From a virus (Duplodnaviria > Heunggongvirae > Uroviricota > Caudoviricetes): 64,000 bases of DNA. Position 1 is the first letter of the stretch; the number at the start of each line of letters is the position of its first letter. This document shows positions 1 through 64,000 of this stretch, in pieces. Under the pieces are notes generated by a model that worked only from the letters and a program-made list of their open reading frames with translations, was not told the origin of the DNA and searched no databases. The DNA lies in the IMG/VR virus record IMGVR_UViG_3300025765_000001. The stretch is one strand, 5' to 3'. The translations under genes and the position numbers were made by a program.

Positions 1-1347
1 GACCGTTGTGGCATCGCAACCTTTCAACCAAAGGACGAGAAGAATCAGGATGCTACAGAGCTAACAGGCGACATCAACTATGCCAAGCTCCCGCACTTCG
101 GTTCCGACTCTGATCCTAGAGCCTTTAACTTCGACGGCGAGTTTTGCGTCGGTAACAGAGGTATTGTCGAGTTCATCGAAATGCTCAAGCTGGCCCAGGA
201 GTTTCTATATGACTTGCTGGGTGCCTCGCAGGAACAGCAGATCAAGCCGAAGAAGTTTTCGCAGATTCCGGTTGATGAGGTTTTGATCGGTCATACCAAC
301 AATCCAGAGTATGAGAAGTTGAAGAACAACCAGTCGATGGAAGCCCTGAGAGATCGAACTGTAAAGATCGACGTTCCATACCTCCTACGCTGGAATGAGG
401 AACTGAAGATTCTAGACCACTACTACGGCAAGAAGAGTGGTGTTCGTCAACACATCGCACCGCACACGCTAGAGATCACCGCTCTGTGGGCCGTGCTGAC
501 CAGACTACAAGACGACAAGGACGGTAAGCTCACGTTGGTCGAGAAGTGCAAGCTATATGATGGCCGGGCACTTCCTGGCTGGACCGAAGATTCGGTCAAA
601 GAGTTGCGGGATAAATACCCCAACGAGGGTATGTACGGTGGTGTGTCTTGCCGATACGTACAGGACAAGATCGCCAATTGCCTGAGTTCTCATTACGACT
701 ACATCAACCCCTTCATGGTGTTGAGCGAGATTCGTGAGGGCCTGGATCGGTCTTCCTTGATTACAAACAAGGAAGAGGCCAGCAGGTATGTTGCGTGCGT
801 CGAGTTTGCCATGAAGGAACTCGATGAAATACTCAAGGCAGAGGTACAGAAAGCATTGGTTGGAGACGAGGAAGCAATTGTTCGTCTGTGTGCGAACTAC
901 ATCGATAACGTCATGGCCTATATCAACAAGGCCAAGATCAAGAATCCTTACACTGGTAAGGACCAGGAGCCGGACGAGAAGTTGATGCGTCAGATCGAGG
1001 AGAAGATTGATATCCCTGAGATCGGTGCAGATGAGTTCCGTCGTGGTTTAGCAGCCTTCATTGGTTCGCTAGCTACTCAGAAGAAGGAGTTCAAGTGGGA
1101 CTCGAATCCTCAGTTGAAGAAGGCCCTAGAGGCCAAGTTGTTCGAGGATACGAAGCACCATATCAAGCTCTCGGCCCTCAACGTCAGTGGTGCCACGGTG
1201 GTCGATCCTGAGATTCAGAAGAAGATCGATGCCATCAAGACTAGATTGGTCAACCAGTACGGTTACAACGAGAAGTCGGCTACTGACGTTCTCGATTACG
1301 TGGGCAGCATTTTCGCACGAGGCGACCTAGCTGAACAGGATGACTAA
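1..1347 (+). CDS. prkA: PrkA/YeaG family AAA+ serine kinase-like protein, 5'-truncated by the window edge
   Basis: Frame 1 is open from base 1: ...FQPKDEKNQDATELTGDINY...DSDPRAFNFDGEF..NRGIVEFIEMLKL...GHTNNPEY, all PrkA signature motifs. Confidence 0.93.
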   Translation, partial: DRCGIATFQPKDEKNQDATELTGDINYAKLPHFGSDSDPRAFNFDGEFCVGNRGIVEFIEMLKLAQEFLYDLLGASQEQQIKPKKFSQIPVDEVLIGHTNNPEYEKLKNNQSMEALRDRTVKIDVPYLLRWNEELKILDHYYGKKSGVRQHIAPHTLEITALWAVLTRLQDDKDGKLTLVEKCKLYDGRALPGWTEDSVKELRDKYPNEGMYGGVSCRYVQDKIANCLSSHYDYINPFMVLSEIREGLDRSSLITNKEEASRYVACVEFAMKELDEILKAEVQKALVGDEEAIVRLCANYIDNVMAYINKAKIKNPYTGKDQEPDEKLMRQIEEKIDIPEIGADEFRRGLAAFIGSLATQKKEFKWDSNPQLKKALEAKLFEDTKHHIKLSALNVSGATVVDPEIQKKIDAIKTRLVNQYGYNEKSATDVLDYVGSIFARGDLAEQDD

Positions 1348-1372
1348 TCCTGTGAAGCCCGGTAACACAACA

Positions 1373-1409
1373 AGGGCGGCGACTGGCCCTACAGCCGCCG
1401 CTCTTTTTT
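1373..1409 (+). terminator. GC-rich hairpin plus U-tract between prkA and yeaH
   Basis: agggcggcg...ccgccgctct followed by ttttt. Confidence 0.5.
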
Positions 1410-1426
1410 ACTAAAGGGTCAAACAT

Positions 1427-2665
1427 ATGCCACACAGGATACAAGGCGATCACAAGGACTTTATCGATGTATATTCAGGACGCATTCGGCGAGAACTGAA
1501 GAAATACATCAATAACGGTAGCATCTTCCGGTTCGACGGCAAGGGCGGCAAGATCAATATCACCATCCCGAAGATTGATATCCCCCATATCGTGTTCGGT
1601 GATTCGGATGAGGGTATTGGTCGAGGCAAGGGTAAGGAAGGCGATGTCTTCAAGAAAGACCCACAGGAGGGCCAGGGCCAGCAAGCCGGTCAGGAAGAGG
1701 CGGACGGCATTACCATCTCCATCGATTTGGAAATCATTCTGAAGTTCCTTCAGGATGAATTACAGTTGCCTAATCTGCTGCCCAAGCCGAACCAAACCTA
1801 CGAAGACATCAGGATCAAGTACAACGATATCGCTCTGACGGGGCCAGAATCGTTGCGTCACAATCGCCGCACCATGCTTCAAGCTTTGAAGCGTATGTGT
1901 GCGAGCGGTGAGATCAACCAGTTGCACATGATCCCAGGGTTCAAGACTCCGGTACGGCTCATTACACCACATAATTCCGATAAGCGATACCGTCAGTATC
2001 GGGAGATCAAGATTCCTGCTAGCAACGCAATTATCTTTTTTGCTAGAGATGGTTCGGCCTCGATGGACGAACACAAATGTGATATCATTTCTGATATGGC
2101 TTGGTGGATAGATGTCTGGATCAGGCAGTTCTACAAGAGAGTAGAACGGTGCTATATCTGGCACGATACTGTTGCTCAAGAAGTAGACGAGAAGAAGTTC
2201 TACCGCTATCGTTATGGCGGCGGCACCATTTGTTCGTCGGCTTTGAAGTTCATAGCCAAACAGTTCGAGAATAGATTTCCTCCAGAGAAGTGGAACGTCT
2301 ATATTTTCTACTTCACTGACGGCGAGAACTCTATGTGGCCTTCTAATGACAACGATGTGTTTTGCAAGGTGATAGAGGAACAGTTCCCCTCCAGTATAGT
2401 AAACTTGATTGCGGTGACACAGGTTCTAGCCGATAGCTACCAAGATAGTGTTAAAGAAGCAGTGGATAAGAAGTTTGGATCGGCTCCTAACGTGCGGACT
2501 ACTGCTATAAGCATCCCAGATAGGAAGGATGATTCTAGTAGCGGCCATGTTCCGTATGGAACTAAACTCTCTGACGAAGAAAGGGATTTCCAAGTCAGAC
2601 GAGCCATCATCGAGATTCTAGGGAAGGAAAAAACCAAGAAAGATAAGGCAGACAAGGCGGCGTAA
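1427..2665 (+). CDS. yeaH: YeaH/YhbH (DUF444) vWA-domain protein
   Basis: N-terminal IDIPHIVFG..GIGRGKG..GD, MIDAS-like RDGSASM, YGGGT, YFTDGEN; follows prkA. Confidence 0.9.
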   Translation: MPHRIQGDHKDFIDVYSGRIRRELKKYINNGSIFRFDGKGGKINITIPKIDIPHIVFGDSDEGIGRGKGKEGDVFKKDPQEGQGQQAGQEEADGITISIDLEIILKFLQDELQLPNLLPKPNQTYEDIRIKYNDIALTGPESLRHNRRTMLQALKRMCASGEINQLHMIPGFKTPVRLITPHNSDKRYRQYREIKIPASNAIIFFARDGSASMDEHKCDIISDMAWWIDVWIRQFYKRVERCYIWHDTVAQEVDEKKFYRYRYGGGTICSSALKFIAKQFENRFPPEKWNVYIFYFTDGENSMWPSNDNDVFCKVIEEQFPSSIVNLIAVTQVLADSYQDSVKEAVDKKFGSAPNVRTTAISIPDRKDDSSSGHVPYGTKLSDEERDFQVRRAIIEILGKEKTKKDKADKAA

Positions 2666-2667
2666 CT

Positions 2668-4272
2668 ATGAGTTCATCGAAATTCTTTCGTGGGGCACCA
2701 TTACTGATAGGCGACAACACCACGCCCGGTGTACGCATACCAGATGAGCTAATGAAGCTAATCCCGACCATCTTTCAGAAGGTCAGAGATTTTGGTTGCG
2801 ATTTCTACCCGACCGTCGTGCAGATGTTGACTTACGACGAGATCAGCGAGATTGCCGCCTACGACGGCTTCCCGGTGAGATTCCCTCACTGGAAGTGGGG
2901 CATGGAATACGAGGAACTACAGCGTGGATACGAGCATGGTATGCATCGTATTTACGAAATGGTCATCAACAACAATCCGTGCTATATCTACTGTCTAGAT
3001 TCTAACACGTTGGTAGACCACGTTACAGTCATTGCTCATGCGTTGGGTCACAATGATTTTTTCAAGAACAACGTGTTCTTTTCTAGAACCAACATGTCGA
3101 TGATGGACGAGTTTGCCAACCACGGCACCAAGATCAGAAGGTACATGACTCGTTGGGGCAAAGAACGTGTTATAGAGTTTCTCGACCACGTTCTCAGAAT
3201 AGAAACCTTGGTTGACCCAGCTAAGGCTTGGCAAGCCAAGATCATCAAAGACCCTGTGATTCGTGACAAGAGAATCTACAGAGAACCAAATAGGTTGTCG
3301 GTTAAGGACGATCACGACTACATGGAAGACTACATTAACCCAAAAGGCTGGTGTGACGAGCAGAGGAAGAAAATTGAACGCAAGGAAGTAGCCGAGCAAT
3401 TGTCGTTGTTCACTGAGCCTACAAAGGACATTCTTGGTTTCATTCGAGATAATGCACCATTGAAACCGTGGCAGGCTGATATAGTAGCCATGATGTATGA
3501 GGAGGCTATGTACTTCTGCCCACAACGACAAACCAAAGTGCTGAACGAAGGATGGGCCTCGTATATCGACTTCAACATTATGGCTCGTCAAGGGTATGTT
3601 TCCCTTGGACAGAAATCCCATGATTGTGGTATAGTCGAATACTCCAAACACAAGATGGGCGTGCTTGGCGGGAAGTATTCGATGAACTCTTACAAGCTAG
3701 GGTTCACGTTGTTCATGGACGTAGAGGAGCGGTGGAACAAGGGTAGGTTTGGTGATGCTTACGATAGCTGCACCGACATGATCCAGAAAGAGAATTGGGA
3801 CACCACAAGCAACCTGGGTCACAAGAAGGTCTTCGAGGTAAGACAATACTATGATGACTTGACTGCTATCATCGAGTTCTTTACCGAGGATTTCTGCACG
3901 AAGAACGAGTTCTTCGAGTGGAAGCATCGTCCGAACGGCGATTGGGTGATCGAGTCTCGTGATTACAAGAAGATCAAGCAGAAGTTAGTCGAGAGACACA
4001 TGAACGGAGGTCTGCCACAAGTTAGACTGGCGGACCCAAATCACAAGGGCAACCGCAGTCTGTTCCTAGAACACGTAGACGACGGCAGGCCGCTCTTGGA
4101 TAAGTATGTCCGGCCCGTCCTCCAATCTCTTTACCACCTCTGGGGTAACGATGTTTACCTCTCCACCAAAAAGAGGGGCGGCAAGGAGATCATGTATTGG
4201 GCTATGGGCACCAAGGATGAGGACGTTGGCATACTTACTAGAGAAGAATACGAAAAGGATGAATCAGAATGA
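2668..4272 (+). CDS. spoVR: SpoVR/YcgB family protein
   Basis: GFPVRFPHWKWG, IYEMVINNNPCY.Y, VIAHALGHNDFFKNN, VLNEGWASY; canonical prkA-yeaH-spoVR order. Confidence 0.93.
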   Translation: MSSSKFFRGAPLLIGDNTTPGVRIPDELMKLIPTIFQKVRDFGCDFYPTVVQMLTYDEISEIAAYDGFPVRFPHWKWGMEYEELQRGYEHGMHRIYEMVINNNPCYIYCLDSNTLVDHVTVIAHALGHNDFFKNNVFFSRTNMSMMDEFANHGTKIRRYMTRWGKERVIEFLDHVLRIETLVDPAKAWQAKIIKDPVIRDKRIYREPNRLSVKDDHDYMEDYINPKGWCDEQRKKIERKEVAEQLSLFTEPTKDILGFIRDNAPLKPWQADIVAMMYEEAMYFCPQRQTKVLNEGWASYIDFNIMARQGYVSLGQKSHDCGIVEYSKHKMGVLGGKYSMNSYKLGFTLFMDVEERWNKGRFGDAYDSCTDMIQKENWDTTSNLGHKKVFEVRQYYDDLTAIIEFFTEDFCTKNEFFEWKHRPNGDWVIESRDYKKIKQKLVERHMNGGLPQVRLADPNHKGNRSLFLEHVDDGRPLLDKYVRPVLQSLYHLWGNDVYLSTKKRGGKEIMYWAMGTKDEDVGILTREEYEKDESE

Positions 4273-4421
4273 AACTGACCATCTTCAAAGATGACTCGCC
4301 GGAAGAGGTAGCCGAGCGTTTCTGTTTTGTTATGTCGGAACTTGGTATACGAGTGAGAGAGATAGAGAACGATAAAGAATCTATCACTTTTGATCTCTCT
4401 TGGGTGGCTCCTCTAAAATGA
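4269..4421 (+). CDS. Small hypothetical protein (50 aa), absent from the ORF track
   Basis: ATGA overlap with the spoVR stop; its TGA overlaps the clpP start. Confidence 0.55.
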   Translation: MKLTIFKDDSPEEVAERFCFVMSELGIRVREIENDKESITFDLSWVAPLK

Positions 4422-5125
4422 TGGAGAGGCGGAACAGGAGTAGAACGGTTCTTGAGCAACTGCTTTACGATCTCCATACGCATTCCTTGAATTACCATAC
4501 AAGAGAAGTCTACCTTCATAGTTCTTATTCCCCTACCGCCTGGGACGATGAGCCGGGAGTGGAATATAGAACCGCTACTACATTCATCAAGAATCTACAT
4601 GTCTTAGACAACGAAAACCAGAAGAACATTCTGGTACACTTGCACATCGTCGGCGGCAATTGGAGCGACGGTATGGCTATGTTCGATACGGTTCGCTTCA
4701 CTAAATCTCCAATCACGATGCTAGCCTATGCCCAGGCTTCCTCGATGAGTGGTATTCTTTTGCAAGCTGCGGATGCTAGAGTTCTGATGCCTGATTGTGA
4801 GTTTATGGTACATCATGGTTATATCAGTCTAGACAGCGATGCAGTTCGAGTAAAGTCTGTGGTCGAAATCAATGACTTTTATTGTAAGAGGATGTTGCAA
4901 ATCTTTTCCAAAAGAGCTATAGTGGGCGAGTATTTCAAGGAACGAAACTATAGCGAGGACAAGATTGCCAAATTCATAGATCGTAAACTACAGTCGAAAG
5001 GCGACTGGTTTATGACCGCAGAGGAGGCCGTTTACTATGGGTTAGCAGACGGCGTACTAGGAGAAGGCAAGTTCAAAAACCTTGATGCATTAAGAGGAGA
5101 CAGGAAGTTCAAAGGGGTATTGTGA
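4418..5125 (+). CDS. clpP: ClpP-like protease subunit
   Basis: VGGNWSDGMAMFD, ASSMSG (catalytic Ser), FMVHH (His), DWFMTAEEAVYYGLADGV. Confidence 0.88.
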   Translation: MMERRNRSRTVLEQLLYDLHTHSLNYHTREVYLHSSYSPTAWDDEPGVEYRTATTFIKNLHVLDNENQKNILVHLHIVGGNWSDGMAMFDTVRFTKSPITMLAYAQASSMSGILLQAADARVLMPDCEFMVHHGYISLDSDAVRVKSVVEINDFYCKRMLQIFSKRAIVGEYFKERNYSEDKIAKFIDRKLQSKGDWFMTAEEAVYYGLADGVLGEGKFKNLDALRGDRKFKGVL

Positions 5126-5129
5126 CCGC

Positions 5130-5699
5130 ATGGGACTCAATGAACTATCTCCCAAAACTCGTGTGAAGCGAGGAGAAAAGATAGAGGACGAGATTTGCGA
5201 GTGTTTGAATGAGCATTATGGGTTTGGCCTAGAGAAAGCCTCGTTTGTAGAAAACACTCGCAAGAAGATAGATCGGTTCATCCAAGGAAAGACTGGCCGC
5301 ATACCTGTTCAGGTCAAAGGCAGGTTTAGCGGTGACGACATCCTGTATGATCTATACGAACCCTACTGCGGGATAGGCGATCCACGTACCAAACCTGGGC
5401 GGGATCACAAGGGAGAGTTCAAGGTTTACATATGCCTCTCAAAAGACCGTCGAATCATTCGGGTCGTCAACGTCGAAAGCATGAGAGCGATCATCGGCGA
5501 AATAGAAAACGAGTGGTCGGCATCAGGTCATAAACTTCCTTTCTTCTCTGAAAAGCATCCTGGTTGCGAACTGAGATGGCACGAGGACCAGTGGAGTGGG
5601 ACTCCGAAGGTACTCTGCTTTCTAAACACCGACGTATTCAAACCAAACAAAGACATCAAGTTCTACGAAATGAAAACCAAGGAGACCTCCAATGGCTGA
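5130..5699 (+). CDS. Hypothetical protein, possible PD-(D/E)XK nuclease fold
   Basis: E..I...L, KID..., PVQVK motif spacing. Confidence 0.45.
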   Translation: MGLNELSPKTRVKRGEKIEDEICECLNEHYGFGLEKASFVENTRKKIDRFIQGKTGRIPVQVKGRFSGDDILYDLYEPYCGIGDPRTKPGRDHKGEFKVYICLSKDRRIIRVVNVESMRAIIGEIENEWSASGHKLPFFSEKHPGCELRWHEDQWSGTPKVLCFLNTDVFKPNKDIKFYEMKTKETSNG

Positions 5700-5928
5700 A
5701 ATCGATATCATCTTGAGTGACGAGTTCGTTCAGTATTCGCAGCTTGTGGCTACGATACACACCCAGAAGAAGACGATGAAGGAAGAGTTCAAGAAACTCT
5801 ATGAGAAGTTCCAGGCCGATCAAGCCGAGCTAGATCGGCAGGCTCTTGACGCCACTCAGAAGTTCGAGGCATGGAAGGCTTCGGCTTTGGGCGGCAAGGA
5901 ACAGCCTGCGAAGAAGGCAGCCAAGTAA
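5692..5928 (+). CDS. Small coiled-coil hypothetical protein
   Basis: RBS aggag, heptad-rich sequence. Confidence 0.65.
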   Translation: MAEIDIILSDEFVQYSQLVATIHTQKKTMKEEFKKLYEKFQADQAELDRQALDATQKFEAWKASALGGKEQPAKKAAK

Positions 5929-6290
5929 TGGTCTCTGGCGGCACCGACCTGATTTTCATTTGCCCTGGCAAGGTAGATGTTTTGGATACCGTCCTCCTCC
6001 ACTTCCGAAAGAAGTGGCCCAACCTCGTTTATGAAAGCGATTGCAGGATGGGGTCGGACCTGAAGGAGTTTTTTCTTTACGCCGATTCGGACGTGAAAGA
6101 AAAGATAGAAGAGGTTGGGGTGGAGGACGATCTAGCTCCGCACTTCGTACATCTCTTGTTCCGGCCAATCGGCCAAACTGTAAGACACTACATTCAAGAA
6201 GTCACCATCGTAGTAGACAAGTTGGATCAGTCTATATTTCCAGTAATTGAAATTATACAAAGGGACTTTCTACGTGGCTACATGGATTGA
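5928..6290 (+). CDS. Hypothetical protein
   Basis: TAATG translational coupling to the upstream gene. Confidence 0.6.
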   Translation: MVSGGTDLIFICPGKVDVLDTVLLHFRKKWPNLVYESDCRMGSDLKEFFLYADSDVKEKIEEVGVEDDLAPHFVHLLFRPIGQTVRHYIQEVTIVVDKLDQSIFPVIEIIQRDFLRGYMD

Positions 6291-6340
6291 CATTTCTAGC
6301 CGTTCTGATACTCTGGCCTGATTAACGAACGGAGAAGAGT

Positions 6341-7750
6341 ATGGGTTCCATGACAATCGATGGTTTCGAGCATTTGCATCTACACACTGACTTTAGCCTT
6401 CTCGATGGCTACGGCATGGTTGAGGAATATGCGAAGAGAGCGATACAGATTAACCAGAAATTCCTTTGCGTTTCGGATCACGGCATGATGGGCGTCGTGC
6501 CCCGGCAGATTCGGGCTTGTGACGAAAATAAAATCAATCCTGTTTTTGCCTGCGAACTATATGTCAATCCTCGTCAGCCAGAAATCCCAGAGTCAACTAC
6601 TACAGCCAAGTTCATCGAAAGTTGGGATGATCTCGACAAGAAGCAGATGCGTAAATCTTATCATTTGCTCGCCATTGCCTACAATCAACAGGGCTATAGC
6701 AACCTAGTGAAACTCTCTTCGTGGGGTTGGACCAAGGGCTATTACTACCGTCCCAGAGTCAATCACGAGCTACTTCAAGCCCACAAAGACGGCATTATTT
6801 TCACGAGTTGTTGCTACAACGGTGAAATTGGTCAAGCGTTCGACCGGGCATTACATCCGCCAGATGGTTCCAAAGGCAGTATAGAAGCTGCCGAGGAAGC
6901 CGGGTTCGCTATGATCGAAAAGTACATGGTGATGTTTGGCAAAGACTTCTATTTGGAATTGATGCTTTTGGATTTTGTTAAGCAGAAGCCATATGACCGC
7001 TTCATCGTCAAAGCCCATCTGAAGTACGGTGTGCCGATCATCGTTACCAACGACTGTCACTACTGTCTAGAGGTAGATAGCCGAATGCAGCGGTTGATGT
7101 TGATGATCCAGACCAACAAGACCATCGGCCAGATTCAACAGTTGATTAACGAGAACGAAGGGGCTGACCTGTTCGAGCTACAAGATCAAAACTTGTGGCT
7201 CAAGTCCGAGGAAGAGATCAACCAGAAGTGGTTGAAGGACTATAGCGATGTCATAGATTATGAAATCCTCAGTCAAGCGAAGAAAAACACCGTGGCTATA
7301 TGCGAACGTGCTAGGGGCGTTCAACTAGACCGGTCTATCAAGCTACCAAAAATTACCGATGCCGATCTGAAATTCAAAGAAGCGATTATGCAAGGAGCCA
7401 CTCAGCGGCGTATTCCCATGACTAAGGAATACGTCGAACGCATCAAGGAAGAGTATACGCTTATCTGTCAAAAAGGCTTTTCTAGCTACTTCCTCATCAC
7501 GAAAATGATGACGGATGAGGCTAGACGGATTTGTCCGTCTTTGTTAGGATTTGGCACCGGACACGAAGCTGTGGGTCCAGGTAGAGGATCGGCGGTCGGG
7601 GCACTAGTTTGCTACTGTTTGGGTATAACTGATGTTGACCCGATTAAGCATGATCTGCTATTCTCTAGATTCCTTAGCCCGGCTCGTGGCGGCAAATCTC
7701 TGAAATTGAGATTTTCCAACATTGACCCGGTGCTGCCAGAGGCGGCGTAA
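6341..7750 (+). CDS. dnaE: DNA polymerase III alpha (family C), N-terminal half: PHP domain to GRGS motif
   Basis: HLHLHTDFSLLDG, VSDHG, TNDCHY, GPGRGSAVGALVCYCLGITDVDPI..LLFSRFL; ends before PDIDID. Confidence 0.95.
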   Translation: MGSMTIDGFEHLHLHTDFSLLDGYGMVEEYAKRAIQINQKFLCVSDHGMMGVVPRQIRACDENKINPVFACELYVNPRQPEIPESTTTAKFIESWDDLDKKQMRKSYHLLAIAYNQQGYSNLVKLSSWGWTKGYYYRPRVNHELLQAHKDGIIFTSCCYNGEIGQAFDRALHPPDGSKGSIEAAEEAGFAMIEKYMVMFGKDFYLELMLLDFVKQKPYDRFIVKAHLKYGVPIIVTNDCHYCLEVDSRMQRLMLMIQTNKTIGQIQQLINENEGADLFELQDQNLWLKSEEEINQKWLKDYSDVIDYEILSQAKKNTVAICERARGVQLDRSIKLPKITDADLKFKEAIMQGATQRRIPMTKEYVERIKEEYTLICQKGFSSYFLITKMMTDEARRICPSLLGFGTGHEAVGPGRGSAVGALVCYCLGITDVDPIKHDLLFSRFLSPARGGKSLKLRFSNIDPVLPEAA

Positions 7751-8223
7751 TGTCAGAGCTAGAAATCCCAGAGGTAGTTCATCGAGTAGTTCGTAAGGAG
7801 CTAGATGAGGACTGCCAGTTTGAAGAAGGTCAGAAGACCATCATCGTCCAGTCGAAATCGATGGCTAAGGCGTTCATAACCCCGGATGTGTGTTGGGCGG
7901 CGATCTCGATTGCCGCACACGAAGGCGATTGGCCGACCCTGAATGCGACGAAACGCATGGGGTTGTTACAGTTATTCTTCCTCGATTGCGACCGCTCGGT
8001 GGGTCCGAAGTTTTCTGAGGGAACTAGCTTGTTTACAGAGAGCCATGCAGATCAAATTCTTGATTTCCTGAATTACGTTTGGGACAGGATTGATTTGTTG
8101 TTCGTGCATTGCGAAGCTGGGATTTCCAGATCACCGGCTGTGGCTGCCACAATTTGCAAAATGAAATATGGCCACGACAAGCACTTCTTTGATAACTATA
8201 CGCCCAACAGACTCGTGTACTGA
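7750..8223 (+). CDS. Tyrosine/dual-specificity protein phosphatase-like protein (possible premature TGA)
   Basis: CX5R motif VHCEAGISRS; the frame stays open for 14 more codons after TGA 8221. Confidence 0.85.
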   Translation: MSELEIPEVVHRVVRKELDEDCQFEEGQKTIIVQSKSMAKAFITPDVCWAAISIAAHEGDWPTLNATKRMGLLQLFFLDCDRSVGPKFSEGTSLFTESHADQILDFLNYVWDRIDLLFVHCEAGISRSPAVAATICKMKYGHDKHFFDNYTPNRLVY

Positions 8224-8289
8224 ACACTTCTAGAACGTGTAGTTTTTAGAGGTATTTACGTTCCGTGACCCTTTGAAAGGAGAAAGAAA

Positions 8290-9000
8290 ATGAGATTTCT
8301 AATGGCTGCTCTGGCTGGCCTGATGCTTGTTGTATCCCCAGCCTTGGCACAAGAAAAGCAAACACCAAGCATCGTCGTGACTGGCGAAGCTAAACTCAGC
8401 GTTAAACCTGAGTTGGCCTACGTGTCACTAGGCGTCGTGTCGGAAGCCCCAACCGCCTACGATGCTTTGCAGAAAAACAATGTTTCGATGAAGTCCTTGT
8501 TTACGCTCTTGAACGAGAGCAAGGTTGCCGAGAAGGACATTCAGACTTCCGGTTTCAACATCAGCCCCCGCTACGACTACAAGAACAATGAGACAAAGTT
8601 CCTGGGGTATACAGTTTCCAATAACGTCACGATTACCGTGCGAGATTTGGCGAACCTTGGGAAGCTCCTCGATGTCCTTGTGAAGAACGGTGCGAACAGC
8701 ATTCACGGCGTCACCTTCGGAGTTTGTGATCCGAGCAAGTTGGCCGACGACGTGCGAAAGGCTGCCATGCAGGATGCCAAGCGAAAAGCCACTTTGTACG
8801 CCGAGGGCGGCGAGTTCCGCTTGGGCGGGGTGATCTTCGTGACCGAGCTTGGCGTACCGAGAGCCAGCCCGCAGATGTACGCTGCTTCTCACATGGCTGA
8901 TGCCGAAGCTGGTGGGAACGTCCCGGTTTCTGGCGGGGAACTGACAGCAGCAGTACGTCTCCAGGTGACTTTTGCCATCGGGGGTCCGCTGCTGAACTAA
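8290..9000 (+). CDS. SIMPL (DUF541) domain exported protein
   Basis: Signal peptide; SIVVTGEA..SVKPELA.VSLGV, A..DA..KA..YA, VPVSGGE. Confidence 0.9.
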   Translation: MRFLMAALAGLMLVVSPALAQEKQTPSIVVTGEAKLSVKPELAYVSLGVVSEAPTAYDALQKNNVSMKSLFTLLNESKVAEKDIQTSGFNISPRYDYKNNETKFLGYTVSNNVTITVRDLANLGKLLDVLVKNGANSIHGVTFGVCDPSKLADDVRKAAMQDAKRKATLYAEGGEFRLGGVIFVTELGVPRASPQMYAASHMADAEAGGNVPVSGGELTAAVRLQVTFAIGGPLLN

Positions 9001-9054
9001 CGATAAGGTGCTGAACACCAAACTGTCCGTTCGTCCGAATGTGGACAAGTGATG

Positions 9055-9083
9055 TTGACACGCCTCACTGAAAACACTATAGT
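9055..9083 (+). promoter_or_regulatory. Sigma70-type promoter P1
   Basis: TTGACA(9055-60)-17 nt-TATAGT(9078-83). Confidence 0.7.
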
Positions 9084-9137
9084 GGGGCCTTGATATGACC
9101 CTGGCTTTGCCGTCAGGGGTGAATCTAGAAAAGAGGG

Positions 9138-9165
9138 TTGACATCAGCCTCGACTAGACTAGAAT
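9138..9165 (+). promoter_or_regulatory. Sigma70-type promoter P2; predicted start just before the first ACAGCA hairpin
   Basis: TTGACA(9138-43)-16 nt-TAGAAT(9160-65). Confidence 0.7.
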
Positions 9166-9174
9166 GTGAACTCA

Positions 9175-9226
9175 GAGACGCTCACAGCATCTTTCAATAC
9201 TATGACAAGGTTGAAGATAGCGTCTC
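9175..9226 (+). ncRNA. ACAGCA hairpin element 1 (candidate small RNA)
   Basis: Stem gagacgct/agcgtctc, ACAGCA at 9184-89, inner helix tct(t)tcaa/ttgaaga. Confidence 0.6.
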
Positions 9227-9231
9227 GTTTC

Positions 9232-9318
9232 GGGCGGTTAGCTTAACTGGACAGAGCATTCAGGAAAAGCCGCAAGGCCACTACTGAAGGGTTGGAGGTT
9301 CGAGTCCTTCACCGCCCA
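9232..9318 (+). ncRNA. tRNA-like RNA with the anticodon loop replaced by a 20-nt loop
   Basis: Acceptor GGGCGGT/ACCGCCC, D arm GCTT..TGG..GAGC, stem TTCAG/CTGAA, T arm GGAGG-TTCGAGT-CCTTC; no encoded CCA. Confidence 0.8.
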
Positions 9319-9321
9319 CTA

Positions 9322-16598: not shown

Positions 16599-18665
16599 AT
16601 GTCTATACACGACGAGAACAGAGAGCTACAGGACATACTATTGAACGCCCCCAGAAGAGCAGCATATAGAAAAAGCGATGATCGTAATTCGACGCCGGGC
16701 TACGTTGATGAAGATGACTTCAACGCTGGCAAGCTAGTTCAATGGACTACCGGCGACGGCCTTCGCTTTTTCCCTGCGGGGCATACGCTGAATGAGCTTC
16801 CTCCTGGGGCATACGAACCTGCGTATACCCCAGAGAAGGGGTACTTCATGCAAAAGGTTCACGTTAAGACCGAGGGTCTGTTGCAATTCCCAGAGACGAA
16901 TTCCGAGAGAGTTATCAACGAGATTCAGAAGTTCTGGGATCGGGAAGACCTTTTTTGTGACTACAGCTTGACGCACAAGCGTGGCATCATGCTGTGGGGG
17001 CCTCCGGGTTGTCATCGCAAAGGCACCAGGGTCATTATGGCTGATGGTTCTCTCAAGAATGTAGAGAATGTAGTAGAAGGCGATTCGCTGATGGGGCCTG
17101 ATTCGTGTCCAAGGAAGGTTTTTGCTCTTTGTCGAGGACGTGATTTAATGTACAAGATCACGCCGAATAAAGGAGAGCCTTTCTATGTGAATGCTAATCA
17201 TATTCTGAGTTTGAAACGGTCGGGGGACGTTCGCAAGGTTTCTTGGATTCCAGATGTACTCAATATAAAGGTTTCCGACTATTTGAAATTGTCAAAAACA
17301 ACTCGTGCTAGGCTCAAACTATATCACACAGGTGTGTTATATGAAGAGCGTTTGCTTCCGCTAGACTCTTACTTTTTGGGGGTTTGGCTGGGAGACGGGT
17401 ACGAGGACAATACGGCTGTTACGACTCAAGATCGAGAGATCATTGCTTGTGTTGAGCATATAGCCAATCAGTTCGGACTGAATGTTAATCCGCAACAAAA
17501 GCCTGATTCTAAAGCAGCCAGTTATTACATAACATCTGGTCCAATGCGTTTGGGAGTGCAAAAAGAAGGCAGGAATCCCCTTCGTACTTTGTTGAAAGAG
17601 TTGGGCGTCTTGCAGAATAAGAGGATACCTTATATCTATTCTACCTCCAGTCGTATGCAACGATTGCAGTTGCTTGCCGGGCTTATTGATACAGATGGTA
17701 ATTATGTTTCCAAGAGACTCAAGGATGGGCGTGCAAGTAAAGGATATTACGAAGTCACTCAGAAGCGGCATGATCTTGCTTGTGATATTCAAGCATTGGC
17801 CCGGAGTTTGGGGATGGGAGCCACTATTAACAAGAAGTATGTCGATGGTGATTTGTATTGGTGTGTTAATGTGTTTGGCGAAATACAAAACATACCTGTC
17901 AGAATCAGCTATAAGAAAGCACCGGTTGGCACCTCAAATAAAGACCCCCTAGTTACTGGATTCAAAATCAAATCAGTAGGGATTGAGAATTATTATGGAT
18001 TTCATCTTGAGAAGGACCATTTGTATTTGACGAGCGATTACGTCGTTCATCATAATTCTGGCAAATCATGTACAATCCAGTTGGTAATGGCCGACGTGAT
18101 TCGGCGAGGCGGTGTAGCCATCATCTTCGAGGAGCCGAATCTATATCTGGAAAACGTGCGGCAGTTTCGTGAGATTCAACCGAACACGCCCCTCGTTGTG
18201 TTGATGGAAGATATAGATTCGATTCTAGAAATACACAACGAGAGCGAGGTACTCAACATTCTCGACGGCGTTGAGAAAATCGAGAAAGTTGTTTATCTGG
18301 CTACGACTAACTATCCAGAGGTACTCGGCGAGCGTATTATCAACAGGCCGAGTAGATTCGACCGTCGATTCAAGATGCCGCACCCTCGCAGTGCATCTCG
18401 CAAACTATACTTTGAGCATCTGCTTAAAGGCAAGGAAGAAAAACTAGCTGGAATCATGGATGTCGAGAAGTGGGTCAAGGATACCAGAGGAATGAGTATC
18501 GCTCACTTGAAGGAGTTGTTCGTCTCGGTGTGTATTCTTGGCGACGACTACGACGAAACGATTAGAGTTCTCAACTCGATGATGGAGGACCAGCCGGACT
18601 CTAAAGACGACCGTGAGGACAAAGCAGGAATGGGGTTTAATCGCAATGACTCGAACTTTGATTAA
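16599..18665 (+). CDS. AAA+ ATPase with an intein in Walker A
   Basis: GIMLWGPPG|intein|SGKS, Walker B VLMEDID, ATTNYPE, RPSRFDR. Confidence 0.92.
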   Translation: MSIHDENRELQDILLNAPRRAAYRKSDDRNSTPGYVDEDDFNAGKLVQWTTGDGLRFFPAGHTLNELPPGAYEPAYTPEKGYFMQKVHVKTEGLLQFPETNSERVINEIQKFWDREDLFCDYSLTHKRGIMLWGPPGCHRKGTRVIMADGSLKNVENVVEGDSLMGPDSCPRKVFALCRGRDLMYKITPNKGEPFYVNANHILSLKRSGDVRKVSWIPDVLNIKVSDYLKLSKTTRARLKLYHTGVLYEERLLPLDSYFLGVWLGDGYEDNTAVTTQDREIIACVEHIANQFGLNVNPQQKPDSKAASYYITSGPMRLGVQKEGRNPLRTLLKELGVLQNKRIPYIYSTSSRMQRLQLLAGLIDTDGNYVSKRLKDGRASKGYYEVTQKRHDLACDIQALARSLGMGATINKKYVDGDLYWCVNVFGEIQNIPVRISYKKAPVGTSNKDPLVTGFKIKSVGIENYYGFHLEKDHLYLTSDYVVHHNSGKSCTIQLVMADVIRRGGVAIIFEEPNLYLENVRQFREIQPNTPLVVLMEDIDSILEIHNESEVLNILDGVEKIEKVVYLATTNYPEVLGERIINRPSRFDRRFKMPHPRSASRKLYFEHLLKGKEEKLAGIMDVEKWVKDTRGMSIAHLKELFVSVCILGDDYDETIRVLNSMMEDQPDSKDDREDKAGMGFNRNDSNFD
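17010..18056 (+). mobile_element. Intein (349 aa) with LAGLIDADG homing endonuclease
   Basis: Starts CHRKGTRVIMADGS, contains FLGVWLGDG and LLAGLIDTDG, ends YVVHHN followed by S(+1). Confidence 0.95.
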
Positions 18666-19128
18666 GGTAATCTCAGGCGGGCAGACTGGTGCCGACCTGG
18701 GCGGGCTAAAGGCAGCCAAAGCATCTGGTATACAGACCGGTGGTTTGATACCTTCTGGGTTTCTTACCGAGGTAGGTCCACGCCCTGAGTATGGGCCGCT
18801 CTACGGCCTAATCCAGCATCCGTCGAACAGGTATGAACCCAGGACGGTTGCCAACGTGTTGAACTCCGATGGCACAATTATTTTCTCTAGCAACTTCGGC
18901 TCTCCAGGCAGCAAGTTGACAATGGAGGCTTGTGGTCGGGCACCGAAACCCATGAAGTTGATCGATGTGCGTTCTTCGGGCGAGAATGCCGTGGACGATG
19001 TAGTGGCGTGGCTGCAAGAGAACAATATCCGAACTCTGAATGTGGCTGGGAATAGAGAGTCTAAGTCTCCCGGCATAGAGAAGTTTGTAGAGACCTTCCT
19101 GATCGAAGTCTTCAAGAAACTAGGCTAG
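18646..19128 (+). CDS. SLOG-superfamily 'putative molybdenum carrier' protein
   Basis: KVISGGQTGAD, RTVANVLNSDGT, LNVAGNRES. Confidence 0.88.
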   Translation: MTRTLIKVISGGQTGADLGGLKAAKASGIQTGGLIPSGFLTEVGPRPEYGPLYGLIQHPSNRYEPRTVANVLNSDGTIIFSSNFGSPGSKLTMEACGRAPKPMKLIDVRSSGENAVDDVVAWLQENNIRTLNVAGNRESKSPGIEKFVETFLIEVFKKLG

Positions 19129-19181
19129 TCAGAATTCTCCCGTTCGGCTATACTAGTCTAATTCAGAACGGGAGTAGAGGT

Positions 19182-21953
19182 ATGACGAGCAAGGATAGAC
19201 TACAAGACCTGTGCCAGCAGGCTCTTGTAGACAAGGGTTTCGCAAACGACGTATACAAAATCCGGCTTCGTGACGAGTTCATGCATGTCGATGTACAGGG
19301 TGAGTACGAGTACTTCCTCGACCTGTACGACCGGAAGGTTCGCTACCCTAAAAACCAACATAATCTTCTCATTCCATATCTATTAGGTATTGTAGATCAT
19401 TTCGACATAGAACAGGATTCGGCCCACGTCTTTGGCGAGTTTCCTGACATCGACATTGATTACCTTCCACAGATACGAGATCATCTCAAAAACGTCTGGG
19501 CCATTGAAGAATTCGGCAAAGAGAACGTCTGTGCCATCGGCAACTATACGACGTTCGGCATCAAGAGTGCCCTCATCGACATGGCGAGGGTTCACGACTG
19601 CGATCGTGAGGAGATTCTATCCCTCACAACCCAGTTTGGCTTGAAAGACGATTCCGGCAAAGCCTTGACTTGGGATTCGGCAATGAAGCTCTACCCGGAG
19701 CTAGAAGCCTACTGTAAGGCACATCCAGATGTAGCCGATGCTGCCAAGCGACTTCTCAATCGCAATCGTGGTATGGGTATGCACGCTGGTGGTTTAATTG
19801 TCGCCAATCAATCTATCGACAAGCTGGTTCCATTGGTGAAGGGCAGGGATGCACAACACGTCTCGGCGTTTGTGGAGGGTCTTCATGGTACAGACCTGGG
19901 GCCGTTGGGTCTGATTAAGTTCGACTTGTTGGTAATCACCGATCTCCTTCGCATTGTGTTGACGTGTAAGCTGGTGAAGGAGCGGTACGGGTTGGAATCT
20001 ATCAGTGCCCTTCCAGGTCAACCAGATTGGTCTGATACGAGCTATCTGAATGACCCCAAGGCCCTGGAGATGGCGGGCAAAGGGCAACTCACTGGCATTT
20101 TCCAATTCGATTCCTCTGGCATCCGCAAGCTCGCACGAGATGGCGGCGTTACCAGCTTTGATGATCTCTGTGCCTATTCCGCTCTCTACCGCCCTGGTCC
20201 GTTGGGTATGGGAATGCATACGCATTATGTAGAGAGGAAAAACGGAAGGGATGCAGAGTGGATCAAACATCTACATCCCATCTTGAAACCCATCCTTGGC
20301 AAGACTTACGGGGTTATGGTTTTTCAAGAGCAGGTTATGCAGATACTCAACGCAGTCGGCGGTATCCCGCTGAAAGACTGCGAGATCGTGCGTAAGGCCA
20401 TCTCGAAGAAGAAGGTCAAAGAGTTTGGTAAGTATAAGGAGCAGTTCCTAGAGGAAGGCTCACGTCGCACTGGTTGGCCTATCGAATCAGTGATGGTCCC
20501 TTCCAAGGGCGAAACACCGGGTATGGTGCCTACTAACGCACCGTGTATGCAAGGTCTGTGGGACCAGATAGAGAGCTTTGCAGAATACGGCTTCAACAAG
20601 TCACACACGGTAGCTTACACTTACATTTCATCTAGGTTGCTATACTTCAAGGCCCACTATCCTCTGGAGTTCTACACCGTCACGTTGCAAATAGCTGGCG
20701 AAGACGATAAGATCAAGGAATACAAGCGTGACGCCGAGCGTCATGGTATTAAGATTCAGAAACTAGACATGAATCTATCGAAGGAAAACTTCTGCATTGT
20801 TGATAACAAGGTCTACGTTGGTTTCAGAAACATTAAGGGCATTGGTGAAGAGGTTGCCAAGGAGATCGTATCGAAGCAGCCATATAAGTCTTTTGAGGAT
20901 TTCTTGGCCCGCTATGGCACCGATGCTAATGTGGTGAAGCCGCTGGTCTGTCTTGGCGTGTTCGAGGATGGCTCACGAGATGTTCTGTGGGAATTCTATG
21001 AACACTACAAGAAGGAAACCAAGCGACGTATAGATCGTGACAAGCGGCAGGATAAATCTCAGGAGAAATACGCCGAGGAACTACGTTTCTTGCTGCGTGA
21101 ATGGGGTTGTATAGATGAGGATACTAGCCAGCCGATGGAACCCCAGGCGGTCTTCGATTTCATTGAGAAGCATAGCTTTACCGATGACTTGGAACTGCAC
21201 AAGGCCATTACCGGGGCAGAGGGTGAAGAACAAATTCCTGGGTTTGATGCTTTTCTAGCGTGGAAGGTATACAAAAAGTATAAGCGGTCTAAGGACAATT
21301 TTGCCGTCAAGAAAGGTGAGGATAAGCCGATCTCGCTGAAGTCATTCGAGCCGATCGGTGAACTAGAACCAGAGGTTAAGGAACTTCTCGGCAAGGATGT
21401 TATGGATCAGGAGTCGATATTCTACGGCTTCAGTTGGCAGCACCCTTTAGAGCTTAGTTCTGACTTTTGCCACGATGAGGACCGAACCTTCCGTCAATTC
21501 GAGGAAGATCAATCTCTAAGTATAGCGTTGGTCGAAGTGATGGTGTCCTACGAGGATATCAATCGCAAGGGCAAGACCAAAGGTGCAAAAAAGGAATTTG
21601 AAAATCCCAGGAAGGGGCAGAGTAAGTCCAAGAAGGAAGTCTGGTGGATGGACCTCTATGTAGAAGATGCCGACTTCGTGCAGAAGCGTGTTCGCTTCTG
21701 GAGCGATGATTACGAGCGGTTCAAGGATGATTTGGCTAAGGGTAACTTACTTAAACTACGGGTTCGTCGGCAGGCGGAATATGGCAACTTCACACTAGAT
21801 GGCCCCAAGAAGCACCTACGCCTCACTCTGCCGCCGAAGGAGCATGATCCCCGTTTACAAGTAATGCGTAAGGCTGAACAGACCAAAACGGCAGTGCAAT
21901 GCTCCGATGACACCCAGGCCGTACTAGATGAAATACGAGGTATGTTTTCATGA
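19182..21953 (+). CDS. dnaE: DNA polymerase III alpha, C-terminal catalytic half
   Basis: FPDIDID, GMHAGG, GLIKFDLL, GIFQFDS, ALYRPGP, YGVMVFQEQVM, FAEYGFNKSH, KGIGE. Confidence 0.95.
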   Translation: MTSKDRLQDLCQQALVDKGFANDVYKIRLRDEFMHVDVQGEYEYFLDLYDRKVRYPKNQHNLLIPYLLGIVDHFDIEQDSAHVFGEFPDIDIDYLPQIRDHLKNVWAIEEFGKENVCAIGNYTTFGIKSALIDMARVHDCDREEILSLTTQFGLKDDSGKALTWDSAMKLYPELEAYCKAHPDVADAAKRLLNRNRGMGMHAGGLIVANQSIDKLVPLVKGRDAQHVSAFVEGLHGTDLGPLGLIKFDLLVITDLLRIVLTCKLVKERYGLESISALPGQPDWSDTSYLNDPKALEMAGKGQLTGIFQFDSSGIRKLARDGGVTSFDDLCAYSALYRPGPLGMGMHTHYVERKNGRDAEWIKHLHPILKPILGKTYGVMVFQEQVMQILNAVGGIPLKDCEIVRKAISKKKVKEFGKYKEQFLEEGSRRTGWPIESVMVPSKGETPGMVPTNAPCMQGLWDQIESFAEYGFNKSHTVAYTYISSRLLYFKAHYPLEFYTVTLQIAGEDDKIKEYKRDAERHGIKIQKLDMNLSKENFCIVDNKVYVGFRNIKGIGEEVAKEIVSKQPYKSFEDFLARYGTDANVVKPLVCLGVFEDGSRDVLWEFYEHYKKETKRRIDRDKRQDKSQEKYAEELRFLLREWGCIDEDTSQPMEPQAVFDFIEKHSFTDDLELHKAITGAEGEEQIPGFDAFLAWKVYKKYKRSKDNFAVKKGEDKPISLKSFEPIGELEPEVKELLGKDVMDQESIFYGFSWQHPLELSSDFCHDEDRTFRQFEEDQSLSIALVEVMVSYEDINRKGKTKGAKKEFENPRKGQSKSKKEVWWMDLYVEDADFVQKRVRFWSDDYERFKDDLAKGNLLKLRVRRQAEYGNFTLDGPKKHLRLTLPPKEHDPRLQVMRKAEQTKTAVQCSDDTQAVLDEIRGMFS

Positions 21954-22474
21954 TTCAAGAACCAGAGAACCAGGAACCACTGGAGGAGAAGCAGGAAGAA
22001 CGAGAGCCGGATTTGGTGATCGATGAGTCTAACTTCAAAGATTACTTCTTCGACGTGCGACTACACAAGCCGCAGCGTTGGCAGGTTATGGCCGCATATA
22101 CCGGCATGGCCTTGCTTGTGAATGGCAAAGAGAAAGAGAACTTGGTTGACTTATTGATGCAGACTACGAAGGTCAGGGCTGCAACTCAGGTGATGCGAAA
22201 ATTATTTCACGCCTGTGAAGAAGATGCCATCCGGGTTCCGAAGAGGATTATTGAGGACTTGATTTCCGGCATGAGCCGCCAGGAAGTTCTAGAGAAGTCC
22301 TATCAATTCAAAGCTGAGCTTTACTTTTACACGAAAAGCGAGTACGTTCCACAAGATGATCCGCACTGGAGCATTGTGTCGATTGCCAACTTGGATGACT
22401 ACCTAGCCAAAAAGGAAGGCGATTATGTAATAATGACAAAACGGATTGATCCAGAAGAGAATCTATCTTCTTAG
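21950..22474 (+). CDS. Hypothetical protein
   Basis: ATGA coupling to dnaE-C. Confidence 0.7.
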   Translation: MIQEPENQEPLEEKQEEREPDLVIDESNFKDYFFDVRLHKPQRWQVMAAYTGMALLVNGKEKENLVDLLMQTTKVRAATQVMRKLFHACEEDAIRVPKRIIEDLISGMSRQEVLEKSYQFKAELYFYTKSEYVPQDDPHWSIVSIANLDDYLAKKEGDYVIMTKRIDPEENLSS

Positions 22475-22517
22475 AAGATAGATTGACGATATACTAGGAA
22501 TAGAGAGCGGAGAACTT

Positions 22518-23123
22518 TTGATGAAAGCCTCCATTGTCGAACGAAGGGGGTACAATATCGTCCTCCCTGAAGATGCGAAAGATTTTCGCATTACAGCGGG
22601 GTCTTTCTCCTTGATCGATCACATCTACGGAAGACAAGTCTACGCTAACGGGTTTGTGTATTGTCGTGAGTATTTCCAAGATGAAGCCTGCCGGGTTCGG
22701 CGTTTTCTGTTCAGCCATCGTTCTGGTTGTGGTGAGAACGTGGCTCATTTCATCAAAAAGGTTGAACGCCGTTTGAATCTCATCGAACACTCGAAGTTCT
22801 ATTCTACTAATCGAAGAACGGTTACGATGGTCCGGCCCAATCCCTGGTGGATGGACACTTCAATGAAGAAGTCTCTCTTCACCATCCTCGTCCGGGCTGG
22901 CAGTCGTTACGAGCCGGACCTGGACAACTTCGACTCGGCTCTCTTCTCCATTGAGTACAGCAGCAACACCAAGTACGCAGTTCAGCGATTTCTTCTCGGC
23001 TACACTAAATACACTGGCAAGGTCCGTGGTTGGGTCGCCCAATTCTGGGAAGGAACGGGTGACTGGTACGATCCCAAACCACCCGGCCCAGAGCGAGTTA
23101 GAGAACTCCTGGTCCGGCCTTAA
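22518..23123 (+). CDS. Hypothetical protein, paralog of 60538..61146
   Basis: Shared M(K)xSLFTIL.R.G...NF.SALFS..YS..TK.AV.RFL.G.TKY. Confidence 0.75.
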   Translation: MMKASIVERRGYNIVLPEDAKDFRITAGSFSLIDHIYGRQVYANGFVYCREYFQDEACRVRRFLFSHRSGCGENVAHFIKKVERRLNLIEHSKFYSTNRRTVTMVRPNPWWMDTSMKKSLFTILVRAGSRYEPDLDNFDSALFSIEYSSNTKYAVQRFLLGYTKYTGKVRGWVAQFWEGTGDWYDPKPPGPERVRELLVRP

Positions 23124-23142
23124 TAGCTGCGATAGCGGCAGG

Positions 23143-23172
23143 AAAAGGGATGGCTTCGGTCATCCCTTTTTC
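23143..23172 (+). terminator. Intrinsic terminator
   Basis: aaaagggatg/catccctttt stem. Confidence 0.75.
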
Positions 23173-23187
23173 GTTTAATATACAAGC

Positions 23188-23574
23188 ATGGGAACCAAAG
23201 CATACTATAAGGCAAATAGAGAGAAGATAATTGCATAAGCTAGAGCTTGGCAGGAAAAGAATCGGACTAAGTATCTCGAAAAGGCCCAAAGAGCCAAATA
23301 CAGGGCGTCCTTAGCAGCTATCAAAACTCGCTATGGTTGTCAAAATTCAGGGTGCCCCTGCGACAGTTGTATACCGGCATGTTGTCTGGATTTCCACCAT
23401 ATCGGCGACAAAGGGTTTAGGTTCAACAAACGCCCAAAGCGGCTAAGCAAAGTGGTTGAAGAGATCAATAAATGTATTGTTCTATGTGCTATATGCCACA
23501 GGATGGTGACGTATGGGCTGCTAGAAGACACCTTCCTAAGATGCTCGATAACCGAGGAAGATATTGAAGGCTAG
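23188..23574 (+). pseudogene. HNH endonuclease with in-frame TAA (23236-38); absent from the ORF track
   Basis: Manual translation: GCQNSGC...CLDFHH...EEINKCIVLCAICHR. Confidence 0.75.
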
Positions 23575-23634
23575 CTGTCCTTTTTCTTTTTACCTTGCAT
23601 AGATAGTAGGAGGGTTGATTAGATAGGACAGTAT

Positions 23635-24162
23635 ATGGACGATTTCAACACAACAAGAGACTCGCTAGATGCTTGGGTAACAAAGTGGGAGAAAGCCCAG
23701 CAGGACGGTATTTTCAAAGACGCCCCAAAGGGCAAGTCGCCGTACACCCCACAGACATTTTTCCCTCCGGTAGAGGAAGAAGAGGATGCCCCGAACCCAG
23801 ATGATGTAGATTCTGCTTATTGGGCCAGCACACCTAAAGACGGCTATGTTGATCCCCTGGACAACAAATTGTTGCATGAAGCTGTTGCCAAGGTGAAGGA
23901 AGGGCACGGTAAGGCAGGAGGCCCTATGAATCCACAGCCTTTTTATGCTGCTGGTAAGGATCAAGAGTACAATGCTGCTATGTTCGATGTAAAGGAATTC
24001 GAGGCTCTAGAAAAAGCGAAAGTTCAACTACATGAACTAGAAGACCAGATTGCCACGCTAGTAAGCGGCAAGGATTTACAATCCAAGGTAGTGGATTTGA
24101 AAAAGAAGATTGATGAGTTGAGCAATGTACTAACATATTACTCTGATACCCAGACGGCTTGA
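23635..24162 (+). CDS. Hypothetical acidic/coiled-coil protein
   Basis: 175-aa ORF, upstream AGATA motifs. Confidence 0.7.
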   Translation: MDDFNTTRDSLDAWVTKWEKAQQDGIFKDAPKGKSPYTPQTFFPPVEEEEDAPNPDDVDSAYWASTPKDGYVDPLDNKLLHEAVAKVKEGHGKAGGPMNPQPFYAAGKDQEYNAAMFDVKEFEALEKAKVQLHELEDQIATLVSGKDLQSKVVDLKKKIDELSNVLTYYSDTQTA

Positions 24163-24186
24163 TTTATTGACTGTTTTAGGTATAAT
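24159..24186 (+). promoter_or_regulatory. Sigma70-type promoter
   Basis: TTGATT-16 nt-TATAAT. Confidence 0.55.
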
Positions 24187-24204
24187 GTTTAATCGGAGTA
24201 GAGT

Positions 24205-24738
24205 ATGGCTATAACCTGGAAGGCACCCTCGAATGTCTTCGAGTTACTTGAAAACATCAAACAGAAGGATCACCATCCACGGCTTGAGTCGGCTAAGATA
24301 GCGGTCGCATTCAACGATGCGAAGCCATTCACGAAAGATCGTCTGAACCTGGGAAGCACGACTAAGTTCACACCATTTGCTAAAATCTGGCAGAAGGAAA
24401 TTTACGATTTCTGTATTCTGCTTTGCAGCGATCTCTGGCACCAGATTTGTGATGACACCCAGCGAATGGCTTTACTAGATTTACATCTCACCCGCTGTCA
24501 GGTAGAATACGTGCCTGAAACCGTTGTCGAAGGAAAGAAGAAGAAAATCGTCAAGGATGAATGGGGTCGTATTCAATACACCGATCAGATAAAATGCGAC
24601 GACGATGGGAACCCGAAATGGTACGTTGCTCCATTGGATTTGGTGGTGTTCTCTCAGAATGGGCGACGGTACGGCATGTGGTATGAAGACCTAGCCTCGC
24701 TCGCTGATGCCCTTAAATTACATGGAGCGGCGGTATGA
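24205..24738 (+). CDS. Phage metallopeptidase-like domain protein with degenerate HExxH
   Basis: HPRLESAKI, DFCI....W, ALLDLHLTRC where DHELxH is usual. Confidence 0.6.
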   Translation: MAITWKAPSNVFELLENIKQKDHHPRLESAKIAVAFNDAKPFTKDRLNLGSTTKFTPFAKIWQKEIYDFCILLCSDLWHQICDDTQRMALLDLHLTRCQVEYVPETVVEGKKKKIVKDEWGRIQYTDQIKCDDDGNPKWYVAPLDLVVFSQNGRRYGMWYEDLASLADALKLHGAAV

Positions 24739-25208
24739 AACGAATCACACTAACGCCGGACGAACCGGCCAAATTGTCTTGGAATCGCATCTTTCTACTT
24801 TGTTTAGTGGTGGGGCTGGGAGCCGCCTTGTTCTTCGCCTATCGCCACAAAACCACTGTTAGTAGCTTGAGTGTATCTCCCGGCGAAGAACCAGTTGCAC
24901 CGGGGCCGCTTGAATTGAACCAAGAACGAGCCATCAAACGAATTCAGGTTCTTCAAGGCCACGAATTTGACATCACCCTGGATAATGGTCTTCGTATCCA
25001 CGCAATGCTTCCGGTGCGTACCGGCAAAGAAGCAAGGGATAAGGTGTTGACGTTTATCTCTCACAGCACCAAACCCAGAGTCATCATATTGCAAAAATGG
25101 CAGGAAGTCTGGACCGTCGATATCAAGGTTAGCAACGGCGGCACGGATGTCCTTTTGACTGAGTGGCTCAAAGCTAACCGCTTAGTGTGGGACAATAAAA
25201 ATGGCTGA
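24735..25208 (+). CDS. Membrane-anchored hypothetical protein, weak thermonuclease-like resemblance
   Basis: One TM helix; RIQVLQGHEFD, LTEWLKANRLVW. Confidence 0.45.
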   Translation: MKRITLTPDEPAKLSWNRIFLLCLVVGLGAALFFAYRHKTTVSSLSVSPGEEPVAPGPLELNQERAIKRIQVLQGHEFDITLDNGLRIHAMLPVRTGKEARDKVLTFISHSTKPRVIILQKWQEVWTVDIKVSNGGTDVLLTEWLKANRLVWDNKNG

Positions 25209-26373
25209 GAATACCCTGCCTGTTGACGAAGGAGTTCAGCAACAGGACGGAGAGGATTCCCCTAGTATCAAGGCTGGTGTACGAAAGCTGAACTCAAATG
25301 GGACACCGGCCAAATTTCAAAAATTACTATCAGAAAAGAAGCCACGACGAGCGGCTATATTCACACACGCATTCCCTGATCCCGATGCCATCTCCTCAAT
25401 GATGGCTCTGGCTTGGTTGCTACGCAAATCGTTTGAAGAGATCGAAGTGATCTGCTTCTTCGATGGCGTGGTATCTCACCCGCAGAATATCGCAATGGTC
25501 AACCTGCTCGATCCTGAGATGCGAGCAGTCGAAGAGTACAAACCCGAAGGCTGGGACTTACACTTCCTGGTTGACACTGTTCCGAGTCATGCGGGCGTCG
25601 GTGCCGATGTAGGAGAAGATGACAAGCCGGTTTGCCGGAAGGTCAAGTTCGATTGCATCATCGATCACCACAAAGAACAACTCACGCCAGATTGCCAAGG
25701 CTTGTTCATCAATCTCAAGGCAGGCAGTTGTGCAGCCACGGTCTTTCATCTCATTAAGAAGATGGGCCTCAAGTTCGAGAAGACTATTGACTACGATGTG
25801 AAAGTAGCTACGGCGATCATGGTTGGCATCATGACCGATACCGAAAACCTGATGTCCGAAGATGCTACGGTCTATGAATCAGATGCCTTCGCCGATCTAC
25901 TGGAACTCAAGAACCATAGCATCCTCAAACAGATCGTCAATTACGAGCGGCCCAAGTATTGGGTGAAGAAGGAAGCTGAGGCCGTCAATAGAGCAGAAGT
26001 CCACGAGGGCGTCGGTGTCGTCGGCCTGGGTATCCTTTCCAGAGAACATCGGGATATGATCTCGGATATGGCTCAGCAAATGGTGTCGTGGGAAGATGTA
26101 AACACAGCCGTGGCTTTTGCCATAGTAGACGGTCACTTCATCGAGGGCAGCGTTCGTAGCAAGAACGCTTCTACTTCGGTCCCGATCCTGTGCAGACAGT
26201 TGGGGTTGGACAAGGGCGGCGAGGGCGGCGGCAAGCTGGGCAAGGGAGCCTATCGGTACGACTTAGCGGGTGCCGGTGTGGAGGAAGACGAAGAAGAGAA
26301 GACCAAGGATGAAATCTGGGAACTCTTCAGGAAGCGAGAGCTTCTTCGTATCTTCAAGATCATCAAGAAATGA
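25201..26373 (+). CDS. DHH/DHHA1 phosphoesterase (NrnA/GdpP-like)
   Basis: THAFPDPDA, LVDT, IIDHH, GIMTDT, SVRS, GGG..GKGA. Confidence 0.92.
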   Translation: MAENTLPVDEGVQQQDGEDSPSIKAGVRKLNSNGTPAKFQKLLSEKKPRRAAIFTHAFPDPDAISSMMALAWLLRKSFEEIEVICFFDGVVSHPQNIAMVNLLDPEMRAVEEYKPEGWDLHFLVDTVPSHAGVGADVGEDDKPVCRKVKFDCIIDHHKEQLTPDCQGLFINLKAGSCAATVFHLIKKMGLKFEKTIDYDVKVATAIMVGIMTDTENLMSEDATVYESDAFADLLELKNHSILKQIVNYERPKYWVKKEAEAVNRAEVHEGVGVVGLGILSREHRDMISDMAQQMVSWEDVNTAVAFAIVDGHFIEGSVRSKNASTSVPILCRQLGLDKGGEGGGKLGKGAYRYDLAGAGVEEDEEEKTKDEIWELFRKRELLRIFKIIKK

Positions 26374-26384
26374 CTTAGTAATCC

Positions 26385-26414
26385 AAAACCCCACCGCTTG
26401 CGGTGGGGTTTTTT
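26385..26414 (+). terminator. Intrinsic terminator
   Basis: aaaaccccaccg/cggtggggtttttt. Confidence 0.8.
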
Positions 26415-26437
26415 GTTGGCCCTAGCTCTAATAGGGC

Positions 26438-26632
26438 ATGGACAAATTCTTCACTATCAAGTGCAGGTGCGGCTGGGTGAAACAGACCACCGGCCTGGAT
26501 GACGATCTCTCCTACAAGGGCATTCCGCTTCACGAATATCAGAAATGTTCTAATTGCGGCAAACCCAGATCGTTTCGTTGCCCGGTCTGCGGTACTATAT
26601 GCAAGATGTTGAGGATCAGAGGGAACGAATGA
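26438..26632 (+). CDS. Small zinc-ribbon protein
   Basis: CRCG, CSNC, CPVC motifs. Confidence 0.65.
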   Translation: MDKFFTIKCRCGWVKQTTGLDDDLSYKGIPLHEYQKCSNCGKPRSFRCPVCGTICKMLRIRGNE

Positions 26633-27828
26633 AACAAGCCAAAATAGGGGCGAAGTTGCTTGCACCCAAGTTCTTCAATCCAGGCAACTACACCGAGATG
26701 CAACCGGAGCCTGAGATCGAGGATTTGAAGTTCATCGTCCACAAATTTTCAAGTAGGAAGAAGCCGAGCAAGCCGCAGGACATTCACTACATCTCAAACT
26801 TTTCTGAGTTTGGGTGCGAGTCTGTCGGCGTGATGTACAACATACCCGTTGTATTAAATCAACCAGAGACCAAGGGAAAGTATTCTATAGCGGTCGGTTG
26901 GTATGGCCGAGAATATCTTTACCGCCATTTGGTTGATGAGTTCTGGGAGTTGGATCAAGAATTCATGTGGCTGAGGGACTACGCCAGAGCTTTCCACCAC
27001 GTCTCAAAGAACTTGAAGAGGTTAGAATCGACACTAAGGAACACAGGGCATCTAACTAGCTGCGAAAACCTTGGCCAAGTGGCAGTTGGGAATACTTGTG
27101 CCAAGTGCGGGTATAATTGGGGCCAAGCAGAGTACGCCGTGTCTTGTCCTAAATGCGGCGGTAAGGAGTTTTCGCACCGGTCTCTATTCAGTGATGTAAA
27201 AAACTGGAAGCCCAAAGCAGTTCGCTTGCCCAAGCCGTCCAAGAGAAAACTAGATGAGGTTGCCAAATACCTGAAGCCTAATTCGGCAGGCATCTTTGCT
27301 CGTGGTCGTAAAACCTATGGTAGAAACCTTCAGTCAGAATTCTATGTGAAACTCATCGATCTATTGGAGCGTAAGGGGTATAATCCGATTTGGCTTGGTG
27401 AAAAGCAATCTACTCTGGAATGCCCGGTCGATCATATCACAGACTTTTCTAGGATGTCGGAAGCCAGAGACCTAGAGCTAACACTAGCCATCATTTGCCA
27501 ACTCAAGTTCACGGTTCAATTCTGGACTGCTTCTACTAGGTTTGCGGGCATGATGGGTATTCCTTATCTTCTCTTTGAAAGCCCAGATCAGATATGGGGC
27601 AATGGGCAAGAGGGTTTTCGACGCAATCTTTGTGACTTTGGGCCACGCAAGCTAGTTGCGGCACACTTCCTGAATGTGTATAACGATAACGAACGTGGTT
27701 TAAGCGTCGTTGGACGATGCATAGAGGAAATGGAGGCCGAGAACTGGAATGACGTAGTTGATATGGTCGAAAGCAGTGCGGTCGTTCAGGGCATGAGAAT
27801 GTCTAATGAGAACAGAATAGGGGGATAA
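26629..27828 (+). CDS. GT9-like (heptosyltransferase-fold) protein with Zn-ribbon insert
   Basis: SEFGCE, YNPIWLGE, LELTLAII..LKFTV..WTASTRFAGMMGIPYL. Confidence 0.6.
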   Translation: MKQAKIGAKLLAPKFFNPGNYTEMQPEPEIEDLKFIVHKFSSRKKPSKPQDIHYISNFSEFGCESVGVMYNIPVVLNQPETKGKYSIAVGWYGREYLYRHLVDEFWELDQEFMWLRDYARAFHHVSKNLKRLESTLRNTGHLTSCENLGQVAVGNTCAKCGYNWGQAEYAVSCPKCGGKEFSHRSLFSDVKNWKPKAVRLPKPSKRKLDEVAKYLKPNSAGIFARGRKTYGRNLQSEFYVKLIDLLERKGYNPIWLGEKQSTLECPVDHITDFSRMSEARDLELTLAIICQLKFTVQFWTASTRFAGMMGIPYLLFESPDQIWGNGQEGFRRNLCDFGPRKLVAAHFLNVYNDNERGLSVVGRCIEEMEAENWNDVVDMVESSAVVQGMRMSNENRIGG

Positions 27829-28968
27829 ATGGAAACCGTTGCCATACTTAGAAAGGCAGCCGATGCTTGCGGCTTCCGTCGTTCCAAGTTCGTAGAAAAA
27901 GACATACCCACTAATCCAGACAATATCTCGGCCATGCTTACGTTGGGCGATATTCGATCTACCTTCGTTCTATCTTCGTTACTACTCAGAAGGTATAGGG
28001 AGGAAGTCAAAGGGTCCAAGTATTTTATCGTGTGTTCTTGGCCTGGATATGCCGGGTTGTTTCCATTTGCCAGCGAGTTTTGGGAGATTAGGGATAACAC
28101 AGCCCTCCAAAGAATATATGCGGCTACAAGCAACTTTGAGAACACGTCGTCGGAGTACGACATCTACAAACGGGCATTGAACTGGCACCTTGCTGACGTG
28201 AATGACTTCGAGAACCTGAAGCCCTACTATTCCAACGGGCTGACTAAAGAATTCACCGAAAGATTTCGACATGTTAAAGTATCGTTTCCCTCGGTTCCTT
28301 CTGGGGCTATCCTCGGAACCGATTTTGTGAGACAGTTAAACAGGTTGTCGGGCGAGAAGGTCTTTATCTACCCTTGCCTGTATTTTAATTACTGGCTCAA
28401 TGGAAGGCTATATAAAGAAAAGACACCGAAAGGATTCTGGGTGGAGTGTTGCAACAGCTTGATTAAGGGCGGCTTCAGGCCCGTCGTCTACCAGAACTGG
28501 CTCGCACACGATATCTCGCCGGATTTGGCAAACGAGTGCGTGTTTGTGACCGACGAAAACCTATCTTCGGTCCTGGGTGCCATGCGGCTATGTAGTTGTG
28601 TAGTTGATTTCTATTCCGGTATTTCAAGATTTTCTATAGCTGCCAGGACTCCTTTCATTGCATTTGACGAGCGACTTAGGTATTCTAGTTGCAAAGAGTA
28701 CGAGGTTGATGACCTCTGTGGAAAGGGCATACCCAACAGGTATATTTTTACCTTTCCCACTATAATAAAGGATGGCAATCCGTTTCTGTGGAAGGCCAAC
28801 TACTATGACTTGCTGGTAGCCAAGTTGAATTCATTCTTGCCGGAAGTAGATCGTGATCTGTTGCCGAGTACCTCAGAATTAGCGGAAATAGTTCCCTATG
28901 ACAATGTTCGCAAAATCAAAAATAAGCGACTAGGTACGAGATTTGTGAAAGTCCCAAAGGAGATATGA
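27829..28968 (+). CDS. Second GT9-like protein
   Basis: LGDIRSTF..SSLL, VFIYP, LGAMRLCSCVVDFYSGISRFSIAARTPFI. Confidence 0.6.
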   Translation: METVAILRKAADACGFRRSKFVEKDIPTNPDNISAMLTLGDIRSTFVLSSLLLRRYREEVKGSKYFIVCSWPGYAGLFPFASEFWEIRDNTALQRIYAATSNFENTSSEYDIYKRALNWHLADVNDFENLKPYYSNGLTKEFTERFRHVKVSFPSVPSGAILGTDFVRQLNRLSGEKVFIYPCLYFNYWLNGRLYKEKTPKGFWVECCNSLIKGGFRPVVYQNWLAHDISPDLANECVFVTDENLSSVLGAMRLCSCVVDFYSGISRFSIAARTPFIAFDERLRYSSCKEYEVDDLCGKGIPNRYIFTFPTIIKDGNPFLWKANYYDLLVAKLNSFLPEVDRDLLPSTSELAEIVPYDNVRKIKNKRLGTRFVKVPKEI

Positions 28969-28969
28969 G

Positions 28970-29221
28970 ATGTCATGCAAAGTTGAAAACAGGCTGGCCA
29001 ACCCGCACGCCTCGTATGACGAAAGAGAGAAGGCGTTCAAGACCATGTTGGCTATCTTTAAGAAGAGGGTCAGTGAAGCAGGTATCATCTCAGAGTACAA
29101 ACAGCGGCAGTCTTACGAAAGTAAGGGCGAGAAAGCCAGACGCAAGAAGAAAGAATCAGCTTTGGCTCGACAACGGGGAGTAGATGGGAAGAAGGTAAGG
29201 GAATACTTTGGAAGAGACTAG
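28970..29221 (+). CDS. rpsU: Ribosomal protein bS21 homolog
   Basis: FKTMLAIFKKRVSEAGIISEYKQRQSYESKGEKARRKK. Confidence 0.85.
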   Translation: MSCKVENRLANPHASYDEREKAFKTMLAIFKKRVSEAGIISEYKQRQSYESKGEKARRKKKESALARQRGVDGKKVREYFGRD

Positions 29222-29228
29222 GTGTGAT

Positions 29229-29501
29229 ATGGCAGTAAAAAAAGAAGGCAACGTGGTCATCATCAGTGCGTCTGTGCGACCCAAGATCAAGCAGATTCTA
29301 GATGAGGCTAAATTGAAGACAGGGAAATCAAAGTCGGTTATCATCAGTGACTTGGTAAACAAGTACCTGGATTTGGTCGTCAATGATGGCGATGAAGTGC
29401 CGGTGATACTACGCATACCTGCCTTGCTCAAGGGAAAACCAGACGAGCTACGGGATTGGCTAGAAGCTAGAAGCGAAGCCGTCATCAAGGCTCTATCTTG
29501 A
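29229..29501 (+). CDS. Ribbon-helix-helix-like DNA-binding protein
   Basis: ISASVRPKIKQILDEAKLKTGKSKSVIISDLVNKYL. Confidence 0.6.
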   Translation: MAVKKEGNVVIISASVRPKIKQILDEAKLKTGKSKSVIISDLVNKYLDLVVNDGDEVPVILRIPALLKGKPDELRDWLEARSEAVIKALS

Positions 29502-30019
29502 TTTGTACCGTTGATTTTGATAAACTTGATTCAATGAAGATCGTCAAGTCAGAAGAAATCCCGACCAAGGATTCTATAGTTTCCGTTCCGACCGACCCTC
29601 TGATGAAAGTCTACCAGACGTGTCAGGCGATGGAAATCATCTGTGAGCGGAATGGCGGCATTGGGCTGTCGGCTGTCCAGGTCGGAATTCCTTGGAAGCT
29701 CTTCATAGCCAAGCATGGCGACAAATACAAATACCTCATTGATTGCGAGTACGAGCCAGTTGGCACAGTTAGATCGACTTCTATAGAGGGATGCTTGTCC
29801 TTGCGTGACAGCTTCGGCACGCTACGACATTTCGTAGTGGAGAGGTTTGATAAGGTGAAGGTCAAGGGCAAGGAATTGCTGTATGAGAAAGACCTTGAGT
29901 TGGTGGATATGGATGTCGAACTCGGTGGTCTAGATGGTATACTGTACCAACACGAAATCGATCATCATCGTGGAATCTTGATTTCTGACTTCGGACACGA
30001 GATAGTGGTGTACAAGTAA
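29498..30019 (+). CDS. def: Peptide deformylase
   Basis: GIGLSAVQVG, EGCLS, QHEIDH. Confidence 0.95.
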   Translation: MICTVDFDKLDSMKIVKSEEIPTKDSIVSVPTDPLMKVYQTCQAMEIICERNGGIGLSAVQVGIPWKLFIAKHGDKYKYLIDCEYEPVGTVRSTSIEGCLSLRDSFGTLRHFVVERFDKVKVKGKELLYEKDLELVDMDVELGGLDGILYQHEIDHHRGILISDFGHEIVVYK

Positions 30020-30303
30020 TGCTTTCAAAACTTCAATTGCTCAATGTCTGTTTGCTGTACTCAGGAGACCACAAAAAGTGCCGGTATCTGTCGCAGGATC
30101 ACCAGGACTATAATAAGTGGTACTGCATCAAGCACAAGCCCGCCGAGAAGGATAAGGTGGATCAAACTATCCAAGATTTCATTAGTGACTGCAAAAAGAA
30201 GGGCCTCGACCCGTATTCTCAGGGTGTGGCCCTCGGTGATAACTGTGCCGGGTATCCAGTCCTTCGCTACATCGAGCAGGGATATGACAAGGACAAGAAC
30301 TGA
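30019..30303 (+). CDS. Cys-rich hypothetical protein
   Basis: TAATG coupling, four Cys. Confidence 0.65.
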   Translation: MLSKLQLLNVCLLYSGDHKKCRYLSQDHQDYNKWYCIKHKPAEKDKVDQTIQDFISDCKKKGLDPYSQGVALGDNCAGYPVLRYIEQGYDKDKN

Positions 30304-30380
30304 TGGACTGGTTGATCCTCTTCAACCTGTTTTTCGCAATATACAATTTCGTTTTCTGGGGTATATTTAGGAATAAGCTA

Positions 30381-30920
30381 TCACTCGTCTGCGGCCTGCT
30401 CTCGCTGACGGTAACACTTGTACTGATTCTGGCTCTTTACCATTAGGTGGTAAACCTGATCCTCGACATTCGAGTTCATGGCAGCCATAAACACGTTGTC
30501 GTTCAGGTCCACGTCGTTGTAGTTCGCTATTTGTTGAGCCATGATTTCCGCCGTCTTGGTTTGTTTGAGAGCTTGGGAGCGGTAGTATAAGACGAGTAAC
30601 ATGCCGATTACGATAGTAGCAAAAACGGCTACCAGGGCACCGTCGCCTTGTAGAATCTGAACGCCGCTGTTTTGATTGTTTTTGTTGTAGTTGATGAGGC
30701 CGTTTTGCAAGTTCTGAATATCCCTTGCATTGATGTCGTTTTGTTGACGTAGATTAAGCAAGTCCAACATGAGGCCGTTTTGGTTGTTCTTGATGTCATC
30801 TATCTTGCCATTTTGGTTTTGCAATTCTTGCTTCAGTTCTGGGCTTAGTGGACTGAACCTTCCACACCCGCTCAGTGTCAATGTTGTGAGTATTGCGAAT
30901 ATAGTTAAAATCCTTTTCAT
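30381..30920 (-). CDS. Lipoprotein with coiled coil and internal TM helix
   Basis: RBS ggagg, signal peptide MKRILTIFAILTTLTLSG-C lipobox. Confidence 0.75.
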   Translation of the reverse strand: MKRILTIFAILTTLTLSGCGRFSPLSPELKQELQNQNGKIDDIKNNQNGLMLDLLNLRQQNDINARDIQNLQNGLINYNKNNQNSGVQILQGDGALVAVFATIVIGMLLVLYYRSQALKQTKTAEIMAQQIANYNDVDLNDNVFMAAMNSNVEDQVYHLMVKSQNQYKCYRQREQAADE

Positions 30921-30959
30921 TCGAGCCTCCGACTTGCTAGAGTTTTCTAAAAGTATGTA

Positions 30960-30988
30960 TTGCCAGACCCGGCGAATTTCGGTAGAAT
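30960..30988 (+). promoter_or_regulatory. Sigma70-type promoter
   Basis: TTGCCA-17 nt-TAGAAT. Confidence 0.6.
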
Positions 30989-31050
30989 GAGTCGTTCTCT
31001 CGTCGGGTATGTTGTGAGGGAACTTCCTCCAAGACTGAGGAGCAAAGTGT

Positions 31051-31521
31051 ATGACTAAATTCCTCGTTAGGAGTGACGAAGAGATCGACATGGAGGACGG
31101 CTGCCAACTGGAAGAGCCGCCAGCAGAACAAGAGGAGACCTGTCCAGAGATTCTCGATGAGACTTTCTTCGGGGATTTCCTTCTCGATATCCAAGCCACG
31201 ATTCGAGACCTGATCGACCGGTTCTTCGTAGGACGAGAGATGTACTGTGGCGGCGAGATTCCGAAGTCGGTTCTACATGCCGATGAGTACGTGTCGCTGG
31301 TCCTGAACACAGATGTCATCAACGGCATGGATATCGTGTATGATGCGATTGCCCGCTCCGGGCAGTATCAAACCGAATTCGAGCATGGCGTCTCCGATGA
31401 CGTGAAACACGTCATCGACCTGATTCACGAGATCAAAGGCTTCGGCGTGCCCAAGCCTTTCATCACTGGCATCCTTCTCATGTACCTAGAGCTTTGCGAA
31501 GGAATGAGTGTAACTGAGTGA
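31051..31521 (+). CDS. Acidic hypothetical protein
   Basis: RBS gaggag; ORF. Confidence 0.7.
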   Translation: MTKFLVRSDEEIDMEDGCQLEEPPAEQEETCPEILDETFFGDFLLDIQATIRDLIDRFFVGREMYCGGEIPKSVLHADEYVSLVLNTDVINGMDIVYDAIARSGQYQTEFEHGVSDDVKHVIDLIHEIKGFGVPKPFITGILLMYLELCEGMSVTE

Positions 31522-31823
31522 GTGCCAGCGATCAGGATATAGCCCTTGTGTCTGGGAGCTTCTTCGAGAAGGGCGTTCCCAAGAACAAGCGGTATTTACT
31601 AAAATACTTTGACAGTGAAGTGGCTGCGGTTTTTGTAAGTTACTTTTTGATTTTCCGAAGCCACACGCACTTTGTAGACCACACAGGATTCAGGGTCGGC
31701 AAGCGTTGGCTGCGGAAGTCTCAAGAACGCATAGATAGGCTGGAGAATGCATATGGCAAAGCGAGGAGTGCCGGTGACTTTAGTGCTGTGGCCGAGATTG
31801 AATCTGGGAGATACAATCTATGA
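31518..31823 (+). CDS. Hypothetical protein
   Basis: GTGA/ATGA coupling on both sides. Confidence 0.65.
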   Translation: MSASDQDIALVSGSFFEKGVPKNKRYLLKYFDSEVAAVFVSYFLIFRSHTHFVDHTGFRVGKRWLRKSQERIDRLENAYGKARSAGDFSAVAEIESGRYNL

Positions 31824-32944
31824 GCCTTTGGAGAATCTGGAGAGACGGCTTCCTGCCGTTCCATGACCCTGCCTGCCAACTACATGAAGACCTCCCTGCC
31901 TCTCAACAGGTCGAGAAACTAGCTGCCGATCTACCAGCATTGGTTGCTGAGGGCACCATTCGACAAGAGCTAGTATCACGTCTCTCCTCGATCTCCGAAC
32001 TCGAATTTTTCACTTTCTTTGACTGCCTGCCAGGTTTGCAGGGGTACGCCGAGAGAGCCATGATGCTCTTTTCGTACTTCGCTAGTTCCTATATCCACGC
32101 TCCAGGCCAACCAACTGCTACGATTCTCCCCAAGGAAATAAGTTTACCATTGGTGAGGCTGTCCGAGATCGTCGGACGCCCACCGATTCTCTCTTATGCT
32201 TCCTATTGTCTTTTTAATTGGGAGCGGTTGGAATACGACAAGCCCATTGAACTAGGCAACATCAAACTCCTTCAGAACTTTACATTGGATGAAGGACGAC
32301 GTGATGAAAATTGGTTTGTCTTGGTACATGTAGATATCGAGGCTAAGGCAGGTCCAGGGATTGCAGCTATCTCGTACATGATGGACAAGTGGCGTGGCTG
32401 TCCTTTGGACGACCCTCTGGCCGAAGTGTATTCCAGTCTCGACGCCATGTACAAAACCCTTTGCCGGATGCCAGAGGAGTGTAGTCCCGATGTTTATTTT
32501 AGCAGAGTTCGGCCCTACATCTTCAGTTACGAGAATATGGTCTATGAAGGGTGGAGGCCAGAACCACTGACTTATCGAGGCGAGACCGGTGCCCAGAGTT
32601 CCGTAATCCCAGCATTTCAGATTGCCCTGGGGGTTCAGCACAAGAATAGTATGCTTACGGAGCATTTAAGGGACATGCGGAAATACATGCCTCCAGAGCA
32701 TCGAAGATGGCTCGCTAATCTAGAAAATCTGGGAACCGATTTTAGGCAATATGCTATTAAGTTCGGGGAAAAGGAATTGTATAATAAGTGCCTTGGACGG
32801 TTGATCGATTTCAGGAAGAAACACTTGGAGTACGCTATAGAGTACATCCAGAAGAAAGTCGATAATCCAACTGGTACTGGCGGGACGCCCTACATTAGAT
32901 GGCTCTCTCAGCTAGTTCAAGAGACTGAGGAGTTCTATCTATGA
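31820..32944 (+). CDS. Indoleamine 2,3-dioxygenase family heme protein
   Basis: RPPILSYASYCLFNW, DENWFVLVHVDIE, RGETGAQSS, MRKYMPPEHR, heme His in RKKHL, GTGGT. Confidence 0.92.
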   Translation: MSLWRIWRDGFLPFHDPACQLHEDLPASQQVEKLAADLPALVAEGTIRQELVSRLSSISELEFFTFFDCLPGLQGYAERAMMLFSYFASSYIHAPGQPTATILPKEISLPLVRLSEIVGRPPILSYASYCLFNWERLEYDKPIELGNIKLLQNFTLDEGRRDENWFVLVHVDIEAKAGPGIAAISYMMDKWRGCPLDDPLAEVYSSLDAMYKTLCRMPEECSPDVYFSRVRPYIFSYENMVYEGWRPEPLTYRGETGAQSSVIPAFQIALGVQHKNSMLTEHLRDMRKYMPPEHRRWLANLENLGTDFRQYAIKFGEKELYNKCLGRLIDFRKKHLEYAIEYIQKKVDNPTGTGGTPYIRWLSQLVQETEEFYL

Positions 32945-33174
32945 ATCGCTTCCTGACCTTGGCGACCCTAGACCGCCTTCGAGTTCTAGAAGGTCGTCTA
33001 ACTGAATCCAAAGCAAAAACACAATTGTTGGAACTCAAGTTAGACGATCCCGATCTCTCCACAGACGACGTTTTTAACATATCTTCTAGTCTTGAAATTA
33101 TTGAGGCAGATATGATAGACTGTCTCAATAATGTCCTGCTTGTAGAGCAGGAAGTCGGCCAAATTCTTTGCTAA
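32941..33174 (+). CDS. Small coiled-coil hypothetical protein
   Basis: Coupled ORF. Confidence 0.55.
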   Translation: MNRFLTLATLDRLRVLEGRLTESKAKTQLLELKLDDPDLSTDDVFNISSSLEIIEADMIDCLNNVLLVEQEVGQILC

Positions 33175-33192
33175 CTTCAGATATATACATCC

Positions 33193-33454
33193 ATGATGAA
33201 ATTCATGGATTGGTTTGTTGCTAGAGAAAGCACAGCCAGGAAGAGAGCGAAGGAAAACTTCTGCAAGTTTGCTGACAAGGATGCTCCTTGGCCGGGCGGA
33301 AATCCGCACGATGGGAACACCGGTAGTCAGGATTTGGTCGATAAGTTCAAAAAAGCTGAACGCAAGACCAAGAAGAAAAACCGGTAGTCAGGATTTGGTC
33401 GATAAGTTCAAAAAAGCTGAACGCAAGACCAAGAAGAAAAAATGCGACGACTAA
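33193..33454 (+). CDS. Small basic protein (MMKFMDWF...) disrupted by a 61-bp duplication
   Basis: ATATATA 5 nt upstream of the ATG; removing one repeat restores a single frame ending KKKKCDD*. Confidence 0.55.
33320..33441. repeat. Exact 61-bp tandem duplication
   Basis: ccggtagtcaggatttggtcgataagttcaaaaaagctgaacgcaagaccaagaagaaaaa at 33320-33380 and 33381-33441. Confidence 0.97.
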
Positions 33455-33807
33455 CCGTACTTGTTTGGGTTGGCTTTTTCATGTTCATCGTGGTCTTAGT
33501 GGCGGCGATAGACATGTATTGGTCCATCAAGGTAGGCCCAGCCTTGCAGCAAACCGAGGAAAATCCTGTAGGCAGGCTCCTCATCAAAATCGACGGCGGC
33601 TCTTCAGCCCTGTTTATGTCAGTGAAGATGGTGGGAACTCTATTAGTGGTTCTCGCTATAATTTGGCTCTGCAATTATAGGCGGTGGTGGGCCTTTACCG
33701 TGTCACTGGTCCTGGCGGTGATGCAGGTGTCTTTGCTACTGTACCTGTACGGTGTCATTCCAGATATCCCGTCATTGCTGAGATCGTCAGCTACACTAAG
33801 GAGATGA
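33442..33807 (+). CDS. Membrane protein, DUF5658-like
   Basis: AIDMYWS, EENPVGR, FMSVK, three TM helices. Confidence 0.7.
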   Translation: MRRLTVLVWVGFFMFIVVLVAAIDMYWSIKVGPALQQTEENPVGRLLIKIDGGSSALFMSVKMVGTLLVVLAIIWLCNYRRWWAFTVSLVLAVMQVSLLLYLYGVIPDIPSLLRSSATLRR

Positions 33808-33808
33808 T

Positions 33809-34246
33809 ATGACTAAAGAGATAGAAGAATCTGAAGTCATAGCGGATGCCCAAGGCAATGACGATTTCCGCCATCAGCTACGGCTGCAAATTACTTCCGA
33901 CGCCACATACGTAGTAATGCTATCAGTCAGCGACCGTGATGATGAGAATGTCATAAGGAAGTTGACTGCAAAGAGGGGCGTTCCATTGGTGCCCTATGCG
34001 TACAATCAGGTCAGCGAGCATTACAACGTGCGATGTGTTGACTACATGCCTTTAGGGGCCGTCCCGGTCGGCTTTCAGTTGACGCTTCCTGGCGTGTCGT
34101 TTTGGAAGGTCCGAGTGCCAATGCCAGAGGACGTGTTGGAGCGGTTTCTGACCCACGAGCAGAAGCAGGAGGCAGAGGGATTCAAGAACGCTGCTAGGGA
34201 AGCCAACCTGAAGGTAGAATACCTCCAGATGGTAAGTTGTTTCTGA
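33809..34246 (+). CDS. Hypothetical protein
   Basis: RBS aaggag. Confidence 0.7.
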   Translation: MTKEIEESEVIADAQGNDDFRHQLRLQITSDATYVVMLSVSDRDDENVIRKLTAKRGVPLVPYAYNQVSEHYNVRCVDYMPLGAVPVGFQLTLPGVSFWKVRVPMPEDVLERFLTHEQKQEAEGFKNAAREANLKVEYLQMVSCF

Positions 34247-34779
34247 TGCTAAAGTTTATCTATGTCGGAGATCATGGGTCTAACCGAGATAAGTTCATTC
34301 AGAAGGTAAACAAACAAGCCGGAAAGGGCAATTGGTTCTTCGCCTTCCGAGCCGGGAAGAAACTGTATTCTTGGAATTGGGGTATGCAACTCTATGAGGA
34401 TGCATACCTTTCTTTTTTAGGCAAGGATATCAACCTTGTCAAAAAGCTAGTTTCTGCTTGCGATGTCTGCGAAATCAATAACAAAGACCTTGATGCCTAT
34501 CTTGACTACAAAAAGCAGAAACACGACAGAGATCATTATCAGGACATAGCGATTCGCCGATGTCTAGTTCGGTTGGGCGTCTGGTTCAAAGGAACCGACC
34601 TTTTAAGTGTACCGGGCACCGAGTTCGACCATTCCAAGATACCATTTCACTTGCCACATTTATTGCGGAAGCCAGATTCTTTGAAATCTATTAAGTCATG
34701 GCTAGATGGGAATCACTTGTTAGTGATTGCCTCATCTAGCGAAGACAAGGCAGAGCTTGCAGGAATCATGGTAAACTGA
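34246..34779 (+). CDS. Hypothetical protein
   Basis: TGATG coupling. Confidence 0.65.
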   Translation: MLKFIYVGDHGSNRDKFIQKVNKQAGKGNWFFAFRAGKKLYSWNWGMQLYEDAYLSFLGKDINLVKKLVSACDVCEINNKDLDAYLDYKKQKHDRDHYQDIAIRRCLVRLGVWFKGTDLLSVPGTEFDHSKIPFHLPHLLRKPDSLKSIKSWLDGNHLLVIASSSEDKAELAGIMVN

Positions 34780-34803
34780 TACCATCCTGTCAGGAGATTA
34801 CAA

Positions 34804-35325
34804 ATGAGTAAGAGAAAACCCAGAGACGTTCCAAGCCGAGATGACTACTACATGGGTCTAGCTTTTTGGATTGCCTCCAAATCGAAAGACCCAGACACCC
34901 AGGTGGGTGGCTTGATCGTGAGTGCGGCAAATCGGCCCCTTGGTTGGGGCTATAACGGACCCCCACAGCAGATCAGGGACGAGGATATAGATTGGTCTCG
35001 TCCAGAGAAATACGATTGGGTTGAACACGCCGAAGAGAATGCCATCGATCACTCCAGAGGCATGGACCTTACTGGTTCTACGCTGTATGTGATCGCCTCG
35101 CCGTGCAAGAATTGTATGCGAAAGATCGTTAAGGCTGGGATCAGGCGAGTGGTTTACTTCCCCATCAAGCCCTCCGAAGGGTCTTCTATCAACCAAACCC
35201 AAATAAGCAAGTCCGAGGAGATTGCACATGCCGGGCACGTCCAGTTGGAGCGATTCAAAGGCAACCTTAACTGGATGCGAGATCGCATGAAGTGGATGGA
35301 GAGTGTGGGGGTGTTCAATGTATAG
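34804..35325 (+). CDS. dCMP deaminase
   Basis: SKDPDTQVG, HAEENAI, PCKNC. Confidence 0.93.
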   Translation: MSKRKPRDVPSRDDYYMGLAFWIASKSKDPDTQVGGLIVSAANRPLGWGYNGPPQQIRDEDIDWSRPEKYDWVEHAEENAIDHSRGMDLTGSTLYVIASPCKNCMRKIVKAGIRRVVYFPIKPSEGSSINQTQISKSEEIAHAGHVQLERFKGNLNWMRDRMKWMESVGVFNV

Positions 35326-35695
35326 TCTTGTTTTACTCAAGCCAGATGCGGTCGAAAACACGATGGTCGGCGATCTGATAGGACGTTTCGAGCGACACTT
35401 CTCAATCGCCGGTCTCAAGTGGGTCAAAATGAATACGGACTTGTGCAAGAAGCACTATCGGGAGCATGTAGGAAAAGATTTCTACCCAGGTCTGGAAAAG
35501 TTTATGACTAGTGGTCCGACCGTGGCGTTGGCGATGGAAGGCGACGTTTCCCTGGTTAGACGCTTAGGAATGATGTTGCGGATCGAGTTTAACCCAGACT
35601 ACGCTGGTGGTCCACGGAATCTAATCCACGCCTCTGATGGTCCTGAATCTGCGGCTCGTGAGATAGCCTTGTGGTTTCCTGAACTGGTCTCCTAA
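35318..35695 (+). CDS. ndk: Nucleoside diphosphate kinase
   Basis: LKPDAV, HYREH, FMTSGP, RNLIHASD, REIALWF. Confidence 0.95.
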   Translation: MYSLVLLKPDAVENTMVGDLIGRFERHFSIAGLKWVKMNTDLCKKHYREHVGKDFYPGLEKFMTSGPTVALAMEGDVSLVRRLGMMLRIEFNPDYAGGPRNLIHASDGPESAAREIALWFPELVS

Positions 35696-35703
35696 ATACA
35701 GGT

Positions 35704-36567
35704 ATGGGAATCACAGGAGTACGAGTCGGGGTTTCTTGCTCACCAAAGAACAACTGCATTGATGTGCTAGGCTGCCCGAAAGGGGTATGTCCAGACTTCA
35801 CCATTCGTCGCCATGATACGCAACCGCCATTTCGAGTCTTGGTTGAAGATTGCGATGGTCTTCTAGACCTTACCAGCGAACACTTAATCCTCGAAGTCAA
35901 TATGTGGGCCAAAGCCAAACTGAAAAAGGCTATCACTGCCTGCGAAGATTACTTTGCTTTGGCTGACAACATAGGATTTGACCAGATTATGGTCGGTGAT
36001 GTAATCATCATGGATCGTGTCAGAAATCCAGAGAGAATGTTGGTAACTGCTTTTGATGAGCAGAATAAACTTGTCAAAGTACAGAGAGGTCATCAGAACA
36101 CAGAGTCTTCCGCTTGGAAAAAGGGCACCACAATGAAGATCATGCGAGTGATTTCAGCGGCGGCGTCCATTGAAAGTGAGCGTCAGGATGTGCTACAGAT
36201 TGACGGCACCACAGCCGAAGACCAATTGATTGCTACCTATCTAGTACACAATTGGAAAGCGAACGATGTTTGTCTTCCTGGCTGTTACTGGCTGGAGTTC
36301 AAGTTGCTCAAGATGATAGATTTGGACCCCGATGGTGATGGTATATCTATTTCGTTGCCCAATCTGTTGTTTACATGCCCCGAAGTACCTAGTATAGTTT
36401 CTTGCGATCCAACTATATCCAACGTACCTAGTTTCACTCCAAGCACTATACCGGAGTGCCTGGGATGCTTTCTAGGTGATGGAGTAGAATGGATTCGTAG
36501 ATTTCCAATTGAGGGCGAGGGCTTCTTAATCAAAATAGTTGATTCGCCAACAAAAGAGCTTGTATAA
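35704..36567 (+). CDS. Probable virion structural protein (weak BppU/baseplate N-terminal resemblance)
   Basis: IRRHDTQPPFRV; CTAAATA 5 nt before the ATG; Cys-rich. Confidence 0.5.
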   Translation: MGITGVRVGVSCSPKNNCIDVLGCPKGVCPDFTIRRHDTQPPFRVLVEDCDGLLDLTSEHLILEVNMWAKAKLKKAITACEDYFALADNIGFDQIMVGDVIIMDRVRNPERMLVTAFDEQNKLVKVQRGHQNTESSAWKKGTTMKIMRVISAAASIESERQDVLQIDGTTAEDQLIATYLVHNWKANDVCLPGCYWLEFKLLKMIDLDPDGDGISISLPNLLFTCPEVPSIVSCDPTISNVPSFTPSTIPECLGCFLGDGVEWIRRFPIEGEGFLIKIVDSPTKELV

Positions 36568-36583
36568 TTTGGGAGGAGAGCCA

Positions 36584-38215
36584 ATGCCAAGTGTAGCTGA
36601 TTTCCTAATTGAACGGCTGGCGAATTCTGGAGTCAAACATGTGTTTGGCGTGCCAGGAGACTATGTACTTGGTTTTTATAAGAGACTAAGCGACTCACCA
36701 GATGTTGAAATAATCAATACAACAGATGAAAATCATGCTGGCTTTGCGGCAGACGCATATGCTCGTGTGCATGGGATTGGTGCTGTGTGCGTTACCTATA
36801 ACGTCGGGGCACTGAAAATTGCCAACGCTGTCGCTTGTGCTTACGCCGAACGCTCCCCCATAGTTGTCATTTCTGGTTCCCCTGGGTTGAAGGAACGAGA
36901 CGAAGGGTTCTTGTTGCACCACATGGTTCGCTCTTTCGAGTGCCAGAGGAAGGTCTTTGAGAACATTACCTGTGCCTCGGTTGTGTTGGACGACCTCGGC
37001 AAGGCTGGATATGCAATAGACCGGGTTCTTTGTGCCTTACAGCACTACAAGCAACCCGTATACATTGAATTGCCTCGTGACGTGGCTGAAAAACCTGTGG
37101 GTTACGATGTATACACTCAGGGCACGCCTTCACTTCCCCAAACAGACGTGCAGAATCTTGAGGAAGCCCTGGCAGAGACCGTTCAGTGGATCGAGTCGGC
37201 CAAGAAGCCGGTGATCCTGGCCGGTGTCCAGCTTGCGAGATATGGTCTCGGCACCGATCTAGTCAAGTTTGCCGAGAAGAAGAATATTCCTATACTCACC
37301 GATTTGTCGAGTAAGTCGGTGGTCAGTGAGAAACATCGGTTATTTGCTGGCTCTTACTTGGGTAACGTGAGCAGTCCTACCATTCGGCAATTGGTGGATG
37401 AATCAGACTGCATCCTCATGTTTGGGGTGCTGTTGACCGATATGACGCTTTGTTTCAGACCAGTGAAATTCAGTATGAGGAATACTGTATCTTGTTCTGT
37501 AGAGGGGCTGAAGGTTAGAAACCATCTTTACGAAAATGTACACTTCAAGGATTTTTGCACAGCCTTGTTCAAAGCCGAAGTCACTGTACAACCCAAGGGA
37601 GAGGGTTTCCCCAAGAAAGACATACCGTCATTTGTGCCCAGGGCAGATAAGAAGATCACTGTGATCAGGCTTTTCGAGAAGATAAATTCAATTCTCAACG
37701 ACAATTATTCTATAATCGCCGATATCGGAGACTCGCTTTTCGGTGCTTCCGACTTGACGGTGCATAACAAAAATACCTTCCTTGGAAGTGCGTTTTATGC
37801 TAGTATGGGCTACGCTATCCCCGGTGCTTTGGGCATGAGTATTGCCCAGCCGGACAAGCGGGTTATCGTCGTGGTTGGCGATGGAGCTTTCCAGATGTCG
37901 TGCACCGAGCTAAGTACGCTCGTTGCCAAAAAGCTCAATTCTATAATCTTTGTTTTGAACAATAGGGGGTATACTACCGAAAGGTTCCTGATAGACGGGC
38001 CTTTCAACGATGTGCCGAACTGGAACTACCACAAGATCACTGAAACCATCTGTGGTGGCAAGGGTGTTCTAGTCGATTCAGAAGAAGGTTTGGAGAGAGC
38101 GGTCGCCGATGCCCTGAAGAGCCGAGAACTATTCATTATTAACGTCATGCTCGATCCAATGGATATTTCTCCAGCGTTGAAAAGGATGACCGACAGCCTT
38201 TCTCAAAGGATGTAG
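36584..38215 (+). CDS. TPP-dependent alpha-keto acid decarboxylase (pyruvate/indolepyruvate decarboxylase family)
   Basis: FGVPGDY, DENHAGFAADAYAR, LLHH, GDGAFQM..E..NNRGYTTER. Confidence 0.93.
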   Translation: MPSVADFLIERLANSGVKHVFGVPGDYVLGFYKRLSDSPDVEIINTTDENHAGFAADAYARVHGIGAVCVTYNVGALKIANAVACAYAERSPIVVISGSPGLKERDEGFLLHHMVRSFECQRKVFENITCASVVLDDLGKAGYAIDRVLCALQHYKQPVYIELPRDVAEKPVGYDVYTQGTPSLPQTDVQNLEEALAETVQWIESAKKPVILAGVQLARYGLGTDLVKFAEKKNIPILTDLSSKSVVSEKHRLFAGSYLGNVSSPTIRQLVDESDCILMFGVLLTDMTLCFRPVKFSMRNTVSCSVEGLKVRNHLYENVHFKDFCTALFKAEVTVQPKGEGFPKKDIPSFVPRADKKITVIRLFEKINSILNDNYSIIADIGDSLFGASDLTVHNKNTFLGSAFYASMGYAIPGALGMSIAQPDKRVIVVVGDGAFQMSCTELSTLVAKKLNSIIFVLNNRGYTTERFLIDGPFNDVPNWNYHKITETICGGKGVLVDSEEGLERAVADALKSRELFIINVMLDPMDISPALKRMTDSLSQRM

Positions 38216-38826
38216 TGTTTTCCATGAAGCCTTACAAATTCCATAGGGATAACCGTGGTCCAAGCAACAGAGTCAATGAGCAGATTAGGCTGTCGCCGAT
38301 CTTGCTCATTGACGAAAACGGAAATAAAGTTGGCGTTATTTCTAATAGAGATGCGTTAGCTAAAGCTAGAGAAGTAGGGTTGGACTTAGTAGAAGTCTCG
38401 CCGAATGTGCGTCCGCCTGTCTGTCGTATCATGGACTATGGCAAGTTTAAGTACGAGCAGAGCATCAAGGAGAAGAAGCAGAAACCGAAAGCATCTCAGG
38501 TCAAGGAAGTCAGATTCCGACCGTCCATTGGGGATGCCGATGTCCAGACAAAGATACGTTCTATACGGAGCTTCTTGGAGGACGGACAGAAGGTTCAGAT
38601 TCGCCTGGAGTTCAAAGCCAGGGAAAATGCACACAAAGACCTGGGGTACGAGGTAGTTAAGAAGGTCACGGAGGCCGTGGCTGATATCGCCACTACTACT
38701 ATGCCTCGGTCGGAGGGAAGATTTCTCTCCTGTTTAATTGAACTCAAGAGGAAATCGATTGGTGGAAAAGATGAATTACTTTCCGAAGCCCAAAGGGACA
38801 AGGGAGTTAGTACAGGAAACGCATGA
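38215..38826 (+). CDS. infC: Translation initiation factor IF-3
   Basis: RVNEQIR, LDLVEVSPNVRPPVCRIMDYGKFKYE, KEVRFRPSI. Confidence 0.96.
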   Translation: MFSMKPYKFHRDNRGPSNRVNEQIRLSPILLIDENGNKVGVISNRDALAKAREVGLDLVEVSPNVRPPVCRIMDYGKFKYEQSIKEKKQKPKASQVKEVRFRPSIGDADVQTKIRSIRSFLEDGQKVQIRLEFKARENAHKDLGYEVVKKVTEAVADIATTTMPRSEGRFLSCLIELKRKSIGGKDELLSEAQRDKGVSTGNA

Positions 38827-40024
38827 GAAGGCTCTGGCCGCTGTGTTTGCTCCTAGTGAGAAGGTAGACACTCCATCTTCCCCTGGCATTCCTCTTCTAA
38901 GAACGATCCTTGAGAAACCAGAGGCCGCTAGGCAAGCACTTCTAGGCGATTTTGGAGATCGCCTCTTTGACTTCGCTAGCTCGATTGATCTCAAGCACCC
39001 CGACGTATTGCAAAACACAATTCTAGACGGTACGTTGGGCGGTGAATTCTCTACCAAGATTCAGCAGTTGTTCGCACTTTACGAGTTTGCGTCTGAGAGA
39101 GACCTGACCACAGTGATACCATGCATCGTAAAGGTAGCTCTGACACGCATAGAGAAGGAACTAAAGGCCATTGGCTCGCCATATGATAATCAGCAATTGG
39201 TGCGACTACTACCGACTCGTGAAGAAAGAGATGTAGTTCGCAAGACGAAAGAGGTACGAGATATACGTCTGGGGTACTACCTCAAGAAAGGCGAATCGGT
39301 TTGGGCCGGGCTACCTACTACTTTTGACATGTTTATCCGGCATAGCACCCTTTACAGGCAGGAAGTAGACAAAGCCAAGAAGAAGGCCGATAAGTTTGCT
39401 TCGCTTGGATGTGTGAGCATGGCTAAGGTGGTCGAGGACTCCATAGCTTCGTTTTCCGAGAAAATCGGTGATAGTCACTATGGTTTCCACCGAGTTACAT
39501 TGGCAAATGCGGCTTTAATTGCGGCCAAGATGTATAAGTTTCCCATCAACTTCAAGACACCGGAAACTCTCAAGGTGCCGAAGGACTTTTTTGGCTACGA
39601 TCTACATCCGTGCAAGGGCGATGTGATTGTGTCTAAGCGGGGCAGCCGCACGCCGCACATGATCGGGACTCTAGCCCCTTCACTAATGGACTATGCCCCT
39701 CGTGTCTATCCGGTGCATAGGTTGGTTAAAACAATGTCCAATCAAATGCTCAAAGTGCTAGACCGCTTGGAGTCTTTTCCAGAAGCCGATGACAAATCTT
39801 TGTTCGATCATTACTTGGTCGTCGTGCCAAGTGTCAGGTGCCCGAAAGATATGGACAACAAGCTCAGTTTCTATGAGCGAAATGCGAAAACTAGGTCCGT
39901 CTTCAAAAACGAAAAGGAAGCAAATGAGGCTTTGGACATACATCTAATCACCATAGGCACCGTTCACCCGCTTCTGTTGGGGGAGAAGGACGGTAAGTGC
40001 TACTTTATTTCGTATTGGAGATAG
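38771..40024 (+). CDS. Hypothetical phage protein
   Basis: Long ORF; C-terminal HPLLLGEKDGKCYFISYW. Confidence 0.7.
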   Translation: MNYFPKPKGTRELVQETHEKALAAVFAPSEKVDTPSSPGIPLLRTILEKPEAARQALLGDFGDRLFDFASSIDLKHPDVLQNTILDGTLGGEFSTKIQQLFALYEFASERDLTTVIPCIVKVALTRIEKELKAIGSPYDNQQLVRLLPTREERDVVRKTKEVRDIRLGYYLKKGESVWAGLPTTFDMFIRHSTLYRQEVDKAKKKADKFASLGCVSMAKVVEDSIASFSEKIGDSHYGFHRVTLANAALIAAKMYKFPINFKTPETLKVPKDFFGYDLHPCKGDVIVSKRGSRTPHMIGTLAPSLMDYAPRVYPVHRLVKTMSNQMLKVLDRLESFPEADDKSLFDHYLVVVPSVRCPKDMDNKLSFYERNAKTRSVFKNEKEANEALDIHLITIGTVHPLLLGEKDGKCYFISYWR

Positions 40025-40025
40025 T

Positions 40026-41118
40026 ATGGCTGTTACATTGACAGAACGTGTGGTTAAGGAACTCAAGCACATCATCCAAGAACAACACGCCAATGAGCCG
40101 GAAATCTACATCCGTGCTGGCGTGAGAGGGGAGGTTTAGCAGTTTTCACTGAACCCATGACAAAACCCGAAAATCTATGAAAATCGGCTAAAAATCGGAG
40201 GAAAATGACGATGAATACTGCTCGGTGGGCGGTGTTTTTGGACTCGTTCAACGAGGAGTGGCAGTACAAAGTTGATGGCTACGAACTACTGGACGGTATC
40301 TGCTTGATTTCTGGTTGCCACGGTTGTACTGCTGGCTGGAGATCAAGGGCGAGAAGCCGACCGAGTTGGAAGAAAAAATGCTCTACGAGTTGGCTTACGC
40401 TACAGACAAGCCAGTGGCGATAGTATGGGGTTTGCCGGTCGCCGCACGGAAGTATTATCACGATGGCAAGAAGTGCATCCCCGACTACATCACAGAACAC
40501 ATCTTGTCATGTCCACGCAGAGCGGAGTTCACACGTCAGGGAAAGGCGAACCCGGTGTATGAGGACTATACCGCCGAAAGGCTCAAAATCGGCAGCAGGA
40601 AATGGAATAGAAAACAAAGCAACTTTGTCTGGAGGAAGTTCTTGACCTTACTGGAACGCAAGTGTGGAGAATGGTCGTTCACCAGTATCATCGGCAAGTA
40701 CAAGTACAGGTGGATGCACAAGACAAGTATCCATGAGTCGGCGGCTTTTGTGATAGGTCGGTGTGGACTTGGGTATAACGAAGCCGTCCTCACAGGACTA
40801 CAGGTTAGACTGGCAGACCTAAAAGAGTTTGTTGGCACTTGAAAGAGGGCGATTTTAGAGTCCCATGATTTTCATGGGTTTTAGAAAGCAGGTTGTAGCG
40901 GCTTCCAGTATAACTTTAGCTTGGATGAATACTTCGATGAGACCAAAGATGTTATGACAGAACAGGACGGACTCAAGGTGGTTGTCGATAAGCGGTCGAT
41001 GATGTACATCGATGGGACCACTATCGATTTTCATGACTCGTTAGACAAACGGGGATTCGTTTTCAATAACCCATCTGTCAAAACCACCTGCTGTTGCGGT
41101 TCTAGTTTCTCTATGTGA
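40026..41118 (+). pseudogene. iscA: IscA/HesB Fe-S carrier split by an insertion (40026-40134 plus 40891-41118)
   Basis: MAVTLTERVVKEL..IRAGVRG | GCSGFQY...IDF...[19 protein letters not shown]. Confidence 0.9.
40135..40890 (+). mobile_element. Degenerate ~756-bp IS607-like element carrying PD-(D/E)XK and TnpB-like fragments
   Basis: AGGT at both junctions; repeated AAAATC/CCCATGA motifs inverted between the ends; RKWNRKQSNF..SIIGKYKY..HESAAFVIGRCGLG. Confidence 0.7.
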
Positions 41119-41125
41119 GGAACCT

Positions 41126-42610
41126 ATGCAATACATTGGGATGAACTACATTAACGGCGATTTTTGTGTGACCAGGGTGGATTTCTCGGACGTGAATCCC
41201 TGTACCGAGGACAGCCTGGGGATGTTCCCTCAGTCTACTGAGGCCGAGGTCGGCGAGGCTATCACTGCTGCCAAGTCTGCTTTTAAGAAATGGAACAGCT
41301 TGAGTCGTGTCCAGCGAGCGGACCTGTTTGACAAACTGGCACAGTTAATCAAGCAGGATGCCGCAAACCTCCAGAGAATCATCTGCGAAGAGACCGGCAA
41401 GAACCAAAATGAGGCACACGCCGAGGTAATAGAGGCGTTGCATATGTGTCAGACAGTTGCCGCTTCCGGCAGGAATCCTTGTGGCGATTGGATGGCATCT
41501 GAATTGGCTACTAAGGATGCCTATGTGATCCGCAAACCAAAGGGCGTGGTTCTCGTAATCAGTCCTTGGAACTTTCCGCTAGCTATAGGGTCGTTCTGGT
41601 TGAGTGGTCCTACTTTACTGGAAGGAAATTGTGTGGTCCACAAACCGTCTGAGTTGACACCAATGACTGCTCAGGCAGCAGCCGCTCTTTACAATGCGGC
41701 TGGTTTTCCATACGGCGTGTACAACTTATTGCATGGAGATGGATCGGTTGGGCGTAAGTTGGTGGAACATCCTGGTGTAGATTGTATTCTTTTTACCGGC
41801 AGTCCGCAAGTTGGACAGTATATTCGACAAGAGTGTGCTAATTCGTGGCACAAGACCTGTGCCTGCGAAATGGGCGGCAAGTCAGCGGTGCTTTTGTTCG
41901 AGGACGGTAATCAGGAGTTGGCCTTGGATGTCATGGTTGCTAGTTCCTTGAAGTTATCTGGTCAACGCTGTGTCTCTGCTGGAAGACTGCTGATCCAGAG
42001 GAGTATTTTCGAGGACTTCACCGAGAGGTTCGTGTACCGAGTGTCTGGGTTGGTGCCGGGCGATCCATTCAATTACGAGGACGTGGACCCGCCATACTAT
42101 GGGCCATTGATTAGTGCAAAGCAGTTAGATCGGGTCATGTACTACAACATGCAGACGACTCGTGATCCAGCGGTTGAGGTTCTGTTGGAGGGTCATCGTT
42201 TGAATCGGTCTGGTTATTTTCTGACGCCTCACGTCTACCGAACCGAGTGGCACGATGCACCCTTTTTGAAGGAAGAAGTTTTCGGGCCGCATATTGCTTT
42301 GATTCCCTTCAACGATCTAGATGATGCGATAAGGATATACAACGACACGGAGTATGGGTTAGCCTGCGGGGTTATCACTGATGATTTCCGCAAGATGAGG
42401 CGATGTCGGGACGAGTGCAAAGCTGGGATGATCTACTTGAACGGCGGAAGCATAGCAGCAGAAAGTCACATGCCCTTCGGCGGCATAGGCAAGTCTGGAA
42501 ACGGGTACAAGTCAGCAGCAGGGACGTACAAAGCCGTCACGGAGGAAGTCGCAGTTACAGTCAACTACGAGGTCGGCAAGATGACATGGGCACAAGGTAT
42601 GAAGTCATGA
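41126..42610 (+). CDS. Aldehyde dehydrogenase family protein
   Basis: SPWNFP, HKPSE, FTGS, EMGGKS, GQRCVS, EEVFGP. Confidence 0.95.
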   Translation: MQYIGMNYINGDFCVTRVDFSDVNPCTEDSLGMFPQSTEAEVGEAITAAKSAFKKWNSLSRVQRADLFDKLAQLIKQDAANLQRIICEETGKNQNEAHAEVIEALHMCQTVAASGRNPCGDWMASELATKDAYVIRKPKGVVLVISPWNFPLAIGSFWLSGPTLLEGNCVVHKPSELTPMTAQAAAALYNAAGFPYGVYNLLHGDGSVGRKLVEHPGVDCILFTGSPQVGQYIRQECANSWHKTCACEMGGKSAVLLFEDGNQELALDVMVASSLKLSGQRCVSAGRLLIQRSIFEDFTERFVYRVSGLVPGDPFNYEDVDPPYYGPLISAKQLDRVMYYNMQTTRDPAVEVLLEGHRLNRSGYFLTPHVYRTEWHDAPFLKEEVFGPHIALIPFNDLDDAIRIYNDTEYGLACGVITDDFRKMRRCRDECKAGMIYLNGGSIAAESHMPFGGIGKSGNGYKSAAGTYKAVTEEVAVTVNYEVGKMTWAQGMKS

Positions 42611-43371
42611 GAACAATTGGACTGGTAGGAGTGGGATTTGTTGGTAATGCTGTCCTCGAAGGTATGATACATGCTTTCAAGGTGCAGTGTTATGACAAGT
42701 ACAAACGGCCTCGAACAATATACGAACCAGTATATTCAGCCCCTTACTATTGGCACGAAGATTTGGTATCGCTAATTAAAGGGATGGATGGGTCGGTGTT
42801 TGTTTGCGTGCCTACGCCGATGAATAAAGACGGCAGTTGTTCAACGAAGATCGTTGAAGAAGTCGTGCAGAGTCTAGATAATGCTTCTCAAACGGCTCTG
42901 GAGGACTTTAAGAATCAAGATCGCATCATAGTAGGAGGGCCGAGGGAAGCCACGGATGTGATGAAGCTGATGTATGAAATAGCATATCCAAGAGTCCTTG
43001 TGACAAAGATTAGTTCCACCATAGCAGAAATAGTAAAGTACATTACGAATGTATTTTTAGCTACCAAAGTGTCTTTGTCAAACGAATTCAAACAGATCAG
43101 CGATGCTCTCAACATAGATTACGATAAGGTGTTGGAGTACGCTACCAAGGATAAGAGATTGGGCACGTCTCATTGGGCTGTTCTTGGTCCTGACGGCAAG
43201 AAGGGCTTCAGTGGTTTTTGCTTTCCGAAGGATATCAATGCCTTTATTTACAAGGCTGAAAAACTATTATTGAATCCCATCGTGATGAAAGCCGTATGGC
43301 AGAAAAACCTGGAGGTACGTCCAGAACGTGATTGGGAGTTGTTAAAAGGACGGGCTATAGTTAATGAGTGA
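42607..43371 (+). pseudogene. UDP-glucose/GDP-mannose dehydrogenase-like gene with probable internal deletion
   Basis: GLVGVGFVG, CVPTP, KYITNVFLATK, GFCFPKD; the expected KST..PGT and NPEFL segments are missing. Confidence 0.7.
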
Positions 43372-43852
43372 ACTAATAACATTACAGAAAAGCGAGTTGC
43401 TTTCTCTATTACGGCAAGCATATGAACAAGGATGGTTGGGCTATAGGGAATTAGCCGAGTCCGAAGTGGACTACCTGCTGGATGAATACTTGAAGAAAAA
43501 CCCTGGCAATACTTACCCTGCTGGTGGTGGGAACGGTTCGATGCCGCCGCCTATGTCTTCCTACGTTATGGCTACGCCTCCAAGTGTTGCCACTGGAAGA
43601 GATAACGACCCCAATTTTCAGATAGAAGTGGGTGACGTACCTCAAATGGAGTTGGGCGATGTTCCTGATATGCCAAGCAACATTACGATTTCTGGTTCTG
43701 GTTTAGATATGCCTAATGCAAATGGCAACGTCTACCGATTGAACAGTGATGGTGCTTTTGGAAACTTTGGAGCTTACGGCAACCCCGTCTCGGCGTTTGG
43801 AGCTAGGAGTTCATCGACTTCGAGTGCTTCAAGTTCAAGGTCGAGTTTCTAA
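43364..43852 (+). CDS. Hypothetical low-complexity protein
   Basis: ORF overlapping the upstream stop. Confidence 0.6.
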   Translation: MSELITLQKSELLSLLRQAYEQGWLGYRELAESEVDYLLDEYLKKNPGNTYPAGGGNGSMPPPMSSYVMATPPSVATGRDNDPNFQIEVGDVPQMELGDVPDMPSNITISGSGLDMPNANGNVYRLNSDGAFGNFGAYGNPVSAFGARSSSTSSASSSRSSF

Positions 43853-43923
43853 AGGATACTTCAGACGCCAACGATGTACGAGGCGTCACAAATACTGAAT
43901 AGAAACTGATATAGGAGAATGAA

Positions 43924-44295
43924 ATGAGCAAGATGAAGTTGGTAGATGGCAGTGGTGAAGAGGTATTCGTTGCATTGCCGAAGATTGCTAGAGTCAAGCC
44001 GACTGGCAGTTTGGTTTTGCTGGAGATTCTAGACCAGCAAGAGGTCTTGGGCACCAAGATGATCCTACCTGCCAGCAAACGTGGCCCCGAAGCCCCGATG
44101 TACGGGGCACCACAGGCTTGGGTCCGTGCAGTTGGCCCGCAGTTCAAGACCGAGACCTATGGGTACGATGTGGGCGACCGAGTGTTGTTGTCTACTGGAG
44201 TGGCCGTTCCATGTCCTCCTCGTGAGGGTGATAGACGAGATTGGGTCATCGTAGAGCCGCAGGCAGTTCGAGGCGTCATTGTGGAAGAAAAGTAA
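43924..44295 (+). CDS. GroES-like co-chaperonin
   Basis: [27 protein letters not shown]...VRGVI. Confidence 0.7.
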
Positions 44296-44296
44296 T

Positions 44297-45256
44297 ATGA
44301 GTAAGGATTACTATGGGGTTTTGGGGGTTGGCAAGGAAGCTACCGACGAGGAAATCAAGAAAGCCTATAGGCGGTTGGCGTTTAAGTACCACCCAGATAG
44401 GAACCCTGGCGATAAGGAGGCCGAGACCAAGTTCAAGGAGGTACAAGAAGCTTATGATGTTCTTACGGACTTGGACAAGCGACGGAATTATGATGGCAGC
44501 GATAGCTTCCATCCATTCTTCTCCTTTTTCCATTTTGACTTCACCAATCGAAAGGTTGGCAAAGACCTTCGTTTTGATGTGACGATCACCTTGGAAGAGT
44601 CGGTTATTGGCTGTGTGAAGAAAATAAAAATGCCACGGCAGGAGAAGTGTGTCATTTGTAGTGGCACCGGAGCCAATACACTCCAGCCCTGCGAACGCTG
44701 CGGCGGAACCGGCGTTGTAACCTTGCAAGATCGGCCTTTTGTGCTTCAAACTACCTGTTCTCAATGCAAGGGACGAGGTACACTGCCGTTAGACGTTTGT
44801 GAGGTTTGTAAAGGAACCGGCCACAAAGCTGTTGCCGAGGAAGAAGTAACTGTTTCGATTCCTGCCGGGGTCGAGGATGGCATGGCGATAGTGCTGAGGG
44901 GCAAAGGTCAGGATGGCGGCGACTTGTACATAGTTGTGTCCATAGCTCCTCATGATATTTTTACTAGAATAGGTTTAGACCTTCTGGTAAAATACCCACT
45001 GACTTACACTCAACTAGTCTTTGGGGATACAATACAAATTCCTACGCCTACTGGACTTATTACGGTTAAAGTCCCGGCAAGGACGCAGGTTGGGAAGAAG
45101 TTGAGAATCCCAGGGGAGGGTGTTCGGCATGTATTTGGACTTAATACCGGGGATTTGATCGTTATTTTTGAGTTAGAGGTTCCGAAGGAGATTAGTCCTG
45201 AGTACAAGGCAGTTCTCGAAAAGCTCAGGGAGCTAGAGAATAATGTGACTGAGTAG
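44297..45256 (+). CDS. dnaJ: DnaJ chaperone with zinc finger
   Basis: [15 protein letters not shown], CxxCxGxG repeats, C-terminal domain. Confidence 0.95.
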
Positions 45257-45312
45257 ACTGTCAGTTTTGTTTAGCACAGGGCTAAATATGGCTGATAGGA
45301 GGTCGTCTAAAA

Positions 45313-45666
45313 ATGAACGAGAGCATTATGAACAACAAATTGCTATGGATAGTGATTGCGTTGGGCGTAGTTCTGGTTGGCGTGTTTGTTGGTGGTCCGA
45401 TCTTGATTGACCGAATCAGTCAGAAGGTCATCAACAAGATGCAGAAGGAATACTCTCCTGGGCCATATGCTCCTGGGTTTGACCCGGATCGTATTGATCC
45501 TAGATTTTTCCAAGGGCAACCAAAAAGCCCGCCGCCCGGTTGGACTCCCCCAACTTCGCCTTCCACAAGCCCATCTTTTGGCTCGATAGCAACTCCCAAG
45601 AGAGGGGATACATTGCCATCGCCTGATGAATGGAATAAGATGTGGGAAAAGTATAGGGGCGACTAG
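45313..45666 (+). CDS. Membrane-anchored Pro-rich protein
   Basis: TM helix, upstream CTAAATA. Confidence 0.7.
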   Translation: MNESIMNNKLLWIVIALGVVLVGVFVGGPILIDRISQKVINKMQKEYSPGPYAPGFDPDRIDPRFFQGQPKSPPPGWTPPTSPSTSPSFGSIATPKRGDTLPSPDEWNKMWEKYRGD

Positions 45667-46049
45667 TAGCAGTAACAGCTTTGTACTTGCGATGGGAGTA
45701 ACGATCTATCGTTACTCCGTCGCTGGAAAGTCACGGTCATCTTCTTGCCCGGTTGCGGTTCACTCCCACCAATTCTCTTGAACTCATCCCAGCTAAGATA
45801 TAGCTTCGTTCCATCGTCTAGTGATATGCGAATGGGGTTTTTATTCCTTTCTACCACTCTGATAACTGACGTTCTCTTTACGGTTGGTATGTCCTTGGGA
45901 ATGATTAGATCGACCGAAGGGAGCTTCGAGCCTGCTTCGCTGCGACTAACAGCAGATGATAGAAATGCAGTAGTAGCACGGTCGTTGTGGGTGCCGACAG
46001 TATTCATTTCGCACTGCAACATGTACTCTTTGAAATTTAGTTCTACCAT
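45663..46049 (-). CDS. Small protein with CTS-like N-terminus (MVELNFKEYM)
   Basis: ATAAATA 5 nt upstream of ATG 46049. Confidence 0.7.
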   Translation of the reverse strand: MVELNFKEYMLQCEMNTVGTHNDRATTAFLSSAVSRSEAGSKLPSVDLIIPKDIPTVKRTSVIRVVERNKNPIRISLDDGTKLYLSWDEFKRIGGSEPQPGKKMTVTFQRRSNDRSLLPSQVQSCYCY

Positions 46050-46075
46050 CACTCTATTTATGGCGAAGGAGCCAA

Positions 46076-46528
46076 ATGTCTGAAGAGCAACTAGAAAAAG
46101 ACCCGACATGTTTCTTCTACGAAGCCAACATCAAGCTCAATCTGAAAAAGCTCAACGAGCGAGTCGGTGGATTTAGCCTGGAGGAAGTTACCCCTCCGGT
46201 TGCCGAGTTTGAGGGCCGCAAAGAAGGAGAGATGCTTCGAGTGGTCGAAGTGAATTTGCTTCAGGGGGCAATGATGCACTATCAGACCGTGGACGATCAG
46301 AACGTAGTGACGAATCACGCTCGCCTCATCTACTTGGATTTTATCAACGATAAGGCATATGACTCAACCGGCTCCGAGATTGTCAGCGATCTAGGTGTAG
46401 AAGTCAGGAAGATACTTTCGTCGGCGAAAGGTCGTTATTTAACGCCTAGTGTTCCTGCTGACAAGATACAAGAGCATTTGTTGAGATCAAAACAGATATT
46501 CGATCACGAAGGAGTAAGCAATGTTTGA
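46076..46528 (+). CDS. Hypothetical protein
   Basis: RBS aaggag. Confidence 0.7.
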   Translation: MSEEQLEKDPTCFFYEANIKLNLKKLNERVGGFSLEEVTPPVAEFEGRKEGEMLRVVEVNLLQGAMMHYQTVDDQNVVTNHARLIYLDFINDKAYDSTGSEIVSDLGVEVRKILSSAKGRYLTPSVPADKIQEHLLRSKQIFDHEGVSNV

Positions 46529-46925
46529 AGCGGGCCAGATGAAGATCAGCGTGAATATCAGCGGTGACGACCGAAGATCGAAGGTAATAGACAAGCCGAT
46601 TACACTAGATTTTGTAATCAATTATATCCACGCCCAGGGCTACGACCCCTACATTGAGGAGCGGTTAATCAAAGCCGTCAGGAAATATCCGCAACAGGCT
46701 CTCACCAAGTTTGTCGGCACGATCCCGTCACGAATCGTCAAGATACAGTCGGAACGCAAGAACGAGGAGCCTGTTTATCGAGACTTGAACGATGCTGCCG
46801 ATCCTGAACAAACACCGCAAGAATCGTTTGGGGATTTTGAGGAGCAATACTCTGATCCAATAGGAGAAAAAAATGACCAAGAATCCTTCAAAGCAGCAAT
46901 CCAAAGAACAAAAGACGACTTCTAA
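46521..46925 (+). CDS. Hypothetical protein
   Basis: RBS aaggag. Confidence 0.7.
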   Translation: MFEAGQMKISVNISGDDRRSKVIDKPITLDFVINYIHAQGYDPYIEERLIKAVRKYPQQALTKFVGTIPSRIVKIQSERKNEEPVYRDLNDAADPEQTPQESFGDFEEQYSDPIGEKNDQESFKAAIQRTKDDF

Positions 46926-47466
46926 ACCCAAGCCCAGGGTAAAGGCGTTTTGTGCATCACTGCCAACCTCCGCAGCTACAGATTACAGGCCGCTATGTAG
47001 TTTCAATGTGCCGGTCAAAATCGTGGCCGACGAGGGGTTTGTGCCACAATACCAAACCGAAGGCTCTGTGTGCGTTGATCTCGCCGCATCGGTGCCTCCA
47101 GATCATGCGGGAATCAAACAGATAACATTGCCACATCGGGCTAGTGCAGTTATTGACTGCGGGTTCTGCATGGAGCTACCAAAAGGCTACCGTGCGAGCA
47201 TCACCGCCAGGAGCGGTTTGGCTAGTCGTGGTTTGATGGTATCTAACTCGCCCGGCATTATCGACAGCGATTACAGAGGTCGGGTGAAAGTTGCGGTCAT
47301 CAATGTTGGTAAAGAGATCATCGTCATCAAGGACGGTGATCGCATAGCTCAAATGGCTATAGAGCCAGTCTACCTCTTTGATTTCGAGTGCGTTCCGGCG
47401 TTGGAGCCAACCGAGCGAGGAGAAGGCTGTTTTGGTTCTACAGGAGTGGAGAGAAAGAATGCCTGA
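46873..47466 (+). CDS. dut: Trimeric dUTPase
   Basis: VDL, RSGLA, GIIDSDYRG, IAQM, RGEGCFGSTG. Confidence 0.95.
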   Translation: MTKNPSKQQSKEQKTTSKPKPRVKAFCASLPTSAATDYRPLCSFNVPVKIVADEGFVPQYQTEGSVCVDLAASVPPDHAGIKQITLPHRASAVIDCGFCMELPKGYRASITARSGLASRGLMVSNSPGIIDSDYRGRVKVAVINVGKEIIVIKDGDRIAQMAIEPVYLFDFECVPALEPTERGEGCFGSTGVERKNA

Positions 47467-47722
47467 TGAAGTCAAGCAGATGTTCGTCGTCACCGTCGTG
47501 GCACGACAAATAGAAGGTGAATACATCTTCGTTAGACAAGAGAAGGTGTTCCATCACATGTCAAATGCTGAGGCATATGCCAAGACCCTCAAAAAGCAAT
47601 TCTGTACACCAGACGGAAAGACTGTACCTCAAAACATAACCACCCCGCATGGTAACGCCGAATGCTCGTGTGACGTCGGTGTGTTCGAGGTTGTCGTGGG
47701 AGATGGTCCCGATGCCGTATAG
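47459..47722 (+). CDS. Hypothetical protein
   Basis: RBS ggag. Confidence 0.65.
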   Translation: MPDEVKQMFVVTVVARQIEGEYIFVRQEKVFHHMSNAEAYAKTLKKQFCTPDGKTVPQNITTPHGNAECSCDVGVFEVVVGDGPDAV

Positions 47723-48059
47723 CGATCCCGATATGAAGAGAGAAGCAGATGCAGCGTGGCGTGCGGCTAATTCCAGGAAGATGATGGGTTATAGAGTTAG
47801 TTGGAAAAAGAGGAACCTTGATAAAGTCGCTGCACAACGTAGACGTAAAGGACTAAGAAGCTATGGCTTGACTGTCGAGCAATATGACCGGTTGTTGGAA
47901 AATCAAAGTCATTGTTGTGCTATATGCGGAACCACAGACCCAGGTAGTAGAGTTAATCATTTTCAAGTAGATCACGATCACGTAATTGTTCGTGGACTGC
48001 TATGTGTAAACTGCAATCGTGGTTTGGGTCTGTTGGGAGACACACTGGAAACATATTGA
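47712..48059 (+). pseudogene. Endonuclease VII-like HNH protein, degenerate
   Basis: YGLTVEQY, CAICG, VDHDH..VRGLLCVNCNRGLG; TG missing after DHDH, and the C-terminus (KYLRR) lies in another frame. Confidence 0.7.
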
Positions 48060-48086
48060 TTGTTGAAAAATATCTTAGGAGAGCCA

Positions 48087-48830
48087 ATGAACAGACCCCA
48101 ACACGTCCATAATCCGCTTGAGGGCGAGAGGCCGCAGATGGTCTTCGACCTTCAGAAATCAAGTGAAGAGCAAATCTCTATCATCATAGTTCATAAGGAT
48201 AGGCCGGAATACCTGAATATCTGCCTGCAATCCATAGCAGTGACTAGTTTTAACAACAATTACGAAATCATCGTGGTTGACAATGCTTCCGGCAAGGATA
48301 CGCAAGATTTCCTAGACGATATCGAGTCGGAGGTTAAGGTCATCCGCAATGACAAGAATCTATATTGGTCTGCCGCAGCCAACAAGGGAGCTAAGATGGC
48401 GGACAAGCACTCGAAATACTTGGTTTTCTTACATCCCGACGTGGTTATCCTGAACCAAGGATGGTTGGACCTGTTGATTAACGTGTCGGAGTCAACGGGG
48501 GCTGGGCTGGTCGGCGTAGACATGCAATCCTACTTCATGAATCAGCAGAAGCTAGATTTCATCCCAGAGTGGCTTATGATGGTGACGAGAGAATGCTGGG
48601 AAGAAGCCGGACCTTTCAACGAGAAGCTGCCTCTTGTCGGACACTCCTTCTTGTTCTGCATGGCAGCCAACCAGTACGGTTTCAAACCACAGTGCATGAG
48701 GAACCCAATAGCTCATCACTATCGCATCTTTGGTATGGATATCAATGAGTTCGAGCGGATGACGGAACAAGCGATGGTGACTATACCGCAACTTGTGAGG
48801 GAACTGCAAACAGTTCAGCCGATGAAATGA
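48087..48830 (+). CDS. GT2 family glycosyltransferase
   Basis: ISIIIVH, EIIVVDNAS, NKGAKMA, FLHPD. Confidence 0.9.
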   Translation: MNRPQHVHNPLEGERPQMVFDLQKSSEEQISIIIVHKDRPEYLNICLQSIAVTSFNNNYEIIVVDNASGKDTQDFLDDIESEVKVIRNDKNLYWSAAANKGAKMADKHSKYLVFLHPDVVILNQGWLDLLINVSESTGAGLVGVDMQSYFMNQQKLDFIPEWLMMVTRECWEEAGPFNEKLPLVGHSFLFCMAANQYGFKPQCMRNPIAHHYRIFGMDINEFERMTEQAMVTIPQLVRELQTVQPMK

Positions 48831-49291
48831 AAAGCATCCTGCCTGGAGTAGTTCTGATCCCTCTCTCTAAATACGCCGACGAGCGTGGTTGGTTGATGGA
48901 ATTATTTCGGAACGACTGGCTCTATGAACATAATTTCCCTGAGATGGTCTACGTTAGCGAGACCTTCCCTGGAGTAGTTCGTGGGCCACATGAACACTGA
49001 GAACAAACCGATTACTTTGCCTTCATCGGTCCAGGTGATTTCAAGCTGTACCTTTGGGACAATCGGGAAATTTACACCAAGTACAAAAAAGAAGCATTTC
49101 TAGTTGGGGCAAACAATCCCTGTGCGGTCCTGGTTCCACCGGGCGTGGTCCACGCCTACAAGAACATTAGCGACATCCCAGGCTGGGTCTTCAATGCACC
49201 CAATCAACTGTACGCTGGACCCGGCAAGCGGTATTCGGTAGACGAGATCAGACACGAAGATTTAGTGGATATCAAGTTCGACATAGACTAA
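48827..49291 (+). pseudogene. rmlC: RmlC-like dTDP-sugar 3,5-epimerase cupin with in-frame TGA (48998-49000); absent from the ORF track
   Basis: DERGWLMELFR, PGVVRGPHEH*EQTDYF, VPPGVVHAY. Confidence 0.85.
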
Positions 49292-49294
49292 AAG

Positions 49295-49324
49295 AGAAAG
49301 GCCCGCCTCACGGCGGGCCTTTCT
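49295..49324. terminator. Bidirectional terminator
   Basis: agaaaggcccgcc/ggcgggcctttct. Confidence 0.85.
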
Positions 49325-49325
49325 G

Positions 49326-50573
49326 TTACAGTTCGCCGACTTCCACTTTCTCCTCTGTCGGTTCATCATTTTCTAGGCCAATGAGGTCGATGATCCTCTT
49401 AGGTTGGGCACCCATGCCTTTTCCGTCGCCTAGTGCCAGTTTCTCGATGGCCTTCCTGACATTCGTAGCAATCATCCCGTCATCATCCAGTTCATGGTTG
49501 TTCATGATCTGACCAGTGCAGAACTTGTCGAGCCGCAGTCTGGTAATCTCCGACCATAGGACTTTCCTGTGCCACTTATTCCACTTGGCGACGTTCTTCC
49601 AGTGGATGCACTTCTCGATCACGTTCTGGGTATAGGCTTCGATCTTCTTACTCAGAGTCTCTACCTTTTCCTTGAGGAACGGGAAGTATGCCAGTACCTC
49701 GTCTTGTTCTTCATTCACGACAACCGGAACGAGGTATTTGTAGTAAGTCTTGTCGAGCATGTGGTGGTACTTCACGTACTCTGGGTCTTTTACCTTGATT
49801 CTGTGCCCGGTATTTTTGTCTCGGAACACGAACCCCTCGAAGTCCGGCGTTGTCTTCTTTATGTCCTCCATCATTTGGGTGATGTACTCATGGTTGGTGG
49901 ACGCCGCCCAGCGACGTGGCCTCTTGGCCCCGATCTTGGTCGCAACCTTGTCCAGTTCCTCCTCCGTGAGTTCGACATAGGATTTTAGGTTCCTTGCTCC
50001 CAGCAGATAGAGGCCGTAGTGTTCTGGCTGGTACTTCGTCCAGACGAAGCTCGCCTCGTGGATGAACTCGAACACGTAGGTCATGTTTGCACGATGCGTC
50101 CAGTCGAGGGCCTTGACGAACTCCCCGATCAAGCTGAGGTATTTGTATGGCTTACCGTGGAAGCCAGTGATGACCATCTCCATGTCTTTTGCATGGGTAC
50201 AGATCATCCTCCTGGTGTGCCACAGCAATTCGTTGCCCTGGAAAAAGACGCCGACCATAGTGCCGTCGAGTTTCTCGATCATCTCGGCATTCTTCAGGTC
50301 TACAGGAGCGGCCTCCTTCTCGCCTTGGTTGTAGAACCGGACAAACGAGAAGCTCCTAATTCGCTCTAGTGGGTCTTTGGACGCAGCCTTAGTGACAACC
50401 ATGCCACGGACTAGTTGGTTGAAGTCGTTTCTTGGGCCTGGGCCGTAGTTGAGGATGAAGTGGTCTCCCTTGTCGCCGCACCAGATGTTGTGGTGCTTCA
50501 GCCACTCATTCCCCTCTATGCCGGTCTTGGAGATGATTTTACGCAGTCTGTCTAGTTCATGCATAGAAAGCAT
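49326..50573 (-). CDS. RNA ligase (T4 Rnl1-like)
   Basis: Motif I EKLDGT, YVFEFI, EGFVF, RIKVK..EY. Confidence 0.85.
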   Translation of the reverse strand: MLSMHELDRLRKIISKTGIEGNEWLKHHNIWCGDKGDHFILNYGPGPRNDFNQLVRGMVVTKAASKDPLERIRSFSFVRFYNQGEKEAAPVDLKNAEMIEKLDGTMVGVFFQGNELLWHTRRMICTHAKDMEMVITGFHGKPYKYLSLIGEFVKALDWTHRANMTYVFEFIHEASFVWTKYQPEHYGLYLLGARNLKSYVELTEEELDKVATKIGAKRPRRWAASTNHEYITQMMEDIKKTTPDFEGFVFRDKNTGHRIKVKDPEYVKYHHMLDKTYYKYLVPVVVNEEQDEVLAYFPFLKEKVETLSKKIEAYTQNVIEKCIHWKNVAKWNKWHRKVLWSEITRLRLDKFCTGQIMNNHELDDDGMIATNVRKAIEKLALGDGKGMGAQPKRIIDLIGLENDEPTEEKVEVGEL

Positions 50574-50618
50574 GGTGATCCTCCTTCTGTAGAAGGAAGC
50601 TAGTATAACACAAAGCTA

Positions 50619-51056
50619 TTATTCTGGAAGAGCTTTAATGAACCTGGACCACTCTGGATGGTTATGTATAACATCCTGGTGATTTGCATATTCGTTGGCA
50701 TAAGCCATACAGAATAGTTCCTCGTTGTTCTGGTCTTGTTTGTTCTTGGTACGCTTGACTATCTGCGTCCAAGCCTTTCGCATATCTTTATCGACTAGGT
50801 ACTTCCAGACGGTATGGCCTATCTCATGTAGAAACGTGAATTCCCTGCCATAGTTCCAGGGGGCGGCGATGGTGATGGTTTTCTTTTTTTCGTCTATGAA
50901 CCCGACATTCTCGCCATCGCTTAGGGTTGGGGAGGATATAAACTTGAATTTGTAGCTCTTGACCAAGGCACGATGTCTCTTGGGCAGTTTCTTCAGCGTT
51001 TCTTTAGCATTGTTTTCGTAGGTGTCAGCCCGCTCCAAGAATTCTTTGAAATTCAT
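50619..51056 (-). CDS. Small HExxH zinc metallopeptidase-like protein with CTS-like N-terminus (MNFKEFLE)
   Basis: FLHEIGH..EELF; CTACATA 4 nt upstream of the ATG. Confidence 0.75.
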   Translation of the reverse strand: MNFKEFLERADTYENNAKETLKKLPKRHRALVKSYKFKFISSPTLSDGENVGFIDEKKKTITIAAPWNYGREFTFLHEIGHTVWKYLVDKDMRKAWTQIVKRTKNKQDQNNEELFCMAYANEYANHQDVIHNHPEWSRFIKALPE

Positions 51057-51112
51057 ATCCTATGTAGAAGGAAAAGGCTAGAAAAAGCTAACCCTTCTGG
51101 CTATACTACATA

Positions 51113-51356
51113 GGCGACTTGTTTGAGTCGGCACAAAGACCTGTCGGAGAAAGACCTTTAGCTGTGGGGGTATCGGAATAACATAGTTGATGAACTGCGA
51201 TCAATAATGCTGTCTTTCTACCAAGGGAAGATGGCTACGCCAATTGATTGGTCGTAGTTTTAGGCTAGTTTCGGCTTGGTTGCTTTGGCAGTTAAGCCCG
51301 CTCAGTTCGACGCTGGGAAATGCAGGTCGCTATATAGCGTGGTTGATGGCCGACAG
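51113..51356 (+). ncRNA. Candidate structured ncRNA (unassigned)
   Basis: Closing helix ctgtcgg/ccgacag, internal helices agaaagac/gtctttct and ttgat/atcaa, TATACT upstream, terminator downstream. Confidence 0.5.
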
Positions 51357-51359
51357 AAG

Positions 51360-51393
51360 AGCCGCCAGATACGAAGCTGGCGGCTATTTTTTT
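51360..51393 (+). terminator. Intrinsic terminator upstream of phoH
   Basis: agccgccag/ctggcggct plus a-ttttttt. Confidence 0.85.
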
Positions 51394-51424
51394 GAAATCC
51401 ACCACCCACGGATACATATCACAT

Positions 51425-52102
51425 ATGAAGAAAGCTAAGGGCGAAGAATCTACTTCTAGCAAAAGCTCGAAGATCAAATTCCATCTAGAATTCCTCACCG
51501 CCGCACAGAAACTAGCCTGGGCAGCCTTCCAAGAGCATGATGTGCTATTTTTGACCGGCCCAGCAGGTGTTGGCAAAAGCCATCTGGCAATGGCTTTTGC
51601 TATTAACGAAGTCCTGCAAAAGAAGAAGAAGTGGATCATTTTGACACGTCCCATTGTCGAAGCTGGCGAGAGTCTAGGATATCTACCTGGAGATTTCTAC
51701 GAGAAGGTCAATCCCTATATGTTGCCTCTATACGATTGTATGAGGCGATTGTTGGGGGTAGATGGCCCGCAAAGGGAGATCATCGATCGTAGTATAGAAA
51801 TCGCTCCGATAGCGTATATGAGGGGCCGTACTTTTGATGACGCAACTTGTATATTTGACGAAGCCCAAAACGCTACGATGTCGCAACTCAGGCTGTTCCT
51901 TAGTAGGTTTGGCGAGAACAGCAAGATCGTTATTACTGGAGACCCAGATCAATCGGACCTACCAACCAATATCTCTGGGTTCGTAGATGTTATGCGTAGG
52001 CTGGAGGCGGTTCCAGGTGTGGGCATTGTTGAATTTAAGCCAGATCAGATCGTTCGGCATCCTCTAGTCGGGCAAATTTTGGACCGCTTGAAGGATAAAT
52101 AA
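51425..52102 (+). CDS. phoH: PhoH-like ATPase
   Basis: GPAGVGKS, RPIVEAGESLGYLPG, YMRGRT, DEAQN, GDPDQSD. Confidence 0.95.
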   Translation: MKKAKGEESTSSKSSKIKFHLEFLTAAQKLAWAAFQEHDVLFLTGPAGVGKSHLAMAFAINEVLQKKKKWIILTRPIVEAGESLGYLPGDFYEKVNPYMLPLYDCMRRLLGVDGPQREIIDRSIEIAPIAYMRGRTFDDATCIFDEAQNATMSQLRLFLSRFGENSKIVITGDPDQSDLPTNISGFVDVMRRLEAVPGVGIVEFKPDQIVRHPLVGQILDRLKDK

Positions 52103-52123
52103 ACTAGAGGAGAACCAATACTT

Positions 52124-52555
52124 ATGGCAATGTCTAATTACTTGGAAGAGCAGCTTCTAAACCATATCTTCCGCACTAACACCTTCCCGAAACCAGCTAC
52201 GATGGCTATCGCATTACTTACGGCAGCAGCAGTAGATACAGATACAGGAGCTTTGACCGGAAAGGAAGTCGCCAACTCTTTTGGCTACGCTAGACAGACC
52301 CTAAACCCATTGGATGGTAACTGGAAAAACCCGGCTAGCCCAACGCAGGGCGAAACGGACAATCTGAGTGCAATTACGTTTGGCCCGGCTAGCGGCGGTA
52401 ATTGGGGCACGGTCGTAGGTGTGGCCCTTTGCGACAGTTCGGCACATGGCGGCGGGAATTTGCTGTTCTATGGTTTGCTAACTACCTCGAAAGTGGTCAA
52501 CGATGGCGACACGTTTAAGTTCAACATCGGAGACCTCAACATTCAGTTAGACTAA
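52124..52555 (+). CDS. Phage tail-fibre-associated small structural protein
   Basis: MSNYLEEQLLNH, GGNLLFYG.L...K.V..GDTFKF..GDL. Confidence 0.75.
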   Translation: MAMSNYLEEQLLNHIFRTNTFPKPATMAIALLTAAAVDTDTGALTGKEVANSFGYARQTLNPLDGNWKNPASPTQGETDNLSAITFGPASGGNWGTVVGVALCDSSAHGGGNLLFYGLLTTSKVVNDGDTFKFNIGDLNIQLD

Positions 52556-52572
52556 TGCATATCTCATAAACC

Positions 52573-52605
52573 ACAACAAAAGCCGCCGTAGGCGGCTTTT
52601 GTTGT
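52573..52605 (+). terminator. Hairpin/terminator
   Basis: acaacaaaagccgcc-gta-ggcggcttttgttgt. Confidence 0.8.
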
Positions 52606-52625
52606 TTCTGGAGAGTAAATAAGAC

Positions 52626-55409
52626 ATGTCTTCGTCTAGCAGCAGCGTTTCATCTAGCAGTAGTCGCTCATCAAGCAGTAGCAGCTCATCGCTGTCATCG
52701 AGTAGCTCTTCGTCTAGCAGGAGCAGTTCTTCGTCCAGCCTTAGCTCTTCGAGCAGTTCTTCCTCAAGCAGTATTTCGAGCAGTTCTTCTAGCAGAAGTT
52801 CCTCGTCTTCTTCGTCGGTAAGTTCATCGAGTAGCTCGTCTAGCCGAAGTTCATCGAGTAGTTCGTCGGTAAGTTCTTCGAGTTCTTTGAGCAGTTCATC
52901 TAGAAGTAGCAGTAGTTCTTCAAGTGTAAGCAGTAGCTCTTCAAGTGTAAGCAGTAGCTCATCCAGCATGAGTAGCTCTTCGAGTAGTTCGTCTCGAAGC
53001 AGTAGTTCTTCTTCGTCTTCGAGAAGCAGCAGTAGCTCGTCTCGAAGTAGCAGCAGTTCATCCAAGAGCAGCAGTAGCTCATCTAAAAGTTCATCAAGTA
53101 GTTCTAACAGTCCCATAAATCACGAGGGCAGTGCTAATCTTCCGGGCAACGCTACCGTGTTGGCTACAGCAGGATTGGTATTTAGAGTTCCGCACACGAC
53201 TACAGGAACCTCTGTCTTAACTGCCTCTGCTGAGATTGTTCCTGGTGGTGTTATTAGACATATGCAGGGCAACTCTACCGTTATAGCTCTTGGTATTATT
53301 GAACCGGGTGGTGTAGCCAAATTAAACCACACTTCCGTCGTGAATGCTAAAGGCACTTGGTTCAGAGACTACACCACGTCTGGTCAGCTTACTACGGGCG
53401 GGGCCGCTGTCGCTGATATCACCATTACGGTTGGCAAATCGTTCACTTGGCGTGTGGCTTCCGAGCAGGAGTTCTCGAAGACCTTCACTTGGCGAGTCAA
53501 CGATGGAATACTTCGGTACTATAGAATTGAAGGCAGGTGTCTAACTTTCGCCAATTGCTTTAATGCCAGCATAAATGTCAACGACCCACAGTGCGAGTCA
53601 CAGACATTCGTGCAGATTATCCCTGCCGCAAGTGTTGCCGATCTTTGCAGCAAGGCCGCTAAAACCGGAGGTTTGACGTATCCTATGGTCTGGCCTTGGA
53701 AATCGGTTAAGAGGTACAGTTTGCCGGTCGATGCGGGCGATCTAGCTGAATTAGCTGCCAGAGGCGAAGATACAGTCTGCAACGAATTGGTTGTGGAGGA
53801 CTTCTGTGAGATACCAGAGTGTTTGCAGTTTTGCCTAGATTACATTGCCAACGTAGGCATTGGGGCGTCGGTCTCTATTCAGGAGAAGCACTATAAGTAC
53901 ATGCCTTCAGGCGGTATAAGAGTGAGCGGTGATACGCCAGCCGAAAAACTCAACCCGTCGCATATAGGTTCTGGAGGCATTGCGGTCGGTGGTGCCGCCA
54001 TTGCTGCTTCTAGTTTCCACTCGTACACACCTTCTATGTCATCGCCGCATTTGGTTATTGCAGGTGCCGTCGATCCCGTTAAGAGCAGTAAGTGGCATTA
54101 TATCGGTTGCTGTGGCGGACATCCCAATGGTCCCAATGGAGGACTATTGATCGGTGGGGCTGCTGCTGTGGTTTCTAGCTACTGGAGGTACAAAGCCACT
54201 GGAGGCATTTCTGTTGGCGGCTCGTCAGAGGTATCTGACTTCGTATTGCGGTACTCTGCTACCGGTGGTCTACGTTCTAGTGGTTCGGCTCCGTCATTTT
54301 GGATAGACCCGGCTTACGAAGCGAGCGGCGGCATGACTCTTGGGGGATCAGCGACAGCCATTGCCGACTACTATGCCTATGAGGGCACTGGCGGGTTGAT
54401 GGTTGGCGGCGAAGCTGGCGTGGTGTCTAACATCTGGCGGTATACCGCTACTGGCGGCATGGTGTTGGGCGGCATGTCTAATTCGGTTCTAATCTATGTC
54501 CCAGCAGGCGGCTTACTGGCTTCTGGTTCTGCTGGAACCTATGTAACCCTGAGATACACAGCAATGGGCAGCGTTGTCACAGGTGGTACGGGCGGGCCAT
54601 TCATAAGTCCTTGGTTTAGTTACCCAGGTGTGGGCGGGCTTACTATCGGCGGACAGGCCGACGCCGAAGACAATTTCTACGACATGATGGGCGTTGACAT
54701 AGCAGGGGATGCTGAGCTTGATTTACTGGAATTTGTCCCAGAAACTAACATCGATTTACCAGAAGGCACTACAGCTTTCTCTATTGACGATGAGGTTGTT
54801 TTGACCGATTGCGGTTGCAAAGAATTGGGACTGAGACTCTTCATGAGGCATAATTTCGGAGATGGAAATCTCTTGAAGGAGTTTCTGTTCAGAAATGGTA
54901 TGGCATTGCCACAGGAACTAAGCCTGTTGTACAGGGAGAGCGAGTCTAGCTGGAGCAAGAGCTATCACTTCAAGGGCATGGGCCATGAAAATCAGCTTGA
55001 GCAATGGGATTTGTTCTTTGATTGGGGCTGTACGTCAATTGTTGGTGGTCACGATCTAGATGTTCCTTCTTGGAAGTTTGGATTCTTCGCTAGAAGGAAG
55101 AATCTGGTGACGAAAGAGGATACTACAACCAGGATGCTCTTTACTTTTCCGAAAGACGCTCCGTGTCAGGAAGCGGATAACTTTGGCTTCCAGTTCAGGC
55201 TTAATACGCAAACGAAAGACATTACTACTGGCAACGTGTATATTGAGACGTTTATATTCTTTGACGAGATCGGGTTGTTTGATGGCAAGCAATGGCTGAA
55301 AGACCCTATTTTGGAGGTAAGAATTAACGAGATTTCCTCCTCCCAGATATTCAATCGCCTCAATTTGACCCCGACTATACCTGAGAGATCGTTACTATTG
55401 ATAAGTTAG
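52626..55409 (+). CDS. Large probable virion protein: ~160-aa poly-Ser N-terminus and Y.A.GG..VGG repeats
   Basis: Ser tract from mixed AGY/TCN codons; repeated GG beta motifs. Confidence 0.8.
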   Translation: MSSSSSSVSSSSSRSSSSSSSSLSSSSSSSSRSSSSSSLSSSSSSSSSSISSSSSSRSSSSSSSVSSSSSSSSRSSSSSSSVSSSSSLSSSSRSSSSSSSVSSSSSSVSSSSSSMSSSSSSSSRSSSSSSSSRSSSSSSRSSSSSSKSSSSSSKSSSSSSNSPINHEGSANLPGNATVLATAGLVFRVPHTTTGTSVLTASAEIVPGGVIRHMQGNSTVIALGIIEPGGVAKLNHTSVVNAKGTWFRDYTTSGQLTTGGAAVADITITVGKSFTWRVASEQEFSKTFTWRVNDGILRYYRIEGRCLTFANCFNASINVNDPQCESQTFVQIIPAASVADLCSKAAKTGGLTYPMVWPWKSVKRYSLPVDAGDLAELAARGEDTVCNELVVEDFCEIPECLQFCLDYIANVGIGASVSIQEKHYKYMPSGGIRVSGDTPAEKLNPSHIGSGGIAVGGAAIAASSFHSYTPSMSSPHLVIAGAVDPVKSSKWHYIGCCGGHPNGPNGGLLIGGAAAVVSSYWRYKATGGISVGGSSEVSDFVLRYSATGGLRSSGSAPSFWIDPAYEASGGMTLGGSATAIADYYAYEGTGGLMVGGEAGVVSNIWRYTATGGMVLGGMSNSVLIYVPAGGLLASGSAGTYVTLRYTAMGSVVTGGTGGPFISPWFSYPGVGGLTIGGQADAEDNFYDMMGVDIAGDAELDLLEFVPETNIDLPEGTTAFSIDDEVVLTDCGCKELGLRLFMRHNFGDGNLLKEFLFRNGMALPQELSLLYRESESSWSKSYHFKGMGHENQLEQWDLFFDWGCTSIVGGHDLDVPSWKFGFFARRKNLVTKEDTTTRMLFTFPKDAPCQEADNFGFQFRLNTQTKDITTGNVYIETFIFFDEIGLFDGKQWLKDPILEVRINEISSSQIFNRLNLTPTIPERSLLLIS

Positions 55410-55420
55410 GAGAGGTCAGT

Positions 55421-55843
55421 ATGGAAAGTGTTTTTTACATCATTACCGGAGCCTTCTTGGTTCTGTCCCTTTTGAACTTAATTGGCTTGGGTTTCTTGGT
55501 GAGCTACGTTTTTCGGCTTGCCGAGGCCATGAAGACATCCAGTGAAGAGATAAAGAAGTCCAACGCCGACTTGATCGAGGAGATGAAGCAATCGAACGCC
55601 CCGTTGGTAGAGTTCTTGGTTAAGCTAGCCGATGAGGTTAAGAAGCAGAATCGTACCCTGAAGACTATAGAACAAATCATGGAAGATATCAATGAAGAAG
55701 AGGAAGTTGAGGCCGAAATGAAGGCCCAACAAGCACGGATCAAGACTCAGAGGCGTGCCAGAGGTCTACCAGAAGAACCCGGTCTAGTGGATGTAGATCA
55801 AGGGGTGTCTTACGATGAAAGATATAGACCGCCACAGGAATAG
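55421..55843 (+). CDS. Membrane-anchored coiled-coil protein
   Basis: N-terminal TM helix, RBS aggagagg. Confidence 0.7.
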   Translation: MESVFYIITGAFLVLSLLNLIGLGFLVSYVFRLAEAMKTSSEEIKKSNADLIEEMKQSNAPLVEFLVKLADEVKKQNRTLKTIEQIMEDINEEEEVEAEMKAQQARIKTQRRARGLPEEPGLVDVDQGVSYDERYRPPQE

Positions 55844-55878
55844 TTTGTTAGAATGCTCTTGTAGACAAGGGCATTTTT

Positions 55879-64000: not shown

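Follow-up and report, generated by a model that had tools for sequence, protein, structure and literature searches.

Split replicative polymerases in phages and cyanobacteria

To our knowledge, replicative polymerases are nearly always single catalytic chains. The closest precedent for the arrangement described here comes from group 2.2 (T4-like) jumbo phages, which have a split "minimal" Pol III alpha (Iyer, Anantharaman, Krishnan, Burroughs, and Aravind 2021, Viruses 13:63; PMC7824862). Two proteins are encoded by distant genes, with no intein mentioned: the N-terminal one binds the NTP, the C-terminal one binds Mg2+ and the template, and together they are predicted to reconstitute one enzyme. 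This study was also the only report that we found when searching the literature for full-size split DnaE proteins of huge phages. The jumbo-phage form comprises the catalytic core only, without the remaining domains of Pol III alpha, and is found beside a family B polymerase.

Another type of split DnaE was reviewed by Dassa et al. (2009; PMC2677866) for cyanobacteria and for "fractured" phage dnaE genes. In this type, the products of two dnaE genes act as one polymerase after being covalently rejoined by a split intein, the insertion points differ from one another, and the pieces of the fractured genes remain ordered at one locus with foreign genes between them. In the same paper, an intein-less fractured arrangement is reported for gp43 (the family B polymerase of Aeromonas phage 25), and the two parts of Aeh1 nrdA are stated to form a functional ribonucleotide reductase. 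These are likewise essential phage enzymes made as two polypeptides without an intein, although the splits concern other enzyme families, are recent, and still hold a homing-endonuclease gene in the gap (PMC2677866).

The locus described here lies in a window of 64,000 nucleotides (the whole stretch of DNA that was analysed) from a 436-kb phage genome. Its DnaE is cut between the same two sub-domains as the jumbo-phage enzyme, as far as the description in that paper allows the two to be compared, but it is full-size (PHP, fingers, HhH, and a long C-terminal region), is not accompanied by a family B polymerase match, and retains an overlap of about 100 aa in both halves. Unlike the split-intein DnaE proteins, whose insertion points are elsewhere according to the literature, it carries no intein motif and has a duplicated palm segment at the junction. 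The original prediction that it differs from cyanobacterial DnaE therefore stands on our own computation for the missing intein and on the literature (PMC2677866) for the remainder. In contrast to gp43 and Aeh1 nrdA, the split appears to be old, the overlap is long, and no endonuclease is conserved in the gap.

Domain architecture of the two halves

The dnaE N-half (positions 6341..7750, plus strand) is an open reading frame of 469 aa that combines a PHP exonuclease-type domain with the nucleotide-binding sub-domain of the palm. The PHP domain (PF02811, E 4e-38) covers residues 11-208 (6371..6964, plus strand), and the nine metal-ligand positions of the N-half (H13, H15, D22, H47, E72, H108, C158, D238, and H240), which had appeared intact from the single sequence, vary little or not at all among 78 relatives. 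The N-terminal segment of the palm (residues 341-449; 7361..7687, plus strand) is the intact copy of the duplicated segment, and its residues 346-449 match positions 4-98 of the Pfam DNA_pol3_alpha profile. It contains the anticipated GRGS motif as GPGRGS (7574-7591, plus strand) as well as RFLSPAR (7667-7687, plus strand), in which R415, G416, S417, R443, and R449 are invariant in 78/78 N-halves. The N-half does not end at RFLSPAR, as had been proposed, but extends 20 aa beyond it. This tail (residues 450-469; 7688..7747, plus strand) lies in the predicted interface, is conserved family-wide over residues 450-460 (GGKSLKLRFSN), and may be what remains of the catalytic strand.

The dnaE C-half (19182..21953, plus strand; 923 aa) consists of a degenerate head, the catalytic palm, thumb, fingers, HhH, and the C-terminal region, all on the plus strand. 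Residues 86-250 correspond to positions 100-259 of the DNA_pol3_alpha profile and include the catalytic strand PDIDID that the original prediction had placed here (19443..19460), followed by the K246-F-D248 motif (19917..19925), which supplies the last of the three catalytic Asp together with the partner Lys. By alignment offset D89/D91 equal D401/D403 of the E. coli enzyme, and by homology K246/D248 equal K553/D555; P88, D89, D91, D93, K246, and D248 are invariant in 79/79 C-halves. The fingers (DNA_pol3_finger, PF17657, E 2.4e-42) span residues 288-427 (20043..20462) and the HhH DNA-binding domain (HHH_6, PF14579, E 7.7e-14) residues 522-596 (20745..20969). Compared with the alpha subunits of Taq, E. 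coli, and M. tuberculosis, the C-half model gave Z values of 18-22 over 394-438 aligned residues with an rmsd of 4.6-7.7.

Alignments to solved structures, as the original prediction had recommended, show both halves to be collinear with E. coli alpha: N-half residues 107-449 align to residues 82-396, and C-half residues 86-580 to residues 398-871. The break thus falls between residues 396 and 398, that is between RFLNPER and MPDIDID, where it had been expected. A C-family palm with its G[GS] motif and three catalytic Asp is complete but spread over two chains; the domains of DnaE are divided over two open reading frames rather than carried by a single polypeptide, with 11,431 nt from the stop of one to the start of the other. 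Neither half matches a Hint or intein family in Pfam, in agreement with the intein-free split first proposed, and no conserved Cys/Ser/Thr or His-Asn was found at the junctions (N-half tail and C-half head). The two halves are the only PF07733 matches in the 436-kb genome, in which no contiguous dnaE was detected elsewhere. The record (estimated to be 85% complete) yielded no family B polymerase (PF00136), and a beta-clamp search with PF02768 gave no match. A DnaQ-like exonuclease is also encoded in the genome.

The duplicated segment

The first 85 residues of the C-half (19182..19436, plus strand) form a conserved helical head that is a degenerate copy of N-half residues ~341-449 without GPGRGS and RFLxPxR. 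Residues 2-85 are colinear with residues 341-445 of the intact DnaE of a Moorella phage, relative to which an 11-aa deletion removes GPGRGSxxGS. A BLASTP comparison of the N-half with C-half residues 1-100 (the window proteins) found no significant match in the proposed register, and the Pfam DNA_pol3_alpha model stops short of the head. Since plain BLASTP of the window proteins misses the likeness, profiles are needed to recognize the duplication: when 107 C-half heads (truncated ahead of PDIDID) were made into a profile and aligned with one of 116 N-half ends, hhalign gave a probability of 92.7% (E 4.3e-7). The degenerate repeat lacking GRGS is real and covers 85 aa.

GRGS was never found in the C-half heads inspected, whereas four of their residues (E32, Y44, N58, and N61) are invariant. 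Columns of the head have a mean pairwise identity of 0.44, versus 0.25-0.35 in the C-terminal linker and OB regions, and judged by these sequences the head is under constraint. Even in a distant lineage it still resembles the ancestral segment, including ..TDVDPIK...

Predicted complex of the halves

The complex of N-half and C-half was modelled with an ipSAE of 0.82, compared with 0.00 for the best of three controls; 58 of 80 solved complexes attain this mark, as do 2 of 110 mismatched pairs. The runs share at least 95% of their contacts, with a partner pLDDT of at least 84. The score that this recommended prediction gave may derive from likeness to solved single-chain DnaE structures, a recognized risk for the halves of a split gene. 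N-half residues 408-420 contact C-half residues 93-95 and 472-482, so that the GRGS loop of the N-half is placed against the catalytic strand of the C-half, and both the N-half tail (442-466) and part of the C-half head (31-62) lie within the modelled interface. Of the heterodimeric replicase suggested in the original prediction, the predicted binding is supported by the model with its controls, and the halves are conserved together; the duplicated bundle as a docking or domain-swap surface, also suggested there, stays hypothetical.

Folded alone, the C-half reaches a pLDDT of 87 with an all-helical head, which in some structural alignments sits roughly at the canonical site of the N-half segment (the aligned ranges start at residue 1 against some DnaE chains and at residues 41-83 against others). 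The C-half could be structurally self-sufficient according to this model, because the lone fold is confident and the head spans the position of the missing palm helices in some of the alignments.

Distribution and origin of the split

In a family search with the N-half, 4951 of 8000 candidates (257-821 aa) matched at E<=1e-20, and the best 120 of these 4951 are 59-88% identical and nearly all 412-481 aa long. The best C-half matches have no PHP match and are 833-996 aa long, with six shorter or longer outliers. Nine N-half/C-half pairs share an equal longest-contig size (19-669 kb). In three relatives (L014, L015, and L019) the N-half lies upstream of the C-half on one strand at a distance of 4.4, 4.0, and 3.7 kb, respectively; overall, the halves are on the same strand and 3.7-11.4 kb apart, which holds also in a 34%-identical lineage. 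A related-locus search of viral contigs returned only distant, intact DnaE loci (27-39% identity), which were left out of further comparisons. The sequences indicate that the split with its overlap is common to uncultured huge phages that make up a very large family, in which both halves are kept together; proteins of N-half size and C-half proteins lacking PHP abound in metagenomes. Inteins are frequent in this family (e.g., within GRG|S of P0050).

Few contiguous relatives are known, including LR756511.1 (595 kb), whose DnaE (ORF L001:10786-14325, 1179 aa) shares 57% identity with the N-half and 43% with the C-half and has the same domains in the same order. Unlike the split pair it is a single chain, its junction is canonical (RFLS..R..PDVDVD), and head and tail are both missing. 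The contiguous relatives nest within the split clade in the trees of both the N-part and the C-part, and the halves thus behave as parts of one gene. In an AU test on 25 core split rows monophyly was not rejected (p 0.46), the wider AU test being the informative one. The nesting in the trees suggests a single old fission followed by a later re-fusion.

In the origin that we infer, the split most likely goes back to a single ancient duplication of the ~110-aa junction segment, after which the two copies would have decayed in a complementary manner: the N-half would have retained the helices and GRGS and shed the acidic strand, while the C-half would have retained the strand and shed GRGS and RFLxPxR. 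Unrelated genes would later have built up between the halves.

A probable composite active site and its alternatives

As the same cut and overlap recur across the huge-phage family, one catalytic centre is most likely built from two chains. We infer, with good though not full confidence, a two-subunit polymerase of the DnaE type (C-family) that forms without protein splicing and has an active site spanning the interface. The N-half would contribute a proofreading-type PHP domain and, from the Pol-beta-like palm, the elements that bind the triphosphate, namely GPGRGS and both Arg of RFLSPAR; the C-half would contribute the three catalytic Asp, the partner Lys, the thumb, the fingers, and the HhH. 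The chains would associate non-covalently into one active site, and two conserved pieces, the head of the C-half and the tail of the N-half, probably aid folding or docking.

It might instead be proposed that the C-half is an autonomous polymerase and that the active site is unshared, the N-half being a separate PHP exonuclease or pyrophosphatase accessory that retains its palm fragment only as a handle, comparable to the binding of epsilon to alpha in E. coli. Such an enzyme would fit the confident lone fold of the C-half, whose own conserved helical head packs on the palm, and accessory proofreaders are plausible because of the DnaQ-like exonuclease. A mere handle would, however, need neither GRGS nor both Arg of RFLxPxR, which are invariant in the N-half and missing in all C-half heads inspected, and in the model the GRGS loop of the N-half rests on the catalytic strand. 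The G[GS] motif belongs to the active site in Pol-beta-fold nucleotidyltransferases, which also counts against an autonomous C-half, and we consider this explanation unlikely.

Joining of the halves after transcription or at the DNA level (by a cryptic or dead split intein, by RNA trans-splicing, or by excision of 11.4 kb during infection) has a precedent in the split-intein DnaE genes of cyanobacteria and the fractured phage genes (PMC2677866), and inteins occur often in the family, also in the neighbouring AAA gene. Against this stand the lack of a Hint match in either frame, of conserved splicing residues at the junctions, of repeats bracketing the gap, and of a conserved recombinase, as well as the separate start codon and ribosome-binding stretch of each half and the position of part of the gap genes on the opposite strand. 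Moreover, the C-half head is all-helical and homologous to the palm, whereas the Hint fold is beta-rich. We consider joining very improbable. Least probable of all is misassembly, rearrangement, or decay of both frames into pseudogene remnants: although the genome is a single, incomplete metagenomic record, the same architecture recurs in thousands of contigs that were assembled independently and stem from many sources, both frames are open with invariant catalytic residues, and the genome encodes no further C-family polymerase. The objection of an assembly rearrangement, raised together with the original prediction, is accordingly not borne out.

If the two-subunit reading is true, the nucleotide-binding motif and the metal-binding Asp of the main replicase of a very abundant group among the largest known phages would be on different proteins, a natural experiment in assembling a Pol-beta-fold active site in trans. 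The overlap in both halves and the apparent re-fusion would offer a rare, datable case of gene fission that came about through duplication and degeneration and was later reversed, and the halves could serve as a naturally split polymerase scaffold.

Intervening genes and upstream regions

The 11.4 kb between the halves (7750..19181, mixed strands) hold unrelated genes, including a DSPc-like phosphatase (7750-8223), SIMPL/DUF541 (8290-9000), a DUF2828/DUF7788 vWA-type protein (9354-11108), a TnpB-like fragment (15099-16022, minus strand), an AAA ATPase carrying an intein (16599-18665), and a cpYpsA SLOG protein (18613-19128). No direct repeats, as a sign of an excisable element, bracket the gap at the break points, and no recombinase is conserved in the gap of related loci. 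A clamp-loader role was considered for the AAA ATPase, which is conserved upstream of the C-half, and rejected, the protein being of the YjoB/AFG2/Cdc48/BCS1 type.

Upstream of the N-half (6288..6340, plus strand) are a TTGACA (-35 box, 6288-6293) and the palindrome CCGTTC-N21-GAACGG (6300-6332), with AGAAGAG as the ribosome-binding stretch ahead of the ATG; this promoter site did not pass the consensus scan. In the region upstream of the C-half (19126..19181, plus strand), TAGTCA-17-TATACT (19126-19154) resembles a promoter, the palindrome recurs as CCGTTC-N20-GAACGG (19140-19171), and TAGAGG is the ribosome-binding stretch. The palindrome has only these two sites in the genome, each 9-10 nt before the ATG of a half. 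As a reversed-pattern control likewise gives two sites genome-wide, the placement alone is telling. The shared palindrome was not found before the halves of more distant relatives (L014, L015, L019, and L022).

A broader picture, which we offer tentatively and would not yet favour as a whole, is that of a huge-phage radiation with an obligate heterodimeric C-family polymerase, in which fission by junction duplication left vestiges as docking pieces, at least one lineage (the LR756511.1 type) re-fused, and separate promoters with a shared operator-like palindrome would gate replicase assembly. The -35 box and CCGTT..AACGG are retained upstream of the N-half in an 88%-identical relative (L020). 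The halves of family members are annotated separately, as "PHP domain protein" and as "hypothetical" or "Pol III alpha".

Gene structure and break point

In the 436-kb virus record around the window (completeness estimate 85%), the Pfam family DNA_pol3_alpha is matched by two ORFs only, namely the dnaE N-half (6341-7750, + strand, 469 aa, PHP domain at residues 11-208) and the dnaE C-half (19182-21953, + strand, 923 aa, containing the fingers and HhH). Residues 346-449 of the N-half match the profile up to position 98, and the match of the C-half starts at position 100 (residue 86) and continues through the fingers and HhH. In alignments with solved structures, residues 2-450 of the N-half correspond to M. 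tuberculosis DnaE1 3-417 and residues 107-449 to E. coli alpha 82-396, and residues 86-580 of the C-half correspond to E. coli 398-871 and Taq 461-927. These structure-based ranges place the cut exactly between RFLNPER and MPDIDID, where the original prediction had located it. The break falls within the Pol-beta-like palm and separates the G[GS] nucleotide-binding element from the strand carrying the first two catalytic Asp. The Pfam intein families match neither ORF, so that the proposed division of dnaE domains over two genes without an intein is confirmed.

No family B polymerase was found in the 436-kb genome, and its other polymerase-related ORFs are one short PolA-like and one DnaQ-like. 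The PolA-like ORF (439 aa, G000:C1:46483-47145 in the full genome record, outside the window) matches DNA_pol_A at positions 142-378 only and is the sole further polymerase-like match found in the genome beyond the dnaE halves.

A proposed composite active site

In E. coli and Taq alpha, the dNTP triphosphate is bound by the G[GS] loop and its Arg together with the two Arg of RFLNPER. The counterparts in the N-half (R415, G416, S417, R443, and R449) are all invariant in 78 sequences; likewise, the metal-binding D89, D91, and D248 and their partner K246 do not vary among 79 C-halves. Neither chain holds both sets. In a composite polymerase, the N-half would bring the dNTP-triphosphate residues and the C-half the metal-binding Asp and the Lys.

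A complex of N-half 1-469 and C-half 1-520 was modeled with family alignments. Its ipSAE was 0.82 (best control 0.00), a mark that 58 of 80 solved complexes attained, as did 2 of 110 mismatched pairs. The two parts of a split gene can, though, attain it through mere resemblance to single-chain DnaE structures already solved. At least 95% of the contacts agree between runs, with a partner pLDDT of at least 84. The GRGS loop (N-half 408-420) contacts C-half 93-95 and 472-482 (finger motif F-N-K-S-H), N-half 390-394 contacts C-half 94-106, and the interface includes residues 442-466 at the N-half end and residues 31-62 of the C-half. Because of that resemblance, the model speaks for fold and not for binding, showing that the two chains are able to reconstitute the canonical fold. 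The originally proposed heterodimeric replicase has good in silico support. Folded alone, C-half 1-520 has a pLDDT of 87 (86-97 in its first 85 residues), falling below 50 at residues 86-90, where the catalytic strand starts; depending on the DnaE chain, structural alignments of this model cover 1-520 or 41/83-520. The first 85 residues may be a docking surface, as first suggested, or a folding placeholder.

A duplicated junction segment

These 85 residues (the head) were predicted to be a degenerate copy of the N-half's last helices lacking GRGS, and the alignments agree. Two phage DnaE proteins align colinearly with residues 2-85 of the C-half: a contiguous one from a Moorella phage, over its residues 341-445, and one from a Streptomyces phage, over 320-420. 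In the head, an 11-aa deletion relative to intact phage DnaE has removed GPGRGSxxGS. Profiles were built from 116 N-half ends and 107 heads, the latter cut three residues before PDIDID to rule out anchoring by that motif; head residues 2-46 matched N-half ~341-386 with an hhalign probability of 92.7% (E 4.3e-7). Four head residues (E32, Y44, N58, and N61) are invariant throughout the family, and GPGRGS has given way to an N-E-N-N loop. Mean pairwise column identity is 0.44 in the head, 0.63 in the palm, and 0.25-0.35 in the C-terminal regions, and in a lineage at only 34% identity the head still resembles the ancestral segment, including ..TDVDPIK...

The N-half does not end at RFLSPAR, as had been stated, and continues into a conserved tail (residues 450-469, consensus RGG-K/R-x-M-K-L-R-F-x-x-D-P). 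Its alternating hydrophobic pattern might mark this short segment as a leftover of the catalytic strand whose acidic residues were replaced. Each half would therefore retain the whole junction segment, with complementary decay.

Conservation and history of the split

The split is old and not an artefact. Among 8000 candidates (257-821 aa) that were scored, 4951 match the N-half at E<=1e-20; the best 120 matches have 59-88% identity and nearly all measure 412-481 aa. Apart from six outliers, the best matches to the C-half measure 833-996 aa and show no PHP match. Nine N/C pairs agree in the length of their longest contig (19 to 669 kb). On the three contigs examined, the N-half lies 5' of the C-half on one strand at a spacing of 4.4, 4.0, and 3.7 kb. 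More proteins consisting of the N-half only, at 30-44% identity, came from an exhaustive search with 50% clustering; the majority stop 8-25 residues past RFLxPxR, with the exceptions of P0271 and P0337 (~65 and ~37 residues further).

In the N-part tree (46 rows, IQ-TREE careful), the contiguous proteins P0003 (LR756511.1), P0248, and P0254 fall within the core split clade (100/100), and the outer split lineages branch below this trio and the core clade (95/89). If all 29 split rows of the clade are forced together with the trio kept out, the log-likelihood drops by 94.9 units (AU p 0.0011), and forcing all 34 split rows gives p 6e-6, with constraint groups chosen after the tree was seen and rooting by distant rows only. 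For the 25 core split rows by themselves, the test does not reject monophyly (p 0.46). The tree of the C-part is concordant, with the trio in the core split clade (100/100) and the distant split C-half outside (97/96). Since distant split lineages share head and tail, one old fission followed by one re-fusion is more economical than at least three identical fissions and is, on these trees, the probable history. The contiguous 1179-aa DnaE of LR756511.1 (L001:10786-14325, 595-kb phage) is nested in the split clade in both trees, which suggests a re-fused, formerly split gene.

Relation to known systems

[quoted passage not shown] 2021, PMC7824862). Their genes lie far apart with a family B polymerase alongside, and, unlike the present one, that enzyme is reduced, accessory, and without reported overlap (PMC7824862). 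In cyanobacterial and 'fractured' phage dnaE, split inteins rejoin the products, at other sites (PMC2677866), unlike the halves described here, which match no intein family; the originally drawn contrast with trans-spliced DnaE thus holds. In gp43, nrdA, and other fractured phage genes that lack an intein, the split is recent and due to a homing endonuclease (PMC2677866). Our literature searches found no published account of a full-size split DnaE with overlap in huge phages.

Inteins occur within the halves of the relatives P0050, P0243-P0252, and P0167, at conserved motifs. P0050 has its intein between GPGRG and S, several N-halves are interrupted near residues 228-240 (PHP N-D-C-H motif), and one 1310-aa C-half contains an intein; among the listed relatives' halves, none lies at the fission point. 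The C-half head, being helical and a homologue of the palm, does not resemble an intein.

Upstream palindromes and neighboring genes

The palindrome CCGTTC-N20/21-GAACGG occurs at only two sites in the 436-kb genome, 6300-6332 and 19140-19171, one upstream of each half, with 9-10 nt between its 3' end and the ATG and with similar loops (TATACT/GATACT). The count alone is not significant, as a reversed-pattern control also finds two sites; the placement before both halves is. A promoter-like TAGTCA-17-TATACT overlaps the C-half palindrome. TTGACA and CCGTT..AACGG are retained before the N-half in an 88%-identical relative, and the palindrome is absent from more distant relatives. It is possibly an operator common to both halves.

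Between the halves lies an AAA ATPase gene (16599-18665, + strand, 688 aa) with an intein (Hom_end-associated Hint at residues 138-215, LAGLIDADG at 352-416). Homologues of 312-340 aa without the intein, which a PDB search assigns to the YjoB/AFG2/Cdc48/BCS1 type, are found upstream of the C-half in L015, L022, and the P0127 contig. Speculatively, a remodelling ATPase at this place might aid assembly. A circularly permuted YpsA (SLOG) protein (18613-19128, + strand) directly precedes the C-half, as in L014 and the P0127 contig, with a remnant in L022/L023; as in the window, one or both genes precede the C-half in L014, L015, L022, and the P0127 contig. In P0187, a long N-terminal extension stands ahead of the C-half head. 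A TnpB-like ORF (15099-16022, - strand, 307 aa, OrfB_IS605 and Cas12f1-like TNB) is probably one reason for the 11.4 kb gap here versus ~4 kb in relatives. A DSPc-like phosphatase gene (7750-8223, + strand) overlaps the N-half stop codon with its start (TAATG), and a DSPc-like gene also follows the N-half in L020 (88% identical).

What the first reader, a model, noticed from the sequence alone, without database searches (positions are those of the whole stretch)
9232..9318. tRNA mimic with no anticodon embedded in the hairpin array
Seen: perfect 7-bp acceptor, D arm with GG, 5-bp anticodon-position stem, 5-nt variable loop and TTCGA T arm. The 7-nt anticodon loop is replaced by 20 nt (GAAAAGCCGCAAGGCCACTA) containing a GCC-GCAA-GGC GNRA hairpin, with no U33 and no encoded CCA. 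Known: bacterial Y RNAs (YrlA) next to Ro60 genes mimic tRNA. Inference: it is either an RNase P/Z processing signal that releases the flanking ACAGCA RNAs, or a decoy for anticodon nucleases or T-box/tRNA-binding proteins.
Basis: partly seen in the sequence, partly recalled or inferred. Interest (0 to 1): 0.75.

Follow-up and report, generated by a model that had tools for sequence, protein, structure and literature searches.

The report
Anticodon-less tRNA-Val look-alike in phage RNA array
A giant phage keeps a tRNA-shaped RNA with the body of a valine tRNA but a plugged anticodon loop, wedged between small partner RNAs of a Ro60-like protein, where it most likely tells the cell's tRNA-trimming enzymes where to cut the array.

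Summary
Window 9232-9318 is a strong tRNA match (Rfam 47.9 bits) whose 7-nt anticodon loop is replaced by 20 nt holding a GNRA mini-hairpin.

New here:
- Outside the anticodon arm it is a bacterial tRNA-Val body. All 20 exact genome matches to its 3' 22-mer are tRNA-Val.
- An ortholog from a related phage keeps the 20-nt loop, with compensatory changes.
- The acceptor and T stems are 24/24 identical between the two, while neutral spacer is 48% identical.
- It sits flush between two "xCAGCA" stem-loop RNAs, 5 nt and 3 nt away. These lie behind a near-consensus promoter in the leader of a DUF2828/vWA gene whose model matches Ro60.
- In other phages and elsewhere in this genome, real tRNAs or other degenerate tRNA-likes hold the same flush position. 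In some phages the CAGCA module sits inside a tRNA-like.

Best reading (about 0.5): a non-decoding, t-element-like RNase P/RNase Z cutting module that sets the ends of the flanking RNAs.

Rivals: a YrlA-like tRNA-mimic partner or decoy, or an "enigmatic intron" tRNA.

No RNA data could be obtained. This scan has already noted the DUF2828/handle-RNA pairing on other DNA; I found no paper describing it.

The parts
9055..9083 (+). Upstream sigma-70-like promoter (TTGACA, 17 nt, TATAGT)
   Evidence: Matches 11 of 12 consensus positions. 26 of 29 bases are identical in ortholog L099, while the 54 nt after it are only 48% identical.
9138..9165 (+). Promoter of the RNA array (TTGACA, 16 nt, TAGAAT). 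The predicted start is about 9172, 2-3 nt before handle RNA 1.
   Evidence: Matches 11 of 12 consensus positions and is conserved in L099. No terminator-like site follows until 11113.
9173..9231 (+). Handle RNA 1: stem 9175-9182 with 9219-9226, xCAGCA motif after the 5' strand, and a GUUUC tail that ends at the tRNA-like 5' end.
   Evidence: Model R1 scores 47.4 bits. Stem covariation was measured on alignment A2. 92% identical in L099.
9232..9318 (+). The finding: a tRNA-Val-type tRNA look-alike with full acceptor, D and T arms and a 5-bp stem at the anticodon position.
   Evidence: Rfam tRNA 47.9 bits; model R2 53 bits. The 3' 22-mer matches 20 bacterial tRNAs exactly, and all are Val. Outside the anticodon arm, 52 of 57 bases match an alphaproteobacterial tRNA-Val. 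The ortholog is L099:404-488.
9264..9283 (+). 20-nt loop replacing the 7-nt anticodon loop: GAAAA, then mini-hairpin GCC-GCAA-GGC (9269-9278), then CACUA.
   Evidence: The ortholog has AAGAA, GCC-GAAA-GGU, GACAA: same length, GNRA kept, and a G-U substitution that keeps the pair. 14 of 20 bases are identical, against 48% in neutral spacer.
9319..9321 (+). 3' trailer CUA: no CCA. It also serves as the 2-3 nt 5' overhang of handle RNA 2.
   Evidence: 52 of 63 tRNAs of this phage have C-U after the discriminator, and none encodes CCA. The same CUA-GAGAC junction follows tRNA-Cys at genome 171762/171763.
9320..9379 (+). Handle RNA 2: stem 9322-9329 with 9367-9374, AACAGCA motif, GUUUC tail.
   Evidence: Model R1 scores 51.2 bits. 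87% identical in L099.
9412..9480 (+). Handle RNA 3: stem 9414-9422 with 9467-9475, AACAGCA motif, and an inner GNRA hairpin, just before the ribosome-binding site.
   Evidence: Model R1 scores 36.9 bits. 95% identical in L099. The same subtype occurs in L010 and L011.
9501..11108 (+). Ro60-like protein gene (DUF2828 plus DUF7788/vWA; the MIDAS residues are invariant).
   Evidence: Pfam. AlphaFold2 model with pLDDT 84.5. The top 13 Foldseek PDB hits are all Ro60/Rsr/TROVE over the full length. D313, S315, S317, T388 and D421 are invariant in alignment A1.
11113..11141 (+). Terminator-like hairpin after the Ro60-like gene.
11175..11465 (+). Small RRM-domain protein gene, followed by a terminator at 11476-11506.
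   Evidence: Pfam RRM_1, E 5.8e-25. An RRM gene sits in the same place in L099. Terminator.

Best explanation
The element is a tRNA-Val-derived RNA that keeps the tRNA shape but cannot decode.

**Setting.** It is transcribed from the promoter at 9138-9165 as part of one precursor. That precursor carries three 'handle' stem-loop RNAs (stem plus xCAGCA motif). These are the likely Y-RNA-like partners of the Ro60-like protein encoded immediately downstream.

**Proposed mechanism.** The element keeps a full acceptor/T-arm helix, the D/T elbow and the phage's usual C-U trailer. The host's tRNA-maturation enzymes therefore treat it as a pre-tRNA.
- RNase P cuts at 9231/9232 and creates the GUUUC 3' tail of handle RNA 1.
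- RNase Z, or the equivalent 3' pathway, cuts after A9318 and creates the CUA 5' overhang of handle RNA 2.

It thus works like a plant-mitochondrial t-element or like mascRNA. The anticodon loop is plugged by a GNRA mini-hairpin, so the released tRNA-shaped piece cannot enter translation. That piece probably receives CCA.

**Shown:**
- the anatomy;
- the conservation pattern;
- the flush junctions;
- the recurrence of those junctions with real tRNAs;
- the Ro60-like fold of the neighbouring gene.

**Inferred:** transcription as one precursor, the two cleavages, CCA addition, and binding of the handle RNAs to the protein.
For: 1. **Canonical tRNA architecture except for the loop**. The Levitt pair covaries: A15:U48 here, G15:C48 in the ortholog. 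The L-shape is therefore under selection.

2. **Conservation against the 85%-identical-protein ortholog L099**.
- Acceptor plus T stems: 24/24 identical.
- Rest of the element: 47/63.
- Neutral inter-promoter spacer: 26/54.
The parts read by RNase P, RNase Z and the CCA enzyme are the most constrained.

3. **Flush geometry in the window.** The gap is 5 nt on the 5' side and 3 nt on the 3' side. Model R1 hits at 9173-9231 and 9320-9379 bracket 9232-9318.

4. **The same geometry elsewhere.**
- In this genome, handle RNAs start right after tRNA-Cys and tRNA-Met.
- In other phages the order is Pro-handle-Thr, Trp-handle-Phe, handle-Arg and handle-Met-handle.
- L015/L017 (54% protein identity) alternates handles with degenerate tRNA-likes. 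Three of its four lack an anticodon loop.

5. **Matching overhangs.** The 2-3 nt 5' overhang predicted from RNase Z cleavage (CUA) matches the overhang predicted from the promoter start of handle RNA 1.

6. **Shared trailer.** 52 of 63 tRNAs of this phage carry C-U after the discriminator, as this element does. None encodes CCA, and the genome has two CCA-adding-type genes.

7. **Loss of decoding constraint.** Positions 33 and 37 are C and U here but U and A in the ortholog. That fits a lost decoding role with a retained structure.

8. **Published precedent.** Plant-mitochondrial t-elements are cut by RNase P and RNase Z (PMC1920247). M. smegmatis YrlA is cut by RNase P and CCA-tailed (PMC4201824).
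Against: - No RNA data.
- Relatives at 66-77% protein identity (L009, L100, L010, L011, L012) run handle arrays without any tRNA-like. They use separate promoters or direct tandems. Punctuation by a tRNA shape is therefore not required by the system.
- Pure punctuation does not explain why the extended anticodon arm is itself conserved: 20 nt, a GNRA hairpin, and a compensatory stem change.
- A second tRNA with a hairpin plugged into its anticodon loop lies at genome 206778-206872. It has a tRNA-Arg body and no handle RNAs beside it.
Confidence: 0.5

Rival explanations
1. It is a functional tRNA-mimic partner of the Ro60-like particle. Whether or not it is cut out, the tRNA-Val look-alike would be a working module, as the tRNA-like domain of YrlA is thought to be. 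It could tether the Ro60-like protein/handle-RNA particle to enzymes that bind tRNA. It could instead act as bait for factors that recognise the tRNA-Val body or 3' end. The plugged loop would keep it off the ribosome.
For: - The neighbouring gene folds like Ro60. Ro60 partners in bacteria carry tRNA-like domains (PMC4201824; preprint 10.1101/312249).
- Next to DUF2828 genes in more distant phages, tRNA-likes carry the xCAGCA motif inside the anticodon-arm position: L087 645-761, L045 1000-1113, L027 2672-2789, L025 4279-4385 and L018 2323-2435. There the tRNA shape and the handle are one RNA.
- The extended arm is conserved in shape in the ortholog and in a paralog.
- The body is near-identical to the bacterial consensus tRNA-Val (52 of 57 bases) rather than to the phage's own four tRNA-Val genes.
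- A35, C36 and A73 are retained in both orthologs.
Against: - The window element carries no handle motif itself.
- Relatives at 66-77% protein identity (L009, L100, L010, L011, L012) lack it.
- Retention of A35 and C36 is within what 70-75% background identity would give.
- No binding partner is identified.
Confidence: 0.25
2. It is an intron-containing tRNA-Val. The 13 extra bases would be removed by an unknown endonuclease-plus-ligase route to give a decoding tRNA, as proposed for the 'enigmatic introns' in megaphage tRNA genes.
For: - The body is tRNA-Val, and the last 5-7 loop bases read as a Val loop: GCCACUA here and GUGACAA in L099.
- The paralog at genome 206778-206872 differs from a bona fide phage tRNA-Arg(UCU) in L134 by one base plus a clean 21-nt insert between U34 and C35.
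- Introns in Lak megaphage tRNAs are published (PMC6784885).
- An Rnl2-type RNA ligase gene is present.
Against: - After removal, the window loop would have C33 and U37. These two positions, among the most conserved in tRNA, differ between the orthologs.
- There is no bulge-helix-bulge.
- No tRNA-splicing endonuclease or RtcB was found.
- 13 nt cannot self-splice.
- The phage already has four tRNA-Val genes.
Confidence: 0.1
3. It is a decoy for anticodon nucleases or T-box-type readers.
For: Phages are known to counter tRNA-cleaving defences with their own tRNAs (general knowledge). This phage carries more than 60 tRNA genes.
Against: - Anticodon nucleases and T-boxes read the anticodon loop, which is absent here.
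- No defence or counter-defence gene was identified beside the element.
- Its position, flush inside the handle array, is not explained.
Confidence: 0.07
4. It is a decaying tRNA pseudogene with no function.
For: The anticodon loop is destroyed, and relatives at 66-77% protein identity lack the element.
Against: - The acceptor and T stems are 24/24 identical, against 48% in neutral spacer.
- There are compensatory changes in the anticodon stem, the Levitt pair and the mini-hairpin.
Confidence: 0.05

Closest known systems
Plant-mitochondrial t-elements and tRNA punctuation (Forner et al. 2007, PMC1920247)
   Same: - A non-canonical tRNA-like fold inside a longer transcript.
- A conserved GGTTCRANYCC T arm and acceptor helix.
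- Ends that coincide with the ends of the neighbouring RNAs.
- Cleavage by RNase P and RNase Z, with the excised element getting C/CCA.
   Different: This one is in a phage, not an organelle. It releases small structured RNAs (partners of a Ro60-like protein) rather than mRNA ends. Its cleavage is not demonstrated. Its anticodon arm is lengthened in a conserved way rather than merely degenerate.
mascRNA / MALAT1 and MEN-beta tRNA-like 3' modules (cited in 10.1101/312249)
   Same: A tRNA-like without a decoding role. RNase P cleavage of it makes the 3' end of the upstream non-coding RNA and releases a small tRNA-like RNA.
   Different: Those are eukaryotic nuclear lncRNAs with a single module at the 3' end. 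Here the module lies between two small RNAs, so both of its ends would be used.
YrlA-type bacterial and phage Y RNAs bound by Ro60/Rsr (Chen et al. 2014, PMC4201824; Wang et al. 2018 preprint 10.1101/312249; Thermus phage phiLo Ro60, PMC12135203)
   Same: - A tRNA mimic encoded next to a Ro60-fold gene.
- D, T and acceptor features are kept and there is no anticodon loop.
- M. smegmatis YrlA is even cut by RNase P and CCA-tailed.
   Different: - YrlA is circularly permuted: its acceptor is closed, and its 5'/3' ends form the Ro-binding stem in place of the anticodon stem.
- YrlA carries the GNCGAAN0-1G/CGAA motif.
- This element has normal tRNA topology, free ends and no such motif. The presumed protein-binding modules are separate hairpins beside it.
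- The protein is DUF2828, related to Ro60 only at fold level.
'Enigmatic introns' in Lak megaphage tRNA genes (Devoto et al. 2019, PMC6784885)
   Same: A huge phage with tRNA genes that carry short inserts. The inserts are recognisable by aligning copies with and without them, as for the tRNA-Arg paralog against L134.
   Different: Removing the insert from the window element does not restore a canonical loop. Splicing is shown in neither case. The Lak inserts are not reported next to Ro60-like genes.
Dictyostelium Class I RNAs (Kjellin et al. 2021, PMC7919456); relevant to the flanking handle RNAs, not to the tRNA-like
   Same: RNAs of about 60 nt with a short stem joining the 5' and 3' ends, a conserved motif directly after the 5' strand and a variable remainder. 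They are bound by an RRM protein, and an RRM gene follows the Ro60-like gene here.
   Different: Eukaryotic, and no Ro60-like partner is reported. I recall the motif letters as ending in ACAGCAA, but that is from memory. The paper's text as read only gave the conserved positions. Rfam found no such match in 8900-9600.

Membership tests
Canonical decoding tRNA | Cloverleaf with a 7-bp acceptor, D and T arms, and the conserved tertiary nucleotides (U8, A14, G18 G19, R15:Y48, T54-Psi55-C56, A58) | tested here: met
   Rfam tRNA scores 47.9 bits over the full model length. All of these nucleotides can be read. The 15:48 pair covaries with the ortholog.
Canonical decoding tRNA | A 7-nt anticodon loop with U33 and a purine at position 37 | tested here: not met
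   The loop is 20 nt. The best 7-nt reading, GCCACUA, has C33 and U37.
tRNA-Val (body type) | Acceptor, T-arm and D-stem sequence of bacterial tRNA-Val, with A73 | tested here: met
   The 3' 22-mer hits 20 bacterial genomes exactly, and all 20 are tRNA-Val. 52 of 57 bases outside the anticodon arm are identical to an alphaproteobacterial tRNA-Val(UAC).
Intron-containing tRNA (archaeal/eukaryal type) | A bulge-helix-bulge at the splice sites and a splicing endonuclease | tested here: not met
   The arm folds as stem, 5x5 internal loop and 3-bp hairpin, with no 3-4-3 bulge-helix-bulge. There is no PF01974 hit and no RtcB in the 436-kb record, which is estimated 85% complete.
Intron-containing tRNA (any type) | Removal of the insert restores a canonical anticodon loop | tested here: not met
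   In the window this gives GCCACUA, or ARAGORN's GAAAAGA with A33. The test is met only for the separate tRNA-Arg paralog outside the window.
YrlA / Y RNA | Encoded beside a Ro60 (TROVE) gene | tested here: inconclusive
   The neighbour matches Ro60/Rsr at fold level only: the top 13 Foldseek hits, E about 1e-6. Pfam gives DUF2828 plus DUF7788, not TROVE. A profile search of PDB sequences finds no Ro60.
YrlA / Y RNA | Permuted topology (closed acceptor loop, with the 5' and 3' ends forming the Ro-binding stem) and the GNCGAAN0-1G motif | tested here: not met
   Normal tRNA topology with free acceptor ends. The motif is absent from the sequence. No Rfam family other than tRNA matches at E up to 10 in 8900-9600.
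   R1 hits lie at 9173-9231, 9320-9379 and 9412-9480 and do not include 9232-9318. The element lies between handles and is not one itself.
RNase P / RNase Z substrate (t-element-like processing module) | A 12-bp acceptor/T-arm coaxial helix, an intact T loop and D/T elbow, and no CCA in the trailer | tested here: met
   The trailer is C-U-A, as in 52 of 63 tRNAs of this phage.
RNase P / RNase Z substrate (t-element-like processing module) | Observed cleavage at both ends | not testable with these tools
An experiment is needed.

The most novel reading that the evidence does not exclude
This phage may make a distinct class of 'plugged-anticodon' tRNAs. These are near-perfect tRNA-Val and tRNA-Arg bodies in which a mini-hairpin is built into the anticodon loop. 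Some synthetase identity bases stay exposed: A35, C36 and A73 in one, and C35, U36 and A20 in the other.

Such RNAs could still be recognised, and perhaps charged, by synthetases and other tRNA-binding factors while being barred from the ribosome. Next to the Ro60-like particle they could serve as bait, as a tether or as a sensor in the contest over tRNA between phage and host.

Alternatively they could be a new kind of short tRNA intron, removed by an unknown nuclease and the phage's RNA ligase.
Probability: 0.2. Interest if true: 0.85.

Novelty: new variant of a known kind. Interest (0 to 1): 0.6.

Why it matters
If the cutting-signal reading holds, phages reuse the tRNA shape purely as a processing device for a family of small RNAs. 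Those RNAs partner a widespread Ro60-like protein (DUF2828) that I did not find described in the literature.

That gives a concrete handle on how these RNAs get their ends. It also gives a simple bench test: RNase P and RNase Z cleavage, and RACE.

Three observations tie this Ro60-like system to tRNA biology more tightly than is known for classical Ro60/Y RNA particles:
- the same protein family sits in or beside tRNA arrays in many phages;
- its partner RNAs are interleaved with real tRNAs;
- in some phages the partner motif is built into a tRNA-like scaffold.

The conserved mini-hairpin in the loop, seen in two tRNA bodies of one phage, is unexplained. It bears on the open question of the 'enigmatic introns' of megaphage tRNAs.

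Tried and rejected
**Searches that led nowhere**
- blastn of 9000-9520 against GenBank phages found no match.
- Single-protein locus search in viral contigs found nothing. The alignment-based search worked.
- A profile HMM of the protein family against PDB sequences found no Ro60. The link to Ro60 is at fold level only.
- Rfam with relaxed thresholds on 8900-9600 found only tRNA. No Y RNA, YrlA or Class I RNA family matched.
- A pattern for the shared D arm plus a long gap found only tRNA-Arg genes with long variable arms. These are not extended-loop relatives.
- A pattern for 'T arm, 11 nt, CTAGAGAC' gave 9 hits. Only L106 is clearly of this system.
- A metagenome scan anchored on the junction of handle 1 and the tRNA-like found only the L099 contig again.
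- A pattern for tRNA-Arg(UCU) relatives with an insert found none.
- My first permissive hairpin script over the whole genome was useless. It was replaced by covariance model R1.

**Readings rejected**
- 'tRNA-Phe(aaa) with an intron' (ARAGORN), because of A33 and the Val body.
- A bulge-helix-bulge intron, on the fold and with no endonuclease.
- A handle stem enclosing the tRNA-like as its 'body'. The stems of units 1 and 2 could cross-pair, but each closes locally.

**Paper not obtained**
- Burroughs and Aravind 2016 on RNA repair systems is not held in the library.

Full report
**What is there**

The window is part of a 435,946-bp virus record that carries more than 60 tRNA genes and a tmRNA. 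At 9232-9318 Rfam's tRNA model matches end to end. The score is 47.9 bits against a gathering score of 29, with E 3.8e-7 for the whole window. A 20-nt insert lies exactly where the 7-nt anticodon loop belongs.
- a 7-bp acceptor stem and A73;
- U8, A14 and G18 G19;
- a 5-bp stem at the anticodon position;
- a 5-nt variable loop;
- a TTCGAGT T loop;
- a CUA trailer instead of CCA.

ARAGORN's label 'tRNA-Phe(aaa) with a 13-nt intron' is an artefact. The loop it proposes has A33.

**What kind of tRNA body it is**

The 3' 22-mer (T loop to discriminator) matches 20 bacterial genomes exactly. All 20 matches are tRNA-Val genes with the same 5' end. Outside the anticodon arm, 52 of 57 bases are identical to an alphaproteobacterial tRNA-Val(UAC). 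The phage's own four tRNA-Val genes are much less similar.

The last five loop bases are CACUA here and GACAA in the ortholog. They still look like positions 34-38 of a Val loop. The extra 13 bases lie 5' of them and pair with positions 32-33 to form the mini-hairpin.

**Conservation**

The closest homolog of the downstream protein (85% identity) lies on a 2.7-kb metagenome contig, L099. That contig is syntenic throughout: both promoters, handle 1, the tRNA-like, handles 2 and 3, the gene and an RRM gene. Identity between the two is as follows.

| Region | Identity |
|---|---|
| Ro60-like gene (DNA) | 83% |
| Spacer between the promoters | 48% (26/54) |
| Acceptor plus T stems | 24/24 |
| Rest of the tRNA-like | 47/63 |
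| 20-nt loop | 14/20 |

The changes in the tRNA-like preserve its structure:
- the anticodon-position stem is UUCAG/CUGAA here and UCCAG/CUGGA in L099;
- the mini-hairpin is GCC-GCAA-GGC here and GCC-GAAA-GGU in L099, so the GNRA loop is kept;
- the Levitt pair is A15:U48 here and G15:C48 in L099.

By contrast, positions 33 and 37 differ: C and U here, U and A there. In decoding tRNAs these are nearly invariant. The fold is therefore under selection and decoding is not.

**Context**

Two promoters match the sigma-70 consensus at 11 of 12 positions, at 9055-9083 and 9138-9165. No terminator-like site follows until after the next gene.

Three stem-loops flank the tRNA-like, at 9173-9231, 9320-9379 and 9412-9480. 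Each has an 8-9 bp closing stem, then N-CAGCA, then a variable body, then a GUUU tail. I collected 24 such units from seven phage loci. The stem shows compensatory changes at 8 of 9 pairs, with 89.8% of cells paired against at most 48.6% when the partner strand is slid.

The covariance model R1 built from them hits only on the gene strand, next to homologs of the downstream gene, in about 22 distinct phage loci. Those homologs go down to about 26% protein identity.

The gene at 9501-11108 is DUF2828 plus DUF7788. Its AlphaFold2 model has pLDDT 84.5 and pTM 0.84. The top 13 Foldseek matches in the PDB are all full-length Ro60/Rsr/TROVE structures, including the Thermus phage phiLo Ro60. The vWA MIDAS residues are invariant in the family. 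An RRM-domain gene follows.

So the tRNA-like lies inside what looks like a Ro60-like protein/partner-RNA locus. Notes from this scan show that the same pairing has been reported on many other genomes. I found no paper on it.

**Why I read it as a cutting module**

The element touches its neighbours. GUUUC (5 nt) separates handle 1 from G1, and CUA (3 nt) separates A73 from the stem of handle 2. The same flush arrangement occurs in several other places.
- In this genome, R1 finds only two more handles. One starts right after tRNA-Cys, with a junction identical to the window's (discriminator, then CUA-GAGAC). The other starts right after tRNA-Met.
- In other phages the order is tRNA-Pro, handle, tRNA-Thr; tRNA-Trp, handle, tRNA-Phe; handle, tRNA-Arg; and handle, tRNA-Met, handle.
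- In L015/L017 (54% protein identity) handles alternate with tRNA-likes without gaps. Three of the four tRNA-likes have no anticodon loop, each in its own way.

Real tRNAs have to be cut out by RNase P and the 3' pathway. Handles next to them are therefore released, and the same should hold here.

The predicted products are consistent with each other. A 2-3 nt 5' overhang results either from RNase Z (CUA) or from the promoter start of handle 1. A GUUUN 3' tail results either from RNase P or from U-tract ends in loci with separate promoters.

The element also shares the phage-wide trailer signature. 52 of 63 tRNAs have C-U after the discriminator and none encodes CCA. Two CCA-adding-type genes are present.

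Plant-mitochondrial t-elements and mascRNA are the published analogues.

**What this does not explain**

Relatives at 66-77% protein identity (L009, L100, L010, L011, L012) run handle arrays without a tRNA-like. The module is therefore optional.

The extended arm is itself conserved. A second gene in this phage, at genome 206778-206872, has the same design. It is a tRNA-Arg(UCU) body that differs from a bona fide phage tRNA-Arg(UCU) by one base plus a 21-nt hairpin insert between U34 and C35, and it has no handles nearby. All three arms fold as stem, internal loop and short tetraloop hairpin.

In more distant phages, tRNA-likes beside the gene carry the xCAGCA motif inside the anticodon-arm position. 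That is the YrlA logic of joining a tRNA-like domain to a protein-binding module in one RNA.

These facts keep two rivals alive. One is a working tRNA mimic, acting as tether or bait. The other is an 'enigmatic intron' of the kind reported in Lak megaphages.

For the window element, several points argue against the intron reading:
- C33 and U37 would remain after removal of the insert;
- there is no bulge-helix-bulge;
- no splicing endonuclease or RtcB was found.

An Rnl2-type ligase does exist.

**Verdict**

The element is not a member of the YrlA family, although it sits in an analogous system.

It is a new variant of known kinds: tRNA-like processing modules, and tRNA mimics tied to Ro60-type proteins. 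All mechanistic steps are inferred from anatomy and comparison, and none from RNA data.

Noticed in passing
Outside the window: genome 206778-206872 (L110:479-573): A second tRNA with a hairpin plugged into the anticodon loop. The body is tRNA-Arg(UCU) and differs by one base from a normal phage tRNA-Arg(UCU) (L134). A 21-nt insert lies between U34 and C35. It sits just after a degenerate HNH-like ORF and has no handle RNAs nearby. It is a candidate 'enigmatic intron' like those of Lak megaphages.
   Followed up: partly
Outside the window: genome 171763-171822 (L111) and 165210-165262 (L112): Two more xCAGCA handle RNAs, each starting 3-4 nt after a real tRNA (Cys, Met) inside the main tRNA arrays, about 70 kb from the Ro60-like gene.
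   Followed up: partly
Outside the window: genome about 171836-171900 (L111): After the handle that follows tRNA-Cys lies an odd tRNA-Cys-like element. It has a 7-bp acceptor, a GCA anticodon loop and a T arm, but an expanded region in place of the D arm. ARAGORN and Rfam both miss it.
   Followed up: no
Whole genome: 52 of 63 tRNA genes have C-U directly after the discriminator and none encodes CCA. This is a phage-wide 3' trailer signature, which suggests one shared 3' processing route. Two CCA-adding-type genes are present.
   Followed up: partly
Outside the window: genome 165951-166036, 166107-166189, 195520-195600, 206405-206494; also L009:5026-5124: Some tRNAs have long variable arms where short ones are expected: Asn, Lys, 'Phe(AAA)' and Ile(UAU). 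A similar UAU tRNA with a long arm occurs in a related phage contig.
   Followed up: no
L087:645-761, L045:1000-1113, L027:2672-2789, L025:4279-4385, L018:2323-2435: In more distant phages, tRNA-like scaffolds beside DUF2828 genes carry the xCAGCA motif within a 40-50 nt insert at the anticodon-arm position. The handle and the tRNA shape are fused in one RNA.
   Followed up: partly
82 sources searched (window plus 81 phage loci around DUF2828 homologs): 160 of 161 tRNA-model hits lie on the same strand as the DUF2828 gene, and about 28 sources have tRNA genes within 2.5 kb. The gene family is typically embedded in or beside tRNA arrays.
   Followed up: partly
window 9084-9137: Both tandem promoters are conserved with the ortholog, but the 54 nt between them are only 48% identical and differ in length. 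What the first promoter transcribes is unclear.
   Followed up: no
window 9173-9480 (handle RNAs): The architecture is a short 5'/3' stem, a conserved motif right after the 5' strand and a variable body of about 60 nt, with an RRM gene nearby. It resembles Dictyostelium Class I RNAs, which bind an RRM protein (PMC7919456).
   Followed up: partly
window 14182-14545 and 62566-62661: A phage-encoded tmRNA (Rfam 114.8 bits, tag GETPAYRMAA) and a group II intron domain hit (56.3 bits).
   Followed up: no
window about 49788-50276 (-): A weak hit to the Rnl2-type RNA ligase family (22.8 bits, below the cut-off). A clear one lies outside the window at genome 332517-333032.
   Followed up: no
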